Position numbers and translations under genes: made by a program. Below are positions 1-64,000 of a DNA stretch of 64,000 nucleotides, piece after piece (within the stretch, counting starts at the first letter, position 1; the number at the start of each line of letters is the position of its first letter). The notes under the pieces were generated by a model. It did no database searches. It had not been told where the DNA came from and was given only the letters and a program-made list of their open reading frames with translations. The stretch comes from a virus. The stretch covers positions 64,001 through 128,000 of the IMG/VR virus record IMGVR_UViG_3300020469_005214; one strand, given 5' to 3'.

Positions 1-1
1 A

Positions 2-496
2 TGGAAGTCTACGGCTGAAACACTTTTAAAATCAAGAGAACAAGTCAAAGCTCTTGTGATTCCATCGGTTAACCTGTATGGCAGTTATTATACTTATGCT
101 GACATCAGTAAAAAATGGTATATGTGTTTAAGGGAAGGCGTTCAAAGAGGTATTGTTAATTTTGCCAAAACAAAAGAAGGGTTTGATAGAACAAAGTCAG
201 ATTCAACAGAAGCAATAGATGAGAATGGTAATCTTGTTCCTTCTGCAGATATTGTTAAATCTACTGGAAGTTGGACTGATCTAGAATACTGTAAAAAAAG
301 AATGCCGTTTGTTTGGCACCTAGGATATTTATCTTTATCTCGTCGAACAAAATTAAATAAAGAATTTTGGAAAGAAAAGTGGGACAGCTATGGAGAAGGA
401 GAGTCAGACGTAATAGTAGATATTGAAAAGTTTGAAAAGAGACAGGTTTTTAAGCACGAACTAGATATAGATTTTTTAAATATAGATTCTGTTTAA
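2..496 (+). CDS. 5'-truncated ORF, probably the C-terminus of a glycosyltransferase-like protein
   Basis: Frame is open from position 2; lies at the head of a glycan-modification cluster; no diagnostic motif in the visible part. Confidence 0.4.
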   Translation, partial: WKSTAETLLKSREQVKALVIPSVNLYGSYYTYADISKKWYMCLREGVQRGIVNFAKTKEGFDRTKSDSTEAIDENGNLVPSADIVKSTGSWTDLEYCKKRMPFVWHLGYLSLSRRTKLNKEFWKEKWDSYGEGESDVIVDIEKFEKRQVFKHELDIDFLNIDSV

Positions 497-497
497 C

Positions 498-1316
498 ATG
501 ACACAATCTAAAATATTAGTTCGAGGCGAAGGTGGACTGGGCGACTGTTTGCTTTCTAATAGATTTGTTCCTGCGATTAGAGAGTATCACACTAATTGTC
601 ATATTACTTTTGGTTTTGATAATTATAGAGGAGAGTCTTATCAACTAAATGTTTTAAATCGTTTTTATCCTAACATGTCTAATATATATTGTTTATGGAA
701 CGAGGTTGATGAAAATGATTTTGATTATTTTTATGATCTTCACATAGATAAGATGAAATGGACTACTTATGATTTTGATTGGTTAAGTAGATTTTATTAT
801 TTTCCTAAGACAGAAGTTGATGTAGAAAAAAAAGATTATGTTTGTTTGCATTTAACTCACAATTTATGGGAGCCAAAAAATCTTAAAAAAGAATATGTAA
901 CTGAATTAGTGAGTCGTCTTTACGATGAAGGTCACAAGTTGGTTGCTATTTGCACCGAAAAAGAAAAAGAGCGTTATTCTGATGTTTTAGACAAAGTTGA
1001 AATTGTTTGTTCTGATATAGAAGAAGCTTGCATGACTGTTATGTCTGCCAAAGCCTTTCTAACTATAGATTCTGGTTTTAAATACATGGCTTATGCAAAT
1101 GGTGTTCCAACATTAGAAACCGCTGACCATTATTCTGAAGTTGGAGGAACTCATCCGATGTTCAAGGCAAGATGGTTACCGTTTCAAGAACGTGGAATAC
1201 CTCTTTATTCTGATCCTACTTACTTTATAGTTGGTTTAAAAAATATTTTAGAAAATAAAATTTCTTCAATATTTCCTTACAATACTTCAATAGAACAAAC
1301 ATTTGGTTTTAAATGA
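498..1316 (+). CDS. GT9 (heptosyltransferase-like) glycosyltransferase
   Basis: N-terminal GGLGD and C-terminal TIDSGFKYMA..GVP motifs typical of GT9. Confidence 0.75.
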   Translation: MTQSKILVRGEGGLGDCLLSNRFVPAIREYHTNCHITFGFDNYRGESYQLNVLNRFYPNMSNIYCLWNEVDENDFDYFYDLHIDKMKWTTYDFDWLSRFYYFPKTEVDVEKKDYVCLHLTHNLWEPKNLKKEYVTELVSRLYDEGHKLVAICTEKEKERYSDVLDKVEIVCSDIEEACMTVMSAKAFLTIDSGFKYMAYANGVPTLETADHYSEVGGTHPMFKARWLPFQERGIPLYSDPTYFIVGLKNILENKISSIFPYNTSIEQTFGFK

Positions 1317-2065
1317 AATTGTATACAGATAAATTAGGTATAAGGGTATTACCAAGTTTGGGAATAGGAGACATGGTTCAGTATTGTGCTATTCCAGAAA
1401 ATTTTTATAAAAATTATGGAACAAAATTAATCGACGTTTCCAATTGTTGGATTTGGGATGAAAACCCATATATTGAAAGAAATATTGAGACAGATAACGT
1501 AATAGATTTGTGGAGTTTATCTTGGAATTGTGATGATTTTTTAAACAGGTCTGAATTAATGAATTCTGTTTTAGAATTTCCAAAGATTTATTGTAGGTCT
1601 CCTAGACTTTATTTTAATGAAGACCCAAAACATATGCTTCAAAATAAACTTTGTTTACATTCTCAAGGTATCAGTTCTCGCACAATACTTTCTAAAAATA
1701 TAATCGACAAAATTAAAGAAAGATATTCGAATTACGATATAGTCCAAATTGGAGGTCTAGACGATGTTGATTGTCAAGTGAACGATGCTCGTGGATTAGA
1801 TATGTGGCAGACAGTTGAAGAGATATCTACTTCTTCTATTTTTATTGGAGTCAATAGTGGCATGATGAATATTGCCAATTGTTATCCTCACATAAATAAA
1901 AAATTAATTATTGATTTAGCGTCTGGACAGTTCGACGAAAATTTAAATAGATTTTCTCCTTTATCTAAAAATCATAATCTATTTGAATGGATAGATCATG
2001 GTTGGCAATATTACAATGACACTAATGTTGATATTGGTGTAACTTATACATATAATAAAATATGA
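1313..2065 (+). CDS. GT9-like glycosyltransferase
   Basis: GIGD near the N-terminus; VQIGG and FIGVNSGMMNIA motifs. Confidence 0.7.
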   Translation: MKLYTDKLGIRVLPSLGIGDMVQYCAIPENFYKNYGTKLIDVSNCWIWDENPYIERNIETDNVIDLWSLSWNCDDFLNRSELMNSVLEFPKIYCRSPRLYFNEDPKHMLQNKLCLHSQGISSRTILSKNIIDKIKERYSNYDIVQIGGLDDVDCQVNDARGLDMWQTVEEISTSSIFIGVNSGMMNIANCYPHINKKLIIDLASGQFDENLNRFSPLSKNHNLFEWIDHGWQYYNDTNVDIGVTYTYNKI

Positions 2066-2823
2066 TTTTATCTGATAGTACATTCCCCAACAAATATGAT
2101 TTTTTAAAAGAACTTATTGTTCCATATTCTACAGACTTTACCAAAAAGAGGTATGGAAATAATTGGGATGGTGGCTATATATATTTAAAAGAATTGTTTG
2201 ACGAGTCTTCAATAGTGTATTCTTATGGTATAGACGATAATCCATCAGCTATATATTTTGACATACATTGTGCCAACGAGGGCAAAAAGGTATACATGTA
2301 TGATGGAACAATTGAAGGCTGTCCAGTCAACAACCAAAACTTTTTCTTTAAAAAAGAAAACCTATATAAAGGTGTTCTGGAAAATCAGATAAAAGAAAAT
2401 AGTCACGACAAAGAAACTAATATGGTTTTGAAAATGGACATAGAGGGCTCTGAATACGAAGTGATAAATTCCGATATAGAATTGATTAGCAAGCATTTTA
2501 ATCAGATGAATATCGAAGTCCACAGTCTAATAGAAGAAGATTCTGATAACTCTGGACTAGATGAGCTTAGTTGTGCAATAAAAAAAGACAACAAGATTAA
2601 AAAAGTATTTTTTGAAAAACTTCTAGAATATTATAATATTGTTCACATCCATGCGAATAATTATACTCCAAGATATGGAGATTTCCCAGAGACTATGGAA
2701 TTAACTCTTTTAAGAAAGAATTATTCATTTAATGGAATTGATAAAACTAAGTTTCCAATAAAAGGTTTAGATTTTCCAAACAATCCGAATGAACAGGATT
2801 ATGATTTGGATTGGTGGATATAA
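2062..2823 (+). CDS. FkbM-like SAM-dependent methyltransferase
   Basis: DGGY, YSYGI and LKMDIEGSEY motifs. Confidence 0.7.
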   Translation: MILSDSTFPNKYDFLKELIVPYSTDFTKKRYGNNWDGGYIYLKELFDESSIVYSYGIDDNPSAIYFDIHCANEGKKVYMYDGTIEGCPVNNQNFFFKKENLYKGVLENQIKENSHDKETNMVLKMDIEGSEYEVINSDIELISKHFNQMNIEVHSLIEEDSDNSGLDELSCAIKKDNKIKKVFFEKLLEYYNIVHIHANNYTPRYGDFPETMELTLLRKNYSFNGIDKTKFPIKGLDFPNNPNEQDYDLDWWI

Positions 2824-2826
2824 AAT

Positions 2827-3168
2827 ATGATAAAATTAAAAGTTGACGCAGGGTATGCTTTTGATTACTTGGCAATATTGGAAGTTAAAAAAAACAACAA
2901 CCCAAATCAATCTAATATTTGGCAGGATTGTCTTTCTTATATCTCAAGTCAATTCTCAACAGATAATTGGCAAGATATGATTACTTCTAAAGAATATCTT
3001 AAAATGGTTGAAGTAAATCAAAAAACTTTTGATGCGGTTAACAAAGCTCGTTATGGAAAAATAACAGCCAAAGAAGTTGACAATTGTAATATGGAAAGAT
3101 ATAATGCTAAGCAAAGGTTTAGGAGTAAATTTTTTCCAGAAAGTGATCAACTAGAGTTTAAGACATGA
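2827..3168 (+). CDS. hypothetical protein (helical; glycan-cluster associated)
   Basis: 113-aa ORF tightly packed in the operon. Confidence 0.6.
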   Translation: MIKLKVDAGYAFDYLAILEVKKNNNPNQSNIWQDCLSYISSQFSTDNWQDMITSKEYLKMVEVNQKTFDAVNKARYGKITAKEVDNCNMERYNAKQRFRSKFFPESDQLEFKT

Positions 3169-3914
3169 TAAAAATAGGATTCTTGCTTTGCGCATATAAT
3201 CAAGAAGAGTTTGTTGATGACTGCTTGGAAAATATTGTAAAATTTTCTAAAAATGGTGGACATCTAATAAGCGCTGTATCTGTTCCTTTTGCCGAATATA
3301 AGGGGGTTGAAGTTGAGGTAGACTCTACCACTGATATCCTTCGCAAACGCCTTTTATCTGGGGATATAGACTCTTTAACAGACTCTCCAGCTTACATATC
3401 AGAAGCGGATGCCAGAACGAAAGCACTGAAGCCATTATTAGATTGCGATTTTATTTGGCTAATTGATTCAGACGAAATTTATTCTTGTCAACAACTGAAT
3501 GATATAACGAATTTTGTAAAAAACTCAGAATTTATAGACTGGTTCAGACTGTCTTTTAAAAATTATGTAGGAGAAGGTTATCTCAAGGAGCCGTTTACTC
3601 CTCCCAGGATATTCAATACGAGAACAAAAAACGGCAAACTTGCTCGCTTTTATTACGACAATGATGTTATTTATGAGACAAATAATGGCGAAATTAATTA
3701 TCAAACCATGTCTAGCAAGTTAGTTCCTGCTTCTGTAGCATGGATTGATCACTTTAGTTGGACTAGTACAAATAAAAATAAATTAAAATGTGATTATCAA
3801 AATAAGCACTTTGGACATTGTTCTTACAAATGGGAAGACGGCAAAGGAATTATTTTTGATGACGATTATTATAAAAAAACAGGAGAAATAAAACCAAAAA
3901 TTATATATGAATAA
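3165..3914 (+). CDS. GT2-family glycosyltransferase
   Basis: CAYNQEE N-terminal motif and WLIDSDE DxD motif. Confidence 0.75.
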   Translation: MIKIGFLLCAYNQEEFVDDCLENIVKFSKNGGHLISAVSVPFAEYKGVEVEVDSTTDILRKRLLSGDIDSLTDSPAYISEADARTKALKPLLDCDFIWLIDSDEIYSCQQLNDITNFVKNSEFIDWFRLSFKNYVGEGYLKEPFTPPRIFNTRTKNGKLARFYYDNDVIYETNNGEINYQTMSSKLVPASVAWIDHFSWTSTNKNKLKCDYQNKHFGHCSYKWEDGKGIIFDDDYYKKTGEIKPKIIYE

Positions 3915-4095
3915 AAAAATGATGGAAGTAGAAGTGGATGGAAAAATTGAAGAGAGATCGGTTGATTACTCTATGTATAGGGGTAAAGATGAAGACGGTC
4001 GTGCAAAGTTTGTTGATTATCCAATCCTAATGCCTCAAGAGCATTTTTATGAAAGCGAGCGTGGTCTTAAGGTTTTTACCTCTTCGGTTCGTTGA
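3907..4095 (+). CDS. hypothetical protein
   Basis: 62-aa ORF overlapping the upstream stop. Confidence 0.55.
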   Translation: MNKKMMEVEVDGKIEERSVDYSMYRGKDEDGRAKFVDYPILMPQEHFYESERGLKVFTSSVR

Positions 4096-4146
4096 CAAAA
4101 TATAAAATATTTTCTTCTAAGTGCTTGCCTAAGTGTAATATTTAGA

Positions 4147-4542
4147 ATGAAGATCGATTTAAAACTTCTTTTAATATTTACATTATTAATATCATTATGC
4201 TGGGCAGTTTTGCTCCGCAATAACGATAATCATAATTCAAATTATTATACCACTACTGGAGAAAGTAATGGAAACTTTTTTGGCGAAAAAGTTGTCGTAA
4301 AAAAGACTGATATAGAAAGTCTGGTTGTAGGCGATTTCATTGTTTTTACAAAAGATGAAGACACAATTTTGCATCCAATAACCAATATTATAAGGCTAGA
4401 AGATGAAATAATTGGTTTTGAGACAAAAGGTCTAGAAAACGATATAAAAGACCCAATAGTTTTGCCTGATAAGATCATTGGTAAGGCGTATAGAGTCTTG
4501 GAAAACGGCCTAATAGAAAAAGATACAAAATCTCCGAAATAA
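4147..4542 (+). CDS. S24/S26 signal-peptidase-like protein
   Basis: N-terminal hydrophobic anchor; TGES, VGDFIVF, ILHPI and TKGLEN..D motifs; paralog of 19912..20265. Confidence 0.6.
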   Translation: MKIDLKLLLIFTLLISLCWAVLLRNNDNHNSNYYTTTGESNGNFFGEKVVVKKTDIESLVVGDFIVFTKDEDTILHPITNIIRLEDEIIGFETKGLENDIKDPIVLPDKIIGKAYRVLENGLIEKDTKSPK

Positions 4543-4623
4543 CTACACTAAAAAGTTGACTTTGTCATTAGTTATGTTATAGTTTTTTTAAGCTTTAGTA
4601 AAAAATGTAATATTAGCTTACCT

Positions 4624-5604
4624 ATGAATAATAAAACAATTTTTGAAGAACAAATTAGCAGAAAACCCAATCAGTATCCTTGGACTGATAAGTTTATTGA
4701 TGTCATGCACGACGGACACTGGACTCACAGAGAATTCAACTTCTCTTCAGATGTTCAAGACTTTAAGACAAAATTAACTGATCAAGAAAAACAGATCATA
4801 ATCAGGGCTTTATCGGCCATCGGACAGATAGAAATAGCAGTAAAAACCTTTTGGGCTAAACTTGGAGACAACCTACCTCACCCATCAATTCAAGATATGG
4901 GATATGTTATGGCTAACATTGAGGTCATCCACAACGATGGCTATGAAAGACTTTTAGATGTTCTAGATATGCAAGAGGTTTTTGAAGAAAACTTGAAGCT
5001 AGAATGGATACAGGGAAGAGTAAAATATCTTAAAAAATACACTCACAGATATTATAAAGATAGCAAGAAGCAGTTTGTTTACGCCTTAATTCTTTTTACA
5101 CTGTTTGTTGAAAACGTAAGCCTCTTCAGTCAGTTTTATATTATCAATTGGTTTGGTCGCAAAAATTACCTCAAAGACACCAGACAAATGACTGCATATA
5201 CAGTATTGGAAGAAGATATTCATTCAAAGGTTGGTATCAAATTGGTAAATACGATTCGCGATGAAATGCCAGAACTTTTTGATGATGAGCTTGAAGAAAG
5301 AATATTGCATGAGGCTGAAGAAGCATTTAAATGTGAATCAAAAATTGTAGACTGGATGGTAAACGGAGTTAACGAAGAGAGCCTGTCTGCACCACTCTTA
5401 AAAGAATTTATCAAAGCAAGGATTAATGATTCTTTAGAGCAAATTGGATATAAAAAGAAATTCGAAGTTGACGAAGAACTGCTTACACAAACTACTTGGT
5501 TTGATGAAGAAGTTTTAGGTAATTCAATGACAGACTTCTTCAATAGTAGACCAGTAGAATACGCCAAAAACAACAAAAGCTTTGACGAAGACGACTTATT
5601 TTAA
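4624..5604 (+). CDS. nrdB: class Ia ribonucleotide reductase beta subunit
   Basis: Diiron motifs EVIH and EDIH, tyrosyl-radical Y, C-terminal TDFF. Confidence 0.95.
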   Translation: MNNKTIFEEQISRKPNQYPWTDKFIDVMHDGHWTHREFNFSSDVQDFKTKLTDQEKQIIIRALSAIGQIEIAVKTFWAKLGDNLPHPSIQDMGYVMANIEVIHNDGYERLLDVLDMQEVFEENLKLEWIQGRVKYLKKYTHRYYKDSKKQFVYALILFTLFVENVSLFSQFYIINWFGRKNYLKDTRQMTAYTVLEEDIHSKVGIKLVNTIRDEMPELFDDELEERILHEAEEAFKCESKIVDWMVNGVNEESLSAPLLKEFIKARINDSLEQIGYKKKFEVDEELLTQTTWFDEEVLGNSMTDFFNSRPVEYAKNNKSFDEDDLF

Positions 5605-5704
5605 AAAATAGGTTTATAAAATAAAGTTATGGGAGTTCAAAAAAGTAATTCTCAAAAATTCAAATTAAAACACAAAACAAATATAAAGTAAATATACTTA
5701 AAAC

Positions 5705-7357
5705 ATGAAGAAATATTATTGGCTAAACGAAGATTCTAAAACATTCTTGAAAAGAGGTTACTTAAAAGAAGGACAAACGGCAGAAGAGAGATACAAAGAA
5801 ATTGCAAAACATGCAGAAAAAATACTCGAATTAGAAGGATTTGCTGATAAGTTCGAAGATTACTTAAGCAGGGGATTTTATTCTTTAGCCTCCCCCATTG
5901 TTTCTAATTTTGGAAACGAAAAGGGGCTTCCTGTTAGTTGTTTTAATTCCTATATTCCTGATTCAACTGCTGACATTTTTGATAAGGTCGGAGAGGTAGG
6001 CATTATGTCCAAAATGGGAGGCGGAACATCTGGTTATTTTGGAGATCTAAGACCCAGAGGATCCTTAATTCAAAATGGAGAAGGTGGTCAGTCTGATGGG
6101 GCCGTAAGATTTATGGAGCTTTTTGATAAAACTGCCGATGTAATCAGTCAAGGCAGTCAAAGAAGGGGTTCTTTTGCGGCTTATTTACCCGTAGATCATA
6201 AAGATATCGAAGAGTTTCTTTTAATTAGAGAAGATGGCAACCCCATCCAAAATATGAGTATTGGAGTTACAATAACTGATGATTGGATGGAATCAATGAA
6301 GAGTGGTGATAAAAATAAGAGAAGAATCTGGGGAAAAATTATTAAAAAGAGATTTGAGAGTGGATACCCATATTTATTTTTTACTGATACCGTAAATAAT
6401 TCAAACCCAAAGTGTTATAAGGATAATAATATAAAGGTTAACGCTTCTAATTTGTGTTCGGAAATAACTGGTGTCAGTGACAAAGAAAACTCTTTTGTAT
6501 GTGTATTGTCTTCTTTAAACCTACTCCATTGGGAGGAAATGCTTGAAACTGATGCGGTTGAAACTTTAATTTATTTTTTAGATGCAGTAAACGAAGAGTT
6601 TATTCAAAAAAGTGAAGGTCTTAAATACATGGAAACCGCCCTTAACTTTGCGAAAAAATATAGAATGCTTGGCTCAGGTGTATTGGGTTGGCATTCATAT
6701 TTGCAATCCAAAAATATACCATTTGAAAGTTTAGAGGCAAAATTAAAAAATATCCAAATTTTTCAAGAAATTGAAAAAAGAAGCCATAAAGCTTCTATGG
6801 ATTTGGCTAAAAAATACGGCGAACCCGAAGGGTTAAAAGGTTTTGGTATGCGTAACAGTCATACTAATGCAGTTGCACCCACAACTTCTTCAAGCTTTAT
6901 CTTGGGGCAAATATCACCGTCAATAGAGCCTTTAAATAGTAATTATTTTGTAAAAAAACTTGCTAAAGGAAATTTTACATACAAAAACCCATTTTTGTTA
7001 AAACTTCTTGAAGAAAAGGGCAAAAATACAGCAAAGGTTTGGAAATCTATATTAACGCACGGGGGATCTGTTCAGCATTTAGATATTTTAAGTGAAGAAG
7101 AAAAAAGTGTGTATAAAACTTTTGGAGAGATATCTCAGAAAGAAATTATAATTCAGGCGGCTAATCGTCAAAAATTTATTGATCAATCTCAATCTTTAAA
7201 TGTTATGGTTCCAACATCTGCGAAACCCAAACAAGTAAGCGATTTGATGATTTTGGCTCATGAAATGGGCATTAAAACCTTGTACTACCAAAGAAGCTCT
7301 AATCCTTCGCAAGAGTTGTCCCGAAATATTATGAATTGTACTTCTTGTGAGGGTTAA
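5705..7357 (+). CDS. nrdA: class Ia ribonucleotide reductase alpha subunit
   Basis: SCF, GGG, SNLCSE, APTTSS, DQSQSLN, KTLYY and C-terminal CxxC. Confidence 0.95.
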   Translation: MKKYYWLNEDSKTFLKRGYLKEGQTAEERYKEIAKHAEKILELEGFADKFEDYLSRGFYSLASPIVSNFGNEKGLPVSCFNSYIPDSTADIFDKVGEVGIMSKMGGGTSGYFGDLRPRGSLIQNGEGGQSDGAVRFMELFDKTADVISQGSQRRGSFAAYLPVDHKDIEEFLLIREDGNPIQNMSIGVTITDDWMESMKSGDKNKRRIWGKIIKKRFESGYPYLFFTDTVNNSNPKCYKDNNIKVNASNLCSEITGVSDKENSFVCVLSSLNLLHWEEMLETDAVETLIYFLDAVNEEFIQKSEGLKYMETALNFAKKYRMLGSGVLGWHSYLQSKNIPFESLEAKLKNIQIFQEIEKRSHKASMDLAKKYGEPEGLKGFGMRNSHTNAVAPTTSSSFILGQISPSIEPLNSNYFVKKLAKGNFTYKNPFLLKLLEEKGKNTAKVWKSILTHGGSVQHLDILSEEEKSVYKTFGEISQKEIIIQAANRQKFIDQSQSLNVMVPTSAKPKQVSDLMILAHEMGIKTLYYQRSSNPSQELSRNIMNCTSCEG

Positions 7358-7459
7358 TTTATTATTTTTAAAATTTACTATAAATTAATTCACTATTTTT
7401 TAAATCTGATGTAAATAGTTATTATGATAGTAAAACTATTTCTAATTTGAATAAATGTC

Positions 7460-7861
7460 ATGGTAGAAAAAATGTTTCATACTACTTTGGGGCGGGTGCT
7501 TGGTATTGTAACTATAGCTGTTACAACATGGTTAGGCACTGTTATAGTCGGACATTGGCATGTAACAGTGGCATCACCTCAGTATGTTGACCAACAAGTC
7601 AAGGAGGCTATTGATAGCGTTCAAGCAAAAATTATTACCGAAGACAGAAAAATAAAGGAAGAGCTTCTTGAAATTAAGATAAAAAGCAATAATTATCAAG
7701 AAAAACTATTCAATGAGTTTCAGAAAATGAGAGAATCTGCAATGGTTTTTCAAACTCAAGTTACATCTGACATGAGTTATCTGAAAAAAACAGTAGGCGA
7801 TATAGAGCAAGACATAAAAGAAAACGAGAAAAGGTTAAGAGAAGTTGAATCCAAAAACTAA
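7460..7861 (+). CDS. membrane-anchored coiled-coil protein
   Basis: N-terminal transmembrane segment followed by heptad-rich region. Confidence 0.6.
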   Translation: MVEKMFHTTLGRVLGIVTIAVTTWLGTVIVGHWHVTVASPQYVDQQVKEAIDSVQAKIITEDRKIKEELLEIKIKSNNYQEKLFNEFQKMRESAMVFQTQVTSDMSYLKKTVGDIEQDIKENEKRLREVESKN

Positions 7862-8177
7862 AGATGAAATTACATTTATCAGGTCTCAGTTGTTCAAAGA
7901 TATTCAAATTAGTGTTGATTTAGTAGAAAAATCTGTTATTTCTGTCCTTAAAAAGCATAAATGGGAAGCTAGTAAAAAATTTGAGAACGATAGGGTACTT
8001 GACGCATATTCTTTGTATTTAAGGGAACACGAAGAAACAAAATTTTATTTTAAAAAACTCAAAGCGTCTAGAAGTCCATTAACATTATTTAGTTGGCTTC
8101 AGGAATACTCTGGTTCTTTTGAAAAAACAGAGAAAAACCTCAGAAGACTGGGAAATTTAATAAATAGAGATATCTAA
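7845..8177 (+). CDS. hypothetical protein
   Basis: 110-aa ORF; start codon uncertain (TTG). Confidence 0.5.
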   Translation: MNPKTKDEITFIRSQLFKDIQISVDLVEKSVISVLKKHKWEASKKFENDRVLDAYSLYLREHEETKFYFKKLKASRSPLTLFSWLQEYSGSFEKTEKNLRRLGNLINRDI

Positions 8178-8225
8178 ACAGACCTTTATTTTTCTCATTT
8201 TGAGTGTTTTATTGTAATATAATTT

Positions 8226-8615
8226 ATGAAATGGGAAAAAACAGGTAAATGTAAAAACGGAAGATTTAACTATACAGCTTCTTGTGACGGCGAAAAAACT
8301 ACTTTCAACCTTGATGGAATGGCAGTAACTACAGAATTTACATCTCAAGAAGAGGCTGTTAAGTTTTTAATTGTTAATGGCTACATGCCCTTTGATATAG
8401 ATGGATCATCTAAATCCATTGAAGAGGTTGAAATACCAGAAGAAGAAGAAGAAGAAGAAGAAGAAGCACAATCTTTATATGACCTCAAAGAAGAGATCGC
8501 AAACGAAGTAGAAGAAGAAAAGTCTGCGTGTGGTCTTGAAGAAGAGTGCGAGTGTGAAGATGATGAGTGTGAGATCGAAGAAGACTGGGAAGACGATCTA
8601 GAAGACGACTCTTAA
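8226..8615 (+). CDS. highly acidic hypothetical protein
   Basis: Poly-Glu/Asp C-terminal half; TGTAATA motif 13 nt before the ATG. Confidence 0.65.
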   Translation: MKWEKTGKCKNGRFNYTASCDGEKTTFNLDGMAVTTEFTSQEEAVKFLIVNGYMPFDIDGSSKSIEEVEIPEEEEEEEEEAQSLYDLKEEIANEVEEEKSACGLEEECECEDDECEIEEDWEDDLEDDS

Positions 8616-8666
8616 TTTTTTCTAAAACAATAGTTGAAAAATACTTCTTTATGCCTAAAATAGGGC

Positions 8667-9716
8667 ATGAAAAAGATTTTAATTACAGGTGTAAGCGGTC
8701 AAGACGGATCGCTTATGACAGACTATCTCTTAGAACTTGGTCATGAGGTGTACGGACTAGTTAGGCATTCTGCTTCAACAAATGATCGAAATTACGTTCA
8801 CAATCTAGATAACAAAAATTTTCATCTAGTTACTGGAGATATTACAGATTTCTCTTGTATGTGTCATATAGTCCAGACTATACAGCCAGATTATTTTATA
8901 AACTTAGCCGCAATGTCTTTTGTTGCTGAAAGCTGGAATTCTCCAGTATCAACATTTGAAATAGATGCCAACGGAGTTTTATATTGCTTGGAAGCTATTA
9001 GACTTCATCAGCCAAAATGTCGCTTTTATTCAGCGGGAACAAGCGAGCAACTATCTGAAATAGAATATATTCCTCAAGATGAAAACCACAAAAGAACTGC
9101 TAAATCACCATATGGGGCAGCAAAAATAGCTGCAGAGCAGTTAGTTAGAGTTTATAGAAATTCTTATGACTTATACGCGATTCATGGCATTTTATTCAAT
9201 CATGAAGGTGTTCGAAGAAACGAATGTTTCGTGTCTCGTAAGATTACAACTAATGTAGCTAGAATAAAAAAAGAATTAGACGAAGGAAGAGTTCCTAAGC
9301 CGTTAGAAATAGGCTTTTTAGATAGCGAAAGAGACTGGTCTGATGCCGAAGATTTTGTTCGTGGAATTTGGATGATGTTGAACCAAGATGGCTCTCCAAA
9401 AGAATACGTTTTATCTAGTGGTGAGTGTCACAGCGTTAGAGAGTTTGTCGAAAAAGCATTTAAAGCGGCTGGAATTAAAGGATTTTGGGAGGGCGAAAAA
9501 GAATCAGAAAGATATATTATGTCGAGCGTTCGACATCACGGTAAAAAGGTTGATTTAGTTACAATAAATCCAAAATTTTATCGTCCCTTTGAGGTTACTA
9601 AATTACACGGTAGCCATGAAAAAATCAAAAAAGAGTTGGGATGGGAACCAAAGGTTAGTTTTGAAGAATTAGTAAAGAAAATGGTAGATAACGACATTAA
9701 ATTAATTAACAGTTAA
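8667..9716 (+). CDS. gmd: GDP-mannose 4,6-dehydratase
   Basis: ITGVSGQDGS, NLAAMSFV, SPYGAAK, LFNHE, RDW motifs. Confidence 0.92.
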   Translation: MKKILITGVSGQDGSLMTDYLLELGHEVYGLVRHSASTNDRNYVHNLDNKNFHLVTGDITDFSCMCHIVQTIQPDYFINLAAMSFVAESWNSPVSTFEIDANGVLYCLEAIRLHQPKCRFYSAGTSEQLSEIEYIPQDENHKRTAKSPYGAAKIAAEQLVRVYRNSYDLYAIHGILFNHEGVRRNECFVSRKITTNVARIKKELDEGRVPKPLEIGFLDSERDWSDAEDFVRGIWMMLNQDGSPKEYVLSSGECHSVREFVEKAFKAAGIKGFWEGEKESERYIMSSVRHHGKKVDLVTINPKFYRPFEVTKLHGSHEKIKKELGWEPKVSFEELVKKMVDNDIKLINS

Positions 9717-9717
9717 T

Positions 9718-10359
9718 ATGTCTTATTTGACCCATAATTTACCAACTTTTACTTGTTTCATAAGAAACGAATATCTTTTTAATCATGAAAAGGGTCATAA
9801 AGAATATACATTATGCGATGTACATTCCGTCACTTCATTGGAAAAAAGGGTTCCTCTGTTTGAGTGTTACTTGGATAACGGTGTAAACTGGACAAGAAGG
9901 CCGATAACAGCTTTATGTTGGAAAGAATGCGATCCTGTACCACTTGAAGAAACAATGTATTGGGACTGTTTCTCTCCCTATGTAGACGTAGGCATAAGAA
10001 GTAGATTAAAAGGTCTTAGAGCCATACTTATAACCCCTTCTAACAAAAGAGAATGGGGCGAATATATGTTCACAATAGATTGGGGATGGGAAAACAAAGC
10101 GATATTAGATACGAACTTCTCAGAACATCCAGAACATAAATGTGCTCATTTATTTAAAATGGAGAATGGAAATTTCTATGCTTATCCTAACAATAGAATT
10201 ATTTGGCACGATGATGCTTGGGTCGAGAATCCATTAAAAGATAATCCAGGCTATCAAATAGATCAGAATTTTTATAGCGTAGAAAATAAAAGGGTGAAGT
10301 ACACTGATAATTCCTTTATGACTGAGTTCACCGACTTACATTACACAGATTCAGAATAA
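9718..10359 (+). CDS. conserved phage hypothetical protein
   Basis: 213-aa ORF with WDCFS, EHKC and GNFYAYPNNR motifs, which I recall from aquatic phages. Confidence 0.65.
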   Translation: MSYLTHNLPTFTCFIRNEYLFNHEKGHKEYTLCDVHSVTSLEKRVPLFECYLDNGVNWTRRPITALCWKECDPVPLEETMYWDCFSPYVDVGIRSRLKGLRAILITPSNKREWGEYMFTIDWGWENKAILDTNFSEHPEHKCAHLFKMENGNFYAYPNNRIIWHDDAWVENPLKDNPGYQIDQNFYSVENKRVKYTDNSFMTEFTDLHYTDSE

Positions 10360-11123
10360 TGAAGTTGTATTTTGATCACATTTGCGGCAAGCAGGCAGAT
10401 CATGATTTTTTACACTGTTTAGTCAGCGCCATAGTTGAAAAAGATGAAGAACAAGAAGCTCTAGATAAAGGCTGGTGTCCTTCAAACATATGGTATAATC
10501 AAGAGACTAACTTCTTAAAAGACAATAAAATAATTTGGTATCAGAGCCGTCAGGCTAGATTAAATTTAAGCAAGCATAAAAAAGTAAATAAAGAGACTAA
10601 ATGCTGGAAAAGAATAGAGAAACACGGTATAGATATAGAAGTTACAAAAAATCCTGACTTTACAAAGCTATATAAAATTTATTTAAAATATGTAAATTAC
10701 AAAAAATTTACCGACGTTTTACCAGAACAAGATTTCTATGATGTTTATAATACAGGTAATGACATCTACATACTATATGGAGATATAGCGTTTACTACTA
10801 CAGAAATAGTTGGCAACAGTTTAATAGCTCATCAATTTTGTTGGGATTATGCGAACCCATCTTTAGGTTTGGGTAGGTTTTCTACATATAGAGAAATTGC
10901 ATTGGCTAAAGATTTAAATTTAAAATATCTTTACATGGGTCCAAGCTATGAAAGCCACGCTGAATATAAGAGTTCATTTCTTGGTTTTGAATTTTGGACT
11001 GGTAGAGAATGGTGTACCGATAAAGAAATATTTAATAATTTGACAAAAAATGATGAGCGAATAGATTCTGTAAAAAATATCACAGAATATTATAATGATT
11101 ATTTTAAATTATTAAGTGTTTAG
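10359..11123 (+). CDS. ATE/Bpt-like aminoacyl-tRNA protein transferase
   Basis: ALDKGW N-terminal motif; D..P.LGLGRFS..REI..AK..NLKYLYMG....YK..F matches the ATE C-terminal domain. Confidence 0.7.
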   Translation: MKLYFDHICGKQADHDFLHCLVSAIVEKDEEQEALDKGWCPSNIWYNQETNFLKDNKIIWYQSRQARLNLSKHKKVNKETKCWKRIEKHGIDIEVTKNPDFTKLYKIYLKYVNYKKFTDVLPEQDFYDVYNTGNDIYILYGDIAFTTTEIVGNSLIAHQFCWDYANPSLGLGRFSTYREIALAKDLNLKYLYMGPSYESHAEYKSSFLGFEFWTGREWCTDKEIFNNLTKNDERIDSVKNITEYYNDYFKLLSV

Positions 11124-11161
11124 CCTTGACAGTCAATATACCTTATGGTATATTATTTTAT

Positions 11162-11449
11162 ATGCAGGATAAAGTATTAAAAAATAAAGAAGATACCTCG
11201 ATAATAGAGATCAACAGTGCGGTTGATTTGTCTAAACACAGATCAAACTCTCTAATTGTAGCTAAAATTGACAAGTCTGTTTTAGAAAACGAAGAAATGT
11301 ATAATGCTATGCGAAAACTTTTCGACGATCTAAGATTAAAGGTTGACATTGATGATAGTACTCATTTTATTATTACCGCCGAAGATGTTGACATTCATTC
11401 TTGGACTGAAAAAGAACTTTCTGAAATCGGTTGGTCTAAGAACAAATAA
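11162..11449 (+). CDS. hypothetical protein
   Basis: Start moved to ATG 11162 because the track's TTG at 11126 is the -35 box TTGACA. Confidence 0.6.
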   Translation: MQDKVLKNKEDTSIIEINSAVDLSKHRSNSLIVAKIDKSVLENEEMYNAMRKLFDDLRLKVDIDDSTHFIITAEDVDIHSWTEKELSEIGWSKNK

Positions 11450-11457
11450 GCTTATTA

Positions 11458-12051
11458 ATGATTAGAGCAATCTTTCAGTCTACAGGTTTCGAGTCTGGCG
11501 AGTTTGGCAAAAAAGGTAGCTATATCTTTTCTGACATATCCGAAGATAACGAACCGCTTGCCGATAAATACGTTTTCTCACAGCTAAAATGTATTAAAAG
11601 GCTAAAACCTAAAAAGGGTGACGTGTTTCAATTTGACGCAGAGCTAGATTATGAGAATGGATTGAAGATAAAAAGACCTAAAAACTTGGTCAAAGTAGAC
11701 TTATCACACCTTAAAGATGGTTATGAGTATTGTATTACTAAGTTTTTAAAAGAGAGCAGGGTTTTAACAAAAGAAGATTCTAGAAACGAGAAGGTAGCAT
11801 ACATTAGAATGACTACTCTTTTTGGAGAAAAATTATTTAGATACATAACATTATCATTTAAGCTAAATTCCCTTCACTGGTTTACCACTGAAGATGGTTT
11901 GAAGTTTTGTAAAGAACAGAAAATCGAAATGGATAAATCCAATAAAGACATTATTATTCATAAGGAAGAGGTTAAGCTTGAAAAAAACAAGATTGGTGAT
12001 GATATACATACAAACAATAAGAAAAAAGATTTAATTGGATTTTTAAAATAA
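11458..12051 (+). CDS. hypothetical protein
   Basis: 197-aa ORF in the operon. Confidence 0.6.
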   Translation: MIRAIFQSTGFESGEFGKKGSYIFSDISEDNEPLADKYVFSQLKCIKRLKPKKGDVFQFDAELDYENGLKIKRPKNLVKVDLSHLKDGYEYCITKFLKESRVLTKEDSRNEKVAYIRMTTLFGEKLFRYITLSFKLNSLHWFTTEDGLKFCKEQKIEMDKSNKDIIIHKEEVKLEKNKIGDDIHTNNKKKDLIGFLK

Positions 12052-12058
12052 AATAATT

Positions 12059-13171
12059 ATGGCAGTAAAGAAAACAAAAAAGAAAGCCGAGGGCTTGGCA
12101 CCAGAAGAGTTGTTGACTCAAGCTCTCAAAGATAATAAGGCGGATCATTATAATTTTGAAAACACGACTTATTATGAAATAAGTCAAGGAAGTCTGCTTT
12201 TAGACTTGCATGTTGGAAAAATTACCCCTGGAGTTGTTCGACATGTTGGCGTCTCACGAGGAGGAAAAACCTCTCAAATGCTTGAAGATTTAAAACAATT
12301 CCTAAAAGCTATGCCAGATGGAAGAGGATTTTGGGTTCTTGCCGAAGGAAGGTTAAGCGAGAAGATTAAAAAACGCTCTGGATTGAATTTTGTTTATAAT
12401 CCAGAAGACTGGATTGATGGCTCTGTATTTGTATTAGAGTCAAATGTTTATGAATTGGTTTTTGATACCATCAGAAAATTGTTGAAAAACAATCCGTTTA
12501 ATAAGAAGTATTTTTTTGTTATTGACTCTACAAACGGTCTTAAAAGCAAGGCAGATTTAGAAAAAGGAAGTAGCGAAGCAACCAAAGTTGCTGGTGGTGC
12601 AGTAATGACCTCTGATTTTCTTAGCAGGGTAACACTTGCAATGACTAAATTTGGACATATTCTTGGTGTTATTGGTCAGGTTAGAGCTAAACCCAAAATT
12701 AATCAGTATGAAAAACAAGATCCGTCTTTATCTAATGCAACTGGAGGCAATGCATTAGACCATTACCCAAACATTTTTCTCCAATATGAGCCTAGATATA
12801 AATCAGACATCATTGGCGATCCGACTGATCCACTTGGTCATTGGGCTAAAGTAATTGTCGTCAAAACCGACAATGAAAAAACTACTGTTGTTAAATATCC
12901 TATCAAATATGATCAAGATGGCAAGGGGGGTTCTGTTTGGAGAGAGTACGAAATCGCTGATTTAATGCTCCAATGGGGAATGTTGACTAAAGCAGGCGCT
13001 TGGCTTAAAATGTGTAGCAATTTAGTTAAAGAATTAAGCGAACAGGGATTTATCGAAACAAGCGAAGAAGAGTTCTCTATTCAAGGCATGGACAAACTTC
13101 GTGAATGGTTAGAGCAAAATAGTGAGCTCACCGATTATATGTTTAACAAATTCGAGAAGCTCCTTGCTTGA
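12059..13171 (+). CDS. recA: RecA/UvsX-like recombinase
   Basis: Walker A GVSRGGKTS, FVIDS Walker B, GQVR, TGGNALDHY, GAW. Confidence 0.85.
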   Translation: MAVKKTKKKAEGLAPEELLTQALKDNKADHYNFENTTYYEISQGSLLLDLHVGKITPGVVRHVGVSRGGKTSQMLEDLKQFLKAMPDGRGFWVLAEGRLSEKIKKRSGLNFVYNPEDWIDGSVFVLESNVYELVFDTIRKLLKNNPFNKKYFFVIDSTNGLKSKADLEKGSSEATKVAGGAVMTSDFLSRVTLAMTKFGHILGVIGQVRAKPKINQYEKQDPSLSNATGGNALDHYPNIFLQYEPRYKSDIIGDPTDPLGHWAKVIVVKTDNEKTTVVKYPIKYDQDGKGGSVWREYEIADLMLQWGMLTKAGAWLKMCSNLVKELSEQGFIETSEEEFSIQGMDKLREWLEQNSELTDYMFNKFEKLLA

Positions 13172-13569
13172 AGATTAAAAATATATTTGGAAAACAAGTC
13201 AGTAAGTCTTTTGAGAAGTACAAAATAGATTGGGATAGAAAAGTATCAAATCCCCAAAAAAGAGTAAAAGACATTATTAAAAATTATTGGCTTGGATCAG
13301 ATTGTTATGAGGAACTTTATATTCCAAATAGCAAGCTGAGAATAGACCTATTCAATGCTTCGGATAAAATTGTTATCGAAGTGTCGCCTTTACAACATCA
13401 GCAATACAATGATTTTCTACACGGATCTAGATTGAATTATCTTGAAGCTCAAAAAAGAGACTTACAGAAAATAGATTGGTGCCATATAAATAATTTTAAA
13501 TATATTGAGATTGACGAACAAGATTTGAAGGGCAACGATGAAGATATATTGAGTAAAATATTGAGTTAA
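13168..13569 (+). CDS. PD-(D/E)XK / DUF559-like endonuclease
   Basis: EE...LRIDL....IVIEV...QH....RD..K..WC pattern. Confidence 0.65.
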   Translation: MKIKNIFGKQVSKSFEKYKIDWDRKVSNPQKRVKDIIKNYWLGSDCYEELYIPNSKLRIDLFNASDKIVIEVSPLQHQQYNDFLHGSRLNYLEAQKRDLQKIDWCHINNFKYIEIDEQDLKGNDEDILSKILS

Positions 13570-13583
13570 TAATTTAATTTATT

Positions 13584-14021
13584 ATGTTATTTAAAATCAT
13601 AGGTTCCACGAGAAAGATTAATCGCGATTTAAGAGATCAAACAATAGACTGGGACAATAAAATAAAGAGGGGTGGCAAAAAAAACTTTGGACAATTTCAG
13701 TATGACGTAAAACAGCTTTTGAGACCTCATTGGGAATTGCATGTAGTAAACGAAGAGTTCGTTATTCCCGCCAGAAGAAGTGAAAGAGGCAGGAGCATTG
13801 ATTTTGTTAATTTTACAAAAAGAATTTGCGTTGAAGTCGATGGTGTGCAACATAATAAAAAAAGTTGGTGTCACGAAAATAAATATCAATTTTTCAAACA
13901 ACTTCGTAACGATAACTGGAAAGAACAATGGGCAGAACTCAATGATTTTAAAATGTTTAGAATTTACGAAACAGATGAATTAAATGATGAATTATTGTAT
14001 AAACTTGGAATTATTTCTTGA
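13584..14021 (+). CDS. PD-(D/E)XK / DUF559-like endonuclease (paralog of preceding gene)
   Basis: EEF...SIDF....ICVEVDGVQH....ND..K..W pattern. Confidence 0.7.
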   Translation: MLFKIIGSTRKINRDLRDQTIDWDNKIKRGGKKNFGQFQYDVKQLLRPHWELHVVNEEFVIPARRSERGRSIDFVNFTKRICVEVDGVQHNKKSWCHENKYQFFKQLRNDNWKEQWAELNDFKMFRIYETDELNDELLYKLGIIS

Positions 14022-14050
14022 CTTTATCAAAAAACATGTTAAATTAACTT

Positions 14051-14245
14051 ATGAAAAACAAAGAAAAGCTTAAAAAGGTTAATCTCCTCTTAAACGAAAT
14101 GAAAGTTTTTGTTGCTTATTTAGAAGATATCCTCAAAGACCTACAAACAAGAGATTCTGAATCAGAATCTTGCGATAGACCTTGGGGAGCAATAAAAAAT
14201 CGTGCAAAATCTTTTAGAAATAGTCTTTTAGAATTCTATCGATAA
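14051..14245 (+). CDS. hypothetical protein
   Basis: Directly follows a TTGACT promoter. Confidence 0.55.
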   Translation: MKNKEKLKKVNLLLNEMKVFVAYLEDILKDLQTRDSESESCDRPWGAIKNRAKSFRNSLLEFYR

Positions 14246-14281
14246 GCTTCTCTAGAACCCCCTCAAAGTGTAATACTAATT

Positions 14282-15577
14282 ATGGAAAAAAAATTAATCG
14301 AAAAATGCGTTTCCATGTTCCGAGATGGAGCAGGAAAAATGGAAGTAGTTAGACTAATCATGGAATGGACTGGGCTAAAAGAAACTGCCGCGAGAAGCAG
14401 AGCCACCAATATCTGGAATAATGAGTTTGACGAAGAATATATTCCAGTTCCAAATCGTGGACAGGAGGATTTCAAATCTGAGGATAATGGCTTCAAAAGT
14501 GGCGGAACAAGGTTTGATCAAAGTGACGAAAATAATGCAACAGCTGAATCTAAAGACGACAATGTAAGAACTTTAGATGATTTGTTAAAAATCTGTAATG
14601 TTGATTTAGAGTATTGGGAAGTCGAAAGACATATTATCAACAAATGGGAAGTTGCCGCTAAAGACAATGTAGGTGAACTTCGTCATTCTCCGCTTTATCA
14701 AGTAAAAGCTTGGTTAAAGAAGCGTGAAGTTAAAAACGCAGAAGAGGTTGTAAATTATTTCAATGAATCCTTACAAACTATTTCCCCTAAAGTTCAAAAA
14801 AGAAATGCTGGCGGTAAATATATGTATGAGATTTCTATACCCGATCTTCATTTGGCTAAACTCGGATGGGAGCAAGAATCTGGACAAGACTACGATATTA
14901 GTATTGCCGCTGACTTATTTCGTTCGGCAGTACAAAACCTTTTGAGCAAAGTAAATTTAGACGAAGTATCTAAGGTTCTTTTTCCAGTTGGTAATGACTT
15001 TTTTAACTCAGAGGGTCTTTCTGGGGCTACTACTGCTGGAACTAGACAAGATGATGACTCTAGATGGCAAAAGTCTTTCAGCATCGGTTGTAATTTAATT
15101 GCAGAGGTTGTTGATGAATTATCTAAAATAGTTAACGTAGACATTGTTATTGTTCAAGGAAATCATGATTTCGAAAGAGATTATTATCTTGGCGAATTTT
15201 TAAGGGCTTGGTATAAAACTAACGAAGCAGTAAGTATAAATAACAGCCCTAAGTCTCGAAAGTATGTTGAATTTGGAGAGAATCTTATCTTATTTACTCA
15301 TGGAAACGAAGAAAAACAAAGTGAGCTTCCTTTGTTAATGGCTACCGAGCATCCTAGTTTTTCAAAATGTAAATTTAGAACAGCACATTTGGGACACCTT
15401 CATCAAACAAGAGTTTTAGAAAATAAAGGGGTTACAGTAAAAATTCTACCATCTCTTTGTGCTACTGATGCATGGCATAAAATTAAGGGTTTTTGTGGTA
15501 ATAGAAGATCTGCTATGGGCTTTTTATATGACCCAGTTTATGGCGAGATAGCAAATTATTACTATAACGTAGTTTAA
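14282..15577 (+). CDS. calcineurin-like metallophosphoesterase
   Basis: DLH, GND, GNHD, THG and GHLH motifs. Confidence 0.85.
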   Translation: MEKKLIEKCVSMFRDGAGKMEVVRLIMEWTGLKETAARSRATNIWNNEFDEEYIPVPNRGQEDFKSEDNGFKSGGTRFDQSDENNATAESKDDNVRTLDDLLKICNVDLEYWEVERHIINKWEVAAKDNVGELRHSPLYQVKAWLKKREVKNAEEVVNYFNESLQTISPKVQKRNAGGKYMYEISIPDLHLAKLGWEQESGQDYDISIAADLFRSAVQNLLSKVNLDEVSKVLFPVGNDFFNSEGLSGATTAGTRQDDDSRWQKSFSIGCNLIAEVVDELSKIVNVDIVIVQGNHDFERDYYLGEFLRAWYKTNEAVSINNSPKSRKYVEFGENLILFTHGNEEKQSELPLLMATEHPSFSKCKFRTAHLGHLHQTRVLENKGVTVKILPSLCATDAWHKIKGFCGNRRSAMGFLYDPVYGEIANYYYNVV

Positions 15578-15617
15578 TTTTACTTGACTAGTAACAAAAC
15601 TACTGTAGAATTACCAT

Positions 15618-17096
15618 ATGCCAAAAGTTATCAGCGGTCCAAGTGACCAAAGTTTAGAGCGTAAATTTTTAGGAGGACTAATCCACAATGGGGTTGATGT
15701 CTGGATCGATATTTGCGACTTTATAAAAGAAGAAGACTTCACAAATAGTGGAGTTAGGATGTTGTTTAAGGTTTGTAGACTTCTTTTAGAAGAAAACAAA
15801 ACTCTAGATTCAGCTATCATATCTTCACGTTGCAAATCTCAGGGTATTACGATTCACGAGGGCAACATCGGTGATTTCATAGAAAATCTTTTGATTTCAC
15901 CCTTGAATGTAAAGTCAAGTGTTGAGGCGGCACAAGAGCTGATAATGCTTAGGATTCGTCGCAATAAAATAGAAAATGCTAGAGATATTGCTAAATTTTC
16001 TAAAGACTTTGAAGGAACCAATTTATCAGATTTTGCCAGTGGAGCTGAAGAAATCTTCTCTGGTGGCAACGATATTGTTCTCGACAAACACGAGCCAATT
16101 AATATCGCTCAAAGTGCCTATGAAATTGTAGAAGAACTTGGCAATAACGATGGAGAATACGTCATTAAGAGCCCTTGGCCTACCTTTAACGCCGCTTTCT
16201 CTGGCTTTAGACCCAAGGACTCATACTGCATAGCAGGAAGACCCTCACACGGCAAATCTGGAGTTCTACTTTCCCTCGCACAGTTTTGTGCCAATGAAAT
16301 TGAAGACAATTTTGTTGATGGGAAAAAACTACCAGTGTTATATTTAGATACTGAGATGGATGCCCAAGAACAGACTCTTAGATGGGCGGCGATGGTAGCT
16401 GATATCGATCCTTATTTGGTAGAAAGTGGCAAATGGAGAAATAATAAAGATTGTGTAGAAAAGATTAGAAATGTCCTTAAAGACAAGTCTTCTACTGACA
16501 ACTTTCATCACGTTTATGTGCCAGGTCTTTCGGCAATGGAAATTCGTTCTATTTTTCGTCGATGGGTTAGAAAAACTTGTGGTCGAGATAACGTAGGAAT
16601 TGTAGTTTTTGATTATCTAAAAATCACTGGAGAAGAGCTTAAGGGGGCATCAAATCCAAGACTTGAAATGGGCTATAAGCTTGATATGCTTAAGGATGAA
16701 ATTAAAGATAACTCTAACTGTACTTTTCTTTTTGGAGCACAAAGAAATAGATATGGGGAAGATGATGATAGTTCTATCGCAGAGTCAGATTATATTCAGC
16801 AACTTTCCACTTGGACTGGTCTGATTAAAAAGAAATCTATGGCTGAACTTGCAGAACAGCCAGCAAATGAATTCGGCACCCACATGTTAATACCTACAAA
16901 ATTTAGAAAGCTTGGTAAGGATGGTCAAAACTTTGAAAATCCAGTCAGAATTGAAGGAAAGTATTTGAGAAATTGGATCAATCTTGATTTCTCTAATTTT
17001 AGATTTAGAGATATGGACGACGGTAGGGCGGTTCAAGATTACTTAAGTTTGATTTCTTCTAATGGTGGGGATAACAACAGAAGACCGATGCCATAA
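15618..17096 (+). CDS. dnaB: DnaB-like replicative helicase
   Basis: AGRPSHGKS Walker A, LDTEM, VFDYL, AQRNR. Confidence 0.9.
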   Translation: MPKVISGPSDQSLERKFLGGLIHNGVDVWIDICDFIKEEDFTNSGVRMLFKVCRLLLEENKTLDSAIISSRCKSQGITIHEGNIGDFIENLLISPLNVKSSVEAAQELIMLRIRRNKIENARDIAKFSKDFEGTNLSDFASGAEEIFSGGNDIVLDKHEPINIAQSAYEIVEELGNNDGEYVIKSPWPTFNAAFSGFRPKDSYCIAGRPSHGKSGVLLSLAQFCANEIEDNFVDGKKLPVLYLDTEMDAQEQTLRWAAMVADIDPYLVESGKWRNNKDCVEKIRNVLKDKSSTDNFHHVYVPGLSAMEIRSIFRRWVRKTCGRDNVGIVVFDYLKITGEELKGASNPRLEMGYKLDMLKDEIKDNSNCTFLFGAQRNRYGEDDDSSIAESDYIQQLSTWTGLIKKKSMAELAEQPANEFGTHMLIPTKFRKLGKDGQNFENPVRIEGKYLRNWINLDFSNFRFRDMDDGRAVQDYLSLISSNGGDNNRRPMP

Positions 17097-17108
17097 TTAA
17101 AATTTTTT

Positions 17109-18098
17109 ATGTCAAACGTTAAGCAAATTCTTAGAAATCATGGGATCAAAATAGTCAGCGAGAACGATTCGGGTTTCGCTCAGTTTTGTCCGTCCTATCG
17201 AAACTCTAAAAATCCGATGGGAGCTTCTATCAATCTTAAGACTGGTTGGGTTACTGATTGGAGTCAGGATGAAAGGTTTTCATTAGATGTTTTAATTAAA
17301 AAACTCGGAGGTAAGGCACTTTCAAAAAAAGACCTAGAAAATTTACAGCCAGTATTCGAACAATCTGATGAAAAAGAAAAGACGTTTTGGAAAAAAGATT
17401 CTCTTATACATTTTTTACCAAACCATACTTACTGGCTAGATAGAGGGGTATCTAAAGAGACTCTAGACTTTTTTCAAGGCGGAGTATCTCACAGTGGTAA
17501 ATTGTATCAGCGTTACGTATGGCCAGTTTTTGATCGTCACCAAAGAATTATTGGTTTTACAGGCAGAGATTTGAGTGGAGAGGCTAAAATTAAATATAAG
17601 CACGAGGGAAAAAGTTCTTATTTTCTTTTTGGTTTATTTAATAAGCTTGCCGATTCTACTCCTATACTTTCTAGCATTTTAGAAACTAATGAAGTTATTC
17701 TTGTCGAGGGGCCATCGGATTCAGTTGCTTGTTATGACGAGGGGGTTAAATTTGTAATCCCAACAATTGGCTTGAATATTTCTAAAACACTACTGAGTTT
17801 TCTCATAGGAATAAATCCAGATAAAATTACTATCTCTTATAATAGGGATGATAACTTTTCGGGTCAAAATGCGGCTGTTAAAAACTTTGCAAAACTAGCA
17901 CAACACTTCGACATCAAAAACTTGGCTATTAAGTACCCAACAGGCAATGATCTAGCAGATAATAAAAAAGATATTCAAAGTTGGGTTGATAAGAATGACG
18001 ATTCTGCCATATTAGAGTTTCGAGAAAAATTTAAAAGATTAAAAAACAAAAATAAAAATATGACCCAACAAGAAATTAAAGTGGGAAAAATGTTTTAA
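17109..18098 (+). CDS. DnaG-like (TOPRIM) primase
   Basis: IIGFTGR, KY, LVEGPSD and NRDD..G motifs; follows the helicase. Confidence 0.85.
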   Translation: MSNVKQILRNHGIKIVSENDSGFAQFCPSYRNSKNPMGASINLKTGWVTDWSQDERFSLDVLIKKLGGKALSKKDLENLQPVFEQSDEKEKTFWKKDSLIHFLPNHTYWLDRGVSKETLDFFQGGVSHSGKLYQRYVWPVFDRHQRIIGFTGRDLSGEAKIKYKHEGKSSYFLFGLFNKLADSTPILSSILETNEVILVEGPSDSVACYDEGVKFVIPTIGLNISKTLLSFLIGINPDKITISYNRDDNFSGQNAAVKNFAKLAQHFDIKNLAIKYPTGNDLADNKKDIQSWVDKNDDSAILEFREKFKRLKNKNKNMTQQEIKVGKMF

Positions 18099-18105
18099 TA
18101 GCAAA

Positions 18106-18363
18106 ATGATTATATTAATTAAAATAATAATAACTTATATATTGGTTGGATTTCTTTTTTGTATATCCGAAACAAGATATAGAAACTATCTGCTATTAAA
18201 ACTAAGTATGAGGTCTTTGAAAGGTGAAGAATATGATCATATGCAAGAGATGTCTAAATTATATTTAGAAAAAGTTCCTTATAGTCGCTTAAGAGGGATA
18301 AGTTCTTTGTTTTTCGCTCCAGTTTTGATAGCTTATATAATGATTCGTTATGGAAAAAAATAA
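18106..18363 (+). CDS. small membrane protein
   Basis: Two hydrophobic segments. Confidence 0.55.
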   Translation: MIILIKIIITYILVGFLFCISETRYRNYLLLKLSMRSLKGEEYDHMQEMSKLYLEKVPYSRLRGISSLFFAPVLIAYIMIRYGKK

Positions 18364-18841
18364 AACTAAATTAGGTATATTCTGTTCTTCTTCTTTTAAA
18401 AACTACCCTTTTATTGAAGGAATTTTAAATAAAAAGGTCGAAGAAATTGGATTGATTATTTCTAATAATTCTGGTTATAAATTACCAGAGAAATATTCTT
18501 GCGAAAAAAATATTCCAATGCTGTCTTACCCGATTGGTAAAAATTTAAATGCACTAAAGGCTAACGAACTTATAATTAAAGCTTCTGATTGCGTTTTAAT
18601 TATTGATGATGGTAATTCTAAAAATAATCATACGGTTCAAAAAAAGTGCAAGGTAATAAACAAAAAGTTTACATTTATTAACGCTCCAATTGAAGATACA
18701 ATTTTAGATGCGGTCAAAGATTTCTTTGATACATTTGAAAAGTCTAAGGAAGACGATTTTAAAGATTGGGTTTGCGGTTCAAAAAGAGGTTTTGACAAGT
18801 TAATAAAATTGCAGGAAAAATACCAAAAGCTGATCAAATAA
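18350..18841 (+). CDS. degenerate SLOG (DUF2493/YspA-like) protein
   Basis: Pattern SSSFKNY / IIS / EKY..EKNIP / N..II..SD..LI.DDGNSK. Confidence 0.5.
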   Translation: MEKNKTKLGIFCSSSFKNYPFIEGILNKKVEEIGLIISNNSGYKLPEKYSCEKNIPMLSYPIGKNLNALKANELIIKASDCVLIIDDGNSKNNHTVQKKCKVINKKFTFINAPIEDTILDAVKDFFDTFEKSKEDDFKDWVCGSKRGFDKLIKLQEKYQKLIK

Positions 18842-18843
18842 TC

Positions 18844-19875
18844 ATGAGTGATAAAAAAGAATTCGCTCTTTCGCCTAGTCGTATAATGAGTTATTTGAAG
18901 TGTTCATATGTATACTATATGGAAAACACACTTATGTTAGATAGTGGCAAGAATTTTGGTAATATGAGAGGGAGCGTTCTCCATGATGCATGTGAACTTT
19001 TGATTAGAGAAAAATATAAAGACAGGGTTCAGAAAATTATTGATAACGGTAGCGTATCAAGCGATGATGCTATCATCAGATATTTAAGAATTAAAGCGTA
19101 TCAACAAGGAATAAGAGACGAGTTTGACCATAAGGGCAATAATAATTTTGAAATGATTTGCGATATGCTATATGTTGTTCTTTCGAATGACTTTTATTGC
19201 GAAGGTTGGGATATAGATTATGACAATCTTGAGGTTAAATTCACACTTAGAAGCGAGAAGCCAGAATACGTAATTCGCGGTCTGATTGATAAGCCAGTCA
19301 AAAAGGATGGAGTATACAAGATTTTAGATTACAAATCTAGTCAGTCCAAAAAATCTAAAAAAGATTTAGAAATGGAAATACAGGCTTTGTGTTACATTTT
19401 GTATTGTATTAGGGGCTTGAAAGCTAAGGATGCTACCGTAGACTTTGTTTTTGCTCGCTTTCCAGATGACCCAATAGATCGCATTGAAAATATATCCAAA
19501 AAAGAATTACAAGGATTTGAGCATTACTTATCAGACTTATATTTTCATTTGAAAAATTTCGACGAGGACAGGGCATCAGAAAATCTTGCGGCAGACCTGG
19601 GATATACTAAAGATGGCGGATTCGAAGGCAGAGTTATGTGCGGATATGCTCAGTATGAGGGACATTGCTACCCAGAAACACACAAGGACAAAGACAAAAG
19701 AGGTAAGCCATATTACTGTTGCCCATACAAATTTGAATTTACTTATTATTCTCAAAGAGATGCCGATGGAAATATTATAAAATCTAGTAAAAATTTAGAG
19801 AATTTAGAAGAAGTCGGAAAATATTATATTACAGAAGAACACCATGATGGGTGTCCCGCATTTAAATCTATTTGA
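18844..19875 (+). CDS. PD-(D/E)XK RecB/Cas4-like exonuclease
   Basis: LSPSRI..Y..C, GSVLH, E..F, RGLID, ILDYKS, Q...Y and C-terminal Cys residues. Confidence 0.85.
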   Translation: MSDKKEFALSPSRIMSYLKCSYVYYMENTLMLDSGKNFGNMRGSVLHDACELLIREKYKDRVQKIIDNGSVSSDDAIIRYLRIKAYQQGIRDEFDHKGNNNFEMICDMLYVVLSNDFYCEGWDIDYDNLEVKFTLRSEKPEYVIRGLIDKPVKKDGVYKILDYKSSQSKKSKKDLEMEIQALCYILYCIRGLKAKDATVDFVFARFPDDPIDRIENISKKELQGFEHYLSDLYFHLKNFDEDRASENLAADLGYTKDGGFEGRVMCGYAQYEGHCYPETHKDKDKRGKPYYCCPYKFEFTYYSQRDADGNIIKSSKNLENLEEVGKYYITEEHHDGCPAFKSI

Positions 19876-19911
19876 TATTCTCTTTTTCGCGTAAAATCTG
19901 TAATATTATGT

Positions 19912-20265
19912 ATGAGGGTTTTATTTCTTATTTTGCTCTTAACTGGTTGTGCAACAAAAAATCAGCCTCCTAGAAATATATTTTTTTATGAAATCCCAAA
20001 CACTGGCAGTATGGAGCCAGCATTATCTGGAGGCGATATTGTTTACATAGATTCTTCGTTTGAGTATAAAGATCTCAAAATTGGGGACGTGGTAGCTTAT
20101 CGTGATGATAAATATGGTATGAGTAATGGTATTTTACATAGAATTGTAAAAAATTCTCCGCCCAAAGAGTGGGTAGTTAAAGGAGATAATAACAGAGACG
20201 TTGACAGGTATAATCTTAATGAAGAAAGTTATCATGGTAAATTAATTAGGGTTGATTTTAAGTAA
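19912..20265 (+). CDS. S26 signal-peptidase-like lipoprotein
   Basis: Lipobox LTGC; TGSMEP, GDVV, LHRIV and KGDNN..D. Confidence 0.8.
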   Translation: MRVLFLILLLTGCATKNQPPRNIFFYEIPNTGSMEPALSGGDIVYIDSSFEYKDLKIGDVVAYRDDKYGMSNGILHRIVKNSPPKEWVVKGDNNRDVDRYNLNEESYHGKLIRVDFK

Positions 20266-20285
20266 TTATATTTGATCATAACTTT

Positions 20286-21062
20286 ATGATTCTAGTTATA
20301 GGAGAAAATATTACAGATATATTTGTTTATTGCAGTTCAAAAAGGCTGTCTCCAGAAGCTTGCTGTCCAGTATTGATTCCTGAAAATAAAATTTTAAATT
20401 CCGGGGGAGCTGGAAATGTTGTTGAAAACTTAAAATCTTTAAAAAATAAAAGTGTTATTGCAATTCATCAAAATAAAGAAATAACCAAAACTCGATATAT
20501 TGTTGGAAATCAACATATTATGAGATATGATGAAAATGATACATGTCAAAACTTAAAAATGCAAGACCTGCAGTATAGTCTTTCCCGAAAGGGATTAAGG
20601 CTGTCTGGGTTTGAAGCGATAGTAATTTCCAGTTACTCAAAAGGGTTCGTAACGCCCAAGTTAATAGAAGATATAAGAAATGGCTATGATGGCTTGATTT
20701 TTATTGATACCAAAGATAAAAAGGGGGATTGGTGTGAATTCGTAGACTTTATAAAAATAAATGATAAAGAGTGGCTTGACAATTTCGATTCAAAATACGA
20801 AGGAAGTGCTAATATTTTTGTTACAAAAGGATCACAAGGTGTTGACTGGATAAACAAAAATAAAACCTTTAAGGTTGATCCCATTGAGGTTGCTGATTTT
20901 GTAGGGGCAGGGGATTCATTCTTCTCTGGCTTTATTACAAAATACTTAGATTCGAAGAATGTAGAAAAAAGTCTTGACTTTGCTAATAAATGTGCTAGAG
21001 TATCAGTAAGTAAAAAAGGGGTGGTCTGCGTTAAAGCAGAAGAAATTGATAAATATGATTAA
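20286..21062 (+). CDS. PfkB-family heptose-7-phosphate kinase (HldE/RfaE domain I)
   Basis: RLSPEA..P, GGAGNV, YSKG, KIN..E, D..GAGDSF. Confidence 0.85.
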   Translation: MILVIGENITDIFVYCSSKRLSPEACCPVLIPENKILNSGGAGNVVENLKSLKNKSVIAIHQNKEITKTRYIVGNQHIMRYDENDTCQNLKMQDLQYSLSRKGLRLSGFEAIVISSYSKGFVTPKLIEDIRNGYDGLIFIDTKDKKGDWCEFVDFIKINDKEWLDNFDSKYEGSANIFVTKGSQGVDWINKNKTFKVDPIEVADFVGAGDSFFSGFITKYLDSKNVEKSLDFANKCARVSVSKKGVVCVKAEEIDKYD

Positions 21063-21471
21063 AAATTTAAATATATCTTTTTGTGCTGGCTGTTTTGATG
21101 GTTCATATCTGCACGATGGTCACAAATATTTAATAAGTAAAATGGTAGAGCATTCTAACTATCAAGTTATTGGTTTAAATTCTGATGATTATATAAAAAG
21201 ACATAAGAGAGAGCCAATCTGTCAAGAAGATGAAAGAAAAAACCGATTATTAAAATTAGGAGTTGATGAAGTAGTGATTTTCGACGAAGACTCACCAATA
21301 AAAATAATTAAAACAATTGAGCCTCATAGTATTTTTGTGGGAAATGATTATACTCTAGATCGTGTAGTTGGATATCCCGACTGCAAAGAGTGGGGAGGGG
21401 AAGTTCGAATCATAGATCGAATAAACGACATATCAACAACAAATATAATTAATGAAACTAATTTACCTTGA
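21055..21471 (+). CDS. nucleotidyltransferase (HldE/RfaE domain II)
   Basis: GCFD..LHDGH, GLNSD, FDEDSP, G.DY, ISTT. Confidence 0.85.
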   Translation: MIKNLNISFCAGCFDGSYLHDGHKYLISKMVEHSNYQVIGLNSDDYIKRHKREPICQEDERKNRLLKLGVDEVVIFDEDSPIKIIKTIEPHSIFVGNDYTLDRVVGYPDCKEWGGEVRIIDRINDISTTNIINETNLP

Positions 21472-21985
21472 TTTAGATGGAGTTTGTGCAGATTTTACAA
21501 AGAATGTTTCTCAAATATTCAACTTCAAAGACACTTCAGTAAATTTGCCAGAAAAGAATGCCCCTTGGACTTACGAGGGCGAAGATCGTGATCGATTAGA
21601 TGTCGTGATGGAGTCATATGATTTTTGGATGAATCTATATCCTTACACTTGGTCTAGAAGTTTAGTTGAATTATGCCAAAGATATGGGGATACTAGATTT
21701 TTATCTAAAGCTCGTCCTAATTCTGGCTGTATGGCAGGTAAAATGGATTGGATTTTAAAATATTTTCCAGAGATGGAATATAAAACCGTCTTGACAACTC
21801 AAGACAAATGGGTATGTTCTGATCATAACAGCTTTCTTATAGACGATGACCTTCGACATAAAGAAGAATGGATTAATAGAGGTGGTCATTATTATCATTG
21901 GGCAGAATTAAAGGGTTGCGAAGAAGGAAACGCAATAGCAAAAGAAAGAATAATTCAATTAGAAAAATTTTTGAGTCACCTATGA
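21452..21985 (+). CDS. HAD-family 5'(3')-deoxyribonucleotidase-like phosphatase
   Basis: DLDGV.ADF, K..W, LIDD. Confidence 0.8.
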   Translation: MKLIYLDLDGVCADFTKNVSQIFNFKDTSVNLPEKNAPWTYEGEDRDRLDVVMESYDFWMNLYPYTWSRSLVELCQRYGDTRFLSKARPNSGCMAGKMDWILKYFPEMEYKTVLTTQDKWVCSDHNSFLIDDDLRHKEEWINRGGHYYHWAELKGCEEGNAIAKERIIQLEKFLSHL

Positions 21986-22155
21986 GCAAAACTATAACAG
22001 CTAAACCGAATATAATTTATTATATTCACGAAAAAACTTTAAAAGCACATGAAGAAGGCAAAATAATCTTCAAACATGAGGACGAAGACAGCGAGTTAAA
22101 AGTAGAGGTTTGCGGAAGATTGGCAAACGGATACAACATTAAATTACATGATTAA
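21982..22155 (+). CDS. hypothetical protein
   Basis: ATGA overlap with the upstream gene. Confidence 0.45.
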   Translation: MSKTITAKPNIIYYIHEKTLKAHEEGKIIFKHEDEDSELKVEVCGRLANGYNIKLHD

Positions 22156-23413
22156 AAAACCAAAAATAGTAAATAAAAATTGGGGTGGCGAAATTCACTG
22201 GACTAACAATATTAATTATTGTGGAAAGACTTTAGTTTTAAAAAAGGGTTGCCATTGTAGCCTTCATTCTCATTGGAAGCGTGAACACTTTTTAATTCAA
22301 AGTGGTAATGTAAGATTAGCCTTGGAGAAGCGTCTACTGGGAAAAGAAGGTATTGGTCAGATTGTTTTCTTTGACTTGGTTAAGGGTGATTGCATTGAAA
22401 TACCACGCGAATCTTGGCATACATTCTATGGACTTACTGATAGTGAAATTATTGAGTTCTCAACTCCAGACGAAGAATCAAAAAGGCTTTTTCCAAGCGG
22501 TCGTAATGATATTTCAGTTTGGGAAAAATTAGTTTTAGAAACTCAAAAAAATGAGAACATGAAAACGATACTAGTAACTGGGTCGGAAGGCTTTATCGGT
22601 TCTAGGTTTGTAGATCTCAACAAAGACAAATATAGAATTTTTACTTTAAATAAATCAGACACAAAAAGCTTATTAGAAGAATCTGCTAATTTTGAATCTT
22701 TGTCTTGGGTCGATGCTGAAAGCCAAAAAACCTATAAGTTTTCAGAGATCGATTCAGTTTTTCACTTTGGAGCTGAAACAGATACTACTTCAAGCAACAC
22801 CCAAGAATATTTTAAATATAACTGTTTATTTACTAATCGTCTCATTGATGAGTGTTATGAAAACAATATACCTTTGATATTTTCTTCTTCAGCGTCTCTT
22901 TATGGATCTGGGGATGATATTCCTCTTAATCTTTACGCTTGGAGCAAGTGGACAAGCGAACAATATGGGATTGAAAAAGCTAGTAGAAGTCCTTCTTTTA
23001 ATAAGTGGCAGTTCACGGCCTTGCGTTACTTCAATGTCTATGGTATTGGCGAACATAATAAAAATATTAAAATGACTTCTCTTGTATATCAGAATCTTAA
23101 AAATAACAATATCAAGTTATTTACTGGCAAACCTGTTAGAGATTTTATATTTGTGGATGACATAGTATCCGCTAACATTCACGCTTTTGAAACCGAACAG
23201 TGTGGGGTATTTGATGTGGGCTCTTGCTCTCCAAGAAGCTTCGAAGATATTGCGAACTGTCTTGGTGCCGAAATAGAATATATAGATAATCCCATAAAAG
23301 ACCAGTATCAATTTTATACGTGTGCTGATAAAACAAAAACTCTTGACAATTGGTCTGCTGACTATAATTTAGAAAGCGGAATCAAAAAAATGAAGAAGTA
23401 TTATAACAAATGA
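22148..23413 (+). CDS. cupin + ADP-L-glycero-D-manno-heptose-6-epimerase-like (HldD) fusion
   Basis: Cupin: V.K.WG.E, SLH.H..E, H. SDR domain from ~aa138: VTGSEGFIG, FHFGA, PLNLYAWSK, LRYFNVYG, RDFIFV.D, YQFYT.AD. Confidence 0.8.
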   Translation: MIKKPKIVNKNWGGEIHWTNNINYCGKTLVLKKGCHCSLHSHWKREHFLIQSGNVRLALEKRLLGKEGIGQIVFFDLVKGDCIEIPRESWHTFYGLTDSEIIEFSTPDEESKRLFPSGRNDISVWEKLVLETQKNENMKTILVTGSEGFIGSRFVDLNKDKYRIFTLNKSDTKSLLEESANFESLSWVDAESQKTYKFSEIDSVFHFGAETDTTSSNTQEYFKYNCLFTNRLIDECYENNIPLIFSSSASLYGSGDDIPLNLYAWSKWTSEQYGIEKASRSPSFNKWQFTALRYFNVYGIGEHNKNIKMTSLVYQNLKNNNIKLFTGKPVRDFIFVDDIVSANIHAFETEQCGVFDVGSCSPRSFEDIANCLGAEIEYIDNPIKDQYQFYTCADKTKTLDNWSADYNLESGIKKMKKYYNK

Positions 23414-23784
23414 GCCTAAACTTTTATCAAACATGCCCAACAATTGATCAGGGGATTGCCGAGTGCAAAGATATCATTGAAAAATATTTAGATGATCTAG
23501 TTAATGACGTAAATCCTGAATTTTATTCAGCCGAAAAGGGAAAAGATAAAAATAAGATCGTTGAATCTGTTAGAGACATGCTGTATAACGATATAGAACA
23601 TATTTTTGAGTCTGTTAGAGAAACAAATGTCAAAATGAGGGAGGTAGCTGATGAGCAAATTCGTGAGTTAGAGTACGAAGCCGAAGAGCTTAGCTGTGAA
23701 CTTGAAGATTTAAAAATAGAGCATGAGCAAGCAGAAAAGCAGATTCTAGATATAGAAATTGACAAAGAAGATACCTTTGATTAG
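23410..23784 (+). CDS. acidic coiled-coil hypothetical protein
   Basis: 124-aa ORF. Confidence 0.6.
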   Translation: MSLNFYQTCPTIDQGIAECKDIIEKYLDDLVNDVNPEFYSAEKGKDKNKIVESVRDMLYNDIEHIFESVRETNVKMREVADEQIRELEYEAEELSCELEDLKIEHEQAEKQILDIEIDKEDTFD

Positions 23785-23800
23785 TTTTATATAAGGCTAT

Positions 23801-24505
23801 ATGATAAAAGCAGACACGGGGCAAAATTTACTCAGGTATAATTTAAATAATTATAAGTTTTTATGCTATGATTATGAGACTGAGTCACTATGCCTTGTTG
23901 GTAACAATAAGCCTTGGGAAGTAGGCTACATAACTGTAGAGGGTGGCAAAATTACTTCTGAACATAATCGAAATATTTGGTGGGAAGATTTAAATATTTC
24001 TGATGATGCTTCTAGAATTACTCGTTTCAATTATGAAAATTACAAGAAATCTGCAGAAAATGCCGATTTAGTTCTTAGTGATTTTGAGAATGAGCTTTAT
24101 GATCCTAAGACTATTAATATCACTTATAATGGTTTGAATTTTGATATGTATTTGCATCAGTTATGGAGAAAGAAACTTGGCAAAGATATCGATTGGACTT
24201 TCTTACCTCGTTCTATTGATATTCTAGCATTGTCTAGGGCTTATCGAATGGAGATGGAGCCTCCAGAGGATTGGGAGAATTTTTTCTCTTGGCAATTTAA
24301 ATTGGCTAATTATTTTAGTGATAGTAGAACAAGAGCTTCTCGTAAGTTACCAAGTTGCACTTTAAAAAAGATGTGCGAAGAACTCGACATTGAATTTGAC
24401 GATGGACAAGCTCACGGAGGACTTTATGATGTGCATAAAACTTGGGAAGTTTTTAAACAGTTGATTAGGAAAATGGAAATAACCACTAAACATCTATACA
24501 TTTAA
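23801..24505 (+). CDS. DEDDh 3'-5' exonuclease (DNA pol III epsilon-like)
   Basis: DYETE, YN..NFD and AH.GLYDV motifs. Confidence 0.85.
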   Translation: MIKADTGQNLLRYNLNNYKFLCYDYETESLCLVGNNKPWEVGYITVEGGKITSEHNRNIWWEDLNISDDASRITRFNYENYKKSAENADLVLSDFENELYDPKTINITYNGLNFDMYLHQLWRKKLGKDIDWTFLPRSIDILALSRAYRMEMEPPEDWENFFSWQFKLANYFSDSRTRASRKLPSCTLKKMCEELDIEFDDGQAHGGLYDVHKTWEVFKQLIRKMEITTKHLYI

Positions 24506-24589
24506 AACAAACTACTTGACAATATGGTGTAGCGATGCTACTATTATTTGTAGGACTTAAAACAAAAAACAAAATATAAAAACATAATT

Positions 24590-25042
24590 ATGGCAAAGAA
24601 ATCATTTAAATTAGAAGACGTAGAATTTGTATGCGACAAAAATCAGCTTGAGTCAGACAAGCGACAGGCTGTGATAAACGACCTTAAAGCTATGCTTGAG
24701 GAAGAACAAGAGCAAGAAGAGACTGACAAGGTAGAGTATAAGATTGTTGGTCTATTCCCCGATGGCGAAGGTTATGATAAAATTCCTATCCAAGACAGAG
24801 TAATAATCCCTATTAAATTACCAGTAGAATCTGATACTGCGACTTTGCAAGATCATATGGTAATTGCCGCAACAAAACATAATGAAAGTCGTAGATCTAA
24901 AAAGCAGGGCAAAGTTTTTACACTTAACGACTTATTAACAAAGGCAACAAAAAAGAATTTGACAGAAGAAGGAATCAAGGTTCAGTGTGAGGGTCGTTTT
25001 GAAATTGTACCTTGCAATCCTCAGCTTATTGAAGAGAAATAA
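24590..25042 (+). CDS. hypothetical protein
   Basis: 150-aa ORF upstream of the polymerase. Confidence 0.6.
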   Translation: MAKKSFKLEDVEFVCDKNQLESDKRQAVINDLKAMLEEEQEQEETDKVEYKIVGLFPDGEGYDKIPIQDRVIIPIKLPVESDTATLQDHMVIAATKHNESRRSKKQGKVFTLNDLLTKATKKNLTEEGIKVQCEGRFEIVPCNPQLIEEK

Positions 25043-25777
25043 ATGGTTTATTTATTTTCTAGTGCTAACTCCCTTAACTCAATTCTTACCATTGATAAAA
25101 AGTCAAAGGAGGGCGGTAGCGATTCTATTTTTCAGATTGCAAAAGAAAATAATATAGACCAAGTATTTTTAATTGAGAAAAATCCATCTTCTTTCCCCCA
25201 AGCACTTAGTAACGCTACAGAATTAGGGCTACAACTTGTTTATGGGTTGTCTTTGACTGTCTGTGATAACTCAGATGACAAAGAGCTAGAATCAATTTCT
25301 ACTGAGCATAAAATGGTATTTATTGCCAAGACTGGTGAGGCATATAAAAACATTTTAATGAAGCTGTATAGTGATGCCGCAACAAGGGGTAATTATAAAG
25401 GCTTACCAAGAACAGATTTTGATCGCATCAAAGAATTTTGGGGCGATGATATGTTGATGATGATTCCGTTTTATGATAATTTTTTACACAAAAATATATT
25501 CTCTTTTGGAAACTGTTTGGTGAAATTCCAAGAATATAATCCTATATTTTGTGTTGAATATCACGAATTGCCTTTAGACAGAATAATGGCTATAAAAATA
25601 AAACAATATTGTAAAGAAAATGGCTATGACTATATCAAAAGTCATAGTGTAAGATATAAGAGTGAAAAAGATATTGATGCATACTTGACTTATAGATGTA
25701 TTCAGAATAAAAGTAGCATTGAGTGTCCAAATCTTGAAGGCTTCTGCTCAAATAAATTTGCACTAATAGATGGTTGA
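25043..25777 (+). CDS. stand-alone degenerate PHP domain of DNA polymerase III alpha
   Basis: Resembles the DnaE N-terminus (S..SIL, G...VYG, VFIAK...YKNLMKL.S.A, PR.D, SH.VRY....D...Y) but lacks the metal-binding His residues. Confidence 0.75.
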   Translation: MVYLFSSANSLNSILTIDKKSKEGGSDSIFQIAKENNIDQVFLIEKNPSSFPQALSNATELGLQLVYGLSLTVCDNSDDKELESISTEHKMVFIAKTGEAYKNILMKLYSDAATRGNYKGLPRTDFDRIKEFWGDDMLMMIPFYDNFLHKNIFSFGNCLVKFQEYNPIFCVEYHELPLDRIMAIKIKQYCKENGYDYIKSHSVRYKSEKDIDAYLTYRCIQNKSSIECPNLEGFCSNKFALIDG

Positions 25778-28394
25778 AGATAAAGAGTTTTTAAGTCAAT
25801 TTAAAAATTACTCCGATACTTATAATATCCTTGGAGTTAGAATTCCGCAGGTAAATATAGGTGGTTCATATGCTAGTAAATTTGGTTTAGATCTATCAAA
25901 AGATGAACACGAAATTCTTAGACAGCTTTGTCTACATGGATATAAAAAGCTAGATATTGACTCATTACCAAATAAAGACATTTACATAGAGCGTGTAAAA
26001 TTTGAGCTAGAAACTCTTAAAAAACTTGGTTTCACTCGATACATTCTTATGGTATGGGATCTGATTCAATGGTGCGATGAAAATAAAATCGCTAGAGGTT
26101 GGGGTCGTGGTTCTGTTGCAGGAAGTCTTGTATCTTATTTAATAGGTTTAACTGCGGTTGATCCAATTAAATATGATCTTATCTTTGAGCGTTTTATCAA
26201 TGAGTCTCGTGCACAATCAAAAATTATTGGCGGTGAGCAATATTCAGATGGTAGCACTGTTCCAGATATTGATTTTGATGTTTGTTACCTTAATCGTGGT
26301 CGAGTAGTTCATGAATATTTAAAGACTAAATACCCTAATAAGACTGGACACATCTCTACGCTAAATACACTTTCAACAAAATTAGTTCTTAAGGAGGTCT
26401 GTAAGAAATATGGTGCCTACGATGAAACTCAAGCCAATCGTATTTCTAATATGATTGAAAGCGATGCGGGCAAGCTTGATTCTCTTGAAGACACTCTAAA
26501 TAAGAATGACCAGTTTAAGGACTGGGTAGATCAAAATCCTAAAATATACGATATATGCTTAAAACTTTCTGATTTACCCAAAAACTTTGGTCTTCATGCC
26601 GCAGGAATCATTGTGTCATATGATGAAATTTTTAATTCTTTACCACTTGAAGATAGAGAGGGAACGATAACATCATCTTATACGAAGGATGATGTTGCCG
26701 AACAGGAAATTAAACTTGATGCTTTGGGTCTAAAGACTTGTACAATCATATACGAAACAGCAAAAGAAGCAGGATATGATTTAAATAGTTTTGACGTGAA
26801 TAATCCAGAGCTATACAAGCTATTTGACAAGTTTGATTATAGTTACGGAGTTTTTCAGTTAGATGGCGATACGGCTTGCAAAGTAACCAAACAGGTTCAG
26901 CCAAAAAATATTTCAGACATTTCTGCTATCTCCGCCATTGCCAGACCTGGAGCGTTGGCATTTTTGGAAGACTTTTTAGAATCTAGAAAAACTGGTCAAA
27001 TAAAATCCATTTATCCACCTATTGATAAAATTCTAGAGAACACCTCTGGTGTTATTCTGTATCAAGAGCAAACAATGAAAATTGCTCACGAGGTTTATAA
27101 ATTTTCGCTTGTAGAAGCTGATATTTTAAGAAAAATTATTGGCAAAAAGCAACTCGAAAAGGTTAAGGAATGGGAAGAAAAAATTAAAAAGGCAGGAATA
27201 GAACAAGGAATACCAGAAGATGCAACCCAGATCTTTTGGGAAACCGTTCAAGCCTCTGCCAAATATCAGTTTAATGCGAGCCACTCATACTCATATGGAT
27301 ATATTAGCTGTCTCTGCGCTTACTTAAAGATTAAATACCCAGCAATCTTTTTTAAAAACTGTCTTATGCTCGCTCGCTCCTTCCAAGATAGTGAGGCTCG
27401 TATTATGAAAATATGTAAAGAGCTTCCATATTTTGGTATTGAACTCAGACCACCAGACCTTGTTAAATCTGAGGAAGATTTTTCTGTTGAAGGCAACATA
27501 ATTCGCTACGGGATTAAATCAATAAAATCCGTTTCAGAAAAAACTCTTATAAAGCTTAAAGAGTTCAACTCGGTTCAGACAAATAAATTCCAACTATTTG
27601 AAGCGGCAAATAAGTCTGGGATTAATATTAGGATTTTATCTAACCTTATTAAGGCAGGGTGCTTAAGTTCCTTTGGAGACAATAGAGGGCTCCTTACTCT
27701 TGAGGCCGCAAGTTGGAACACCTTAACAGATGTCCAAAAAACCAAAATATTTAAATTTGGCGAAAAATATAACTATGATCTATTAAATATTTTGCTTGAC
27801 ATTAAAAATGGAAAGCTTCTTAGCGATGGTAAAGAAATCATCTCAACCAAAAAACGTAAAACTAAATCAGGAGAAAAATCTTCTTGGGACACCTTTTACG
27901 AGAAATATTTGCCTCATAAGTTAGAGTGCATTAGCTATGCTAAATATGCAGACTTTTATAATTATTATTATGAGCAAGATATTCTTGGTTTTGCATATAG
28001 CAAAAAGCTTTTTGAAATATTAGAATCAGAGTATAAGGGGATTATTCATCTTGGGGACTTGGATGATACAGTAGAAGATTCTATTGTAACTTCTTGCGGA
28101 GTAGTACAAGAAGCAAGAGTTGGTAAAACTCAAAAAGGGAATAAGAAGCTAGTCCTCGTAGTAGGCGACGAATATGGTCAAACTAGGGTGCAGACCTTTA
28201 ACTTTAATCGATTTGATAGAGCGACTAGAACAACAGAGTTTCTCAGCAATGTAGATGATTTAAAGAGTCTTTACGGCAGACTACCAGAGAAAAAAGATAT
28301 TGTTGTTTTTAGAGGTACCAGAAAGACCAATACTGTTTTCGCTGACAAAATTCGTATTTTGAACTTAGATTTCAAAGAAAGTACTGATAAGTAA
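25770..28394 (+). CDS. dnaE: DNA polymerase III alpha-like (family C), PHP-less
   Basis: GRGSVAGSLVSY, FERF, PDIDFD, HAAG, KLD.LGL, GVFQ, RPG, LYQEQ.M, FN.SH; C-terminal OB fold. Confidence 0.95.
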   Translation: MVEDKEFLSQFKNYSDTYNILGVRIPQVNIGGSYASKFGLDLSKDEHEILRQLCLHGYKKLDIDSLPNKDIYIERVKFELETLKKLGFTRYILMVWDLIQWCDENKIARGWGRGSVAGSLVSYLIGLTAVDPIKYDLIFERFINESRAQSKIIGGEQYSDGSTVPDIDFDVCYLNRGRVVHEYLKTKYPNKTGHISTLNTLSTKLVLKEVCKKYGAYDETQANRISNMIESDAGKLDSLEDTLNKNDQFKDWVDQNPKIYDICLKLSDLPKNFGLHAAGIIVSYDEIFNSLPLEDREGTITSSYTKDDVAEQEIKLDALGLKTCTIIYETAKEAGYDLNSFDVNNPELYKLFDKFDYSYGVFQLDGDTACKVTKQVQPKNISDISAISAIARPGALAFLEDFLESRKTGQIKSIYPPIDKILENTSGVILYQEQTMKIAHEVYKFSLVEADILRKIIGKKQLEKVKEWEEKIKKAGIEQGIPEDATQIFWETVQASAKYQFNASHSYSYGYISCLCAYLKIKYPAIFFKNCLMLARSFQDSEARIMKICKELPYFGIELRPPDLVKSEEDFSVEGNIIRYGIKSIKSVSEKTLIKLKEFNSVQTNKFQLFEAANKSGINIRILSNLIKAGCLSSFGDNRGLLTLEAASWNTLTDVQKTKIFKFGEKYNYDLLNILLDIKNGKLLSDGKEIISTKKRKTKSGEKSSWDTFYEKYLPHKLECISYAKYADFYNYYYEQDILGFAYSKKLFEILESEYKGIIHLGDLDDTVEDSIVTSCGVVQEARVGKTQKGNKKLVLVVGDEYGQTRVQTFNFNRFDRATRTTEFLSNVDDLKSLYGRLPEKKDIVVFRGTRKTNTVFADKIRILNLDFKESTDK

Positions 28395-28503
28395 AAGATA
28401 TTCTGACCCAAATAAATAAAAAAGCCCTTGACAGGGGCAAATATTTATATATAACTGGTAGACTAATAAATAAATCTTAACAAAAAATATTTAAAAATAA
28501 AAT

Positions 28504-28785
28504 ATGATTGATCGCAAAAGAATTCTAAAATCCTTTTTCCAAGTTAAAAAAACTTCTAAATATAGTTGGTATGGAGTGCCAACCTGCAACGAAGATAAAA
28601 AACAAAGAGCAAAAAGAAAAATCGAATTGTCGCCAAACGATATTTTAATTCCATCTTTTAATAATAAATATTGGAATAAAATTAACAAAAAAGGTGCGGT
28701 AAATATAGAAATACCAGATAGTGAACTGGTTAGGGTTGATCGCCCCATTACTTTTGATAATGTCTATTATAAATACGGATATTGA
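28504..28785 (+). CDS. hypothetical protein
   Basis: Downstream of TTGACA promoter at 28428. Confidence 0.5.
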   Translation: MIDRKRILKSFFQVKKTSKYSWYGVPTCNEDKKQRAKRKIELSPNDILIPSFNNKYWNKINKKGAVNIEIPDSELVRVDRPITFDNVYYKYGY

Positions 28786-28818
28786 TCCCTAAAACCCATA
28801 ATTGGTGTAATAATTACT

Positions 28819-29016
28819 ATGACGGTTAAAAAGCTAAAGTCTATACCAAAGCTTATGTTCCCTCAAATTAAAATGGTAGCCGAAGAGTGTTGTTGCCAAC
28901 AAATAACAGGGACTCTAAATGAAGCTAATTTTTATTTCAGGAGCAAAGAAAACGCAGAGTTTTTTTCAAAAATGTTAAAAAGCTTGACAGTTTTTGAAAA
29001 TAAATTTAATCATTAA
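28819..29016 (+). CDS. hypothetical protein
   Basis: TGTAATA motif 13 nt before the ATG. Confidence 0.5.
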   Translation: MTVKKLKSIPKLMFPQIKMVAEECCCQQITGTLNEANFYFRSKENAEFFSKMLKSLTVFENKFNH

Positions 29017-29055
29017 AGGTATTCTCTAAATTGCATGTAAAATGTAATAATATGA

Positions 29056-29490
29056 GTGGAAATCGATGATCAAGTTTATAAAGCGGAAAATGAAGTTTTT
29101 GAGAATGAAACAATATTTACTGAGACACAAATTAAAAAGTTTTTTCTCCACATTGTTTACGATGATTGGTTTGTAAGACAATATGGAAGTGGATACAGAA
29201 TGTACATCATCGGCCCGAATTTTTTTGACGCTTCTTATGGATGTTATAAGGAAATATATTTACTTGAGAATCAACACTTTACAGAAAGCACTGTTTGTCA
29301 CGAACTAATGCATTCTTGCAAACATATAAGGAAAAACCCTCATGGCAAAGCTTGGCAGAAAAGATACGTAGATATGCTTAAAAGATACGTTTCTAATCAA
29401 ATGGGCGAAGAGCTAGAGGAAAAGTTTTCCCAAATATATGAAAATAATAAAAAATATAATTTGGCGTTGGAAAGTAAGAAGAAAATTTGA
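29056..29490 (+). CDS. SprT-like zincin metallopeptidase
   Basis: HELMH......HG..W motif. Confidence 0.65.
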   Translation: MEIDDQVYKAENEVFENETIFTETQIKKFFLHIVYDDWFVRQYGSGYRMYIIGPNFFDASYGCYKEIYLLENQHFTESTVCHELMHSCKHIRKNPHGKAWQKRYVDMLKRYVSNQMGEELEEKFSQIYENNKKYNLALESKKKI

Positions 29491-29686
29491 CAATATATAT
29501 ACATTTTATATTGAAAATATTGACATCTTTCATCCCAAAGAGCAAGAATCAATTGAATCTATTAAAAAATCGTTTGAATTTTACTTCTATAGAAGTAGTT
29601 GGGAGCGAAATAAAGAAAAAATTGAAAAATATATTGAACAAATCAACACTAAAATAAACCACAGAATAAAAAATACAAAATGCTAG
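29438..29686 (+). CDS. hypothetical protein
   Basis: 82-aa ORF. Confidence 0.4.
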   Translation: MKIIKNIIWRWKVRRKFDNIYTFYIENIDIFHPKEQESIESIKKSFEFYFYRSSWERNKEKIEKYIEQINTKINHRIKNTKC

Positions 29687-29736
29687 AAATACTAATCGTT
29701 ACATTCTTTCTTCTAATATTATTTGGAGAAATTTAA
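29680..29736 (+). CDS. hydrophobic micropeptide MLEILIVTFFLLILFGEI
   Basis: Translated by hand; similar to 53098..53142. Confidence 0.5.
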   Translation: MLEILIVTFFLLILFGEI

Positions 29737-29773
29737 AAAAAGCTTGACTTTACAATTTTTTCAATCATTATGG

Positions 29774-29833
29774 CACAAATAACATCACAAATAACATCAC
29801 AAATAATAACACAAATAATAACACAAATAAAAA
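29774..29833 (+). repeat. five tandem 12-bp units, core CACAAATAA
   Basis: CACAAATAACAT x2, CACAAATAATAA x2, CACAAATAAAAA, directly before ATG 29835. Confidence 0.9.
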
Positions 29834-29834
29834 C

Positions 29835-30272
29835 ATGGAAGACAGTAAAACAAAAGTAGTCTCATCTTGGGGCGTACACAAAAAACTACAAAAAGTATAT
29901 GCTAAGGTTCGGAATAAAATACCTGCGGTAGGCGAGGTTGAGGACAAAAAGAAAAATCCAAAGCTCGAAAGGCTTCGTAAAGCTGAAAATTATGCTTACG
30001 ACTTATTTAATAATGGATTGGCAAATTATAGATCTCAATTTCTTAGATTCTATAAAATACCAAGTTACCAAGTTCCTGCATACGGAACTTATTGGCACTC
30101 ATACATATGGGATGATTTGGAGCAACAAGTGGAGCCAGTATTTTCAAAAGCTCTTATTGATGCATATGTAGAGCAATATTCTACCGATGAGTTAATAAAT
30201 GACATTATCGATAGTAATAATTCAACAAGCCAGTCAGAAGTCGAACAAGAAGTGGAGCAATTAGCAAAATAG
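29835..30272 (+). CDS. hypothetical protein
   Basis: 145-aa ORF after a sigma70 promoter. Confidence 0.6.
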   Translation: MEDSKTKVVSSWGVHKKLQKVYAKVRNKIPAVGEVEDKKKNPKLERLRKAENYAYDLFNNGLANYRSQFLRFYKIPSYQVPAYGTYWHSYIWDDLEQQVEPVFSKALIDAYVEQYSTDELINDIIDSNNSTSQSEVEQEVEQLAK

Positions 30273-30276
30273 AACC

Positions 30277-30531
30277 ATGAAACTTAAAGAAATAATTCAA
30301 GAGACAAAGGGTAAGTTTTTTACTGTTAATTTTATTAAAAAAGATGGAAGTAAGCGTCACATGCTTGCTCGTACTGGAGTAAAAAAATATCTCAAGGGCG
30401 GAGAAAGTCCTGCTAAAAACCGAGACAATATGATTGTCGTTTTTGATGTTCACAAAAGGGCATATAGGATGATCAATTTAGATACTTTGCTTAGTTTTAA
30501 GTGCGGTAATAAAGAATATTACTATTATTAA
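30277..30531 (+). CDS. small SH3/WYL-like beta-barrel phage protein
   Basis: FFTV.FIKKDGS.R.M..R.GV...VFD.....YR.IN pattern. Confidence 0.6.
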   Translation: MKLKEIIQETKGKFFTVNFIKKDGSKRHMLARTGVKKYLKGGESPAKNRDNMIVVFDVHKRAYRMINLDTLLSFKCGNKEYYYY

Positions 30532-30575
30532 AAATAAGTATTGACTTTCTCTAATTCATATGAATTATCGCAAAT

Positions 30576-31217
30576 ATGAAAATACTAATTGCTTGCGAAT
30601 CCTCTGGAGTTATTCGTGATGCCTTTCGAGCAAGGGGTCACGAAGCTTACTCTTGTGATGTTATCGATACAGGTCACAAATATCATATTTGCGATGATGT
30701 TCTAAATATTTTAGATCAAAATTGGGATATGATGATTGCTCATCCACCTTGCACTTATCTTTCGGTTAGTGGTATGCATTGGACTGCTCGTGGTTTGCGT
30801 GATCCTCAGTTGACTGAAGATGCTCTTGATTTTGTTCGAAAGCTTATGGATGCTCCAATTGCAAAAATAGTAATTGAAAATCCAGTTAGCGTCATTTCAA
30901 CACGCATTAAAAAGGCAAGTCAATATATACAGCCGTATCAGTTTGGAAAAGATAGAAGTAAAAAAACTGGGCTATGGTTGAAAAATCTACCTATTTTAGA
31001 ACCATCCGAATATGTGGAGCCAACAAGATGGGCTTGTTGTGGAAAATGGATGGAAAAAGATTCTACTTGTAATAAATGCGATAAAAAGCCCAAGCCTAGA
31101 TGGTCTAATCAAACTCAAGACGGTGCAGACAAAACTCCTCCATCTAAAGATCGTTGGAAGACTCGTTCTCAAACCGATAAAGGTATTGCAGAAGCAATGG
31201 CAAATCAATGGGGTTAG
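30576..31217 (+). CDS. short C5 cytosine DNA methyltransferase-like protein
   Basis: LIACE.SG, AHPPCTYL, IENP, FG....K.TGLW, RS.T..GIAEAMA.QWG. Confidence 0.8.
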   Translation: MKILIACESSGVIRDAFRARGHEAYSCDVIDTGHKYHICDDVLNILDQNWDMMIAHPPCTYLSVSGMHWTARGLRDPQLTEDALDFVRKLMDAPIAKIVIENPVSVISTRIKKASQYIQPYQFGKDRSKKTGLWLKNLPILEPSEYVEPTRWACCGKWMEKDSTCNKCDKKPKPRWSNQTQDGADKTPPSKDRWKTRSQTDKGIAEAMANQWG

Positions 31218-31272
31218 AAAATGCCTCATAAAAAGACTTGACTTTTAATAAATTATCAACAAAGTGGTGGAC

Positions 31273-32160
31273 ATGAAAATCTTATCTCTCTTCGATGGAA
31301 TCTCCTGTGCTCAAATTGCGCTTAACAAACTTGGCGTTAAATACGATAATTATTTCGCTAGTGAAATTTGCGAAAAAGCAATTAAAGTAACACAAGATAA
31401 TTATCCAGACACAATACAATTAGGTGATGTGACAAAATGGAAAGATTGGAAGTTGCCTAAGATTGATATAATTTGTGCGGGTTTTCCTTGCCAATCTTGG
31501 TCTAAAGCAGGATTACAAGGCGGATTTCAAGATGAGCGTGGGAAACTTGCTTATGTCCTCGCAGATATTTTCCGTCACCTAAAAAAGCAAAATCCTAATT
31601 TAATTTTCTTATTTGAAAATGTAGAGATGGGAAAAGAAAAGTTAAATGATTTAAATGAATTGTTTGGTTGTGAGGGAATTAAAATCAATTCTTCGCTATT
31701 AACTGCTCAGAAGCGTGGGCGAGTCTACTGGACAAATTTAAAAATTAATCCAGTAAAGGATCAGAGAATTCAGTTTCAAGATATTCTTGATGATGGATTG
31801 GCTGAAAAAGAAAAGGCGTATTGCGTTAAGCTTTGTCGTGGAAATGCAAGAGACTATTTTAAGAAAAAACAAACCAATATTGTCTTTTGCCCAAATAAGT
31901 ATGGTAAATATGAAGTAAAAAATAATCTTATCTCTATGACCTTTCCGAAAGGCAAAGACCCAAATGAGTTATTTACTTTTAAATGTTCTTTGCCAGATGG
32001 CAATTACGACATAAGACCTCTTAATAGAAATGAGGTCGAGAGGTTGCAGACGATCCCAGAAAATTATACTAATTCAGTAACTGTAGCCTCTGCTCATAAT
32101 TTAATGGGTAATAGTTGGACTGTTGATGTAATCTGCCATATTTTAAAAAATGTTAAATAA
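31273..32160 (+). CDS. C5 cytosine DNA methyltransferase
   Basis: LSLFDG, GFPCQ, FENV, Q.R.RVYW, ERLQT, GNSW. Confidence 0.92.
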   Translation: MKILSLFDGISCAQIALNKLGVKYDNYFASEICEKAIKVTQDNYPDTIQLGDVTKWKDWKLPKIDIICAGFPCQSWSKAGLQGGFQDERGKLAYVLADIFRHLKKQNPNLIFLFENVEMGKEKLNDLNELFGCEGIKINSSLLTAQKRGRVYWTNLKINPVKDQRIQFQDILDDGLAEKEKAYCVKLCRGNARDYFKKKQTNIVFCPNKYGKYEVKNNLISMTFPKGKDPNELFTFKCSLPDGNYDIRPLNRNEVERLQTIPENYTNSVTVASAHNLMGNSWTVDVICHILKNVK

Positions 32161-32311
32161 AATTTGGAGAGTATGGGCTAAGTCTATTGGGGAAAAGGCT
32201 TTCTCAAAAAATGGAGAAGCAGATGTTGTCGCAATCGTAAGAACTATTATATTTTTAACTTATTTAATTACTAACTTATTTATTATATCTGGCGTAATAA
32301 GGCATTGGTAA
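32150..32311 (+). CDS. small phage membrane protein (53 aa)
   Basis: Translated by hand: WRVWAKSIGEKA...AD..AIVRT...ITN.FII.GVIRHW. Confidence 0.65.
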   Translation: MLNKIWRVWAKSIGEKAFSKNGEADVVAIVRTIIFLTYLITNLFIISGVIRHW

Positions 32312-32360
32312 TAAATATTTTTCTTGACTTTTATAAACATATTATCAATATACAAAAATT

Positions 32361-32549
32361 ATGAATGAAGAATATATATTTAATAAATTAAAAAAACTCA
32401 TTGCAGATGATAAAATTAAATGTCGCGAAGCAGAAGATATTTACGAGTTATATCTTGAAGAAATAGATGATACTTCTATAGATACCGCCATAGAACGTGC
32501 AGAGTATGATATCGAAGAGGCACTTAAACTCAATTCTTGGAAAAAGTAA
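32361..32549 (+). CDS. hypothetical protein
   Basis: Follows a sigma70 promoter. Confidence 0.55.
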   Translation: MNEEYIFNKLKKLIADDKIKCREAEDIYELYLEEIDDTSIDTAIERAEYDIEEALKLNSWKK

Positions 32550-32593
32550 AAATAACTCTTGACAGTAACAAACAAAAAGAACAACATAGCCAA

Positions 32594-33154
32594 ATGAATA
32601 TCTTCGCTTTATCAACCAATCACGAAGTCGCCGCAAAATGGCACAACGACAAGCATTGCGTCAAAATGGTTACAGAAATCATGCAATGTTTATCTTGTGC
32701 TGTTATAAGACACGATACTCCAACAGAGTTATTGCCGTTAAGTAAGAAAGGTACACCAGTAAAAGGTGGTTACCATCATCATCCTAGCTCTATTTGGGCA
32801 GGAAATACTAAGGGAAATTTTGAATGGTTGTGCCATCACGGGATTTCGTTAGCCAAAGAATATACTAGACGTTATAATAAGACTCATTTTTGTGAAGGAG
32901 TTATTACTAGACTCTTTTCTTTGATTGATTATATTCCAGATGGAAATATAGAAGATTTTGCAGTTGCTATATCAGAAGACTCAGAATGTCGCAAGATAGA
33001 CAATTTTGAAGATCTTCATCCAGTAACTAAATATAGATTATATTATAAGATCGACAAGGCACACTTGGCAAACTGGAAGGCAAATAAGCCTCATTGGTAT
33101 GATTACTCAATAGAGAAAATCATCGAAACATCACAATCAATCGTTACAGTATGA
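32594..33154 (+). CDS. pyrimidine-dimer glycosylase/DenV-related phage protein
   Basis: MNIF, DKH.VKM..E..Q.L, HHP...W, EYT.RY.K.H; start moved to the ATG after the promoter at 32559. Confidence 0.7.
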   Translation: MNIFALSTNHEVAAKWHNDKHCVKMVTEIMQCLSCAVIRHDTPTELLPLSKKGTPVKGGYHHHPSSIWAGNTKGNFEWLCHHGISLAKEYTRRYNKTHFCEGVITRLFSLIDYIPDGNIEDFAVAISEDSECRKIDNFEDLHPVTKYRLYYKIDKAHLANWKANKPHWYDYSIEKIIETSQSIVTV

Positions 33155-33603
33155 ATAAGCTAACTAGACCTATTTATGCCTTTGCGGTAGTAATAATATT
33201 TATAATTTTTACCATCGTTGCAGGCTCGTTGCAGGGCGCGACAATTACAGATGTTATTTACGCTATAGAAGAAGTTGAATCTAATCGTGACCCTTACGCT
33301 ATAAATACAAAAGAAAATGCTATTGGTTGCCTGCAAATACGACCAATTATGATTGCTGACTACAATCGAATTACTGGAGAAGATTTGTCTCATAATATTG
33401 CTTACAATCGTTCTATGGCTTATATTATTGCATTTACGATCTTTAATCACTATATAAAAGGTATTGATAAACCCAACGCCAAACACTTAGCTTTTATATG
33501 GAATGGTGGTGGTGGTGCTTGGAGACGAGTGGATAATCCTAAAAACGATCAGAAGCAGAAAAACCTTGACATCTATTGGAATAAAGTCAAAATGCACTTA
33601 TGA
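33151..33603 (+). CDS. lysozyme/transglycosylase-like protein with N-terminal anchor
   Basis: AI..VES, A.GCLQI.P..I.DYNR, WNGG. Confidence 0.7.
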   Translation: MNKLTRPIYAFAVVIIFIIFTIVAGSLQGATITDVIYAIEEVESNRDPYAINTKENAIGCLQIRPIMIADYNRITGEDLSHNIAYNRSMAYIIAFTIFNHYIKGIDKPNAKHLAFIWNGGGGAWRRVDNPKNDQKQKNLDIYWNKVKMHL

Positions 33604-33806
33604 ATGAAGAAACAAAAACACCTATCGATAAAATAAGGGCTGAAGCCAAAAAAATTGAAGATGCCATTGAATATGCAGATGCTAAAGTCGCAGAAAGATT
33701 TGGCGATTCAAGATGGACTGAAACAGATGGTACAGAACATTATACAGATAGAGCGCAAGATTTATTTAATGAATACTACGACAGTTACCAAAGGTTAACA
33801 ATATAA
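33600..33806 (+). CDS. hypothetical protein
   Basis: Follows a sigma70 promoter. Confidence 0.55.
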   Translation: MNEETKTPIDKIRAEAKKIEDAIEYADAKVAERFGDSRWTETDGTEHYTDRAQDLFNEYYDSYQRLTI

Positions 33807-33818
33807 ATTATTTTTTTT

Positions 33819-33894
33819 GCATCCTTAGCTCAATCGGTAGAGCAGTTGACTTTTAATCAATTGGTTCTGGGTTCAAGTCCCAGAGGATGTACCA
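33819..33894 (+). tRNA. tRNA-Lys(UUU)
   Basis: Cloverleaf; anticodon loop CTTTTAA; GTTCAAGTCC T-arm; encoded CCA. Confidence 0.95.
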
Positions 33895-33900
33895 CATTTA

Positions 33901-33977
33901 GCCCCTATCGTCTAGTCTGGTTAGGACACCGCGTTTTCATCGCGTCAACCACGGTTCGAATCCGTGTAGGGGTGCCA
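33901..33977 (+). tRNA. tRNA-Glu(UUC)
   Basis: Cloverleaf; anticodon loop TTTTCAT; GGTTCGAATCC; encoded CCA. Confidence 0.92.
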
Positions 33978-34067
33978 TTTTTTTTAAAAAAGATGTTGAC
34001 ATCTATAAAAACACTAATATAAATGTAAAAACAGTTATAAATATAAAACACAAATGATTAAACACAA

Positions 34068-34466
34068 ATGATTAAACAAATAGACAAACAAGTATTACGC
34101 TCCCTTCGATCAGAAATCAATACAGCATTGGAGCCATTAGCTGAGAAATATGGAATTAAATTTGATGCAGGTAACGCTACATTCTCAGAATTTAATGCCA
34201 CAATCAAATTAGAAATCGCAACTTCTAAAGATGGAGATTTTGTTACCAAAGAGGGTCAAGATTTTCTTAATTATGCAGAATTGCTTGGATTATCTAAAGA
34301 TATGCTAAATAAAGAGTTTACTTATTTCGGAACTGCATACATTCTTAATGGATATTCGCCTCGCTCTTCTAAATTTCCTTTTATTGCTGAAAAGGTAGAA
34401 GATGGTCGCTCATACAAGTTACCTAAAAATGCCGTAACTGCGGAAAATTTTAAAGAAGTTGCTTAA
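34068..34466 (+). CDS. hypothetical early protein
   Basis: 132-aa ORF after a sigma70 promoter. Confidence 0.65.
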   Translation: MIKQIDKQVLRSLRSEINTALEPLAEKYGIKFDAGNATFSEFNATIKLEIATSKDGDFVTKEGQDFLNYAELLGLSKDMLNKEFTYFGTAYILNGYSPRSSKFPFIAEKVEDGRSYKLPKNAVTAENFKEVA

Positions 34467-36413
34467 TGGAAAATAAAATATACGACAAACCAATCGCGTT
34501 CGATGTAGATATGCCAGTAAAAGGAGTTAAAAGGTTTACTGTTTACGCAAGAAGCGATGAAGAAGCGGTTAAAAAAGTCGAGACACGCGCTTTTGAACCC
34601 TTTGATTCAGAGTGGTTTGAGGAACTTGATTGCGAAAAGCCTTATGTCATTGACGCTGATGAATCAAATGTTCATCCTAGACCAATTCTTTCGAGTATTG
34701 TTACAAACATAGAAAATTAATCGATATTATGCCAGATTATAAAATAACTGTAACAGAAACAGTAACTTATCAATCGATTGTTTCTATTCCAAAACAAGAT
34801 AATGATACAGATGTCGAGCAATTAATAGTTGACAACTTTTATAACAATGGTCATTATGATAATTCTAATATCTTACACTCAGAAACTTCTGATATAGAAA
34901 TCCAACAAATGAACAGATATGATAGTTAAACTAAATGATAAAGATTACGTTCGTCAAAAAATGGAGGATACATTAGACGAAGCTGATGGATTAGCGGAGC
35001 TAATTTGTGAAGGCGGAGCAGAAGGCGTATATACTCAAAAAGAATTGTTGACAATGCAGAGCGAAGCAGATACATTGTTTTCTCTTGCTAACGCTTTAGA
35101 AATGCGTTTAAAAAAACTAAATAACCAATTATAAAAATGAGCGAAATATATAAAGGACATTATACTAATCTAGCCCAACCTGCCGAAGAAGGCGTATATC
35201 GCGTAGGCGTAGTTACTACAGTAACTCGTTATATCGATATAAAAGCTCCTTCTCAAGAAGAAGCCAATGAAGAGGCAAAACGATATTATGATGAGGAAAT
35301 CCACAGTCGTGATGATTGGAAATGGGATGTCGAGGAAGAAGAAGAGTTTGATCATGTCTTTGAAGCCGATATTTAGTCTTGACTTTTATAATTTACCACT
35401 CATTATTCTAACCACTAAATAACACACACTATGAACATAACAAAAAGAGAATACGACTTAATCAGAGACGAGCTTACTGGCGGTTGTTGGAGTGCGAGTT
35501 TCGAGGATGAGTACGGAGTTGAATTAAGTCGTTCAGTTGTGAATAAGACTGAGGACGAATTAACTCAAGAATTGGAAAGCGGATGGGTTCCGCAACCAAT
35601 GACCGAACTTAAGCAGTGGGCGTTAGCAAGCTACCAGTATATATCCCAAGATGAATACAGATTACTACAGTAAATGTGACGAGATAATTGAGCAAGGTGT
35701 ATGCACCGAAGACGAGTTATCCATTGCGGTACGCTTTGGAGGCGCATCTATGGAAACCCTAGAAAATCTAATCAAGTACAAGGCACAATTAAAAGCAGAA
35801 TACAACACACTATGACACTAGAAGACACACACTTACAGGTAGACTTACCAAACGCACCTACTGACAAGCTATTGAACTACGACATAATTCTTAGAGTAAA
35901 TGACGAAGGCGATGCTTATGAAGGATTTTCTCTCTATGATTATAAAAACCAAGAAGAAATTACTTGGGTATCATTTAATAAATAAACACACTAACTATAG
36001 AGATATGCCCAAACCAACACAAACAACAGAACTAGATGATGCTCGTAGAGTATTAGGAATGCTTGATACTGTAACTGATCCAGAAGAATATAAAAAAATC
36101 TTTGGGGTTAAAGATAAAGATGTCGAAAAAATGAGGCAACTTATTGCAGAAAGAGGTAAGCCCAAAAAGAAAGTATTTGAAATAAGCGAGGAAAATGATG
36201 ATGAATAAAACAGAAGCATATATTAGAGCATCAAGATTCTACTTGTCTGAGGAACTTCCTCAAGACTTTGAGAGTTTGGATGAAGAAGAGGTAACAACAT
36301 TCATCCATGAGAACATTTGGGAACCATTTGAGCTTTGGGATTCTTATGATATTCTTGAGCTTATTGATGATTTGGCTTGTGAATTTCTTAGTGTTTCTTC
36401 TAATAAAAGTTAA
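34466..36413 (+). other. run of small, mostly acidic hypothetical ORFs (34466-34720, 34729-34929, 34919-35134, 35137-35376, 35431-35673, 35812-35985, 36005-36208, 36195-36413)
   Basis: Tightly packed + strand ORFs. Confidence 0.6.
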
Positions 36414-37430
36414 ACTAAATAATAAGAGACACTTTAAATTAAATATCTAAAGATATATTAGTAATAAAAGGAAGAATTTAATTTTAAAACCTATTCTAAG
36501 TGACTTATAATCAGCTACAAATAATCCGTCAAATAAACCAATGGTATAACTAGCTTTTTAAGGTCTAAAGCCTTGTAGAGCTTTATATACAAATATAACC
36601 TTTTACCTCAGTAAAATAGCATAATAAGATAAAATAAATAAGTAGAATATATAAAGAAATAATATATATAAATATACATAGAATAAATAAAAAAATAATA
36701 GAACTAGATAGGTATTTTTTGCTTGTAGGGGATTATCCAGTTTATATTTTTTAAATAAATGGATTTTTTTTGCAAAAACCCTATTTTTTTTTATAAATAA
36801 TGCTTTTTTTCTATATTCTGCCTATAATTATAGTATTGACATGATCAAATAAATACTTACAATTTCAAATAAAAGTTTTTTCATCCCAAATAAATGAATA
36901 AAAAAAAATAATAAAAAAAAATATTTTTAAATAAATAATATAAAAAAAGTTTTTATTTTCCCAAATAAGCGTTTTATTAATAAGGCTCTATAGTTCAAGG
37001 GATAGAACAAGACACTTCTAATGTTTAGATCTGAGTTCGAATCTCGGTGGAGCTACCAAAAAAAATAAAAGTTTTTTTTCGCGAAATAAATGTATAAATT
37101 TTTATAAAAAAAAATAAAAGTTTTTTCGGCCTAAATAAAGGCGCATATAAAAAAATAAAAAAAAAGTTTTTTTTGCCCAAATAAATGTCCATATAAAAAA
37201 ATAAAATAAAAAAAAATATTCTTGACAATGTAGCAAAATAAAAAAAATAAAATAAAAAATTTTTTTCTTGACAAGATAAAAAAAATAAAATAAAATAAAG
37301 GTTTTATCTGCCCAAATAAAGGTGCAGGCGTATATAAGAAAAAGTATACTATATAAAGTATATAAAAAAGTATTATATATAGGCGGATAATTTAATTTGT
37401 TTTTTTTTATTTTTTTTTAAAAAAAGCTTG
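36414..37430. repeat. very AT-rich non-coding region with repeated AAAG-TTTT-N8/9-AAATAA units
   Basis: Copies near 36871, 36945, 37067, 37116, 37162 and 37297. Confidence 0.7.
36984..37058 (+). tRNA. tRNA-Arg(UCU)
   Basis: Cloverleaf; anticodon loop CTTCTAA; GTTCGAATC; encoded CCA. Confidence 0.93.
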
Positions 37431-37462
37431 ACTCATGTGATCAAGTCTGCATTATTGTGGAC

Positions 37463-38179
37463 ATGATTAAACCAAAAAACATATATCCATTATCACTGGG
37501 TGCCGACGCCAAAACCGTAAAGGGTCAGCTATTAGGTTATGCTACGGGTATACTTTATCTGGCTCCCGTAAAAGAAGCAGGATTTGGCAACGTTTGCCCA
37601 AATGCTTCTGCAGGTTGCGCTTCTTCCTGCCTCTTCACAGCGGGACGGGCTAAAATGTCCAGTGTCCGTAAAGCCCGTATTGCTAAAACTCAACGCTTTT
37701 TTAAAGAAAAAGATGAATTTTTGGCTGATATTACGTCTGCTATTATAAAAATGTTTGATTATGTAAAGAAGATGGAGTACAGCTTTGCAGTCAGGCTAAA
37801 CGGCACCAGTGATTTACCGTTTGAAAAATTCGGGATTTTTGACAAGTTCGAAGATATTACTTTTTATGATTATACTAAGTCAAAAAGAAGAATGATGACT
37901 TATCTTAATGGAGACATGCCAAAAAATTATTCTCTTACTTTCTCACGCAGCGAGACAAACCATGATGATTGCATGGAAGTTCTAGAGGCAGGCGGCAACG
38001 TGGCCGTAGTATTTGCAACTAAAAAGAATAAAGATTTGCCAGATGAGTGGAAGGGATATAAAATTGTAGACGGCGATAAATCTGATTTAAGATTTTTAGA
38101 TGATAAAAACGTTATTGTTGGCTTACGTGCAAAAGGCGACGGAATTAAAGATGAAAGTGGATTTGTAGTAAAAATATAA
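37463..38179 (+). CDS. GP88-like phage protein with Cys cluster
   Basis: CP.AS.GC...CL...GR, VRLNGTSD, FYDYTK, DGD.SDLRFLD. Confidence 0.7.
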   Translation: MIKPKNIYPLSLGADAKTVKGQLLGYATGILYLAPVKEAGFGNVCPNASAGCASSCLFTAGRAKMSSVRKARIAKTQRFFKEKDEFLADITSAIIKMFDYVKKMEYSFAVRLNGTSDLPFEKFGIFDKFEDITFYDYTKSKRRMMTYLNGDMPKNYSLTFSRSETNHDDCMEVLEAGGNVAVVFATKKNKDLPDEWKGYKIVDGDKSDLRFLDDKNVIVGLRAKGDGIKDESGFVVKI

Positions 38180-39251
38180 TGGAATATATATTAGAAATAA
38201 GTGCAGGCTATCTAGATCGAGAATCTGATCGGATGTTACAATATAACGGCCTATCCTTAAAGGAATGGATCAAAGCATATTGTAAAAGAAATAAAATAGA
38301 ATTATCTACTAATTATGGGGACCTGACATTAGGATTTAAATCAGAAAATCAATTAAATTGCTTTACACGGCGCGGAAATGGGATATTTCCTTATTTCGAG
38401 TTTTTATGACATTATTAATTATTGTATTTATTCTTTTATTACTTTTCCAGGATTAAGCTTGACAAACTCAAATATATGTAAATAATAAACTCATGAAATA
38501 TAACCATATGTATGATATAGCCTTCACTATTGAATCAAATAATGAAGAAGAAGATGTTACCATAGATGAATTAATTGAAGGTGTCGAAAAAAGGCTAGTT
38601 CAATTAAAGTCTGAACGGGATATCGAAGCCTACGGGTATTGTGATTCTTTTAAAATTTCGGGATTGAGACCATCGACTCAAATTTAATCTTGACACAACC
38701 AGAATACCAAACATTATAGTAACCATGAATGCAGAAAAAATAACACAGTTCATCAAGGAAAAATGTCTCGAAATAGTCGGGGGAAAACCCAACGAGGATG
38801 GTATCCTTGTTTTAACTCCAGAGCAAAAAGAATCATACGATTCTGAAGAAAGTAAATGGGAACGCTTCCATAAGTCATGTGAATATTGGAATTGGAACTT
38901 TGGTTACGCTGGAGTAGCTAAAGAAATCATTGACAATTATCATGAATGGGAACGAGATGAGTTATATGAATTTATTAACTTTTATTTTGAAAATAAACAT
39001 TATTCTGACGAAATAAACGATATTATTGAAGTTTTTGAATAAAAATAGTTGACAATTTCAAAAAAATATTTATTATGTGTAAATAATAGTTCTCACACAA
39101 AAAAAAAATTATGGAATACGTAACAACAGCAATCAATTGGGTAAAAGCCAATAAAAAGACAGCAATCATAGGACTTGTGGTAACACTAGTCGTATTAAAC
39201 CTATTAACTGGTGCCCTTGGATGTGGTGCTGAAGTAGTAGTAGCAGACTAA
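38179..39251 (+). other. small hypothetical ORFs (38179-38409, 38406-38456 micropeptide, 38493-38687, 38725-39042, 39111-39251 membrane peptide)
   Basis: ORF track plus hand translation; several have their own sigma70 promoter. Confidence 0.55.
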
Positions 39252-39252
39252 T

Positions 39253-39495
39253 ATGGAAACTGAAATAGTAGCAAATCCAAGTTTTTGGAAAATTTTGTTG
39301 ACAAGCCCACTGACTTACATCATTTTGTTGATCATTGGTGTGACGATTTTTGAACTTAAAAAACCAAAATCGGCTCCAAAGGCGGAAATAACCCCTAAGA
39401 AGACAGTCACAAAAAAGCCTACCAAAAAATCTACTAAGAAACCTACTAAAAAAACAGTTAAAAAAGCAGTTAAAAAATCGACCAAAAAGTCGTAA
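39253..39495 (+). CDS. membrane-anchored Lys-rich (histone H1-like tail) protein
   Basis: Transmembrane segment followed by TKKP/TKKS/VKKA repeats. Confidence 0.65.
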   Translation: METEIVANPSFWKILLTSPLTYIILLIIGVTIFELKKPKSAPKAEITPKKTVTKKPTKKSTKKPTKKTVKKAVKKSTKKS

Positions 39496-39553
39496 TCGTT
39501 CTTTGCAATTTTGCAGATAATATAAAATACTATTCGCGGGGGATAACATTTTC

Positions 39554-40154
39554 GGATGCCTCGTGGGAAAGCTCAACTCAATCGAGATAGAAGCATACGC
39601 AATTATGTGATGAGGGTGTGTTAGGTTTTATATTGTAATAGCAGACTCTGACAAGCGACAGAGCGGCTCCCACCATAGAGTCTTAAATTCTCGAAAACTT
39701 GTCAGAGTCACCTGCTATTTATCTTGAATGGATGGATCATGTATAAGAAGATAATTTTATTGATTAAATTATTTAGAAGATGCGAAGTTCGTTCTCGATA
39801 AATAGTTTTATTTTGTTTGTTTGGAATAGACATAAGAAAATGTAATTTAGTGTGTTCTAGGGTATCATATGATATACATCCTAGGCGGTGAAATTTATTC
39901 TTGACAAATAACATCTTAAAGAGTAGCTTGTTTGGATTAATTAAAATCGATTAATATTAATCTTAGAGTCTTGACTTGAGGCGGTTAATAGATAATAACT
40001 CGGAAATAATGCCTTATTTTTCTGCGGAAGCTCAAAAAAAGGGCAAATAATAGGAGGTAATTACCTCGCCTGGGCTGACGAGCCTTGGAAATACAAAAAG
40101 AGAAGACGGCAGTCTGAGGGAGGCGATCAACCCCAAGAAACAAAGGAGGCATCC
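39554..40154 (+). ncRNA. candidate large (~600 nt) structured non-coding RNA
   Basis: Terminal helix GGATGCCTC/GAGGCATCC; perfect 12-bp internal helix; many hairpins; no + strand ORF of 60 aa or more. Confidence 0.65.
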
Positions 40155-40215
40155 ATTGATCACATTTTTTTAGAAAAGTCTTGACAACATTGATTAGGGG
40201 TATATGGTTGCGCCT

Positions 40216-40401
40216 ATGAAGATTACAATTACACAAAAACAACACTACGGCACCTATTACTTTTATCCTAACTGCGATAATTCGAGGTTGTTCACCAAAC
40301 TAACTGGCAGGAAAACATTAACGATTGAAGACATCAAGGTTATTAAAAACTTAGGATATGAGGTCGAAGTCGGTCAAGAGAATGTGTTAAACTTTAATTA
40401 A
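40216..40401 (+). CDS. hypothetical protein
   Basis: ATG 35 nt after TTGACA. Confidence 0.6.
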   Translation: MKITITQKQHYGTYYFYPNCDNSRLFTKLTGRKTLTIEDIKVIKNLGYEVEVGQENVLNFN

Positions 40402-40520
40402 TATTTTTGGTGTAGTCTAGGTTCCCGATAATCCTTTGTGGTGAGAAAATCGGATTTTTTTTTATTTTTTTTTAAAAAAGGCTTGACAAAAGATTTTTGG
40501 TGTGCATACTTATAAGCACC

Positions 40521-40922
40521 ATGACTAAACTATACGAAAAACTAACCAAAGAAGCTAAGAAGCTCAACGAATACAACGACTGCGCTGTAAAGGCCATAGC
40601 AATCGTTTGCAACATCAACTATAAAGAAGCTTGGAGCCTAGCCAGAAAATTTGGCAGACGTCCTCGTGGGAGAACAAACTCTCTCAATATCACCTACCCT
40701 GCAATCAAATCGAAAGGGTTCGATTGCACTCAGTTGGAGAATCATAAGATGAACAAGGCTAAGACTATCAGAAGTCTGAAGCCTTTGATTCCATCACGAG
40801 GAGTGTTCCTCATTTTTGTCAGAGGGCATATACTAGCCGTAAGAGGTGGAGAGATTCACGATTGGACAGAGGGCAGATGTCACCGAATCGAACTAATTGT
40901 AAGAGTGTCAAAAAAAGCTTGA
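40521..40922 (+). CDS. hypothetical protein, possible Cys/His papain-like fold
   Basis: NDCAVKAIA ... GHILAV..G.IHDW. Confidence 0.55.
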   Translation: MTKLYEKLTKEAKKLNEYNDCAVKAIAIVCNINYKEAWSLARKFGRRPRGRTNSLNITYPAIKSKGFDCTQLENHKMNKAKTIRSLKPLIPSRGVFLIFVRGHILAVRGGEIHDWTEGRCHRIELIVRVSKKA

Positions 40923-40981
40923 CAAACATTAGAAAGTCCACACTATGAACTACCTATTATTAACTTAACCAAAGGAAAACT

Positions 40982-41569
40982 ATGCCAAACTGGTGCACTA
41001 CAGATATAACTATAAAAGGATCAAAGAAAGATATCAAATGGGTATACGATTTGATTCAAAAACACAATGATCGCAAAGAAGACTCAGTGGGATTCTTTGA
41101 ATCACTAATTCCATCTCCTAACTGGGACAAGACACCCAACGAAGATGGGGAGTTGCCTGTTCCTGATCCTGCTAGGGATGCAGATGGCAACATCACTTTT
41201 ATGTTTAGCAAGTTTCCATCCACAGGCAGGAATGATGACAGGTGGTATGACTGGAACATCAACAACTGGGGAACTAAATGGGAAGTAAGCAACATAGAGG
41301 TAACTGACATAAGCGATGATCAACTAGTTTGCTATTGGGATACTGCTTGGAGTCCATCTATTCCTATCTTTAATAAACTAGTTGAGCGTGGCTTGGATGT
41401 CGATGCTGAATTCAAGGATGAAGGTTGGATGTTCGCAGGTAGGTATGTGAATGGAGAGGTCGAAGATTATAAAATTGAAATCATTGAAGCCGATGAAAAC
41501 GAGGAAGATGATGGATGGGATAGGGTCATTGTTTATTCAAAGGAATGTCCTGAAGGAGAACATTATTAA
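40982..41569 (+). CDS. YubB/DUF1281-like ferredoxin-fold protein
   Basis: MPNWC, WYDW...NWGTKW and DTAWSP motifs. Confidence 0.75.
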   Translation: MPNWCTTDITIKGSKKDIKWVYDLIQKHNDRKEDSVGFFESLIPSPNWDKTPNEDGELPVPDPARDADGNITFMFSKFPSTGRNDDRWYDWNINNWGTKWEVSNIEVTDISDDQLVCYWDTAWSPSIPIFNKLVERGLDVDAEFKDEGWMFAGRYVNGEVEDYKIEIIEADENEEDDGWDRVIVYSKECPEGEHY

Positions 41570-41638
41570 AAAAGGCTTGACATCTGTAAAAAGGATGTCA
41601 GGCTGAATCCAATCTTTTAATTATAACCATATACACAA

Positions 41639-41950
41639 ATGAACAAAAACCTAAAAACTAACTTCGACAAACTTAAATTCTCAGAGCTATTCAAGGTGTC
41701 TTCTACAGAGCCACATACAATGACTTTGGATGAACGCCAAGAACTGGGAGGTTGGCAAAAAATATTCGAGTTTCCCAACGGCTTTGGAGCTTCTGTAGTC
41801 GTGCACGAATTTTCTTATGGCTTAGAACTTGCTTTGCTTGACAAAAGCCATAATATAGTTCAACACCCAGAAATTACTAATGATGTCGAAGGCTATCTCA
41901 ACACTGACAGTGCTTGTGATATACTTCAAAAAATTGCAAAATTAGCATGA
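41639..41950 (+). CDS. conserved phage hypothetical protein
   Basis: F.FPNGFGASVV....SYG..ELA.L...DV.GYL pattern. Confidence 0.65.
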   Translation: MNKNLKTNFDKLKFSELFKVSSTEPHTMTLDERQELGGWQKIFEFPNGFGASVVVHEFSYGLELALLDKSHNIVQHPEITNDVEGYLNTDSACDILQKIAKLA

Positions 41951-42008
41951 TCTTGTGTTCATACGTGTAGTCGTCGTCTCGCCTTGTGGTTAGGGCGAGG
42001 CGACATTT
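41951..42008 (+). ncRNA. candidate sRNA: single-stranded seed plus 13-bp hairpin with GTGGTT loop
   Basis: Hairpin 41973-42004; loop complementary to the AACCAC leader motif. Confidence 0.5.
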
Positions 42009-42031
42009 CGCGAAATATAAATTAATATTAT

Positions 42032-42101
42032 GGGGGTGTAAGGGTTTCGACTTAAACTATTTAGTTTGAACACGGTGGTTCAACTCCACCCACCTCCACC
42101 A
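42032..42101 (+). ncRNA. mini-tmRNA (tRNA-like domain only)
   Basis: 5' GGGGGTG..GG.TTCGAC; 3' GGTTCAACTCC...CACCTCCACCA; G3:U alanine identity pair; 6-bp hairpin replaces the mRNA-like domain. Confidence 0.8.
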
Positions 42102-42283
42102 TTTTATTCTTTCCTAGGACGCCCTTGAGATTGGGCCAAACGAAGAGCCGTAGCGTTAATACGGATCGCAATGGGGATTTGCGTGAGGTAGTGAGAAGAA
42201 CTCTGCCATCTCTATTTTTTATTTTATTTTTTTTTGAAAAAAAAGTATTGACTTAGCCAAACGACCATTCATAATGCAAAACC

Positions 42284-45200
42284 ATGAAGACAATACAACT
42301 ATCACTACACCGCTCCGAGGACGAACCTTTCCTTCAAAAATGGGAAGTCGCCCGCAAATGCGTTTTCTCTGCTAAACTTAATGCAGAACATATCGATTAT
42401 CCAAATGCTCCAACAAAACTAGCTGAGCTTTTGTTTCACGTTACCAACGCACCATTTGAAATGTTGGATAAAGTGCATGAAAAAATTCTTCTAGCTCTAT
42501 GGGAGAATTGTAAAAAACAAGATACTTTTTACTCGACAAGCGTTGGCGATGTCGTTAAGATTCACGATCATATTAGTGGAGAACGCACTACACTTATGTG
42601 CAAGTCAGTTGGATGGGAGGAATTATAATGGATACAAAAACAATACCTAATGAGGGACGATACGATTATTCGATCAGCCTAGTAGATAGCTTTAACAAAC
42701 AAATTAAAGAAGCCTATGAATACGAAAAAAATCACGCATACAAAGAATACGAAAGTAAAATTATATCGTATCGAATGGGGGTGGAGTGACGGCTCTGATG
42801 ATTCATCGCCTCCAACTCTAGTAGCAGTTGGTGCTAATCCCTATGAAGTTTGGGGCGATGAATACGAATGGTCAGACAACCAATTTGGGTTTGATAACGA
42901 CATACATTACTGGTTTGAGGATATGGACGAACTGAAGTCTTATTGCGTAAATGACGGCAAGGGCGAGTGGTATATTAAATCATACGAGTTTGTTCGAGAA
43001 CATGATCTAGCAGAAATTTAACATATAAATTAATATTATGCCAACAGAAAAACTAACCGAACCACAGTTTCTTAGAACAAAAGAGATAACTGACACCATC
43101 ATGGATGATATCCGTGTTGTTTTAAAAAAATATAAAAAAGATATTCCTATGTGGGATAATGAAAATATAAATTATAATTTAGAGAGTCATATTCGCGACC
43201 ATGTTAGAATTGATGTAGTGCGCGAGGTTATGAAACAATATAATGTATACATATAATTATTATGAGCGGAGCACAAGAGATAATAGAACGAAACTTTGAA
43301 CAACTCTGTATTGATACACTCGTTCCCTTGGGTATGAAACACGCAAGTGAAGAAAAAGAAAAATTATATAAATCTATAAGAGAGTTTGTTTATGAGTTTA
43401 TGTATGATTCATCGACATTAGAGGGCGTTGAAGAGGAAGCTGAGTATGTTCCTAACTATTATGATTTAAAATGGAGACCTTAACATGGACGAAAAATACA
43501 AAAAAGAAAGTCTTGACTTAGCACTTAGATGGTTTCAAGATAACGATGTTCCTGCATACGAGGACGATGGAAGTATATACGTTCAAGCAGGCAGGGATGC
43601 CGATGTCCAGATTTCAACATCTGAGATTGATTACAGAGCAGATTTACAAACAGATTATGAGCGCGAAAAACAGTCACTTAACAATTAGGGAAGAAGTAAC
43701 CGAGCAAGGTCTTGCCGTTCCCGTATCTTTACTATCTTTAGATGGAGAAGATGCCCTTTATATCCAGGACACGCCCTACTTAAATATTGATTGCGAGTAT
43801 TGCTCTGATCATTGTTTAGATGATAGTGGCTCGAACTTATTAGTTAAAATTACTGATCCTACTCAATTTGATGGAGACGGAAAACCTTTGAAAAATAGGC
43901 TTGCATTTGCTATTAATGCAGATTACGATTGGAACTGATGAAAAAACCATATAAAATACCATGTGCATGGGAAGTTGTTGCAATGGCAGAAGTAGAAGCG
44001 GAATCTTTGAATGAAGCCATTAGTAAAGTAGAAGATCACGATTTTCCATTGCCAATAGATAACTATTATGTAGATGACTCTTTCGAAATCGATAAGGATT
44101 GGCTTGAGAACTTATATGAAGAAGAATATGAAAAAACTAACTGATTACTGCTTAAATAATAAACTAGTCGCCACAGAAAAAGATGTTGAGTCGGCATTTA
44201 TGATTTGTGTTTGTGCAACTATATCCTTGACATTGATATTAATATCAACAATAATAGAATTAAATTAATTAATATTATGACACACTTAGAACCACAAATT
44301 GGATGTCTCTCAGATGATATCATTGAAAAATTAGATAAAAAAATGGAAGAGCTGAAAGGAATCGGTCTATCTGATATTGATATCTATATTATAAACCTTG
44401 CGATATCACTTAGTCAAAAAAAAGTCTTGACTTAAGTTTTCCCTCAACCATACTGGCTTTATGAAAATTACACTAAAAAAGATAGAACACTCGGAGTTTC
44501 AATCACAAGAAACTAACTGTTTCAAGGCTGACCTATATGTTGATGGAAAGCCTTTTGCCATTGTAAGTAACGATGGTATCGGTGGATGCGATATGCACTA
44601 CAAACACCCTAAGAATCCTCAAACTCCTCAAGAGTATCACGAGGAATTAGATAGTATTTTTAAGTGGCACAGAGAAAACACTACTTATAAAACTGAGTTT
44701 GACGACAGGGGATATAGCGAAGGTAGCTTGGATATGACAGTAAGTGATATCTTGGTAGATCATTTAATTACTAAAGATGTTAAGAAGCTAATGTCTCGCT
44801 CTATGATTGTATTTGAAAAGGGTCAAGAAGGCTATTACAAGTTTGGAAAAAAGAAGTATGGAATAGTTCAAGAGACTATGGATGCTTTTAAGGCTAAGCT
44901 TGACAAATGGTATGGAGATAAGTGGGTATGTATAAACGATATGCCTATTGACGAAGCAGTTGCTTACTATAAAACTAATTAAAATTATGACTACAGAAAA
45001 CAAAATACCATACGGACTAGTTGAACATTGGCTAGGCTCAGATGCACAACTAGAAGAAGCAATTGATATCTTAACTGATATCGCAAACGGAGATTATGCT
45101 CCTAGTCTATTAAAAGAAGACATATTAAGTCTAGAAGATTCTTATGAAGAAGCATTAGACTGTATGGATGAAATACATTCCCCAAGTTAAGATGCCAACA

Positions 45201-48200
45201 TATAATTTAGCAAGAGAAGTCACTTATATAGAATATTATGATGATATTGAGGCAGAATCACCCGAAGAAGCTATGGAGCTTGTAAGGGAAGATATGATTT
45301 TTGATCACGAAGAAGTTATTGATGCTAAAGCACCCGAAGTTCTATCATGGGCAGAAGTCATAGAACATCCAAACTCTCCAGGCTGAAAAAATAAATTAAA
45401 ATAGTTGAAATAAAACTATTTTATATTAAATATAATATATGGGTGCATTGGCTTTTATAATAATATTTGCGGGATTCATAGGGTTTCCATTACTTTGTTT
45501 TATTTTTTATGTATGGTATGAATACCAAGAAAACTATATAACAAGGGCTTGTATGAGAGCCGACAAAAAGTATTACCAGTGGGAACAGTCTCAGAAAAAA
45601 AAGCAAGATAAGTCTTGACATTCTGCCGTTTAGTAGTAAATTGGTAATCATGACTACTAAAATTACATTTGACAACTTCGAGCCTAGCAAACTAACGCCT
45701 GCAGACCAAGTCCCTTGGCCTCACCCAGATTGGGCAGATTTAAATGATTGGGCTTTTGAAAATGCAACAGAGGTTTTCGAAACAACCCGCTACCTTTCTA
45801 TAAGTCGATACGATCTGTTCCTATCCTTATGGCATCACGCTGGTCGTCCTGTTGAAGGCTTTGAGTCCGCACTTTGGACAAAAGAAGATGCACTCGGTTA
45901 AAAAAGTCTTGACATTAGTTTTTCATTCTACAGAATAGATAAACTATGAAAAAATTAAAATATTATTTTGCTACTGTGCTTATTCGCACGGGAGAATATG
46001 AGACTTATACCAATTACCGCTTTTGTGCGCCTAACATGGAATCTGCAAAAAAAGAAGTAAAAGAAGGTTACGACATAGGCGGAGACGACTGTGAGAGAGT
46101 TGCTGAACTTTATAGGCTTGACGAAGTTTCCGAAACAGAATACGATGTTCTTAGAAAGTATATATAAAATGGAAGACGATTGGGAACGCGAATTAACGCA
46201 AGATCAAGTGATTGGAATTTTAGAGAGTCACTCACAAACGGATAAAGAAATAGATGCGTTTTTTAGATACGAAGGATACAGAGATGTATACATAGGTTCA
46301 GAAGTTTTTATTTGGTTAGGATATTAATTATGGGAAAAGTAGCAACAGCAATTATTCAGATACTGTGGATTCCAGTTGGAATCATAGGAATATTATTTGG
46401 TTTTATATCAAATTACATAGAAGCATCGCATCTTAAACTTTGCGATTTCGTAGAAGTAGTCAAAGAAATATAAAATAATATGAAAATAGACATACCAGTT
46501 GAAGTATATGATACAGACTATGTATTATTTGACGAACAGACACAGAGACCTCTTGGAAATTTAGATATAATTTATTCTTACGAATCAGTTATTGAGTTGG
46601 TTAACGACGGATTTGCTCTTGGCGAAAACGAAGCGTTTGTTAAGATGACAGACCTTCCAAAAGAATTGCTCCAGGAATATGCAGTTCAAATAATAAAAAA
46701 TAAATAAAATAATATTATGGAATATGTCGTAGACGTAGGCAGTTTTCATATTGACGAAAAAACATATAATAAAATTCAATCAATGGACTTCCAGGACCAG
46801 AGGCAGTGGCTATCTAAAAAAGTAATTGATGGTTATTGTGACATTGATCGGATTATTGAAGATGTTAAAGATTTATAAAAAAACTGCTTGACAGCTGTAG
46901 AAAAGTAGTCATACTGTAGGGCATGATCACAGCTACACTAGATAAAAACACATGGGTCGAAGTCTTAGGCATCGACGGGGCTAATGCAATAGTAATTGAT
47001 GAAGACGGACAAGACTCAGAAGTTTGTGTTGACCGCCTAGACAACATCGAGCATCAAGATTTAGATCTAACTCCATTGGAGTGGTAAAAAAAGCTTGACA
47101 GCCACATAAAAAAAACTATAGTATTAATCATGAACATAGAAGATTTTACAAACTTAGAAGATAGCGGTTGGGGCGATGAGGAAATCATCAAAGAGATCGA
47201 GATACGTTGCGGGCTGAACAACTCAGATGCTTCTCGATTATATCTTAAATTAAAATATCAGAGATATATAAACGAAAAGGCTTGACAACCTTATAAAAGT
47301 AACCATACTACAACCATGACCACATCAAAACACTACTACAAACTAGAGATGCTACCAACTGCATCTTCTCGCAAAGTTGAAATCTTTTACTTCGGCAAAT
47401 GCCGTGAGGGTTTAGAAGCGGCTTACAGTTACTGCTCAAACGCTTGTGCTTGGCGTATCACTAGCGGTGGATTCAAGATCGACTTTAAGAATCTACCACT
47501 TTTAGACTTGCAATCTCTTTCCGTCTACGCATAATGAAAACGATGAACATTAAACAATACTACACAGAGCGTTTTCCTACCGATGACCTAGGCAATGAGA
47601 TAAAAGACGATGTCACCTTTCTCGGCTTATTAGATATATTATTTAGAAACTTAGATGTCTATGATTATATGGGCGTAGGTGATAGCCTTGTAAGGGAAAG
47701 AGTGTTTGAAGGATTATCGGGATATACTAATTTAGATTATAGCTTCATCTATGATCTATGGTTGCAAAAAAAATAAATAAAAAAATATGGCTAAAATATA
47801 TAAATGCACGGCTTGTATACAAGTAACAGTAGAAGCTGAAGACGAATTCGATGCACCATTTGAAGCGGGGATGCATCTAGACATCGGGGACATCGATTGG
47901 GATCTTGAAGAAGTTAAAGAGATCGAAACTAACTCTCAGTCTCTGACGAATGTCACGATAAATTAATTTTATTTTTTTTTAAAAAAGACTTGACTTTATT
48001 TTTTGTGTAACTACAGTAGTAGGCATGAAAGTAAGAGTATACCGCAACTTAACCAAAAAATGCCTCTCAGTCCAGACCATGACAAAGAAGGGCTGGAGAG
48101 TGACAAGACACGTCCAATCAATTTATCTGAAGGACGCCACATTCAAAGTGTCTGAAGCTGGACGCCAAAGAGTTCTTAAACAGAAGCGTAAGAATGTCCA

Positions 48201-50162
48201 CGCTTTAGTAGAGGGAAAAGAAATAGATCAATTTAATACTTCAACCTCAAAGGTTAGCTATAACCCTTACACTTCATCTTATTTTTTCTTGAGGGAAGAT
48301 CCAAGCAAAAAGATAGTTCAATCAAAAAGAGTTAAGATCATGACAACTGGAATTGAAGTTGAAGACTATGCGTTGAAAAACTAATTAGAATTTTTTTTTT
48401 AAAAAAAACTTGACTCAAGGGTATTTCCTGCTAGATTTGCATTATGACCACAATTACTGACTACCTAACATATCGCAACTACTGCCACAACAGAATGTTG
48501 TCACCTAACATTCCCGCAGAAAAATGGATTAGAATTTATAAGGATCAACCAACCTTTGAAAAACTTTTTCAAAAAGAATGCAAAAAACTCTTGACAAAGA
48601 AAAAGAATCTGTCATTGTCTTAGTTAGTTAACCACAGAAAACTAACCACAAAAAAACAAACTACTATTATGGAAATGCAAAACACACTCACACTCGGACA
48701 AGCTTACATCGTCGATGGTAAACCTATGGTCTTACACACGCTCGAAAATGGTCGCTTCGGCTTTACAGATGGTCGCTATGGCTTCGGTCGCACACTTGGT
48801 CGTCGTGCTAGCGATGTAGAGATTCTTAACAACCTCAAGATCGCTGAAGGAATCAACCCTCAAGATATCCTTGACAAACTCAAGTCAAGTGTTCAGTATA
48901 TGGCTGACTACTACCGCTCAAGAGACTAAAACCAAAAAAAATTAATTTAAAAAATGGAAACAGGATATAAAGTTGAGTTTATTACGCCAGAGTCTTTAGA
49001 AGAAAAAAAAGAATTAAAAAAAGCTCTTGCAATTGTTTTAAACGAAGCAGAGATATCTGCTCTTGGAGATAAAAACAAAAAAGTTTTGGACTCCGTAGAT
49101 TTGGTCAACAAAAAAGTTCTCAATCATCTTTAGTGGTTAAAAAATTGAATTAAAAAAAACTTCGGAAAGGTTTTTATACTAACTAAAAAAGTTAGTATTT
49201 TTTTTATTTTTTTCTTGACATCGTTAAAAAAAAGAAATATATTATCTTAAATAATAGGAATTTTTTCCGTTAGTCAGCTTGGCTGACTACTACATAGATA
49301 AAAAATTAATTAATATGAAAGAGATCAAAAGAATTATAAAATATATGTTTAGTAAACCCGTGCGAAAAAGATATGATGACAAATCTGTAATTGCAGAAAA
49401 TAAAACTAAAAAACTTCCAGATTCAGATTATGATGGAATGGGAAATTTTTCTAGGTTTGGTAAACCGCCAGGCTAAAAATTAAATTTATATTTTTTTTTA
49501 AAAAAAACTTGACTTCGGGAAATAATTATACATTATTGTTTTTATGTTAACCACATTTCACCAATGCATCGAAGAGGCTGAAAAGTTTCTCGCAAAAAAT
49601 AACATAGTTTGTTCTGAGTTTTCGGACAAATTATTTACTGGCGGTATTTCCTATGGTCAAACCATGTCTTTTAATTTTAAGATTGATCGTTTGAATGGAA
49701 GATTTACTAAACAATTTTTTCACTTCATTGTTAACCGAGACGAAAGCGGGCATTATGAAGCTATTAATTATGCTTTGTAAGTAACTGATTTATAGTGACT
49801 TAGAATTATTTTCATCTTTTTTTAAAAAAAAACTTGCAATCCGTATTTCTTATGTCATTGTATTAAACATAGCACCAATGCTATATCGCCAACCACGGCA
49901 AAAAAACTAACCACTATATTCTATGACCAACTTAGAAAAAATCGACGCTCTCAAGTCAGAAAAACGTCTTGAGCTTATTGGATCAATCGCTAAGAAGCTA
50001 AAGGCAAAGAAAGTTGAGCCTAGCAGTTTCACAAGTGCAATGCACGAGATAGCAGAAAAAGACGATACATCTGCTTTCATCGCCCAGTCAGTTGAAAGTT
50101 TAAAAGACTTCAAAATCTATGAGAAGCCAGATGAAAATATCCTATCTGAAATGTTTGGATAA
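42284..50162 (+). other. early region of ~30 small hypothetical ORFs (e.g. 42284-42628, 42716-43021, 43038-43256, 43262-43483, 43485-43688, 43657-43938, 43938-44144, 44461-44982, 44987-45190, 45192-45386, 45650-45901, 45946-46167, 46169-46327, 46480-46707, 46923-47087, 47316-47534, 47534-47776, 47787-47966, 48025-48384, 48669-48929, 49544-49780, 49923-50162)
   Basis: Co-oriented short ORFs, many directly behind TTGAC promoters. Confidence 0.65.
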
Positions 50163-50171
50163 CATCTAGCG

Positions 50172-50205
50172 AAATCCCCCTTTAGAAATTTAGGGGGATT
50201 TTTTT
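50172..50205 (+). terminator. intrinsic terminator
   Basis: AAATCCCCCT/AGGGGGATTT stem plus T run. Confidence 0.85.
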
Positions 50206-50660
50206 GTGTCTGTTATAAAATATTAATTTAAATAGTTGACAGATCAAAAAAAATAGACTTAAATAAATAATATAAATTAAAAAAAAAGAAAGAAATATAT
50301 TTCCTGAAATAATGTATCAGAAATCCCGATACAAAAAAAGTTTTTGTGATCCAAATAAGTGTATCCAAAATCCTGATACAGCTTGGCTGTATCAAAAAAT
50401 AGATATAAATAAAAAAAATAAAATAACTTTTAATAATCCGAAATAAAAGAGCCAGGAGAAAAAATAGGATAATATTATTTGGAGGTGATAAAAAAAATTA
50501 TTCTATATTTCCGGCTATTAGCGGTGCTTATGATATGTATTAGTTAGACTTATAGGCAGTAAAATTTTATTCTATATTATGCTCTGATTTTTTTTAAAAA
50601 AAACAATTTATTTTATCGTTAGGTGTTGACACGTTTTAAAAACTACTTTATTTTATAGGC

Positions 50661-50741
50661 CGTTCCTTCTCAGTTTTCCGCAAGTAATGAATCTTTCCCT
50701 CGACGGGGTTTGAAGACGCTTGGACTGAGATATCTAACCAC
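50661..50741 (+). promoter_or_regulatory. structured 5' leader, copy 1
   Basis: Conserved with 52193-52270. Confidence 0.75.
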
Positions 50742-50763
50742 AAAAAAAAGTAAGTTATATATT

Positions 50764-51576
50764 ATGAAAACATCAATCGAAACACTACTGTCTTGGAATC
50801 CAACTGCTACACCTCTCTCTGATGAGTTTGGTAAAGTTGGTTACCAATCTATCCGTCGCGATGATAACAACTCTTTAATTGGAGTAGTTGGTCAAAAGCG
50901 TTCCATTATCTCGAATCGCGAGTGCGTCCAGTCTATCGTAGACATGGCAAACTCATTAAACGTTCCATTTGGAAACCCTTATGTTAACGAGTTTAACGGA
51001 GGCGGAAAAATTCACGTTTCTTTCCCTCTACCAGAGGAGAGAATACAAGGTGATTCTTTTAGCCCAGAATTGCGTTTTACTTTCTCACACGACTCTAGCG
51101 AGCGTAGGAGAGTCTATTTCGCTTATTCACGTAACGCTTGCTCTAACATCTTTGCAAGTGCTGTTAAAAAAGGAGAGGGAATTTTTGCTAAGTTTTCTCT
51201 GAATCACTCGGAGAATTTCGCTAGTCGAATCTCTGGTTTTCCAGAAAGAATCAAAGAGTTAAGATTTGAGACAGACAGTGCTATTCAGCGTTTGCAGTCT
51301 ATTAAAGTAGTAGACCCTGCCCCGTATATCAAACGCCTTATAAAAGGCGAGGGAAAGCGTTCTGACACGATCAGAGAAGAGATTGAAACTCTTTTCCGTT
51401 CTGGTCGCGGTAACGTAGGAGAAACTGCTTATGACATCTTTAACGGTTTTACTGAGTATTTAAACCACTCAGCGACATACAAAGAAACCGAAAATAAGAC
51501 GTCTGCTGAAAATCGCATAAGTAGATTAGTTAACACCGATATCGTAGATGTCGCGAGAGAGTTAGCTAGAGTCTAA
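50764..51576 (+). CDS. DUF932-like phage/plasmid protein (270 aa)
   Basis: IRRDD....GVVG, GG.., SHD.S, R.ACSN, TAYDIFNGFTEY..H; ATG 50764 preferred over TTG 50710. Confidence 0.75.
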   Translation: MKTSIETLLSWNPTATPLSDEFGKVGYQSIRRDDNNSLIGVVGQKRSIISNRECVQSIVDMANSLNVPFGNPYVNEFNGGGKIHVSFPLPEERIQGDSFSPELRFTFSHDSSERRRVYFAYSRNACSNIFASAVKKGEGIFAKFSLNHSENFASRISGFPERIKELRFETDSAIQRLQSIKVVDPAPYIKRLIKGEGKRSDTIREEIETLFRSGRGNVGETAYDIFNGFTEYLNHSATYKETENKTSAENRISRLVNTDIVDVARELARV

Positions 51577-51583
51577 AAATTAC

Positions 51584-51620
51584 AAGGTCGTATTGGAAAT
51601 TCTGATACGACCTTTTTTTT
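51584..51620 (+). terminator. intrinsic terminator
   Basis: AAGGTCGTAT/ATACGACCTT stem plus T run. Confidence 0.85.
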
Positions 51621-52192
51621 GGCGTAATAATACGAAATAATTTTTTTTCAAATTGTATTTGAAATCTGGATACAAAAATATAAAGCAGTTTTTTTTATCC
51701 GAAATAAAAGAGAAAATTTTTATTAGAGAGCTTGGCTCTCTAAAAATAGAAATATATTTTCCGAAATAATGATTAATTTTTTATTACAGAGCTTGGCTCT
51801 GTAAAATAGTTTTTTCTCTCTCAAATAATGTATTTGAAATTCTGATATAAAAAAAAAGAATTATATTCCCCAAATAAAAGAAAAACTTTTTATTAGAGGG
51901 CTTGGCCCTCTAAGTATAACCAGCAAATAAAAAAAAATAATTCTAAATAAATAAGCGCGTAATAAAGAAAAGTTTCCATAAATAAATAAGCGTATATAAA
52001 AAAGAATAATTTTTCCTGGTGCCGAGCAAAACCGGGTATTAGCCGGTCTTATAGCAAGTATTAGATTATCTTATGGCATACCGCCAGGCGGGATTTTAAC
52101 GGCCTATTTAGTGGAAAAATTTTTTTTATTTTTTTTCATCTATTTGCGCCTATGGACTTGACTCACTTAAAAAACTATCCTATTTTATAGAT

Positions 52193-52270
52193 CGTTCCTT
52201 CTCAGTTTTCCGCAAGTGATGTATCTGCCTTTGATCGGGTAGGGGAAACTTGGACTGAGATACTAACCAT
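52193..52270 (+). promoter_or_regulatory. structured 5' leader, copy 2
   Basis: Conserved with 50661-50741. Confidence 0.75.
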
Positions 52271-52285
52271 AAAAGAAAGTAACTA

Positions 52286-53098
52286 ATGAAAACACTAAAT
52301 GCTCAACAAGCACTCGAACTCACAATCGTCGAATCTAAACTCAACTGCGAGTTTAAGCAGATCGACATTAATGGCGAGTATGCCGCGACTGTAGGTATCA
52401 AACGCTCGATACCGACATTCGAGAATCTGCTCGATCCATTCGTTCACTTGTCGAACGGCTTACAAGTCGACTTCGATCCTAAGATCGAATTGTTCCGCTC
52501 AAAGTTCGGAACTGAAGGCGCATCCTACGCGATGTCAATGCCACTCGGTAAAATCGAACTTGGCGGACGCGAGACCGAAACTCGCATCATTCGTAGAGGA
52601 TCATTCAATTCATCCGCATCCGATTCATTCGGCATTGAGATGATGGTAATGATTTGCTCAAACGGGATGATGGGATGGAAAGCCGAAAGCGAAAGCGGAC
52701 GCGCTAAGAGTCGCTTCTCACTCAACTGGGAATCGAACGCAGGAAACAAAGTCAATGCAATGCTAGACGGCTTTTCCTCAATGCAGGATCGATACATTCG
52801 GATCGCGGACGAACTTAGAGATATCAAACTCTCTAAGGAACAAGTCGACAATCGACTTGAGAAGCTATTCGGAAAAGACTCAAAGCAGTCGGATCGAGTT
52901 CGCGAACAAGTTCAAGATTTGTTCGTAAGTGGTAAGGGTAATCGTGGCGAGAATGCATGGGACTTGTTCAATGCCGTCACCGAATATCAGAATCATGAAC
53001 GAACTTACAAAGTGACTTCAGTTTCGTCCGATGAAAATCGTCGAAAGGGAATTCTCGACATTGACTTCGATTCACTTGCCGAAGTATTGGTAGCATAA
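52286..53098 (+). CDS. DUF932-like protein (270 aa), paralog of 50764..51576
   Basis: ICSNG and NAWDLFNAVTEY..H; C-terminal third aligns by eye with the paralog. Confidence 0.75.
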   Translation: MKTLNAQQALELTIVESKLNCEFKQIDINGEYAATVGIKRSIPTFENLLDPFVHLSNGLQVDFDPKIELFRSKFGTEGASYAMSMPLGKIELGGRETETRIIRRGSFNSSASDSFGIEMMVMICSNGMMGWKAESESGRAKSRFSLNWESNAGNKVNAMLDGFSSMQDRYIRIADELRDIKLSKEQVDNRLEKLFGKDSKQSDRVREQVQDLFVSGKGNRGENAWDLFNAVTEYQNHERTYKVTSVSSDENRRKGILDIDFDSLAEVLVA

Positions 53099-53142
53099 TG
53101 GAAATTATAATTCTTACTTTCCTTCTGCTAGTCTTGTTCTAA
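53098..53142 (+). CDS. hydrophobic micropeptide MEIIILTFLLLVLF
   Basis: TAATG stop/start overlap; lies inside the transcription unit before the terminator. Confidence 0.5.
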   Translation: MEIIILTFLLLVLF

Positions 53143-53147
53143 AAATC

Positions 53148-53180
53148 AAAGTCTCACTCGAAAGGGTGGGACTTTTTTTT
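53148..53180 (+). terminator. intrinsic terminator
   Basis: GTCTCACTC-GAAA-GGGTGGGAC plus T run. Confidence 0.85.
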
Positions 53181-53772
53181 ATGCCTTCCCCAAGAAATAG
53201 TTGTATTGAAAATTTGGATACATAAAAAAGGTTTTTATAATTCTAAATAGTGTATTGAAAATCTTGATACGACTTTAGTCGTATAGCAGTTTTTAAAATC
53301 GGAAATAATTGTATCCATAATCTTGATACGGCATTGCCGTATAAAAGTTTTTATCCCCGAAATAAAGGGACAATTTTTATTAGAAGGCTTGGCCTTCTAG
53401 ATGGTTTTAGTGTATCGAAAATCTTGATACAATCACCGGTCCCATTAGCAAAACTGATTCTTAGTATTAGAAAATTTAATAGCTTTTTTATTTGACAAGC
53501 CCGGATTTTTATGTTAGCCAAAAGTCTTGGTACTAGCGCAGGGGTGGTAGTTCTCCCGAACGTTTTATCGCACCCTTAACTATTACAATGATTATTTTTT
53601 TATACTTTGCAAGCTTTTTTTTATTTTTTTTTATTTTTTTTCTTAGACCGGGAACCTGGGACCTGGCATCCCTGCAAAGTTTTTTTATTTTTTTATTTGA
53701 CAACCTATTTTCTCTATCCATTGTCTTTTATGTCGAGGGGCAATTCAGCCCAAACAACTCGACCTACATAAC

Positions 53773-54126
53773 ATGATAAAAGCTATATTAATCGATCCAA
53801 CCTTGCCAAACTCTATGTATGGCGGACTTCCCAACTTCTCAACTGTTGAAGTTGGACATTATACTGACATTGTAAAGCACATCGGATGTTCGCTTTTTAC
53901 TTGCGTTCGTTTTCCCGATGGAAAGCACATTGCATATGTCGATGACGAAGGTCTCATTAACGGGACTGAGTTTGGCGTTCAATTTACTAAAGACATTTAC
54001 CCCGAACCTTTGGCAGGCAGAATTTTAATTCTTGGCGACGATGGAAAAGGCGGAGATGCTGATTGCGAGCTTGACATTGCAGAAGTGCAAGCTAAAGTTA
54101 AAGGCATCGTTCAATTTTCGATGTAG
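53773..54126 (+). CDS. DUF3846-like protein
   Basis: AILIDP, IGC, YVDDEGL, LAG..LI.G. Confidence 0.65.
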   Translation: MIKAILIDPTLPNSMYGGLPNFSTVEVGHYTDIVKHIGCSLFTCVRFPDGKHIAYVDDEGLINGTEFGVQFTKDIYPEPLAGRILILGDDGKGGDADCELDIAEVQAKVKGIVQFSM

Positions 54127-54138
54127 TGTTATCATGCT

Positions 54139-54172
54139 AGGGGCGTCCAAGAGATTGGGCGTCCCTTTTTTT
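54139..54172 (+). terminator. intrinsic terminator
   Basis: GC-rich stem plus T run. Confidence 0.8.
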
Positions 54173-54440
54173 ATCTCAATATAAAAGTTTTTCCTTCTCA
54201 AATATTTACGCCAGGTTTTTTTCACGGCTTGGCCGTGAAGATTTATTCCAGCAGGATGAACTGCACAGATGTTCACTACCTGGATCAGCAGGCTGAAGTG
54301 ATCAGATGTTCACTATTTATACAGGCGAAAAAAGATTAAAAAAGAATTTGACATAGCGAAAAAATTCTATTTTATTTTTAAGCATAGCACATCTGCTATT
54401 GATAACTCAAAGGTCGCGATTTCCTTAATCGCTTAACACT

Positions 54441-54806
54441 ATGTCTTATACATTCGCAAAGTTATTCAGCACCTTTCACAAAGGCGACTTTGAAGGTCAG
54501 GACGTTTCAATTGACATCTCATTAGAAGATTACGGGATCGCTTGGCAAGTGCTTGGTAGTAAAACCAAGTTTGTTTATGGCGTCGAGTGGAACGGTTCAG
54601 AAGGTAAATACGTTTCATTCGATCATTGTTTCATGGATACCGATATGAATGTCTTTTCGGAATTCGACTGGGTCGACTTTAACGACATCTATTCTTACAC
54701 TGGTCTAAGTGCGGACGAATGGAAAAAACTTCCGATGCCACAAAAGATTTGCGACCTTGTCCAATGTCACGGTCGAGAAAATATCTTCGGCATGGCATCA
54801 GTTTAA
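54441..54806 (+). CDS. hypothetical early protein
   Basis: Has its own promoter and terminator. Confidence 0.65.
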   Translation: MSYTFAKLFSTFHKGDFEGQDVSIDISLEDYGIAWQVLGSKTKFVYGVEWNGSEGKYVSFDHCFMDTDMNVFSEFDWVDFNDIYSYTGLSADEWKKLPMPQKICDLVQCHGRENIFGMASV

Positions 54807-54816
54807 ATTGCAAATA

Positions 54817-54852
54817 GCGTGATCGGACTTTACATCTGATCACGTTTTTTTT
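54817..54852 (+). terminator. intrinsic terminator
   Basis: CGTGATCGGA/TCTGATCACG plus T run. Confidence 0.8.
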
Positions 54853-55216
54853 ATTTAAATAATGTATCCAGGTTTCTGATACATAAAAAAGTTTTTTTTT
54901 ATTTAAATAATTGTATCCGGATTTCTTATACAGCTTGGCTGTATAAAAGTTTTTAATAGCTAAATAAAAGTTTTAAATAAGCGAAATAAATGTAGGGGCC
55001 TGGACCTGGAGCTTATGAAAAAAATGAAAAAACCGGCTATTAGAGATTCTTATGCTGGACGGGCTTTGTATTAGATTTGCTTATACGGGGTAAAGTAGTG
55101 AACAGGTGAACACTAAAAAAAAATTAATCTTTTTTATTCAATTTGCTTGCAATCGCCGATTTTATAGCCACACTTTAGATCATACCAATTAAGGTATATT
55201 AAACCACATCATATAA

Positions 55217-55654
55217 ATGAAAAAAATCGAAGCACTACAAAACCTACGCAAGGGCACATTTGCCGTTGCTCGCATTGTATCGGATAAGAAACCTCTTAAA
55301 GCATACAGTCAGCACAAAATCACTAAGGTTGTCTTGGCAACTGTTCGCACAGGAGTTGAGTTTAAAAACCTTGCAGTCAATGCAGACCGCGAGACTGGTT
55401 CTTTACCTTGGGGGCAATGGGAGGTTTACCCTTATGCAATCGCCCACAAGGGTAATCGCTACATCCGTCTTTACCTTGGCAACTCAATGAAAGTTTTCTA
55501 TCTAGTAGATGGCGTAAAGGTTGCAAGCCAAGTTGCAAAGGCAATGCTTCCAAAAAGCAAAGCAGGTGAAAAGCCAAGTTGCATAACAGTAAAAGAAAAT
55601 GGCTTGGTAAGCATAAAGCAAAACGGAAAGGAGTTGCTAAATGGAATTAGTTAA
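55217..55654 (+). CDS. basic hypothetical early protein
   Basis: LPWG.W..YPY.I.HKG..Y.RLY pattern. Confidence 0.65.
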   Translation: MKKIEALQNLRKGTFAVARIVSDKKPLKAYSQHKITKVVLATVRTGVEFKNLAVNADRETGSLPWGQWEVYPYAIAHKGNRYIRLYLGNSMKVFYLVDGVKVASQVAKAMLPKSKAGEKPSCITVKENGLVSIKQNGKELLNGIS

Positions 55655-55812
55655 AGGAGTAATTGGAGGAGCGTTAATCGCGCTCCTCCTTTTCCTAGCT
55701 TTTGAATTTGCGGAGCATAAAGAAGAAAATCGGATCGAGCTTCAAAAACAAAGTTGGGTTGAACAAGGTTTCCCAATCGGTGAATAGATTGTAGTTGCAA
55801 ACCAAATACACA

Positions 55813-55847
55813 GGGGTGGTTGCCAAATTAGGTAGCCACCCTTTTTT
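55813..55847 (+). terminator. intrinsic terminator
   Basis: GGGTGGTTGCC/GGTAGCCACCC plus T run. Confidence 0.8.
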
Positions 55848-56106
55848 CAGAAAATACACTGCGTTGCGACATGATAAATAACTCAGGGGTATCCCACGTA
55901 CTAGCTCGAAAATTTCATTTTTCAATTTCTACCTTATTTATTTCTTATTATCTTATTTACCCCCCCCCTTTATTTAAAAACTTAGGAACTTATATAAATC
56001 AGCTTATATTAGCGGCGCAAAAAAATCAGGGGACTATTTTGAATTTAAGGATTCTACCCATTTGAAATAATTGAATATTTGTTGATTTTTCTTTATAATA
56101 TTATTG

Positions 56107-56667
56107 ATGGATGGATATATTTCTTATCTTCTCGATAAATACTCTGTAATTGGCGACGAAGTAATTATTGATTGTCAAAATGAGGTAACTGCAGAGGAAG
56201 TTTCCAATTTTTTGGGTATCGAAAGAGAAAAAACAAAAATTAAGGGCAAAAGAGAGAATATTTTTGATAAAGTGGTGCCAATTGAAAAATATGGCGAGTA
56301 TCATGCTTATCAAATGGAAAATTTGTTACCTATTATAATAAAGCCCACAAAAGGAGATGAATACTTCGCAGCGATCTTAGATTTAGAGGGAAGTTTTAAA
56401 TGGAATAGGAAAGAGGAAAAGATGTATCCCATTGCCGCATTTCGTAAAAAAGGAATATTAGAGGATTTATGTATCTTTTTGCAAAAAACTTATAAGGATA
56501 GTATAAACATTCAAGGCAAAGAATTACTTTTTGTATTAGATCGTCTAAAAGATAGCCTTATCGTGAGAAAAAAAGAGGCTGAACTCATGATTGACTGCCT
56601 TATGGAGCCAGATAATCCATATTATGCAGAGGAACTCGAAAATTACACGAAAAACAAGAAGAAGTAA
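56107..56667 (+). CDS. hypothetical protein with degenerate LAGLIDADG-like segment
   Basis: YFAAILDLEGSF ... L.V.KKEAEL. Confidence 0.5.
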   Translation: MDGYISYLLDKYSVIGDEVIIDCQNEVTAEEVSNFLGIEREKTKIKGKRENIFDKVVPIEKYGEYHAYQMENLLPIIIKPTKGDEYFAAILDLEGSFKWNRKEEKMYPIAAFRKKGILEDLCIFLQKTYKDSINIQGKELLFVLDRLKDSLIVRKKEAELMIDCLMEPDNPYYAEELENYTKNKKK

Positions 56668-56708
56668 TAAATTAAATTAAAATACAGAATATAACTGTAA
56701 TAATAAGC

Positions 56709-57440
56709 ATGGCAAGGGCAAAGAAAAACGCTATTAAACTTCACGAGCCTAAAGAGGCTACCTTTGATTTTAGCAAATATCAGTTCGATATAAATCAAAG
56801 ATTTAAATTAACTAAAAAACAAATAAACATTTTAAAAACGTGTCAAAAACCAGAAACAAAAATGATTATTTTAGATGGTCCAGCAGGAGTTTCAAAAACT
56901 TATGTTGCGATGTTGATTGCTTTAGAAAAATTAAGAGATAAAAAGGTCGATGGCATAACTGCTTTGAGATCTTCTGTAATATCAGCTGATTCTGAAATAG
57001 GATTCTTAGCTGGGACTATTGATGATAAAATGAAATATTTTTCTAATCCGTTTGGTCAAAAGTTAAAAGAATTATTAAAAGACTCAGATGTAGAGATTAT
57101 TTCAAAAAAATTATTGGATGTTTTGCCAGTTTCATTTTTACGTAGCTATTCTTTTACTGACGAGTGCTTAATTCTTAGTGAATCACAGAATGTGATGAAT
57201 GAATCTCTCTTCCTATGCGCTTCTAGAGCTGGTGAGGGATGTTTTGTAATTATGGAGGGTGACAGTCAACACCAAAACGATCTTGGTAAAAAAAGTGGGT
57301 TCAAAAGGTTTTGCGAGGCATTCGATGATGAAGAGTCTAAAAATAATGGAATTTACTATTTTAAATTTGGAATTGAAGATATTGTTAGAAGCGAATTCGT
57401 AAAATACTTAATTACTAAGAGAATTAAGGAAAATATATAG
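56709..57440 (+). CDS. phoH: PhoH-family ATPase
   Basis: GPAGVSKT, IGFLAG, FLR..SF, ESQN, GD..Q.DL, DIVRS. Confidence 0.9.
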   Translation: MARAKKNAIKLHEPKEATFDFSKYQFDINQRFKLTKKQINILKTCQKPETKMIILDGPAGVSKTYVAMLIALEKLRDKKVDGITALRSSVISADSEIGFLAGTIDDKMKYFSNPFGQKLKELLKDSDVEIISKKLLDVLPVSFLRSYSFTDECLILSESQNVMNESLFLCASRAGEGCFVIMEGDSQHQNDLGKKSGFKRFCEAFDDEESKNNGIYYFKFGIEDIVRSEFVKYLITKRIKENI

Positions 57441-57603
57441 TTTTTTTTCAAAAAAATAAAAATAAAATGTTTTTTATAATATTTTTTTATTATTATCGTA
57501 TTTAGTGTAATAATAAAGACTTTTAGTTGAATTTTTGAATAAATTTTAGATTATATCTTCTAAAGGCTTTATAAACAAATCCCCTTTTTAAAAAAAATAA
57601 ATT

Positions 57604-57936
57604 ATGAAATATTGCATGGAATGTGGAAGTAAAATTGAAGCTTCGGGAGGTAAAATACCTAAGTTTTGTATGGAGTGTGGAACATCTTTGGACGGAGAGA
57701 TAACATCTAGTCATAGTGAGGCAAAAGAAATGCCAGAATCTATCCCTGTTAACGCAGATGATATTTTTCAAATTGAAGGTTCAGACCAAGATCCAGAATC
57801 TTCTGTATTTACCTTTGAAGACGTATTAAAATCTAAAACAAGTGGCGGTCAATTAAATCGACCTAAAGGTTCCCAAAACATTGATGATTTGAAACAGCGT
57901 ATGAGGAATAGAGACTCTCAAGACGCCAGTCAATAA
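57604..57936 (+). CDS. double zinc-ribbon protein
   Basis: YCMECG ... FCMECG. Confidence 0.75.
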   Translation: MKYCMECGSKIEASGGKIPKFCMECGTSLDGEITSSHSEAKEMPESIPVNADDIFQIEGSDQDPESSVFTFEDVLKSKTSGGQLNRPKGSQNIDDLKQRMRNRDSQDASQ

Positions 57937-58631
57937 TGTCACTAACTTTCGAACAACTTGAGCCAATTATCGATTTGATATTGGAAAAAAATCGTTCTAG
58001 GTGGAAACTTGGTGCAGTTAAACATTTTGACTTTGATGATTTAAAACAGGAAGTTAAAGTTCATGTATTTAACAAACTTCATATGTGGAATAGGAAAAGA
58101 CCTTTCGAACCTTGGGTAAGCCAAGTTATCCACAATCAAATACAAAATAAAAAAAGAAACTTATGGAGAAATCATGAAAAGCCGTGTTCTGGATGTTATT
58201 TTAACAAAGGAATGGGAAACTGTTCTTTTACTAGTTCTGGCAACCAATGTTCTGAATGTCCAGAATTTTCTCACTGGGAAAAGAAAAAGAAAAATGCTTA
58301 TGAACTAAAAACAGCAATTTCCGTAGAAACAGAAGGTGGCGAAATACCATTCGGTTCCCCAGTAGAAATAGATCATGAAGGATTTTTGAAAAGATTAGAC
58401 GATATTTTAAAAAGTGATTTACAAAAGGATTATCTCGATTTAGTTACTTATAACATATTTAGATTTACTTGGATTGAAAAACTGTCTGACAAAGAGATTG
58501 CTAGGAAAATGGGTTACAAAACGAATGAAGAAAATCGAGGAGCAGGATACAGAAGTTTAGCCAGTCACAGAAAGATTGTTCATAATAGGGCAAAAGAAAT
58601 ACTAGAAAAAGAAGATTACAATTTTATTTAA
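57936..58631 (+). CDS. phage sigma-factor-like protein with Cys-rich insert
   Basis: DDLKQE (region 2), F..W...I.NQI.N..R, C-terminal EIARKMG helix-turn-helix. Confidence 0.7.
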   Translation: MSLTFEQLEPIIDLILEKNRSRWKLGAVKHFDFDDLKQEVKVHVFNKLHMWNRKRPFEPWVSQVIHNQIQNKKRNLWRNHEKPCSGCYFNKGMGNCSFTSSGNQCSECPEFSHWEKKKKNAYELKTAISVETEGGEIPFGSPVEIDHEGFLKRLDDILKSDLQKDYLDLVTYNIFRFTWIEKLSDKEIARKMGYKTNEENRGAGYRSLASHRKIVHNRAKEILEKEDYNFI

Positions 58632-58644
58632 TTAATCATTAAGT

Positions 58645-59754
58645 ATGAAAAACAAAAATCCAGTCGAATTAACAGAAAATCAAAAGGAATGGATACTTAA
58701 GAATGGCGAAGATCTTGATTGGGCTATTAACGAAATTACTAAGAGTGTTTTCGGAGATAACTCTAAAGACGGAAGATCATTCGAAGGTAAGGCTGTAAGT
58801 AATTTTATTTTGGAGCATGTTGGTGCCAAACCAAAAGTTAGAACAGTTAATTCAGATAATTATCAGGCTTTTGAACTAGAGCAACATCAAATAGACTTTT
58901 TGCTTTCAAACGCCAAAGATTTAACCACTTACGAAATCGCCTTAAACCTATTTCCAGAATTTAAAGACAAAAGTTATAAAGAGGTTGCTTTTACAAAAGA
59001 GGTAAAAAGCATCCAAAGATATATTGATAATAATTTAGGAAGTGATTATTTTGTATCTAAAACTAAGGCTTTGCATGGACAGGGCGGCTTTAAGCCTCCA
59101 AAAAATATCGAGCGTTGTGTTCCTTTAATATGTAAGTATACAGGGCTTGATGTTAAGTTTAGTAAATTAAAAGAGGATGAAAAAAAATCTATTGAAAAAC
59201 TATGTAAAAATTTAAGAAGGACTTCTTTGGCTAAGACGGTAGAACAATTTAGATCTAATAATGAAAAAGAATTATTTTTAGAAAGTTTTATCTCTGATAC
59301 TTGGGATAAAAGTAATCTAACCCCTGGCGAAGTTTCTCAATACATTGATTTGTCTGGTGAGCGGGTTAATTTGTATCAAATTAAAAAATATCAGCAAGAT
59401 CTACAAGAACAGTTAGATGATGATATGCACAGTGAGGATGGTAAATTAAGATATACTCTTATTGATGCGATTGATAAGCAGATTCAGAATCGAGATAAAT
59501 GTATGAATCGCATTCAAAAGCTACAAGATAGCCTAGAAGGATCTAGAACTAAAAGGCTCGAAAAAGAAGGGGGAGATCAGATAAGCATTTTAACTCTGTG
59601 TGAGGACTTGGCTAAAGAAAAGAAACGTATACGTTTAACTAAAATGCTTGAAAAAGAGCGTGATAAGGTCGTTAAGGTTGTAAATGAAATCGACGACATG
59701 ACAGATTATACTGCGAGACTATACGGAGCAAGCAGAGAGGAGCTTTTAAATTGA
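58645..59754 (+). CDS. hypothetical protein with C-terminal coiled coil
   Basis: 369-aa ORF upstream of the terminase. Confidence 0.6.
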   Translation: MKNKNPVELTENQKEWILKNGEDLDWAINEITKSVFGDNSKDGRSFEGKAVSNFILEHVGAKPKVRTVNSDNYQAFELEQHQIDFLLSNAKDLTTYEIALNLFPEFKDKSYKEVAFTKEVKSIQRYIDNNLGSDYFVSKTKALHGQGGFKPPKNIERCVPLICKYTGLDVKFSKLKEDEKKSIEKLCKNLRRTSLAKTVEQFRSNNEKELFLESFISDTWDKSNLTPGEVSQYIDLSGERVNLYQIKKYQQDLQEQLDDDMHSEDGKLRYTLIDAIDKQIQNRDKCMNRIQKLQDSLEGSRTKRLEKEGGDQISILTLCEDLAKEKKRIRLTKMLEKERDKVVKVVNEIDDMTDYTARLYGASREELLN

Positions 59755-60650
59755 GGTATTCAGAATTTAAAACTGAAAAAGAATTCAAAAAATTTTTAAG
59801 AGATAATAAAATTTTAATTAAAGATTATTTCGAAAAATTTGAGCCTCGCTATGATTTATTTACCAATAGTCAGTTAGAATTCAAAGATCGAAAAACTTAT
59901 TTTAATATTGATTTTTCTGATAAAAGGCATATGGCTAAATGGCTGGGCGATCAGTACAAGGATGTGCAAAGAGAGTATATCTTAAAAAAGCTAAAGGCAA
60001 AGTCAAAAGAAAAGGAATGGAAGTTCGCGCCCTCTCAAGTAGAATGTAGGTCAACCAAAGAGATACCAGCATTAAACGTTATTAATTACTGCGAGGACGA
60101 CAAGATATGGCAAGAGCTAGGTCTTACTCGTAGATATCAATACAAGAGCTTTGAAGGGCAATTTTGTGGCATACAGGACAGTATTCTGGCAATTGACAGT
60201 AGAGAACAAAAGCCTCTTGAATTTAATACGCCAACTATAAAAAGCAAACTCGATTTTGGAGATTATTGCTTTGTAAATGAACCTTACTTTTGCAATGTTT
60301 TTATTGAGAGAAAATCTATTCAAGATTTATGGGGTACTATGTCTAAGGGTTACGATAGATTTCAGCGTGAAGTCGAAAGAGCCAAAAGTCAGAATGGATA
60401 CTTGGTAGTAGTAGTTGATTATACTTTTTCCAAGGCACAGTCCTACAACTATAATAAAAGACACTCCTTAGCAACTGCAGAATTTATATTTCATAGAATA
60501 AAAGATATTATGCAAAAATATGATAATATCCAATTTGTATTTTCTGGAGGAAGAGAAAACAGCGTACAGCTATTTGAAAAAATAGGTATGCTAGGAGAAA
60601 ATGTTAAAAATATTGATTTACAATATTGTTTAGACATGAAAAAAATTTAA
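59751..60650 (+). CDS. ERCC4-domain nuclease
   Basis: IDSREQ, GDY, IERKSIQD, RF.RE..R. Confidence 0.8.
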   Translation: MRYSEFKTEKEFKKFLRDNKILIKDYFEKFEPRYDLFTNSQLEFKDRKTYFNIDFSDKRHMAKWLGDQYKDVQREYILKKLKAKSKEKEWKFAPSQVECRSTKEIPALNVINYCEDDKIWQELGLTRRYQYKSFEGQFCGIQDSILAIDSREQKPLEFNTPTIKSKLDFGDYCFVNEPYFCNVFIERKSIQDLWGTMSKGYDRFQREVERAKSQNGYLVVVVDYTFSKAQSYNYNKRHSLATAEFIFHRIKDIMQKYDNIQFVFSGGRENSVQLFEKIGMLGENVKNIDLQYCLDMKKI

Positions 60651-60652
60651 TT

Positions 60653-62554
60653 ATGGCTTTTATAAAAGGAAACTTTGGAAATGATAAAGAAGATATTATT
60701 GATAAAATCAAAAATATCAAAGGAGACATCACAGAGACAGAATCTAGATTATTAGCTGCTGAGATATTTGAATCTCAGCCTGGTTTTTTGTATAATTTAT
60801 TAACAGGGGAAGAGCTATTTCCTTTTCAAATATTGAAATGCAAAATGTTCTCTGAAAGAGACATGTGCTTGGATATATCTGCTCGTGGTGCGGCTAAATC
60901 CTTCACTGCTGCCGTTTTTTGTCTTTACTATGCAATTACCCATCCTGGAGTTAAGATTCTTGTATTAGGCCCATCATTACGCCAATCTGCCATTATATTA
61001 TCTTATATCATGGATATTGCCAAAAAAGAGAATGCTCATTTTCTTAGACAATTTTTATCCAAAGATGCGTATAAAAGAAAACCAGAAAGACACTCTATAC
61101 AAATAGGGGATTCTGAAGTATTCGCTATGTCTTTGGGTGATGGAAAAAAGATTCGTGGTGCTCGTGCTCAAGTTATCATTTTGGACGAAGCGTTCGCAAT
61201 ACCCAACAATATTATTGATGAAGTTATTGGTCCGATGATGGTTGTTCGTGCCAATGTTTCTGAAATTAAGAAAATACGAGAAAAAGAGGATAAGATGATC
61301 GAAGCAGGTACGATGAAAGAATCAGATCGTCAAAAATTTGATAATAATAAGTTAATAATGCTTTCATCCGCTTGTTATGAGTTTGAACCTCTTTACAAGA
61401 GATTTAAAGAATATATTGACAAAATAAATGAACCTAGTTTTTTAAATACCAAGGAACATAATGAATCTGAACTATCATACGGTGTTGTAAATTTTGGGTG
61501 GGAGGCTATTCCAGACGAACTTCTTGCTAGAGGATATATTTTAGGGGAAAAGGCTAGAATGTCTGAGGATGCTTTTAGAAGAGAATATGAAGCTCAATTT
61601 TCTCCAGACTCCGCAGCATATTTTAAAATGTCTAAAATGATTGAATGCACTTTGCAACCGGGTGAATACCCTACAATCGAACTGAGAGGAGATGACAGGG
61701 ATAGATACGCCTATATACTAGGCATTGATCCTAATTATAAAAATTCTGAAGACTCAGACCACTTTGCAATGTGTTTAATGAAGGTGGACAAATCAAATAC
61801 TAAAATTGGATATGTAGTGCACAATTATGCTGTTGCAGGACTAAATTTAGACTCAACAATGAGATATTTACTTTATCTAGTTACTCACTTTAACATTGAG
61901 TATATTTGTTTGGACGCTGGTGGAGGTGAATCTTTCTTGGAGGGTTGTAATAATTCATCATTGTTCAAGAATCGAAATATAGAATTAAAAAGCTTTGATG
62001 CAGTATTTGATAAAGGAGAAAAAGAGTTAAGAGAATCCAAAAGACAATATGATCCTAAAAACAACGTAAAAGTTCATGTTCAAAACTTTCAGTCGAAATG
62101 GATTCGAGATGCAAACGAATATTTACAAATGTGTTTTGATCACAAAAAAGTTAGATTTGCATCTATGCCTATGGACTCAGATTTTGATTCTTTAAAGAAG
62201 TGTGACATACCAATTAAGGATATAGATTTTGCTACTAATATAGATCTAAGCGGATTGTCGGCTAACGATAAAAACAAAGAAAAGAAACGTCAATTTATTG
62301 AGCACCAAACATTTCTAATTGATCTGACAAAGAGTGAATGTGCAAATATAAACATTACTACTACAGCCCAAGGAACTCAATCTTTTGACTTGCCATCAGC
62401 ATTAAGGAAACAAACTGGAGCAGATAAAACTCGCAAAGATAATTATTCAGCCTTGCTTCTTGCAAATTGGGGTCGCAAATGTTATGAAACTTTACAGGAT
62501 GTTGCCGTAGAGAATGTAAACCCTTGGGATAATTACAGACCTCAGATGTTCTAA
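60653..62554 (+). CDS. terminase large subunit
   Basis: ARGAAKS Walker A, RG.R..IILDEA Walker B, FRREY.A.F, GIDP nuclease motif, RKD.YSA. Confidence 0.88.
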   Translation: MAFIKGNFGNDKEDIIDKIKNIKGDITETESRLLAAEIFESQPGFLYNLLTGEELFPFQILKCKMFSERDMCLDISARGAAKSFTAAVFCLYYAITHPGVKILVLGPSLRQSAIILSYIMDIAKKENAHFLRQFLSKDAYKRKPERHSIQIGDSEVFAMSLGDGKKIRGARAQVIILDEAFAIPNNIIDEVIGPMMVVRANVSEIKKIREKEDKMIEAGTMKESDRQKFDNNKLIMLSSACYEFEPLYKRFKEYIDKINEPSFLNTKEHNESELSYGVVNFGWEAIPDELLARGYILGEKARMSEDAFRREYEAQFSPDSAAYFKMSKMIECTLQPGEYPTIELRGDDRDRYAYILGIDPNYKNSEDSDHFAMCLMKVDKSNTKIGYVVHNYAVAGLNLDSTMRYLLYLVTHFNIEYICLDAGGGESFLEGCNNSSLFKNRNIELKSFDAVFDKGEKELRESKRQYDPKNNVKVHVQNFQSKWIRDANEYLQMCFDHKKVRFASMPMDSDFDSLKKCDIPIKDIDFATNIDLSGLSANDKNKEKKRQFIEHQTFLIDLTKSECANINITTTAQGTQSFDLPSALRKQTGADKTRKDNYSALLLANWGRKCYETLQDVAVENVNPWDNYRPQMF

Positions 62555-62841
62555 TCTTCTTTGATTTGCTCTATTTCTTTACGATGTTTGTCTACAATAT
62601 AACGCTCTTGTATAAGTATTTTTAGCTTCATATTTAAGCGTATCATATCGTTATCTAACGACTGAATCTGTTTCTTTAATTTGCCCAAAGAACCACCTGC
62701 ATTACCTAAAGCAGGATTTACTTTAGTAGTGACCCATTTCCATATATACCAAATAAAACTTCCAAGGCCGATTAAAGCAATAACGGGAAAACCAAACTTG
62801 GCTATCACATCTGCCCAATGATTAAATTCAAATCCACTCAT
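62551..62841 (-). CDS. small membrane protein (holin-like)
   Basis: FGFPV transmembrane segment plus coiled coil; paralog of 63301..63585. Confidence 0.55.
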   Translation of the reverse strand: MSGFEFNHWADVIAKFGFPVIALIGLGSFIWYIWKWVTTKVNPALGNAGGSLGKLKKQIQSLDNDMIRLNMKLKILIQERYIVDKHRKEIEQIKED

Positions 62842-62842
62842 A

Positions 62843-63076
62843 TTATTTTTCCTCGCTTTCTGGTGAACAGTCGCATCTACTTCTAGACATATATCCAGCT
62901 ACAATACCGATGATTCCTGTAATTGACATTTTTAATAAATTTATAACACCTTCGTCTACTGACTTGTTTTCTTTAAGAGATACATAGAAATCGCCAACAA
63001 CTATTACACCAAGTAAGCCCAATAAGCCAACAACTAAAATAAATATTATTTTATCTCTATTATTCATATTTAGCAT
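62843..63076 (-). CDS. two-TM membrane protein
   Basis: Two hydrophobic helices. Confidence 0.55.
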   Translation of the reverse strand: MLNMNNRDKIIFILVVGLLGLLGVIVVGDFYVSLKENKSVDEGVINLLKMSITGIIGIVAGYMSRSRCDCSPESEEK

Positions 63077-63308
63077 AACCTCTCGCTTGTACTTTTACAA
63101 TTCGGCGCTCCAAATCTCTCAATCTAGCACCTTGAAATAGCAATACATTTTGCTGACTTGCGATTTTAATTTCGTATTCTTCTATCTTTTTTTGTTGACC
63201 TACGATTATTAGAGTATTCTCTCTAATATCTTTATCTAAAAGATAAAAAGCTAACACAACTAGTAAAAGCAGTGTAGGAAAAATTATTTTTTTTATAGAT
63301 TTAATCAT
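63060..63308 (-). CDS. membrane-anchored coiled-coil protein
   Basis: N-terminal transmembrane segment plus coiled coil. Confidence 0.55.
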   Translation of the reverse strand: MIKSIKKIIFPTLLLLVVLAFYLLDKDIRENTLIIVGQQKKIEEYEIKIASQQNVLLFQGARLRDLERRIVKVQARGYAKYE

Positions 63309-63585
63309 CTCTACAATCTTCTTTTCCTTCGCTGGCGGCTATTCTATCAAGATTAGGTTCTACATTAAAGGCACTAGAAAATAATGCGTCAATTTTTACA
63401 ATGTCATTATTCATAACATCGCATTTATTTTCCAAAGATAATAAAGAATTGCCTATGCCAGAAATCTTGTCAGTAACTTGTGCTAAAATGAATTTTAAAA
63501 TGATAAACAAAAACCATCCAACAGCTAAGGCAGCAGTGATTGGCAAGCCAACCTTTTCCATAAATGATAGTATATCGCCAATCAT
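63301..63585 (-). CDS. small membrane protein (holin-like)
   Basis: VGLPI transmembrane segment; NNDIVKID. Confidence 0.55.
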   Translation of the reverse strand: MIGDILSFMEKVGLPITAALAVGWFLFIILKFILAQVTDKISGIGNSLLSLENKCDVMNNDIVKIDALFSSAFNVEPNLDRIAASEGKEDCRDD

Positions 63586-63977
63586 TATGCTTCTTTCTTT
63601 TTGATCATAGCTCTTATGCGGTTAGCTTGATTTTTATGTAAAGCTGATGCATTATCTAGCTGTCCAGCAATTTCTTTAAGCTCAGATATTGCTTCTTCTG
63701 ATGCTTTTGCTTTTTCTTTTACTTCTTCTTTTTCTTGTTTCTTAAGAATAGCTTTTTGCAATGCTAAAGGAAGCTTTTTTTGTTTTTCTGTAAGACCGCC
63801 TTCGCTAGTCTCATCGATTACTGGTTTCATTTTGATGTATTGCATAGCACAAGCTTTCATGGTTTCTTTTTCATCTTTGTCTTTTGTGTCCACCAATTCA
63901 TCATCATATTTAGAACAGATGCTCATAAATGCACCATAAAGATCTTCTTCTTTTTTCTTATCTTTTTTATAACTCAT
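63585..63977 (-). CDS. hypothetical protein
   Basis: 130-aa ORF with LTEKQKKLP.ALQ.AI motif. Confidence 0.6.
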   Translation of the reverse strand: MSYKKDKKKEEDLYGAFMSICSKYDDELVDTKDKDEKETMKACAMQYIKMKPVIDETSEGGLTEKQKKLPLALQKAILKKQEKEEVKEKAKASEEAISELKEIAGQLDNASALHKNQANRIRAMIKKKEA

Positions 63978-64000
63978 AATTAAATTTTTATTATTGATTG

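What the first reader, a model, noticed from the sequence alone, without database searches (positions are those of the whole stretch)
39554..40154. Candidate ~600-nt highly structured non-coding RNA
Seen: no + strand ORF of 60 aa or more in an otherwise gene-dense region. The ends pair (GGATGCCTC 39554-62 with GAGGCATCC 40146-54). A perfect 12-bp helix (39644-55 with 39698-709) is extended by AATAGCA/TGCTATT. GTGGGA (39563) and TCCCAC (39668) could form a pseudoknot. Further helices include AAGATG/CATCTT, CTAGG/CCTAG and TCGCCT/AGGCGA, and a T run follows. Known: GOLLD and ROOL are large phage RNAs of this size class found near tRNAs. I cannot assign the family by eye, so it may be new.
Basis: partly seen in the sequence, partly recalled or inferred. 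Interest (0 to 1): 0.8.

Follow-up and report, generated by a model that had tools for sequence, protein, structure and literature searches.

The report
Modular structured RNA in marine phage
An ORF-free 0.7-kb gap in a large uncultured marine phage most likely encodes an undescribed, modular, folded non-coding RNA; it is kept far better than neighbouring genes in the few close relatives that have it, but its transcript and function are not shown.

Summary

The element occurs only in a narrow clade of uncultured marine phages: three sequence lineages in about 30 contigs. Its conserved blocks are 91-97% identical between lineages. Flanking genes are 78-90% identical, with third codon positions at 52-81%.

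Substitutions inside the predicted helices keep pairing. Several are double compensatory changes. In the 3' domain, 70 of 416 helix cells are G-U and one is C-A, which points to an RNA read from the + strand.

The 600-nt length is not conserved; relatives are 419-513 nt. The conserved parts are a 5' domain (39554-39640) and a 3' domain (39915-40154). Between them lie three optional hairpin arms: B, and the paralogous C and D. Only the window has all three.

Weak points: folding energy is ordinary for the two conserved domains taken alone. The 9-bp terminal helix never varies and has a competing partner. No transcript, promoter or terminator is shown. More distant relatives lack the element.

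Verdict: a probable new phage non-coding RNA family of the large-RNA kind (ROOL, GOLLD, the ICP1 RNA), function unknown. The scan noted this same stretch twice in an overlapping window, never on other DNA.

The parts
39496..39553 (+). Conserved upstream block, probably the promoter and 5' leader. It holds ATATAAAAT (39520-28), 9 nt before a G run (39538-42).
   Evidence: 95-100% identical between lineages. The same ATATAAAWT motif sits 8-9 nt before tRNA-Lys and the mini-tmRNA. No TTGACA-type -35 is present. Promoter function is inferred only.
39554..39640 (+). Conserved 5' domain (A). It includes the 5' strand of terminal helix P1 (39554-62) and the hairpins 39587-92/39626-31, 39594-600/39616-24 and 39603-06/39610-13.
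   Evidence: Present in every copy, 91-97% identical. Consensus fold: four one-sided changes keep pairing (A-U to G-U, C-G to U-G, U-G to U-A, G-C to G-U) and one breaks it.
39641..39714 (+). Optional arm B: the 12-bp helix 39644-55 / 39698-709 with an inner hairpin.
   Evidence: Present in the window, the L004 class and the L011 class; absent in the L002 and L006 classes. One compensatory A-U to G-C change in the helix.
39715..39807 (+). Optional arm C, a long irregular hairpin.
   Evidence: Present only in the window and the L002 class. It is a paralogue of arm D, with the same start and end motifs and a shared basal helix showing covariation.
39808..39914 (+). Optional arm D: basal helix 39813-30 / 39894-911 and a tip hairpin CTAGG/CCTAG. 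The TTGACA at 39901 is one strand of the basal helix.
   Evidence: Present in the window, the L006 class (shortened tip) and the L011 class. Basal helix: 16 pairs, 97.5% of cells paired, 4 pairs changed on both sides, 7 of 500 shuffles as good. Tip: U-A to C-G in L011 and G-U in L006. C+D fold z = -3.1.
39915..40005 (+). 3' domain, part E1: a three-way junction. Stem 39921-24/39998-40001 encloses hairpins 39926-29/39966-69 + 39934-41/39956-63 and 39971-76/39983-88.
   Evidence: Present in all copies. Compensatory A-U/G-C at 39939:39958. G-U, G-C and A-U all occur at 39973:39986. One-sided wobble changes at three more pairs.
40006..40154 (+). 3' domain, part E2-E3. It holds several short hairpins, three GGAGG motifs (40053, 40119, 40145), a conserved core at 40104-40136, and the 3' strand of P1 (40146-54). 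That strand can pair instead with 40009-15.
   Evidence: The core and the P1 strand are invariant or nearly so in all lineages. 40045-40100 is replaced in the L011 class by an unrelated hairpin, which itself shows two G-U-creating changes. Only 34 GGAGG occur on the + strand of the 64-kb window, and local genes lack SD sequences.
40155..40186 (+). 3' flank: a conserved ATTGATC, the T run, and the -35 of the next gene's promoter.
   Evidence: Conservation continues to TTGACA at 40181-86 and then drops. The T run plus TTGACA module recurs at 40467-89. No + strand terminator-like site is found here.

Best explanation
The gap encodes a non-coding, + strand, structured RNA of a family not yet described. 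It is specific to a narrow clade of large uncultured marine phages.

Shown:
- A conserved 5' domain and a conserved 3' domain are always found together.
- Between them lie up to three dispensable hairpin arms. Two of these, C and D, are paralogues whose copy number ranges from 0 to 2, apparently through recombination at shared end motifs.
- Helices keep pairing through substitutions, with many G-U pairs on the + strand.

Inferred:
- The RNA is made early, like the surrounding small + strand genes. It either has its own start near 39535, downstream of an ATATAAAAT motif shared with the phage tRNA-Lys and mini-tmRNA genes, or comes from read-through from the promoter at 39049.
- Its ends are clamped by the 9-bp helix 39554-62 / 40146-54, giving a multi-arm molecule of about 420-640 nt.
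- It acts as a stable scaffold or decoy that binds a host or phage factor through the invariant sequences of the 5' and 3' domains. The arms would be tolerated peripheral elements.
- The only sequence clue to a partner is the cluster of GGAGG motifs in a phage region whose genes lack Shine-Dalgarno sequences. That would fit a contact with the ribosomal anti-SD or with an RNA-binding protein. This last step is speculation.
For: - No ORF or coding signal.
- Conserved blocks are 91-97% identical between lineages. Flanking genes are 78-90% identical, with third codon positions at 52-81%.
- 3' domain: 52 pairs, 99.5% of cells paired, 7 pairs with changes on both sides, covariation score above all 500 shuffles and above all slid controls.
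- Arm basal helix: 4 of 16 pairs changed on both sides.
- Compensatory changes in arm B and in the arm D tip.
- The hairpin that replaces part of the 3' domain in the L011 class shows two G-U-creating changes of its own.
- 70 G-U cells against one C-A cell in the 3' domain helices, and + strand MFE of -165 against -126 kcal/mol for the - strand.
- The 5' and 3' domains co-occur in all ~30 contigs and are both absent from more distant relatives.
- P1 appears in the MFE fold of all five architecture variants.
- Context: three tRNA genes and a mini-tmRNA nearby.
Against: - No expression data. No clear promoter (-35 absent) and no + strand terminator.
- Only three lineages, recombining among themselves, so covariation has little statistical power. 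The structures were derived from the same sequences that were then counted.
- The conserved domains alone fold no better than shuffles (z = -1.1 and -1.4). The region is only about 2 SD from other windows of the phage.
- P1 never varies. Its predicted probability ranges from 0.09 to 0.99 between variants, and 40009-15 competes for the same 3' strand.
- Relatives at about 75% neighbour identity lack the element.
- No repeated loop motif and no antisense target in the phage genome, so the decoy/scaffold role has no direct support.
Confidence: 0.5

Rival explanations
1. The gap holds two or more independent small RNA elements rather than one large RNA. One would be a 5' RNA (about 39536-39714) and one a 3' RNA (about 39915 or 40009-40160). 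The optional hairpins between them would be fillers or insulators.
For: - The middle third is dispensable.
- The 3' domain can close on itself through 40009-15 / 40146-52. That pairing dominates in the L006 variant, with probability 0.84.
- P1 has no covariation.
- In L004 and L011, arm B is followed by a U-rich stretch that could end a 5' RNA.
- Earlier readers of an overlapping window split the stretch into two RNAs.
Against: - The two domains are never found apart.
- L004 has lost the only internal TTGACA-type sites upstream of the 3' domain, yet it keeps that domain 100% identical to the L002 class.
- The TTGACT at 39971 varies as a helix strand, not as a promoter.
- The L002 and L006 classes have no arm B to end a 5' RNA.
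Confidence: 0.2
2. The region is an untranslated part of an mRNA, not a free-standing RNA gene. It would be a long structured 3' UTR of the upstream membrane-protein operon (promoter at 39049), or a leader that protects or processes early transcripts.
For: - There is no terminator between the stop codon at 39495 and the element.
- Conservation already starts at 39472, inside the upstream gene.
- All genes here are on the + strand.
- No convincing promoter of its own was found.
Against: - The upstream gene differs between lineages while the element stays the same.
- The downstream gene has its own promoter directly after the element and is nearly leaderless.
- Conservation is much higher than expected for a stabilising UTR.
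Confidence: 0.15
3. It is a DNA-level element, such as a replication origin, a cluster of protein-binding sites or promoters, or a recombination hotspot. The hairpins would be incidental.
For: - The centre is AT-rich, with GC about 0.29.
- It contains promoter-like TTGACA sites.
- Modules are gained and lost by recombination.
- The whole 33.9-40.2 kb segment is an accessory island absent from L012.
Against: - Helix substitutions go through G-U pairs on the + strand only, 70 against 1. Neither DNA hairpins nor protein-binding sites predict this.
- Two of the TTGACA-like sites covary as helix strands.
- No iterons or tandem repeats lie in the conserved domains.
Confidence: 0.08
4. It encodes one or more very small proteins, for example the 22-aa ORF at 39556-39624 that is open in all variants, or the 5-codon ORF after AAGGAGG at 40143-40173.
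For: - The 22-codon frame is open and the same length in all lineages. Two of its seven substitutions are synonymous third-position changes.
- AAGGAGG lies 6 nt before a TTG.
Against: - Five of the seven substitutions change the amino acid, about what is expected with no selection on the protein.
- The nearest SD-like G run is about 13 nt from the ATG.
- Local genes do not use SD sequences.
- No family matches.
- The 86-aa - strand ORF is frame-shifted between two indels in L002 and disrupted in L011.
- Small ORFs would cover only a small part of the conserved sequence.
Confidence: 0.03

Closest known systems
ROOL and GOLLD large 'ornate' bacterial and prophage RNAs (PMC5737381; cryo-EM in bioRxiv 10.1101/2024.12.08.627333)
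   Same: Size class of about 0.4-0.8 kb. ORF-free gap in a phage genome. Close to tRNA genes. Many stems and junctions. Function unknown.
   Different: No match to any Rfam model even at E = 10. Known only from one narrow clade of marine phages rather than several phyla. One third of the length consists of arms present or absent between near-identical strains. The conserved core is not thermodynamically exceptional. Pseudoknots and multimer formation are untested.
Abundant long non-coding transcripts of lytic phages: the ~800-nt RNA of Vibrio phage ICP1 (PMC7567579) and the lncRNAs of Staphylococcus phage K (PMC9241854)
   Same: They occupy ORF-less gaps of 0.3-1 kb in large virulent phages. 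Their role is unknown. The phage K RNAs lie near tRNA genes.
   Different: Those were found by RNA-seq; expression here is not shown. No DNA similarity to any of 50,697 phage records.
Phage T4 stable RNAs species 1 and 2 (rnaC, rnaD) in the tRNA gene cluster (own knowledge, not checked here)
   Same: Phage-encoded stable RNAs of unknown function near phage tRNA genes.
   Different: The T4 RNAs are about 120-140 nt and are co-transcribed with the tRNAs. This element is 3-5 times longer and lies 2.5 kb from the nearest tRNA gene.
6S RNA (proposed by another first-stage reading of 40002-40171)
   Same: A closing helix and purine-rich strands in a roughly 150-nt 3' domain.
   Different: No Rfam 6S hit. 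The predicted fold is a multi-hairpin loop, not a rod with a central bubble.

Membership tests
ROOL RNA (Rfam) | Score against the Rfam covariance model. [quoted passage not shown] | tested here: not met
   cmscan of the window at gathering thresholds and of 39400-40300 at E up to 10 with lax filters gave no ROOL hit.
GOLLD RNA (Rfam) | Score against the Rfam covariance model. | tested here: not met
   No hit.
6S RNA, tmRNA, RNase P RNA, group I/II introns, riboswitches and ribozymes in Rfam 15 | Score against the family's covariance model. | tested here: not met
   The only hits in the region are three chance-level ones at E 5-8 (two snoRNA models and a Na+ riboswitch on the - strand). ARAGORN finds no tRNA or tmRNA here.
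Retron msr-msd RNA | Terminal inverted repeats plus an adjacent reverse transcriptase gene. | tested here: not met
   Terminal 9-bp repeats are present, but no RVT_1 match anywhere in the 142-kb record. The neighbours are small genes of unknown function.
Y RNA / Ro-associated RNA | A long stem formed by the 5' and 3' ends, with a Ro (TROVE) protein gene in the genome. | tested here: not met
   No TROVE match in the record and no Rfam Y RNA hit.
Structured non-coding RNA (generic criteria) | Non-coding sequence conserved above the neutral level. | tested here: met
   91-97% identity against 52-81% at third codon positions of the flanking genes.
Structured non-coding RNA (generic criteria) | Covariation that preserves helices, with strand-specific G-U pairs. 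| tested here: met
   The support is modest because only three lineages exist and the structure was derived from the same sequences. No R-scape-grade statistics are possible.
Structured non-coding RNA (generic criteria) | Folding energy beyond the compositional expectation. | tested here: inconclusive
   Whole region z = -4.7, but -2.0 SD against other windows of the phage. The conserved domains alone give z = -1.1 and -1.4. Only arms C+D are clearly unusual, at z = -3.1.
Structured non-coding RNA (generic criteria) | A discrete transcript with defined ends. | not testable with these tools
   No transcriptome data are available. The promoter is only a motif resemblance, and no terminator was found.

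The most novel reading that the evidence does not exclude
The element is one discrete, abundant RNA of 0.42-0.64 kb with a defined global fold closed by the terminal helix. It would be a new class of large 'ornate' phage RNA comparable to ROOL and GOLLD, the first from marine virulent-type phages, with a strain-variable number of arms. It would work alongside the phage's other translation-related RNAs (three tRNAs and a tag-less mini-tmRNA). One possible mode is to engage ribosomes or an RNA-binding factor through its clustered GGAGG motifs, in a genome region whose genes lack Shine-Dalgarno sequences.
Probability: 0.2. Interest if true: 0.75.

Novelty: new variant of a known kind. Interest (0 to 1): 0.55.

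Why it matters
Large structured RNAs of phages (ROOL, GOLLD, the ICP1 and phage K transcripts) are few, abundant where measured, and of unknown function. A further, unrelated family from ocean phages would show that this kind of RNA is more widespread.

This one also offers natural deletion variants: 0, 1, 2 or 3 arms on the same core. Those variants amount to a ready-made structure-function series. The minimal 419-420-nt forms define what is essential.

Its place in an accessory island, together with tRNA genes and close to a mini-tmRNA, hints at a link to translation take-over.

Tried and rejected
- **Rfam:** the whole window at gathering thresholds and the region at E up to 10 gave nothing.
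- **blastn against 50,697 phage records:** no match.
- **Exact-pattern scans** with 5', middle and 3' core motifs:
  - Viral contigs found only the known relative, plus four chance 16-mer hits, L015-L018;
  - Metagenome contigs found two contigs of the same clade;
  - Genome contigs found none.
- **Homologues of neighbouring genes:** the 195-aa protein drops from 82% to 46% identity with nothing in between. Relatives at 78% and 57% identity of the 60-aa protein lack the element. L012 carries tRNA-Lys plus an ORF in its place, L013 has a 105-nt gap, and the L003 record has no match.
- **Paralogues or antisense targets in the 142-kb phage record:** none better than E = 0.3.
- **CsrB-like sponge idea:** by my own rough count and estimate (not a tool result) there are 12 GGA in 601 nt against roughly 9-10 expected from base composition, and no recurring loop motif. 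Dropped.
- **Tandem-repeat origin of all units:** only C-D and D-E1 show weak overall similarity (p about 0.06-0.07). The C/D relationship rests instead on shared end motifs and the shared basal helix.
not supported.
- **Internal TTGACA sites as promoters:** rejected for 39901 and 39971, because both covary as helix strands.
- **Retron and Y RNA ideas:** no RT and no Ro gene.

Full report
**Setting.** The window is bases 64001-128000 of a 141,669-nt IMG/VR virus record, estimated 77% complete. The phage has about 35% GC. It encodes ribonucleotide reductase, a DnaB-type helicase, a PolIII-alpha-type polymerase and a T4-type large terminase. No cultured phage is close: the best protein identities are about 45%, and the region has no DNA match among 50,697 phage records. 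The finding lies in a run of small + strand genes of unknown function. Most of these have their own TTGACA-type promoter and lack Shine-Dalgarno sequences. Three tRNA genes lie at 33.8-37.1 kb and a 70-nt tmRNA-like gene at 42032.

**Observation.** No + strand ORF of 30 aa or more lies between 39495 and 40204.
- The + strand folds to -165.4 kcal/mol, z = -4.7 against shuffles. The - strand folds to only -126.5 kcal/mol.
- Calibration tempers this. Against 212 other 600-nt windows of the same phage, adjusted for composition, the region is about 2 SD more stable than expected.
- Folded separately, the 3' domain (z = -1.1) and the 5' domain plus arm B (z = -1.4) are ordinary. Only the two central arms stand out, at z = -3.1.

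**Known families.** Rfam 15 gives no hit at gathering thresholds. At E up to 10 it gives only three chance-level hits, at E 5-8. ARAGORN finds nothing here. The element is single-copy in the phage record.

**Relatives.** Homologous loci were collected through the neighbouring 60-aa and 195-aa proteins and through DNA patterns. About 30 contigs from many samples carry the element. They collapse to nine distinct sequences in three lineages: the window; the L002/L004/L006/L024 group; and the L011/L027/L029/L031 group.
- More distant syntenic relatives lack it. L012 (78% identity in the 60-aa protein) has a tRNA-Lys and an ORF in its place. L013 (57%) has a 105-nt gap. The L003 record has no match.
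- Compared with L012, the window carries a 6.3-kb extra segment (33895-40214) that holds two tRNA genes, an AT-rich region, several small genes and this element.
- Exact scans with three core motifs found nothing outside the clade in the viral, metagenome and genome collections.

**Architecture.** A conserved block runs from about 39472-39496 to 40186.
- Always present: the 5' domain (39554-39640, with 58 conserved nt upstream) and the 3' domain (39915-40154).
- Optional: arm B (39641-39714), arm C (39715-39807) and arm D (39808-39914).
- The combinations seen are A-B-C-D-E (window only, 601 nt), A-C-E (422 nt), A-B-E (420 nt), A-D-E (419 nt) and A-B-D-E' (513 nt).
- C and D are paralogues. 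They share the start motif TTGTYTKGAATRGA, the end motif GYGAARTTYRTTCTYGAYAAATAR, and a 16-bp basal helix formed by these ends. Recombination at these motifs explains the clean gains and losses.
- In the L011 class, 40045-40100 is replaced by an unrelated hairpin.

**Selection.** Between lineages the conserved blocks are 91-97% identical. The three downstream genes are 78-90% identical overall and 52-81% at third codon positions. The non-coding blocks are therefore under constraint.

**Structure and strand.**
- 3' domain consensus fold: 52 pairs, 99.5% of 416 cells paired, and 7 pairs changed on both sides. The covariation score of 0.231 compares with 0.146 ± 0.011 in shuffles (0 of 500 as high) and with 0.03-0.12 for slid partners.
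- The clearest cases in homologous sequence are 39939:39958 (A-U and G-C) and 39973:39986 (G-U, G-C and A-U).
- Arm basal helix: 4 of 16 pairs changed on both sides; 7 of 500 shuffles reach the observed score.
- Arm B: one A-U to G-C change.
- Arm D tip: U-A to C-G in L011, and a G-U in L006 alongside a shortened loop.
- 5' domain: four wobble-preserving changes and one break.
- L011-class replacement hairpin: two changes, both creating G-U.
- G-U makes up 70 of 416 helix cells in the 3' domain, against a single C-A. The folded molecule is therefore + strand RNA, not DNA and not a - strand transcript.
- Caveats: only three recombining lineages exist, the structures were derived from the same sequences, and R-scape-grade statistics are not possible.

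**What is not supported.**
- Terminal helix P1 (39554-62 / 40146-54) is invariant. A 9-mer complement between the two conserved end blocks has a chance expectation of about 0.03, by my own estimate. P1 appears in the MFE fold of all five variants, but its ensemble probability ranges from 0.09 to 0.99.
- The segment 40009-15 competes for the same 3' strand.
- The T run belongs to a repeated promoter module, and no + strand terminator is found.
- The TTGACA at 39901 and the TTGACT at 39971 behave as helix strands.

**Transcription (inference).** The upstream block has no -35 box. It does carry ATATAAAAT, 9 nt before a G run. The same ATATAAAWT motif lies 8-9 nt before the tRNA-Lys gene and the mini-tmRNA gene. 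The motif occurs 19 times in the window against 9.5 expected. Read-through from the promoter at 39049 is equally possible.

**Coding.**
- The 22-aa + ORF (39556-39624) is open in all variants. It shows 2 synonymous and 5 replacement changes, its SD-like run is about 13 nt away, and it matches no family.
- The 86-aa - strand ORF is frame-shifted between two indels in L002 and rebuilt in L011.
- Coding is unlikely.

**Function.**
- There is no antisense target or paralogue in the phage record, no reverse transcriptase and no Ro gene, and no repeated loop motif.
- One clue is three GGAGG motifs within 97 nt of the 3' domain. The + strand of the whole 64-kb window has 34, and local genes have no SD. 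By my own Poisson estimate this is about p = 0.02 after correcting for scanning.
- The best reading is a stable scaffold or decoy RNA of the kind seen as abundant long non-coding transcripts in other large phages (PMC5737381, PMC7567579, PMC9241854), whose roles are also unknown.

**Verdict.** This is a real, conserved, most probably RNA-level element and a probable new family. Transcript, ends, global fold and function remain open.

Noticed in passing
window 33801-33809, 39520-39528, 42015-42023: The motif ATATAAAWT lies 8-9 nt upstream of the tRNA-Lys gene, of the mini-tmRNA gene, and of a G run just before the candidate RNA. This may be a shared -10-type element for the phage's stable-RNA genes. 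It occurs 19 times in the window against 9.5 expected.
   Followed up: partly
window 33895-40214 compared with L012:1039-1452: Relative L012 joins the tRNA-Lys gene almost directly to the 60-aa gene. The window therefore carries a 6.3-kb accessory segment that L012 lacks, holding tRNA-Glu, tRNA-Arg, an AT-rich region, a GP88-family gene, small genes and the RNA element. L012 has a roughly 100-codon ORF in its place.
   Followed up: partly
window 35900-44000 (gene starts): Early genes here have no Shine-Dalgarno sequence. Several starts sit directly after a TTGACA-N16/17 promoter (for example the promoter at 40181 and the ATG at 40216), which suggests leaderless or near-leaderless mRNAs.
   Followed up: partly
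window 40146-40171: The 3' strand of the terminal helix reads ...GGCATCCA and a T run follows shortly after. The phage tRNA genes end in an encoded CCA followed by a T or A run. AAGGAGG also lies 6 nt before a TTG that opens a 5-codon frame. Both may be coincidence.
   Followed up: no
L003:620-700: In the distant relative L003, the space upstream of the 141-aa gene homologue holds an array of about 11-nt units ending in GAAATAA or CAAATAA, instead of the RNA element.
   Followed up: no
window 51301-51900 and 52801-53400: These are the most stable 600-nt windows of the 64 kb after adjusting for composition (z = -3.7 and -2.7), more extreme than the candidate RNA region. They coincide with the hairpin series noted by another reader.
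   Followed up: no
window 39253-39495 compared with L002:2731-2931: The upstream small membrane protein with a lysine-rich tail differs between lineages (80 aa against 66 aa, no DNA similarity) apart from its last ~24 nt. DNA homology resumes at 39472, so a recombination boundary lies inside the gene's 3' end.
   Followed up: no

Follow-up and report, generated by a model that had tools for sequence, protein, structure and literature searches.

A phage-encoded RNA consisting of the tRNA-like domain of tmRNA without the mRNA-like domain, and its relatives in viral contigs

Positions 42032-42101 of the window (plus strand), by which we mean the whole 64,000-nucleotide stretch of DNA analysed here (positions 64,001 to 128,000 of the IMG/VR virus record IMGVR_UViG_3300020469_005214), encode a 70-nt RNA, referred to below as a mini-tmRNA, that was confirmed to be the tRNA-like domain (TLD) of tmRNA lacking the mRNA-like domain. 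Trans-translation is the main bacterial ribosome-rescue pathway, and the tRNA-like domain of tmRNA is the part that AlaRS, SmpB and EF-Tu recognise. The observations described here establish, besides the identity of the RNA, the structural and selective constraint upon it, the invariance of its alanine identity, its largely phage-borne spread and its dependence on host factors.

Identity and architecture of the 70-nt RNA

The Rfam tmRNA model (RF00023) matched exactly positions 42032-42101 with 49.6 bits and an E-value of 1.5e-16 for the whole window, above the curated gathering cut-off of 47 bits, and this locus was the only tmRNA match in the whole 141,669-bp record. The alignment spans model positions 1-374, with 22 nt standing in place of 326 positions, and the D-loop analogue and T arm of the 70-mer were aligned to the consensus with high posterior probability. 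A sequence-only reading of this DNA had described the locus as a tmRNA tRNA-like domain without the mRNA-like domain; every element that it had listed is present where it had placed it, and the Rfam alignment supports the description. Of the two programs that it had proposed for checking the assignment, Rfam thus agreed and ARAGORN did not, the latter calling neither a tRNA nor a tmRNA, and no tag, at 42032-42101.

The 5' strand of the acceptor stem, GGGGGUG (42032-42038), holds the G3 of the G3·U pair and forms seven of seven pairs with 42091-42097, and the 3' segment (42091-42101) comprises the strand CACCUCC, which contributes U70, followed by the discriminator A and an encoded CCA (42098-42101). 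The stemless D-loop analogue (42039-42051) ends in GG-U-UUCGAC, aligned to GGaUUCGAC of the Rfam tmRNA consensus, and is followed by a closing hairpin (42052-42069) of 6 bp (42052-57 with 42064-69) and a 6-nt loop, which stands for helix 2b, the pseudoknots and the tag ORF. The linker ACAC (42070-42073) occupies the 3' side of the helix-2a base, where the family consensus is GGAC and where Rfam aligns the final AC alone, and the T arm (42074-42090) consists of a 5-bp stem (42074-78 with 42086-90) and a 7-nt loop, UUCAACU; all of these parts lie on the plus strand.

The elements of alanine identity, namely a 7-bp acceptor stem, G3·U70, discriminator A73 and an encoded CCA, are all found in the 70-mer. 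Like bacterial SsrA (RF00023), it has the G3·U acceptor, the GG..UUCGAC motif, the T arm and the ACCA end, but it has no mRNA-like domain, resume codon, tag ORF, stop codon or pseudoknots, and helix 2 is cut to the 6-bp hairpin. What characterises TLD-only or CDS-less tmRNAs, a complete domain with a short closing helix, a length of 60-85 nt and no tag ORF, is what we found here.

Other assignments of the locus were rejected. A canonical tRNA-Ala is inconsistent with the ARAGORN result and with a central loop of 6 nt rather than 7, and the Rfam tRNA model was not reported at the locus, the overlapping clan match scoring below that of tmRNA. A two-piece (permuted) tmRNA was rejected given that the pieces lie in the standard 5' to 3' order with no match to the permuted families, as was an attP fragment of a host ssrA gene, given that the 5' and 3' halves are both there and that a Phage_integrase search of the record found no integrase.

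Folding energy was less informative. The thermodynamic z-score of the 70-mer, -1.46, is weak alone, and the minimum free energy (MFE) fold, at -22.1 kcal/mol, is better by 1.5 kcal/mol than the family-type fold (-20.6 kcal/mol); in the MFE fold part of the D-loop region is paired with the 3' side of the hairpin, so that the D-loop GG is sequestered. In L174, the contig carrying the closest relative, the closing hairpin is part of the MFE fold. Because the folding energy was unconvincing, the case for a structure beyond chance rests on the Rfam score and on the comparative evidence that follows.

A family of TLD-only RNAs with invariant alanine identity

IMG/VR was scanned with a pattern that required UUCGAC to be followed, after a gap of 8-38 nt, by a T arm and UCCACCA, and a match was counted as a family member when a perfect 7-bp acceptor stem was found 5-11 nt upstream of UUCGAC. 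At least 91 viral loci (91 of the 119 matches listed) share this architecture, representing at least 76 distinct sequences of 62-84 nt, and the other listed matches were ordinary tRNAs or 3' tmRNA fragments. The members fall into a size class of about 62-72 nt with a single closing hairpin, as in the window RNA, and one of about 76-84 nt with an internal branch. The survey of homologues that the sequence-only reading had called for therefore yielded relatives in number, both these loci and the 16 more closely related ones considered below, and it suggests that TLD-only RNAs form a large, diverse and mostly unannotated family found mainly in phage sequences.

A covariance model, R1, was built from family sequences, and 80 members were aligned over 16 modelled pairs. 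Standard pairs occupied 99.5% of the cells as against 71.1% in shuffled alignments, and the covariation score was 0.708 as against 0.128, with none of 500 shuffles as high; when the pairing partners were slid by 1-3 columns the score was at most 0.10. Changes on both sides were seen in 12 of the 16 pairs. While this alignment was itself fitted to the model, T-stem pairs 1-3 had been left free by the search pattern, and in exact register 224 of 228 of their cells were paired (shuffle mean 101), with changes on both sides, which provides independent support for the model-fitted covariation. The sequence UUCGA is invariant in the family, but was also demanded by the search pattern. The window RNA scored 63.3 bits with R1, its sequence having been in the seed; outside the seed, the L174 RNA scored 63.8 bits and the TLD-only RNA of mycobacteriophage DS6A 53.8 bits, a score that places the latter, as judged by sequence, in the same family.

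Genes for tRNAs lie within 4 kb at 29 of the 91 listed loci, some of which are inside arrays of 20-33 tRNAs. All-against-all clustering of the ORFs within 4 kb of the 91 listed loci revealed no conserved protein partner, the largest cluster of neighbouring proteins covering 13 loci, all in near-identical phages. At two loci (L046 and L085) ARAGORN did call a tmRNA, a 324-nt standard form and a 499-nt permuted form, and both were rejected as artefacts that reuse the 3' half of the mini-tmRNA, with the tag reported as 'Tag not identified'. Fragments holding the 3' end of tmRNA alone also occur in phage contigs (e.g. L006, L009, L057, L082 and L324). Among cultured phages, blastn with the 70-mer and with a consensus-like member found no new carrier; the matches were to the T arm only, in tRNAs, in full Streptomyces phage tmRNAs and in an Acinetobacter phage 3' fragment.

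The same pattern was applied to bacteria, with one genome per species, and 2 of the 120 bacterial matches listed were mini-tmRNAs, located in a Butyrivibrio metagenome-assembled genome (L319, contig of 1.6 kb) and in a Pseudanabaenaceae assembly (L320, contig of 17 kb). Both genomes also hold a full-length tmRNA with different acceptor and T stems, and the mini RNAs are thus additions rather than recent copies of the host tmRNA; given the short contigs beside a full tmRNA, they probably lie on phage or prophage contigs binned with the host. These scans, which are samples of the matches listed and not a census, suggest that the mini-tmRNA family is largely phage-borne.

The features associated with alanine identity are the most constant part of the family. 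The pairs G1-C72, G2-C71 and G3·U70 are invariant in 80 of 80 aligned members, and, very diverse though their stems are, none of the 80 lacks G3·U, the discriminator A or a usable 3' end. The search pattern had fixed U70, and an A at position 3 would also have passed the pairing filter; position 3 is nevertheless G in all 76 distinct sequences listed, and A3 never occurs. The G3·U pair is also present in the RNAs of DS6A, L311 and L313, all found without the U70 constraint, and in a control scan with a base other than U at position 70, which gave 53 matches in all, the matches whose acceptor stem was paired proved to be ordinary tRNAs with the exception of one TLD-like type (L141, L145 and L172). 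The absence of A3, the agreement of the three unconstrained RNAs and the recovery of tRNAs by the control scan together indicate that the invariance of G3·U is not circular, and on sequence comparison the alanine identity of the family appears to be under selection. This invariance argues that charging matters, and hence that the RNA acts on the ribosome and does not just soak up SmpB.

The exceptional TLD-like RNA, which lies at L141:3131-3209 (minus strand) and also occurs in L145 and L172, has U3-A70 and lacks GG in the D-loop analogue. It scored 50.7 bits with the family model, with several weaker tRNA-like matches around it in L141, and was the sole non-alanine-type variant seen.

The phage locus and the alleles of its relatives

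The 141,669-bp record has a completeness of about 77% and carries its genes all on the same strand; it comes from a large, AT-rich, uncultured marine phage of roughly 140-180 kb that encodes a ribonucleotide reductase, a DnaE-type polymerase, a DnaB-type helicase, a UvsX-like recombinase and TerL. No close cultured relative was found by megablast of 8 kb around the locus or by tblastn of the DnaE-type polymerase and TerL (identity of 31% at most). The record contains no gene for SmpB, an RF-1/ArfB domain protein, Pth or a CCA-adding enzyme, and the RNA must therefore rely on host factors. Three tRNA genes called by ARAGORN, for Lys-UUU, Glu-UUC and Arg-UCU, lie upstream on the same plus strand at 33819-33977 and 36984-37058; all three encode CCA, and each is followed by a T or A run.

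The ORF upstream of the mini-tmRNA is followed by a 14-bp hairpin, identified by folding (41973-42004, plus strand), and the same hairpin occurs in the related contigs L174, L175, L179 and L187; its loop region contains UUGUGGUUAG, and its arms show compensated changes in the relatives. On the other side, the next small gene (42284-42628) is preceded by a sigma-70-type promoter (42248-42275, plus strand; TTGACT-16-CATAAT, 10 of 12 matches), and an equivalent promoter 3' of the RNA site is also present in relatives. The sole candidate for a promoter upstream of the RNA, at 41898-41925, was rejected as not conserved in L174. Pfam searches of the flanking small ORFs gave nothing informative.

Directly after the mini-tmRNA, and separate from it, comes another element (42110-42215, plus strand), structured, conserved and about 105 nt long. 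It behaves as an independent module: L175 (at about 2850-2960) and L310 have it without an adjoining mini-tmRNA, and L174 has the mini-tmRNA but not the element. Covariation is seen in its first stem (GCCC/GGGC, GUCC/GGAC, AGCUC/GAGCU), its MFE is no better than that of shuffled sequences, and Rfam gave no match to it. In L310 (minus strand) the ORF whose leader holds the element contains a sequence resembling region 4 of sigma-70. The idea that the element is a detached mRNA-like domain or tag ORF was rejected on the grounds that it occurs without an adjoining mini-tmRNA, that its differences are not synonymous and that it has no Rfam match.

Through the downstream ORF we found 14 related contigs with 75-85% amino-acid identity, and in these the cargo between the hairpin and the next promoter varies, consisting of the mini-tmRNA, the 105-nt element, both, or nothing: L174 has only the mini-tmRNA and L175 only the 105-nt element, L179 and L187 have nothing at the site, and L176 and L178 have a tRNA further upstream. 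Two relatives that lack the mini-tmRNA at the site have a sister mini-tmRNA elsewhere, at a distance of 2.5-3.3 kb on the downstream side of their ORF 42284-42628 homologue. The sister RNAs of L311 (G003:C1:9119-9188; 57.7 bits) and L313 (G001:C1:1202-1264; 43.9 bits) both have U-A in place of C21-G332 with the G·A tandem kept, and neither encodes CCA. In two further relatives, whose contigs are incomplete, no mini-tmRNA was seen.

No relative that was examined has a full-length tmRNA. The sequence-only reading had called the mRNA-like domain 'deleted', which implies a local deletion and does not fit a short form that characterises a large family, and it had named relatives with a full tmRNA and random deletions as the observation that would speak against a functional RNA; these were looked for and not observed.

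When metagenomes and viral contigs were scanned specifically for this sub-lineage, 15 further loci emerged, several of them on TARA Oceans scaffolds, which makes the lineage a marine one, and the 16 related loci carry six alleles in two groups. In tmRNA the base of helix 2a consists of C21-G332 plus tandem G·A pairs, with UUCGAC opposite GGAC; in the window RNA this arrangement is not found, in that ACAC replaces GGAC and G19·A334 alone remains. GGAC is the Rfam consensus and is present in 54 of the 76 family members listed, and ACAC is confined, among those 76, to the window RNA, so that the domain had been called 'intact' too strongly for this allele. Group 1 comprises the window, L174-type and L330-type alleles, all with ACAC, in which the C-G and A·G of the family give way to C×A and A×C mismatches, owing to C at 42051 and C at 42071. 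Group 2, of the L311 type, in which L311 itself reads AGAC, keeps the helix-2a base, with U-A for C21-G332 followed by A·G and G·A pairs. Given that ACAC is common to three alleles, it is a stable feature and not a fresh lesion; the C changes of group 1 do make possible an alternative fold that hides the D-loop GG, and ACAC at the helix-2a base may weaken the predicted binding of SmpB. As the two groups differ precisely at this base, their comparison would test the need for the motif.

The closing hairpin also varies among the six alleles in ways that keep its pairing, with C-G changed to U-A at positions 26-33, with U·G, C-G or U-A at positions 22-37, and with A-U or G·U at positions 25-34. 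These pair-preserving alleles, together with the family-wide covariation, uphold the earlier proposal that the RNA is functional rather than decaying. CCA is encoded only in the window and L174-type alleles; in the other four the discriminator A is never lost, and a U-rich stretch comes after it.

Known systems and possible modes of action

RNAs of this kind are already known. Mycobacteriophage DS6A is listed as having a 'TLD only' tmRNA (Hudson, Lau and Williams 2014, PMC4131195; PMC11915505; tmRNA Website tmID 11587), encoded at about 28478-28560 of JN698994 between gp33 and gp34, and the sequence-only reading had overlooked it. Both are phage RNAs reduced to the tRNA-like domain: each has the G3·U pair and a T arm, its D-loop analogue forms no stem, and a short helix closes the domain. 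The DS6A RNA is, however, GC-rich and about 80 nt long, encodes no CCA, belongs to a phage of an actinobacterial host and falls under the Rfam tmRNA cut-off, whereas the window RNA has 70 nt, an encoded CCA, an AT-rich marine phage as its carrier and ACAC instead of a GGAC-type helix-2a base. An SmpB decoy and a tag-less alanine donor are the functions that have been suggested for the DS6A-type molecule (PMC4131195, PMC11915505). A similar molecule, in the words by which these two papers cite Mao et al. 2009, 'strongly inhibits tmRNA, perhaps by titrating SmpB' in E. coli, and, as cited in PMC4131195, inhibition was seen whether or not the molecule was chargeable; by that account charging would not be required for inhibition in E. 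coli. DS6A was the only published phage TLD-only example found in the literature searched, and among open-licence papers and preprints we found none describing the breadth of the family in phages, so that, while the kind is known, the family itself is under-described.

Tag-less tmRNAs also occur in organelles, where the mitochondrial tmRNAs of jakobids and oomycetes (RF02544) and the plastid CDS-less forms of Mallomonadaceae, about 65 bp long (PMC11915505), likewise consist of the tRNA-like domain without a tag frame. The tag-less mitochondrial tmRNAs co-occur with imported SmpB (PMC11915505), and their being kept together with SmpB suggests rescue without tagging. The organellar forms replace the only tmRNA of their compartment, whereas the phage RNA is added to a host that presumably has a full tmRNA, and in such a host it would act as a competitor. 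Full-length phage tmRNAs, as in the Bxz1-type mycobacteriophages, in Bacillus phage G and in the two-piece ssrA of Melnitz and pelagiphages (PMC4131195, PMC9004378), reflect the same manipulation of trans-translation by phages through an ssrA homologue, but they keep the tag ORF and pseudoknots, neither of which the window RNA has.

We consider it fairly probable that the RNA is an alanine-charged mimic that depends on SmpB, vies with the host's own tmRNA for stalled ribosomes and attaches alanine with no degradation tag. The RNA would probably be made by read-through from the upstream early gene and be cut out like a tRNA, after which host AlaRS would charge it with alanine by way of the G3·U pair and the A73-CCA end. 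Host SmpB and EF-Tu would then bind it, as in established tmRNA biology, and it would enter ribosomes stalled at the 3' ends of broken mRNAs, competing for them with host tmRNA. The nascent chain would be accepted on its alanine with no tag template provided, and, for want of a resume codon and a tag ORF in the RNA, the product would escape the ssrA degradation tag. Either the ribosome would then be freed by other host factors, giving rescue without tagging, or it would stay blocked, and trans-translation would be inhibited. The proximity of tRNA genes was counted for tRNA-like handling of the RNA; the ACAC base, the MFE fold that hides the D-loop GG and the charge-independent inhibition in E. 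coli were counted against the charged mimic.

A competing view is that the RNA only titrates SmpB, and with it the recruitment of RNase R, away from tmRNA, with charging and entry into the ribosome being irrelevant. In its favour, the UUCGAC and T-loop elements are kept, but if charging were irrelevant one would not expect all 80 members to conserve G3·U, the discriminator A and a usable 3' end, and in group 1 the changes fall on the base of helix 2a, within the conserved core that lies between the D-loop analogue and the T arm, making this view an unlikely one. Somewhat less doubtful, and to be entertained tentatively, is the proposal that the RNA is an active alanine-charged rescue RNA serving as a phage counter-measure, which frees ribosomes stalled when host or abortive-infection nucleases cut mRNA or tRNA and leaves products unmarked for ClpXP or bearing short alanine tails added over repeated rounds; were this the case, the GGAC and ACAC groups would represent adaptation to different host SmpBs, or else SmpB-independent entry.

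The RNA might also work outside ribosome rescue, as a decoy or shield that absorbs or blinds host defences recognising or cleaving tRNA or tmRNA, the possible targets being anticodon nucleases, systems with SmpB-like domains (CoCoNuTs) and the regulation of RNase R. Binding of tmRNA has been predicted for defence systems that have SmpB-like domains (PMC11090510), one phage anti-CRISPR uses tRNA and tmRNA fragments (PMC11662646), and the RNA is swappable cargo in an intergenic hot spot of early genes; the absence of an anticodon loop for anticodon nucleases, the lack of any conserved defence or anti-defence gene nearby (no protein neighbour recurs in more than 13 of the 91 listed loci) and the invariant alanine identity, which this proposal leaves unexplained, nonetheless render it quite improbable. 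We give hardly any weight to a non-functional remnant, whether a decaying phage tmRNA or an attP-type piece of a host ssrA integration site, even though the phage contigs do contain fragments holding the 3' end alone and the helix-2a base of the window allele is off-consensus, for here neither half of the domain is missing and a clean hairpin closes them, covariation is seen across the family, the three group-1 alleles differ by pair-preserving changes only, and neither an integrase in the record nor a full-length tmRNA in the relatives was found.

Thus, the RNA probably lets the phage interfere with host tagging and with the rescue of stalled ribosomes. Given that ARAGORN misses mini-tmRNAs or wrongly lengthens them, phage surveys based on this program will misreport them. 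The family provides a natural series for asking what the minimum size of a working tmRNA head is, and a 70-nt phage RNA that diverts trans-translation would be a cheap and compact tool for host takeover.

What the first reader, a model, noticed from the sequence alone, without database searches (positions are those of the whole stretch)
49271..54946. Eight perfect hairpins with different stems but an invariant GC-TTG-GC cap
Seen: TAGTCAGC (49271), TGATACAGC (50374), TTAGAGAGC (51723), TTACAGAGC (51784), TTAGAGGGC (51893), TAGAAGGC (53381), TTCACGGC (54221) and TTATACAGC (54926). Each is followed by TTG and its exact reverse complement, all in the same orientation. Variants lie at 53267 and 53326. 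Stem sequence changes while pairing is kept, which points to selection on structure. Most lie between a terminator and the next promoter, so they are probably not transcribed. Inference: DNA hairpins or cruciforms recognised by a protein (compare N4 virion-RNAP triloop promoters, HUH or primase hairpin signals), perhaps for DNA entry, nicking or replication.
Basis: partly seen in the sequence, partly recalled or inferred. Interest (0 to 1): 0.8.

Follow-up and report, generated by a model that had tools for sequence, protein, structure and literature searches.

The report
Capped hairpins in phage spacer modules
Eight small perfect hairpins with an invariant GC-TTG-GC tip are real and under selection for pairing; each is the second half of a repeated two-part signal (AAATAA, then a hairpin 14-15 bases later) filling the spacers between single-gene cassettes of an anti-restriction island in an uncultured marine phage, and their function is still unproven.

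Summary
The 141.7-kb phage record has eight perfect 8-9 bp hairpins capped GC-TTG-GC. All are on the + strand within 5.7 kb (about 0.07 expected by chance).

In five related contigs the cap never changes, while stems change with pairing kept (99.3% of cells paired; 6 of 9 pairs show double changes).

New here: each hairpin belongs to a bipartite unit, T-run, C-rich, AAATAA, then 23±1 nt to the loop. Units occur only on the + strand. A sister clade keeps the same spacing but has a 3-4 bp G(CTTG)C mini-hairpin. A more distant clade has only AAATAA arrays.

Seven of eight hairpins follow strong terminators; one lies in a 5' leader. A tRNA gene occupies the hairpin slot in another unit.

Gene cassettes (DUF932, DUF3846; ArdC in a relative) are shuffled between relatives at these spacers.

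Best reading (about 0.4): strand-specific RNA stem-loops in PeSL-like spacer modules, with the cap recognised by a factor. A DNA-hairpin reading (about 0.25) is not excluded. An N4-type promoter is unlikely, because no virion RNA polymerase was found and the loop rule fails.

This scan has noted similar invariant-loop hairpins in other phages, mostly filed as PeSL-like.

The parts
49271..49289 (+). Capped hairpin 1, TAGTCAGC-TTG-GCTGACTA. It lies at about +21..+39 of the promoter at 49215-49243, in the 5' leader of a 53-aa ORF (49315-49476).
   Evidence: The L006 orthologue keeps a hairpin, but its loop is GGC.
50374..50394 (+). Capped hairpin 2, TGATACAGC-TTG-GCTGTATCA. Its 5' arm is the 3' half of the box at 50360-50380.
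51723..51743 (+). Capped hairpin 3, TTAGAGAGC-TTG-GCTCTCTAA.
51784..51804 (+). Capped hairpin 4, TTACAGAGC-TTG-GCTCTGTAA. This is the commonest stem in relatives.
51893..51913 (+). Capped hairpin 5, TTAGAGGGC-TTG-GCCCTCTAA.
53381..53399 (+). Capped hairpin 6, TAGAAGGC-TTG-GCCTTCTA. The orthologous site carries TTATAGAGC in L028/L029/L013 and TGATACGGC in L027.
54221..54239 (+). Capped hairpin 7, TTCACGGC-TTG-GCCGTGAA. It is the only unit in the spacer after the DUF3846 gene terminator.
54926..54946 (+). Capped hairpin 8, TTATACAGC-TTG-GCTGTATAA.
53267..53342 (+). Two class-2 hairpins in the same unit slot but with other loops: 53267-53284 (loop TTTA) and 53326-53342 (loop ATT).
   Evidence: The loop lies 23-24 nt after the unit's AAATA(A/G).
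49249..54989 (+). Span of the unit cores (T-run, 2-5 C-rich nt, AAATAA) in the island. Each capped hairpin has one upstream: 49249, 50353, 51702, 51764, 51872, 53360, 54200, 54905. The AAATAA 3' end is 23 +/- 1 nt from the loop, so the stem starts 14-16 nt after it.
   Evidence: Position-weight-matrix (PWM) hits of at least 14 bits: 26 on the + strand, 0 on the - strand of the whole genome.
50313..54932 (+). Ten (Y)GTATY-N9-GATAC(R) boxes with a conserved asymmetric spacer, starting at 50313, 50360, 51654, 51829, 53202, 53251, 53310, 53411, 54863 and 54912. An eleventh copy is embedded in the terminator at 51584-51614.
50178..54846 (+). Span holding the canonical intrinsic terminators that precede the arrays: 50178-50197, 51584-51614, 53148-53175, 54139-54166 and 54816-54846.
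36867..37320 (+). Second cluster of the same unit cores, without capped hairpins. tRNA-Arg (36984-37058) starts 15 nt after AAATAA (36963-36968) and is followed by the usual A-run-G-T-run. A sigma70-type promoter lies at 36836.

Best explanation
The hairpins are the structured half of a lineage-specific bipartite element: AAATAA, then 14-15 nt, then a perfect stem-loop. The element is repeated in tandem in the spacers separating single-gene early cassettes (terminator, spacer array, promoter, structured leader, gene) of an anti-restriction-type island.

I think they most likely act in the + sense RNA, on transcripts that start in the spacer or read through into it. In this reading AAAUAA is a single-stranded start or cleavage site. 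The hairpin just downstream is a stable stem-loop whose C(UUG)G cap is recognised by a factor. Together they punctuate or insulate transcripts, by defining or protecting RNA ends or by loading a factor on the transcribing polymerase, much as a linear box plus hairpin does in nut sites.

As a by-product the repeated units supply homology for cassette gain, loss and reordering, like PeSL cassettes of T4-type phages.

Shown: anatomy, spacing, strand bias, covariation, cap invariance and cassette shuffling. Inferred: that the folded molecule is RNA, that a factor reads the cap, and what the outcome is.
For: 1. Pairing is selected and the cap is fixed. There are 23 copies (16 distinct) in the window and four relatives. 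99.3% of cells are paired against 78% in shuffles, 6 of 9 pairs show double changes, and GCTTGGC is invariant. Three different perfect stems occupy one orthologous site.
2. The spacing is fixed. The AAATAA 3' end lies 22-24 nt from the loop in 20 of 23 units as scored by the script; by hand re-registration of the other three, two read 23-24 and one 21. Class-2 hairpins with other loops sit at the same offset.
3. A sister clade keeps the scaffold and the 24-nt spacing but has only a 3-4 bp stem, C[A/T]G-CTTG-C[T/A]G (AU 18, UA 7, none broken). That is too short to extrude from duplex DNA. G(CUUG)C is a standard RNA tetraloop (own knowledge).
4. Strand bias is strict: unit-core matches are 26 on the + strand and 0 on the - strand, co-oriented with all local genes.
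5. There is transcribed context. Hairpin 1 lies at +21..+39 of a TTGACA-17-TATATT promoter conserved in L006. tRNA-Arg sits in the hairpin slot of a unit, 15 nt after AAATAA. The related box forms the top of a genuine terminator at 51584-51614.
6. The only non-Watson-Crick cells in the stems are three G.T/T.G pairs and one T.C, with no A.C.
7. The cap is not explained by nearest-neighbour energies: all 64 triloops score the same. This points to recognition rather than stability.
8. Cassettes are shuffled at the spacers.
Against: - Seven of eight hairpins lie downstream of strong intrinsic terminators and upstream of the next promoter, so transcription there is expected to be low unless a spacer promoter or read-through exists.
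- No consistent promoter could be defined for the units. A -10-like hexamer precedes AAATAA in only about 9 of 24 window units by my hand count over the unit list. The cap works as a -35 in only 6 of 22.
- Stems are essentially pure Watson-Crick. The - strand of an array folds at least as well as the + strand (-70.6 vs -64.9 kcal/mol), so there is no RNA-specific G.U signature.
- A fixed linear spacing that ignores what lies between also fits reading on duplex DNA.
- The L006 orthologue of the one leader-borne hairpin has lost the TTG cap.
- No matching Rfam family was found, and no candidate binding protein was identified.
Confidence: 0.4

Rival explanations
1. DNA-level signal. The palindromes extrude as hairpins or cruciforms, or fold in transiently single-stranded DNA. 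A protein reads them together with AAATAA on the DNA. Possible roles are at genome entry (the island looks like a plasmid leading region), nicking, priming, or N4-style hairpin-dependent transcription.
For: - Stems are perfect Watson-Crick palindromes with no internal wobble.
- Both strands fold equally well.
- 7 of 8 lie in presumably poorly transcribed spacers after terminators.
- The architecture equals that of N4 early promoters: a GC-rich heptamer flanked by inverted repeats whose non-conserved bases only need to pair, and short hairpins that do extrude in vivo (PMC4496689).
- The linear spacing to AAATAA is fixed regardless of the intervening sequence.
- AAATAA repeats sit at about 10-nt phasing in a distant clade.
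- The island carries ArdC, DUF932 and DUF3846; from my own knowledge these are typical of first-entering plasmid DNA, the leading region (on leading regions and anti-defence genes in general: PMC11541004).
Against: - No T7/N4-like RNAP, HUH Rep, gpA, relaxase, Y1 transposase or tyrosine recombinase was found in 141.7 kb. The record is estimated 77% complete.
- The 2392-aa orphan protein has a vWA MIDAS motif (my own reading of a DRSGSM motif in the consensus) and no RNAP similarity.
- The template-strand loop would be CAA, not the G-R-A with a sheared G:A that N4 needs.
- Seven of eight have no ORF starting nearby, and the next gene has its own sigma70-type promoter.
- The sister clade's 3-4 bp stem cannot extrude.
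Confidence: 0.25
2. The units are mainly recombination substrates or selfish repeats, that is, PeSL-like homology blocks or a miniature palindromic element family. Palindromy would be kept by intrastrand templated correction or gene conversion, with no separate regulatory role for the cap.
For: - Unit number and type differ between close relatives, and identical stems recur at different sites.
- An ~800-nt three-gene cassette in L028 is flanked by two identical TTACAGAGC-TTG units, where L029 has none of it.
- The DUF3846 and 121-aa cassettes are swapped, and the 53-aa gene is absent in L006, with the break right after hairpin 1.
- PeSLs do this in T4-type phages (PMC2839356, PMC4122927).
Against: - The 7-nt cap is invariant across 16 distinct copies while 6 of 9 stem pairs vary.
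- The 23 +/- 1 nt spacing to AAATAA is conserved even in a sister clade whose intervening sequence is unrelated.
- The recombination joints seen are not at the hairpins themselves. The L028/L029 crossover lies in a 56-nt repeat about 100 nt away.
- Neutral repeats would decay.
Confidence: 0.15
3. The hairpins are duplex-DNA operator palindromes bound by a dimeric regulator, with no folding of a single strand. The GTATY-N9-GATAC boxes would be the primary sites.
For: - Several capped hairpins are built from box half-sites (GATACA-GCTTGGC-TGTATC).
- The boxes show no wobble-versus-A.C asymmetry at the inner position, about 12 T.G against 13 C.A by my hand tally of the distinct + strand box variants listed. 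This is what a degenerate duplex half-site would give.
- The sites lie upstream of early promoters.
Against: - A homodimer needs conserved half-sites, not covarying ones. Stems such as TTAGAGGGC, TTCACGGC and TAGTCAGC share no half-site, yet all pair perfectly.
- In the sister clade CAGC..GCTG and CTGC..GCAG occur but never mixed forms.
- All sites share one orientation and an asymmetric TTG centre.
Confidence: 0.08

Closest known systems
PeSL (promoter-early stem-loop) cassettes of T4-type phages (Arbiol 2010, PMC2839356; Comeau 2014, PMC4122927)
   Same: Small conserved regulatory repeats between single non-essential early ORFs in a hyperplastic region. They combine stem-loops with sigma70-like early promoters. 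They are associated with insertion, deletion and reordering of cassettes between close relatives.
   Different: PeSL stem-loops are the terminators themselves and directly abut the promoter. Here canonical terminators and promoters are also present, but the capped hairpins are extra elements between them. They have no U-tract, occur in tandem arrays of up to several units, carry an invariant cap and sit at a fixed distance from an AAATAA motif.
Early promoters of coliphage N4 read by the virion RNA polymerase (PMC4496689)
   Same: Short hairpins with a 3-nt loop and a GC-rich heptamer at the tip. The flanking inverted repeats need only pair. All share one orientation and sit in the early region.
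   Different: N4 has three promoters, each about 11 nt upstream of a start site, with a G-R-A loop on the template strand and a 3500-aa vRNAP. Here there are eight or more copies, mostly far from any ORF. The loop is TTG/CAA, stems are 8-9 bp, and no vRNAP gene was found.
nut sites of lambdoid phages (boxA plus boxB) and other promoter-proximal antitermination RNAs (own knowledge)
   Same: A bipartite RNA signal: a short linear box followed at a set distance by a small hairpin whose loop is conserved while the stem varies. It is co-oriented with transcription in the early region.
   Different: Lambdoid phages have two nut sites, each just downstream of an early promoter. Here there are arrays, mostly after terminators. 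AAATAA is unlike boxA, and no N-like protein was identified.
Intergenic hairpins with special loops in T4 (C(UUCG)G hairpins, Tuerk et al. 1988; own knowledge) and bacterial modular repeats (REP/BIME, BOX elements; own knowledge)
   Same: Families of intergenic stem-loops with a preferred loop and variable stems, in modular, copy-number-variable arrays.
   Different: It is tied to a fixed-distance partner motif.

Membership tests
N4-type virion-RNAP hairpin promoter | Short hairpin with a 3-nt loop, a GC-rich heptamer at the tip, and variable paired flanks | tested here: met
   Stems of 8-9 bp (N4: 5-7), loop of 3 nt, invariant GCTTGGC, covarying stems (PMC4496689).
N4-type virion-RNAP hairpin promoter | Template-strand loop G-R-A (purine at -11, -10G, sheared G:A), -8G and +1C | tested here: not met
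   The template (-) strand loop is CAA and the + strand loop is TTG. There is no G:A pair.
N4-type virion-RNAP hairpin promoter | A giant virion RNA polymerase is encoded by the phage | tested here: not met
   PF00940 is absent, though that search had no positive control hit. The large ORFs have no PHROG, Pfam or PDB RNAP match. The 2392-aa orphan carries a vWA-type DRSGSM motif. Caveat: the record is estimated 77% complete.
N4-type virion-RNAP hairpin promoter | The start site and an early gene lie just downstream of each hairpin | tested here: not met
   Only 49271 is within 26 nt of an ORF. The others are 200-560 nt from the next ORF, which has its own TTGACA-type promoter.
N4-type virion-RNAP hairpin promoter | Supercoil- and SSB-dependent extrusion | not testable with these tools
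   This needs probing of supercoiled DNA.
PeSL cassettes | Repeats between small early ORFs of a hyperplastic region | tested here: met
   Single-gene cassettes with their own promoter and terminator; the units occur only in the early region.
PeSL cassettes | The stem-loop is an effective terminator fused to a sigma70-like promoter | tested here: not met
   The capped hairpins are followed by A-runs, not U-tracts. Separate canonical terminators exist. The cap serves as a -35 in only 6 of 22.
PeSL cassettes | Indels and reshuffling between close relatives map to the repeats | tested here: met
lambda-type nut site | A linear box plus a hairpin at set spacing in the early transcript | tested here: inconclusive
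   The spacing is fixed and one copy is in a leader. Transcription of the other seven is not shown.
lambda-type nut site | boxA consensus and an N-type arginine-rich protein | not tested
   AAATAA is unlike CGCUCUUUA (own knowledge). The small early proteins gave no family hits.
Integron attC / HUH hairpin sites (IS200/IS605, REP-RAYT, rolling-circle origins, oriT) | A cognate tyrosine recombinase or HUH enzyme is encoded | tested here: not met
   PF00589, PF01797, PF05840, PF01446 and PF03432 all gave no match in the record. Rep_1 had no positive control.
Type III antitoxin-like (ToxI / pseudo-ToxI) RNA repeats | Near-identical tandem repeats of about 34-50 nt processed by a ToxN-type toxin | tested here: not met
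   The units are 45-62 nt and heterogeneous in sequence. There is no Rfam hit. Concept from PMC3475682 and PMC5086642.

The most novel reading that the evidence does not exclude
The island is the first-entering 'leading' DNA of the phage. On this reading the capped palindromes are extruded or single-stranded DNA hairpins read, together with AAATAA, by an enzyme unrelated to the N4 polymerase, for example an unrecognised injected or early polymerase, primase, nickase or ejection checkpoint. That would be a second, independent use of short regulatory DNA hairpins in a tailed phage, here coupled to anti-restriction genes.
Probability: 0.12. Interest if true: 0.85.

Novelty: new variant of a known kind. 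Interest (0 to 1): 0.5.

Why it matters
If the bipartite AAATAA-N23-hairpin is a working signal, it defines a new cis-element class. This class organises expression and exchange of anti-restriction genes (ArdC, DUF932, DUF3846) in a group of abundant uncultured marine phages.

The natural series makes the RNA-versus-DNA question directly testable with short oligonucleotides and reporters. That series runs from TTG-capped 9-bp stems, to a CTTG-capped 3-bp stem in a sister clade, to no hairpin in a distant clade.

It would also give a sequence handle for finding such islands in metagenomes. If it is only a PeSL-like recombination scaffold, it still extends that concept beyond T4-type phages, with a more elaborate grammar.

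Tried and rejected
- **Cap as a -35 element.** GCTTGGC differs by one base from the phage's extended early -35, GCTTGAC. Only 6 of 22 distinct hairpins have an acceptable -10 at 16-18 bp, so this was rejected as a general rule.
- **Late-promoter class.** TTTCWC-N16-TGTAAT is real, but the units do not fit its spacing.
- **T4 MotA-box-like reading of GCTT.** There is no consistent -10 at the right distance.
- **Rho-utilisation (rut) arrays.** The window arrays are A-rich with only about 10% C and no C>G excess.
- **Intrinsic terminators on either strand.** No U-tract abuts the stems.
- **Sigma54 or DnaA-box readings.** These rest on partial matches only.
- **Loop-loop kissing.** The complement GCCAAGC occurs only three times in the genome, and none of the three was examined further.
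- **GCTTGGC in more distant relatives.** The copies in L035, L041 and L042 lie inside coding sequence and are chance. So are the three extra hits of the exact-pattern scan.
- **RNA-strand asymmetry.** + and - strand folds are equally good, and box inner-pair wobble versus A.C is about 12:13 (my hand tally). Neither is informative.
- **Rfam.** No family was found at gathering or relaxed thresholds.
- **Relatives of the tRNA-Arg array.** The exact-pattern hit is an unrelated phage, and the protein-anchored relatives are too distant.
- **Protein Atlas look-ups of the 2392-aa protein.** These could not be run.
- **phiX/pC194 nick motif.** CTTGATA in the boxes resembles it, but the motif is not invariant and no Rep gene exists.

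Full report
**Setting.** The window is bases 64001-128000 of a single 141,669-bp virus record (34.5% GC). CheckV rates it 77% complete. It is a tailed phage with a tape-measure protein, a DnaE-type polymerase, ribonucleotide reductase, a DnaB-like helicase, a UvsX-like recombinase, terminase and a sigma-like protein. No close relative exists among deposited phages.

Window 28000-49200 is packed with small + strand genes. Most have a near-consensus TTGACA-N16/17 promoter, often directly before the start codon. From 49200 to 55700 the layout changes. Single genes have long leaders, strong intrinsic terminators and 250-700 bp spacers. The genes include two DUF932 paralogues, a DUF3846 protein and several orphans. 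A sister phage carries a full ArdC anti-restriction gene in the same place.

- All eight hairpins are perfect, with 8-9 bp stems, a TTG loop and GC/GC closure.
- The whole record holds 20 GCTTGGC words. Only these eight are hairpins, all on the + strand within 5.7 kb.
- Simulated genomes give 0.07 GC-closed perfect hairpins of this size, against 8 observed.

**Relatives.** Two IMG/VR contigs (L006/L009, L013) and three metagenome contigs (L027-L029) are collinear at about 85% DNA identity. They carry 3-6 capped hairpins each, always on the + strand.
- Across 23 copies (16 distinct) the seven-base cap never changes.
- Six of nine stem pairs show changes on both sides. 99.3% of cells pair, against 78% after shuffling and 34-49% when the partner is slid.
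- At one orthologous site three relatives carry three different perfect stems.
- The nearest-neighbour model gives the TTG loop no advantage over any other triloop. The cap therefore looks recognised rather than merely stable.

**What the hairpins belong to.** Each sits in a repeat unit of about 45-62 nt: A-run, G, T-run, 2-5 C-rich bases, AAATAA, about 15 nt, hairpin.
- The AAATAA 3' end is 22-24 nt from the loop in 20 of 23 units as scored by the script; by hand re-registration of the other three, two read 23-24 and one 21.
- The 15-nt interval may be AT-rich filler. Or it may be the 5' half and spacer of a (Y)GTATY-N9-GATAC(R) box, whose 3' half then doubles as the hairpin's 5' arm.
- Hairpins with other loops (ATT, TTTA, CAG, CAGGC) occupy the same slot.
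- A position matrix of the unit core finds 26 matches on the + strand and none on the - strand of the genome. They lie only at window 28410, 36867-37314, 39011/39081 and 49249-54984.

**Depth of conservation.**
- A sister clade (DUF932 87% identical; L030-L034, L010, L045) has dozens of units with the same frame but a different middle: AAATAA(C)TAACG-N7-AGATTAGG. The loop is again 24 nt after AAATAA. It is a mini-hairpin C[A/T]G-CTTG/CTCG-C[T/A]G, with A-U and U-A forms and no mixed forms.
- A clade at 57% identity has only dense (C)CAAATAA arrays after its terminators and no hairpins. Its GCTTGGC words are in coding sequence.
- So AAATAA arrays are old, the fixed-distance hairpin is younger, and the GC-TTG-GC cap is specific to the window's own clade.

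**RNA or DNA? Evidence for RNA.**
- Co-orientation with transcription is strict.
- Hairpin 1 lies at +21..+39 of an 11/12-match promoter, and AAATAA covers the expected start point. This is conserved in L006, although there the loop is GGC.
- In the 36.8-37.3 kb cluster, tRNA-Arg begins 15 nt after an AAATAA and is followed by the usual A-run-G-T-run. A transcribed structured RNA therefore sits in the hairpin slot.
- A box forms the top of the genuine terminator at 51584-51614.
- The sister clade's 3-4 bp stem could not extrude from duplex DNA, but it matches the G(CUUG)C tetraloop class (own knowledge).
- The few imperfect cells are G.T, never A.C.

**RNA or DNA? Evidence for DNA.**
- Seven of eight hairpins follow strong terminators.
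- Pairing is pure Watson-Crick, and both strands fold equally well.
- The linear spacing ignores the intervening sequence.
- AAATAA repeats are phased at about 10 nt in the distant clade.
- The architecture is that of N4 early promoters, a GC-rich heptamer with variable paired flanks (PMC4496689).
- The island resembles a plasmid leading region.

**Enzymes for DNA-level models were not found.**
- There is no T7/N4-like polymerase, phiX gpA, Rep_1, relaxase, Y1 transposase or tyrosine recombinase. Two of those searches lacked a positive control, and about a quarter of the genome may be missing.
- The largest orphan (2392 aa) is conserved only in this phage group. It has no Pfam, PHROG or PDB match and carries a vWA-type DRSGSM motif. 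That points to a virion or adhesin protein rather than a polymerase.
- The N4 loop rule (G-R-A on the template) is not met.

**Cassette dynamics.**
- Between the window and L006/L013, the DUF3846 and 121-aa cassettes have swapped order.
- The 53-aa gene behind hairpin 1 is missing in L006, and the similarity breaks right after the hairpin.
- L028 carries an ~800-nt three-gene cassette, flanked by two identical TTACAGAGC-TTG units, that L029 lacks.
- Unit numbers differ everywhere.
- This is the behaviour described for PeSL cassettes (PMC2839356, PMC4122927). The crossover seen lies in a neighbouring repeat, not in the hairpin.

**Verdict.** The finding is real and better defined than first described: a bipartite, strand-specific AAATAA-N23-hairpin module in PeSL-like spacers of an anti-restriction island.
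- An RNA-level role is most likely, at about 0.4. In that reading the module acts as a start or cleavage site plus a cap-recognised stem-loop that punctuates or insulates transcripts.
- A DNA-hairpin role stands at about 0.25.
- A mainly recombinational role stands at about 0.15.
- A duplex operator is unlikely, and a true N4-type promoter is also unlikely.

None of these is proven, and the tests listed would separate them. The scan has flagged comparable invariant-loop, variable-stem hairpins in other phage genomes, mostly interpreted as PeSL-like. That tempers the novelty.

Noticed in passing
window 36963-37058: tRNA-Arg sits inside a spacer unit exactly where the hairpins sit in other units. 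It starts 15 nt after AAATAA and is followed by A-run-G-T-run. A sigma70-type promoter lies 148 nt upstream.
   Followed up: partly
window 50655-50763 and 52187-52285; L010:700-823; L033:4400-4500: A conserved structured leader of about 100 nt lies in front of both DUF932 paralogues. By eye, the ArdC gene of the sister phage in L010 has a leader of similar architecture but different sequence (not aligned). In each, a CTCAGT...ACTGAG-type closing helix ends in an AACCAC-type motif.
   Followed up: no
window 53495-53590; L013:2190-2270; L033:5735-5800: A conserved GC-richer block (cttggtactagcgcagggg...ctcccgaacg...atcgcacc) sits behind a TTGACA-like promoter and is shared by both clades. It is a candidate small RNA or leader.
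   Followed up: no
window 54270-54320 and 55095-55115; L042:4770-4800; L035:3520-3545: TGTTCAC / GTGAACA words occur in direct or inverted pairs (for example GAACA-N2-TGTTC) just upstream of several early promoters in all clades. They are a candidate operator for a regulator and resemble GAAC-N4-GTTC SOS boxes.
   Followed up: no
window 55925-55975: At the right edge of the island, the AAATAA polarity flips. TTATTT is repeated three to four times on the + strand next to a run of nine C. This may mark a module boundary.
   Followed up: no
window 28900-49000: Many early genes start 7-12 nt after the -10 hexamer with no Shine-Dalgarno sequence. Early mRNAs therefore seem largely leaderless, unlike the long-leader genes of the 49-55 kb island.
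   Followed up: no
L010:824-1651: A sister phage encodes a complete ArdC (ArdcN plus a zincin-like peptidase domain) in the same island, behind the same kind of spacer array.
   Followed up: yes
genome 28450-35628 (L002:8450-15628, - strand): A 2392-aa orphan protein is conserved only in this phage group (58-80% identity in seven metagenome proteins). It has a vWA-type DRSGSM motif, a long acidic run and no family match.
   Followed up: partly
L041:3330-3375 and L035:1256-1375: Distant relatives carry AAATAA in tandem at about 10-nt period (AAATAAGACT x4 about 60 nt upstream of the mini-tmRNA gene; CCAAATAA arrays after terminators).
   Followed up: partly
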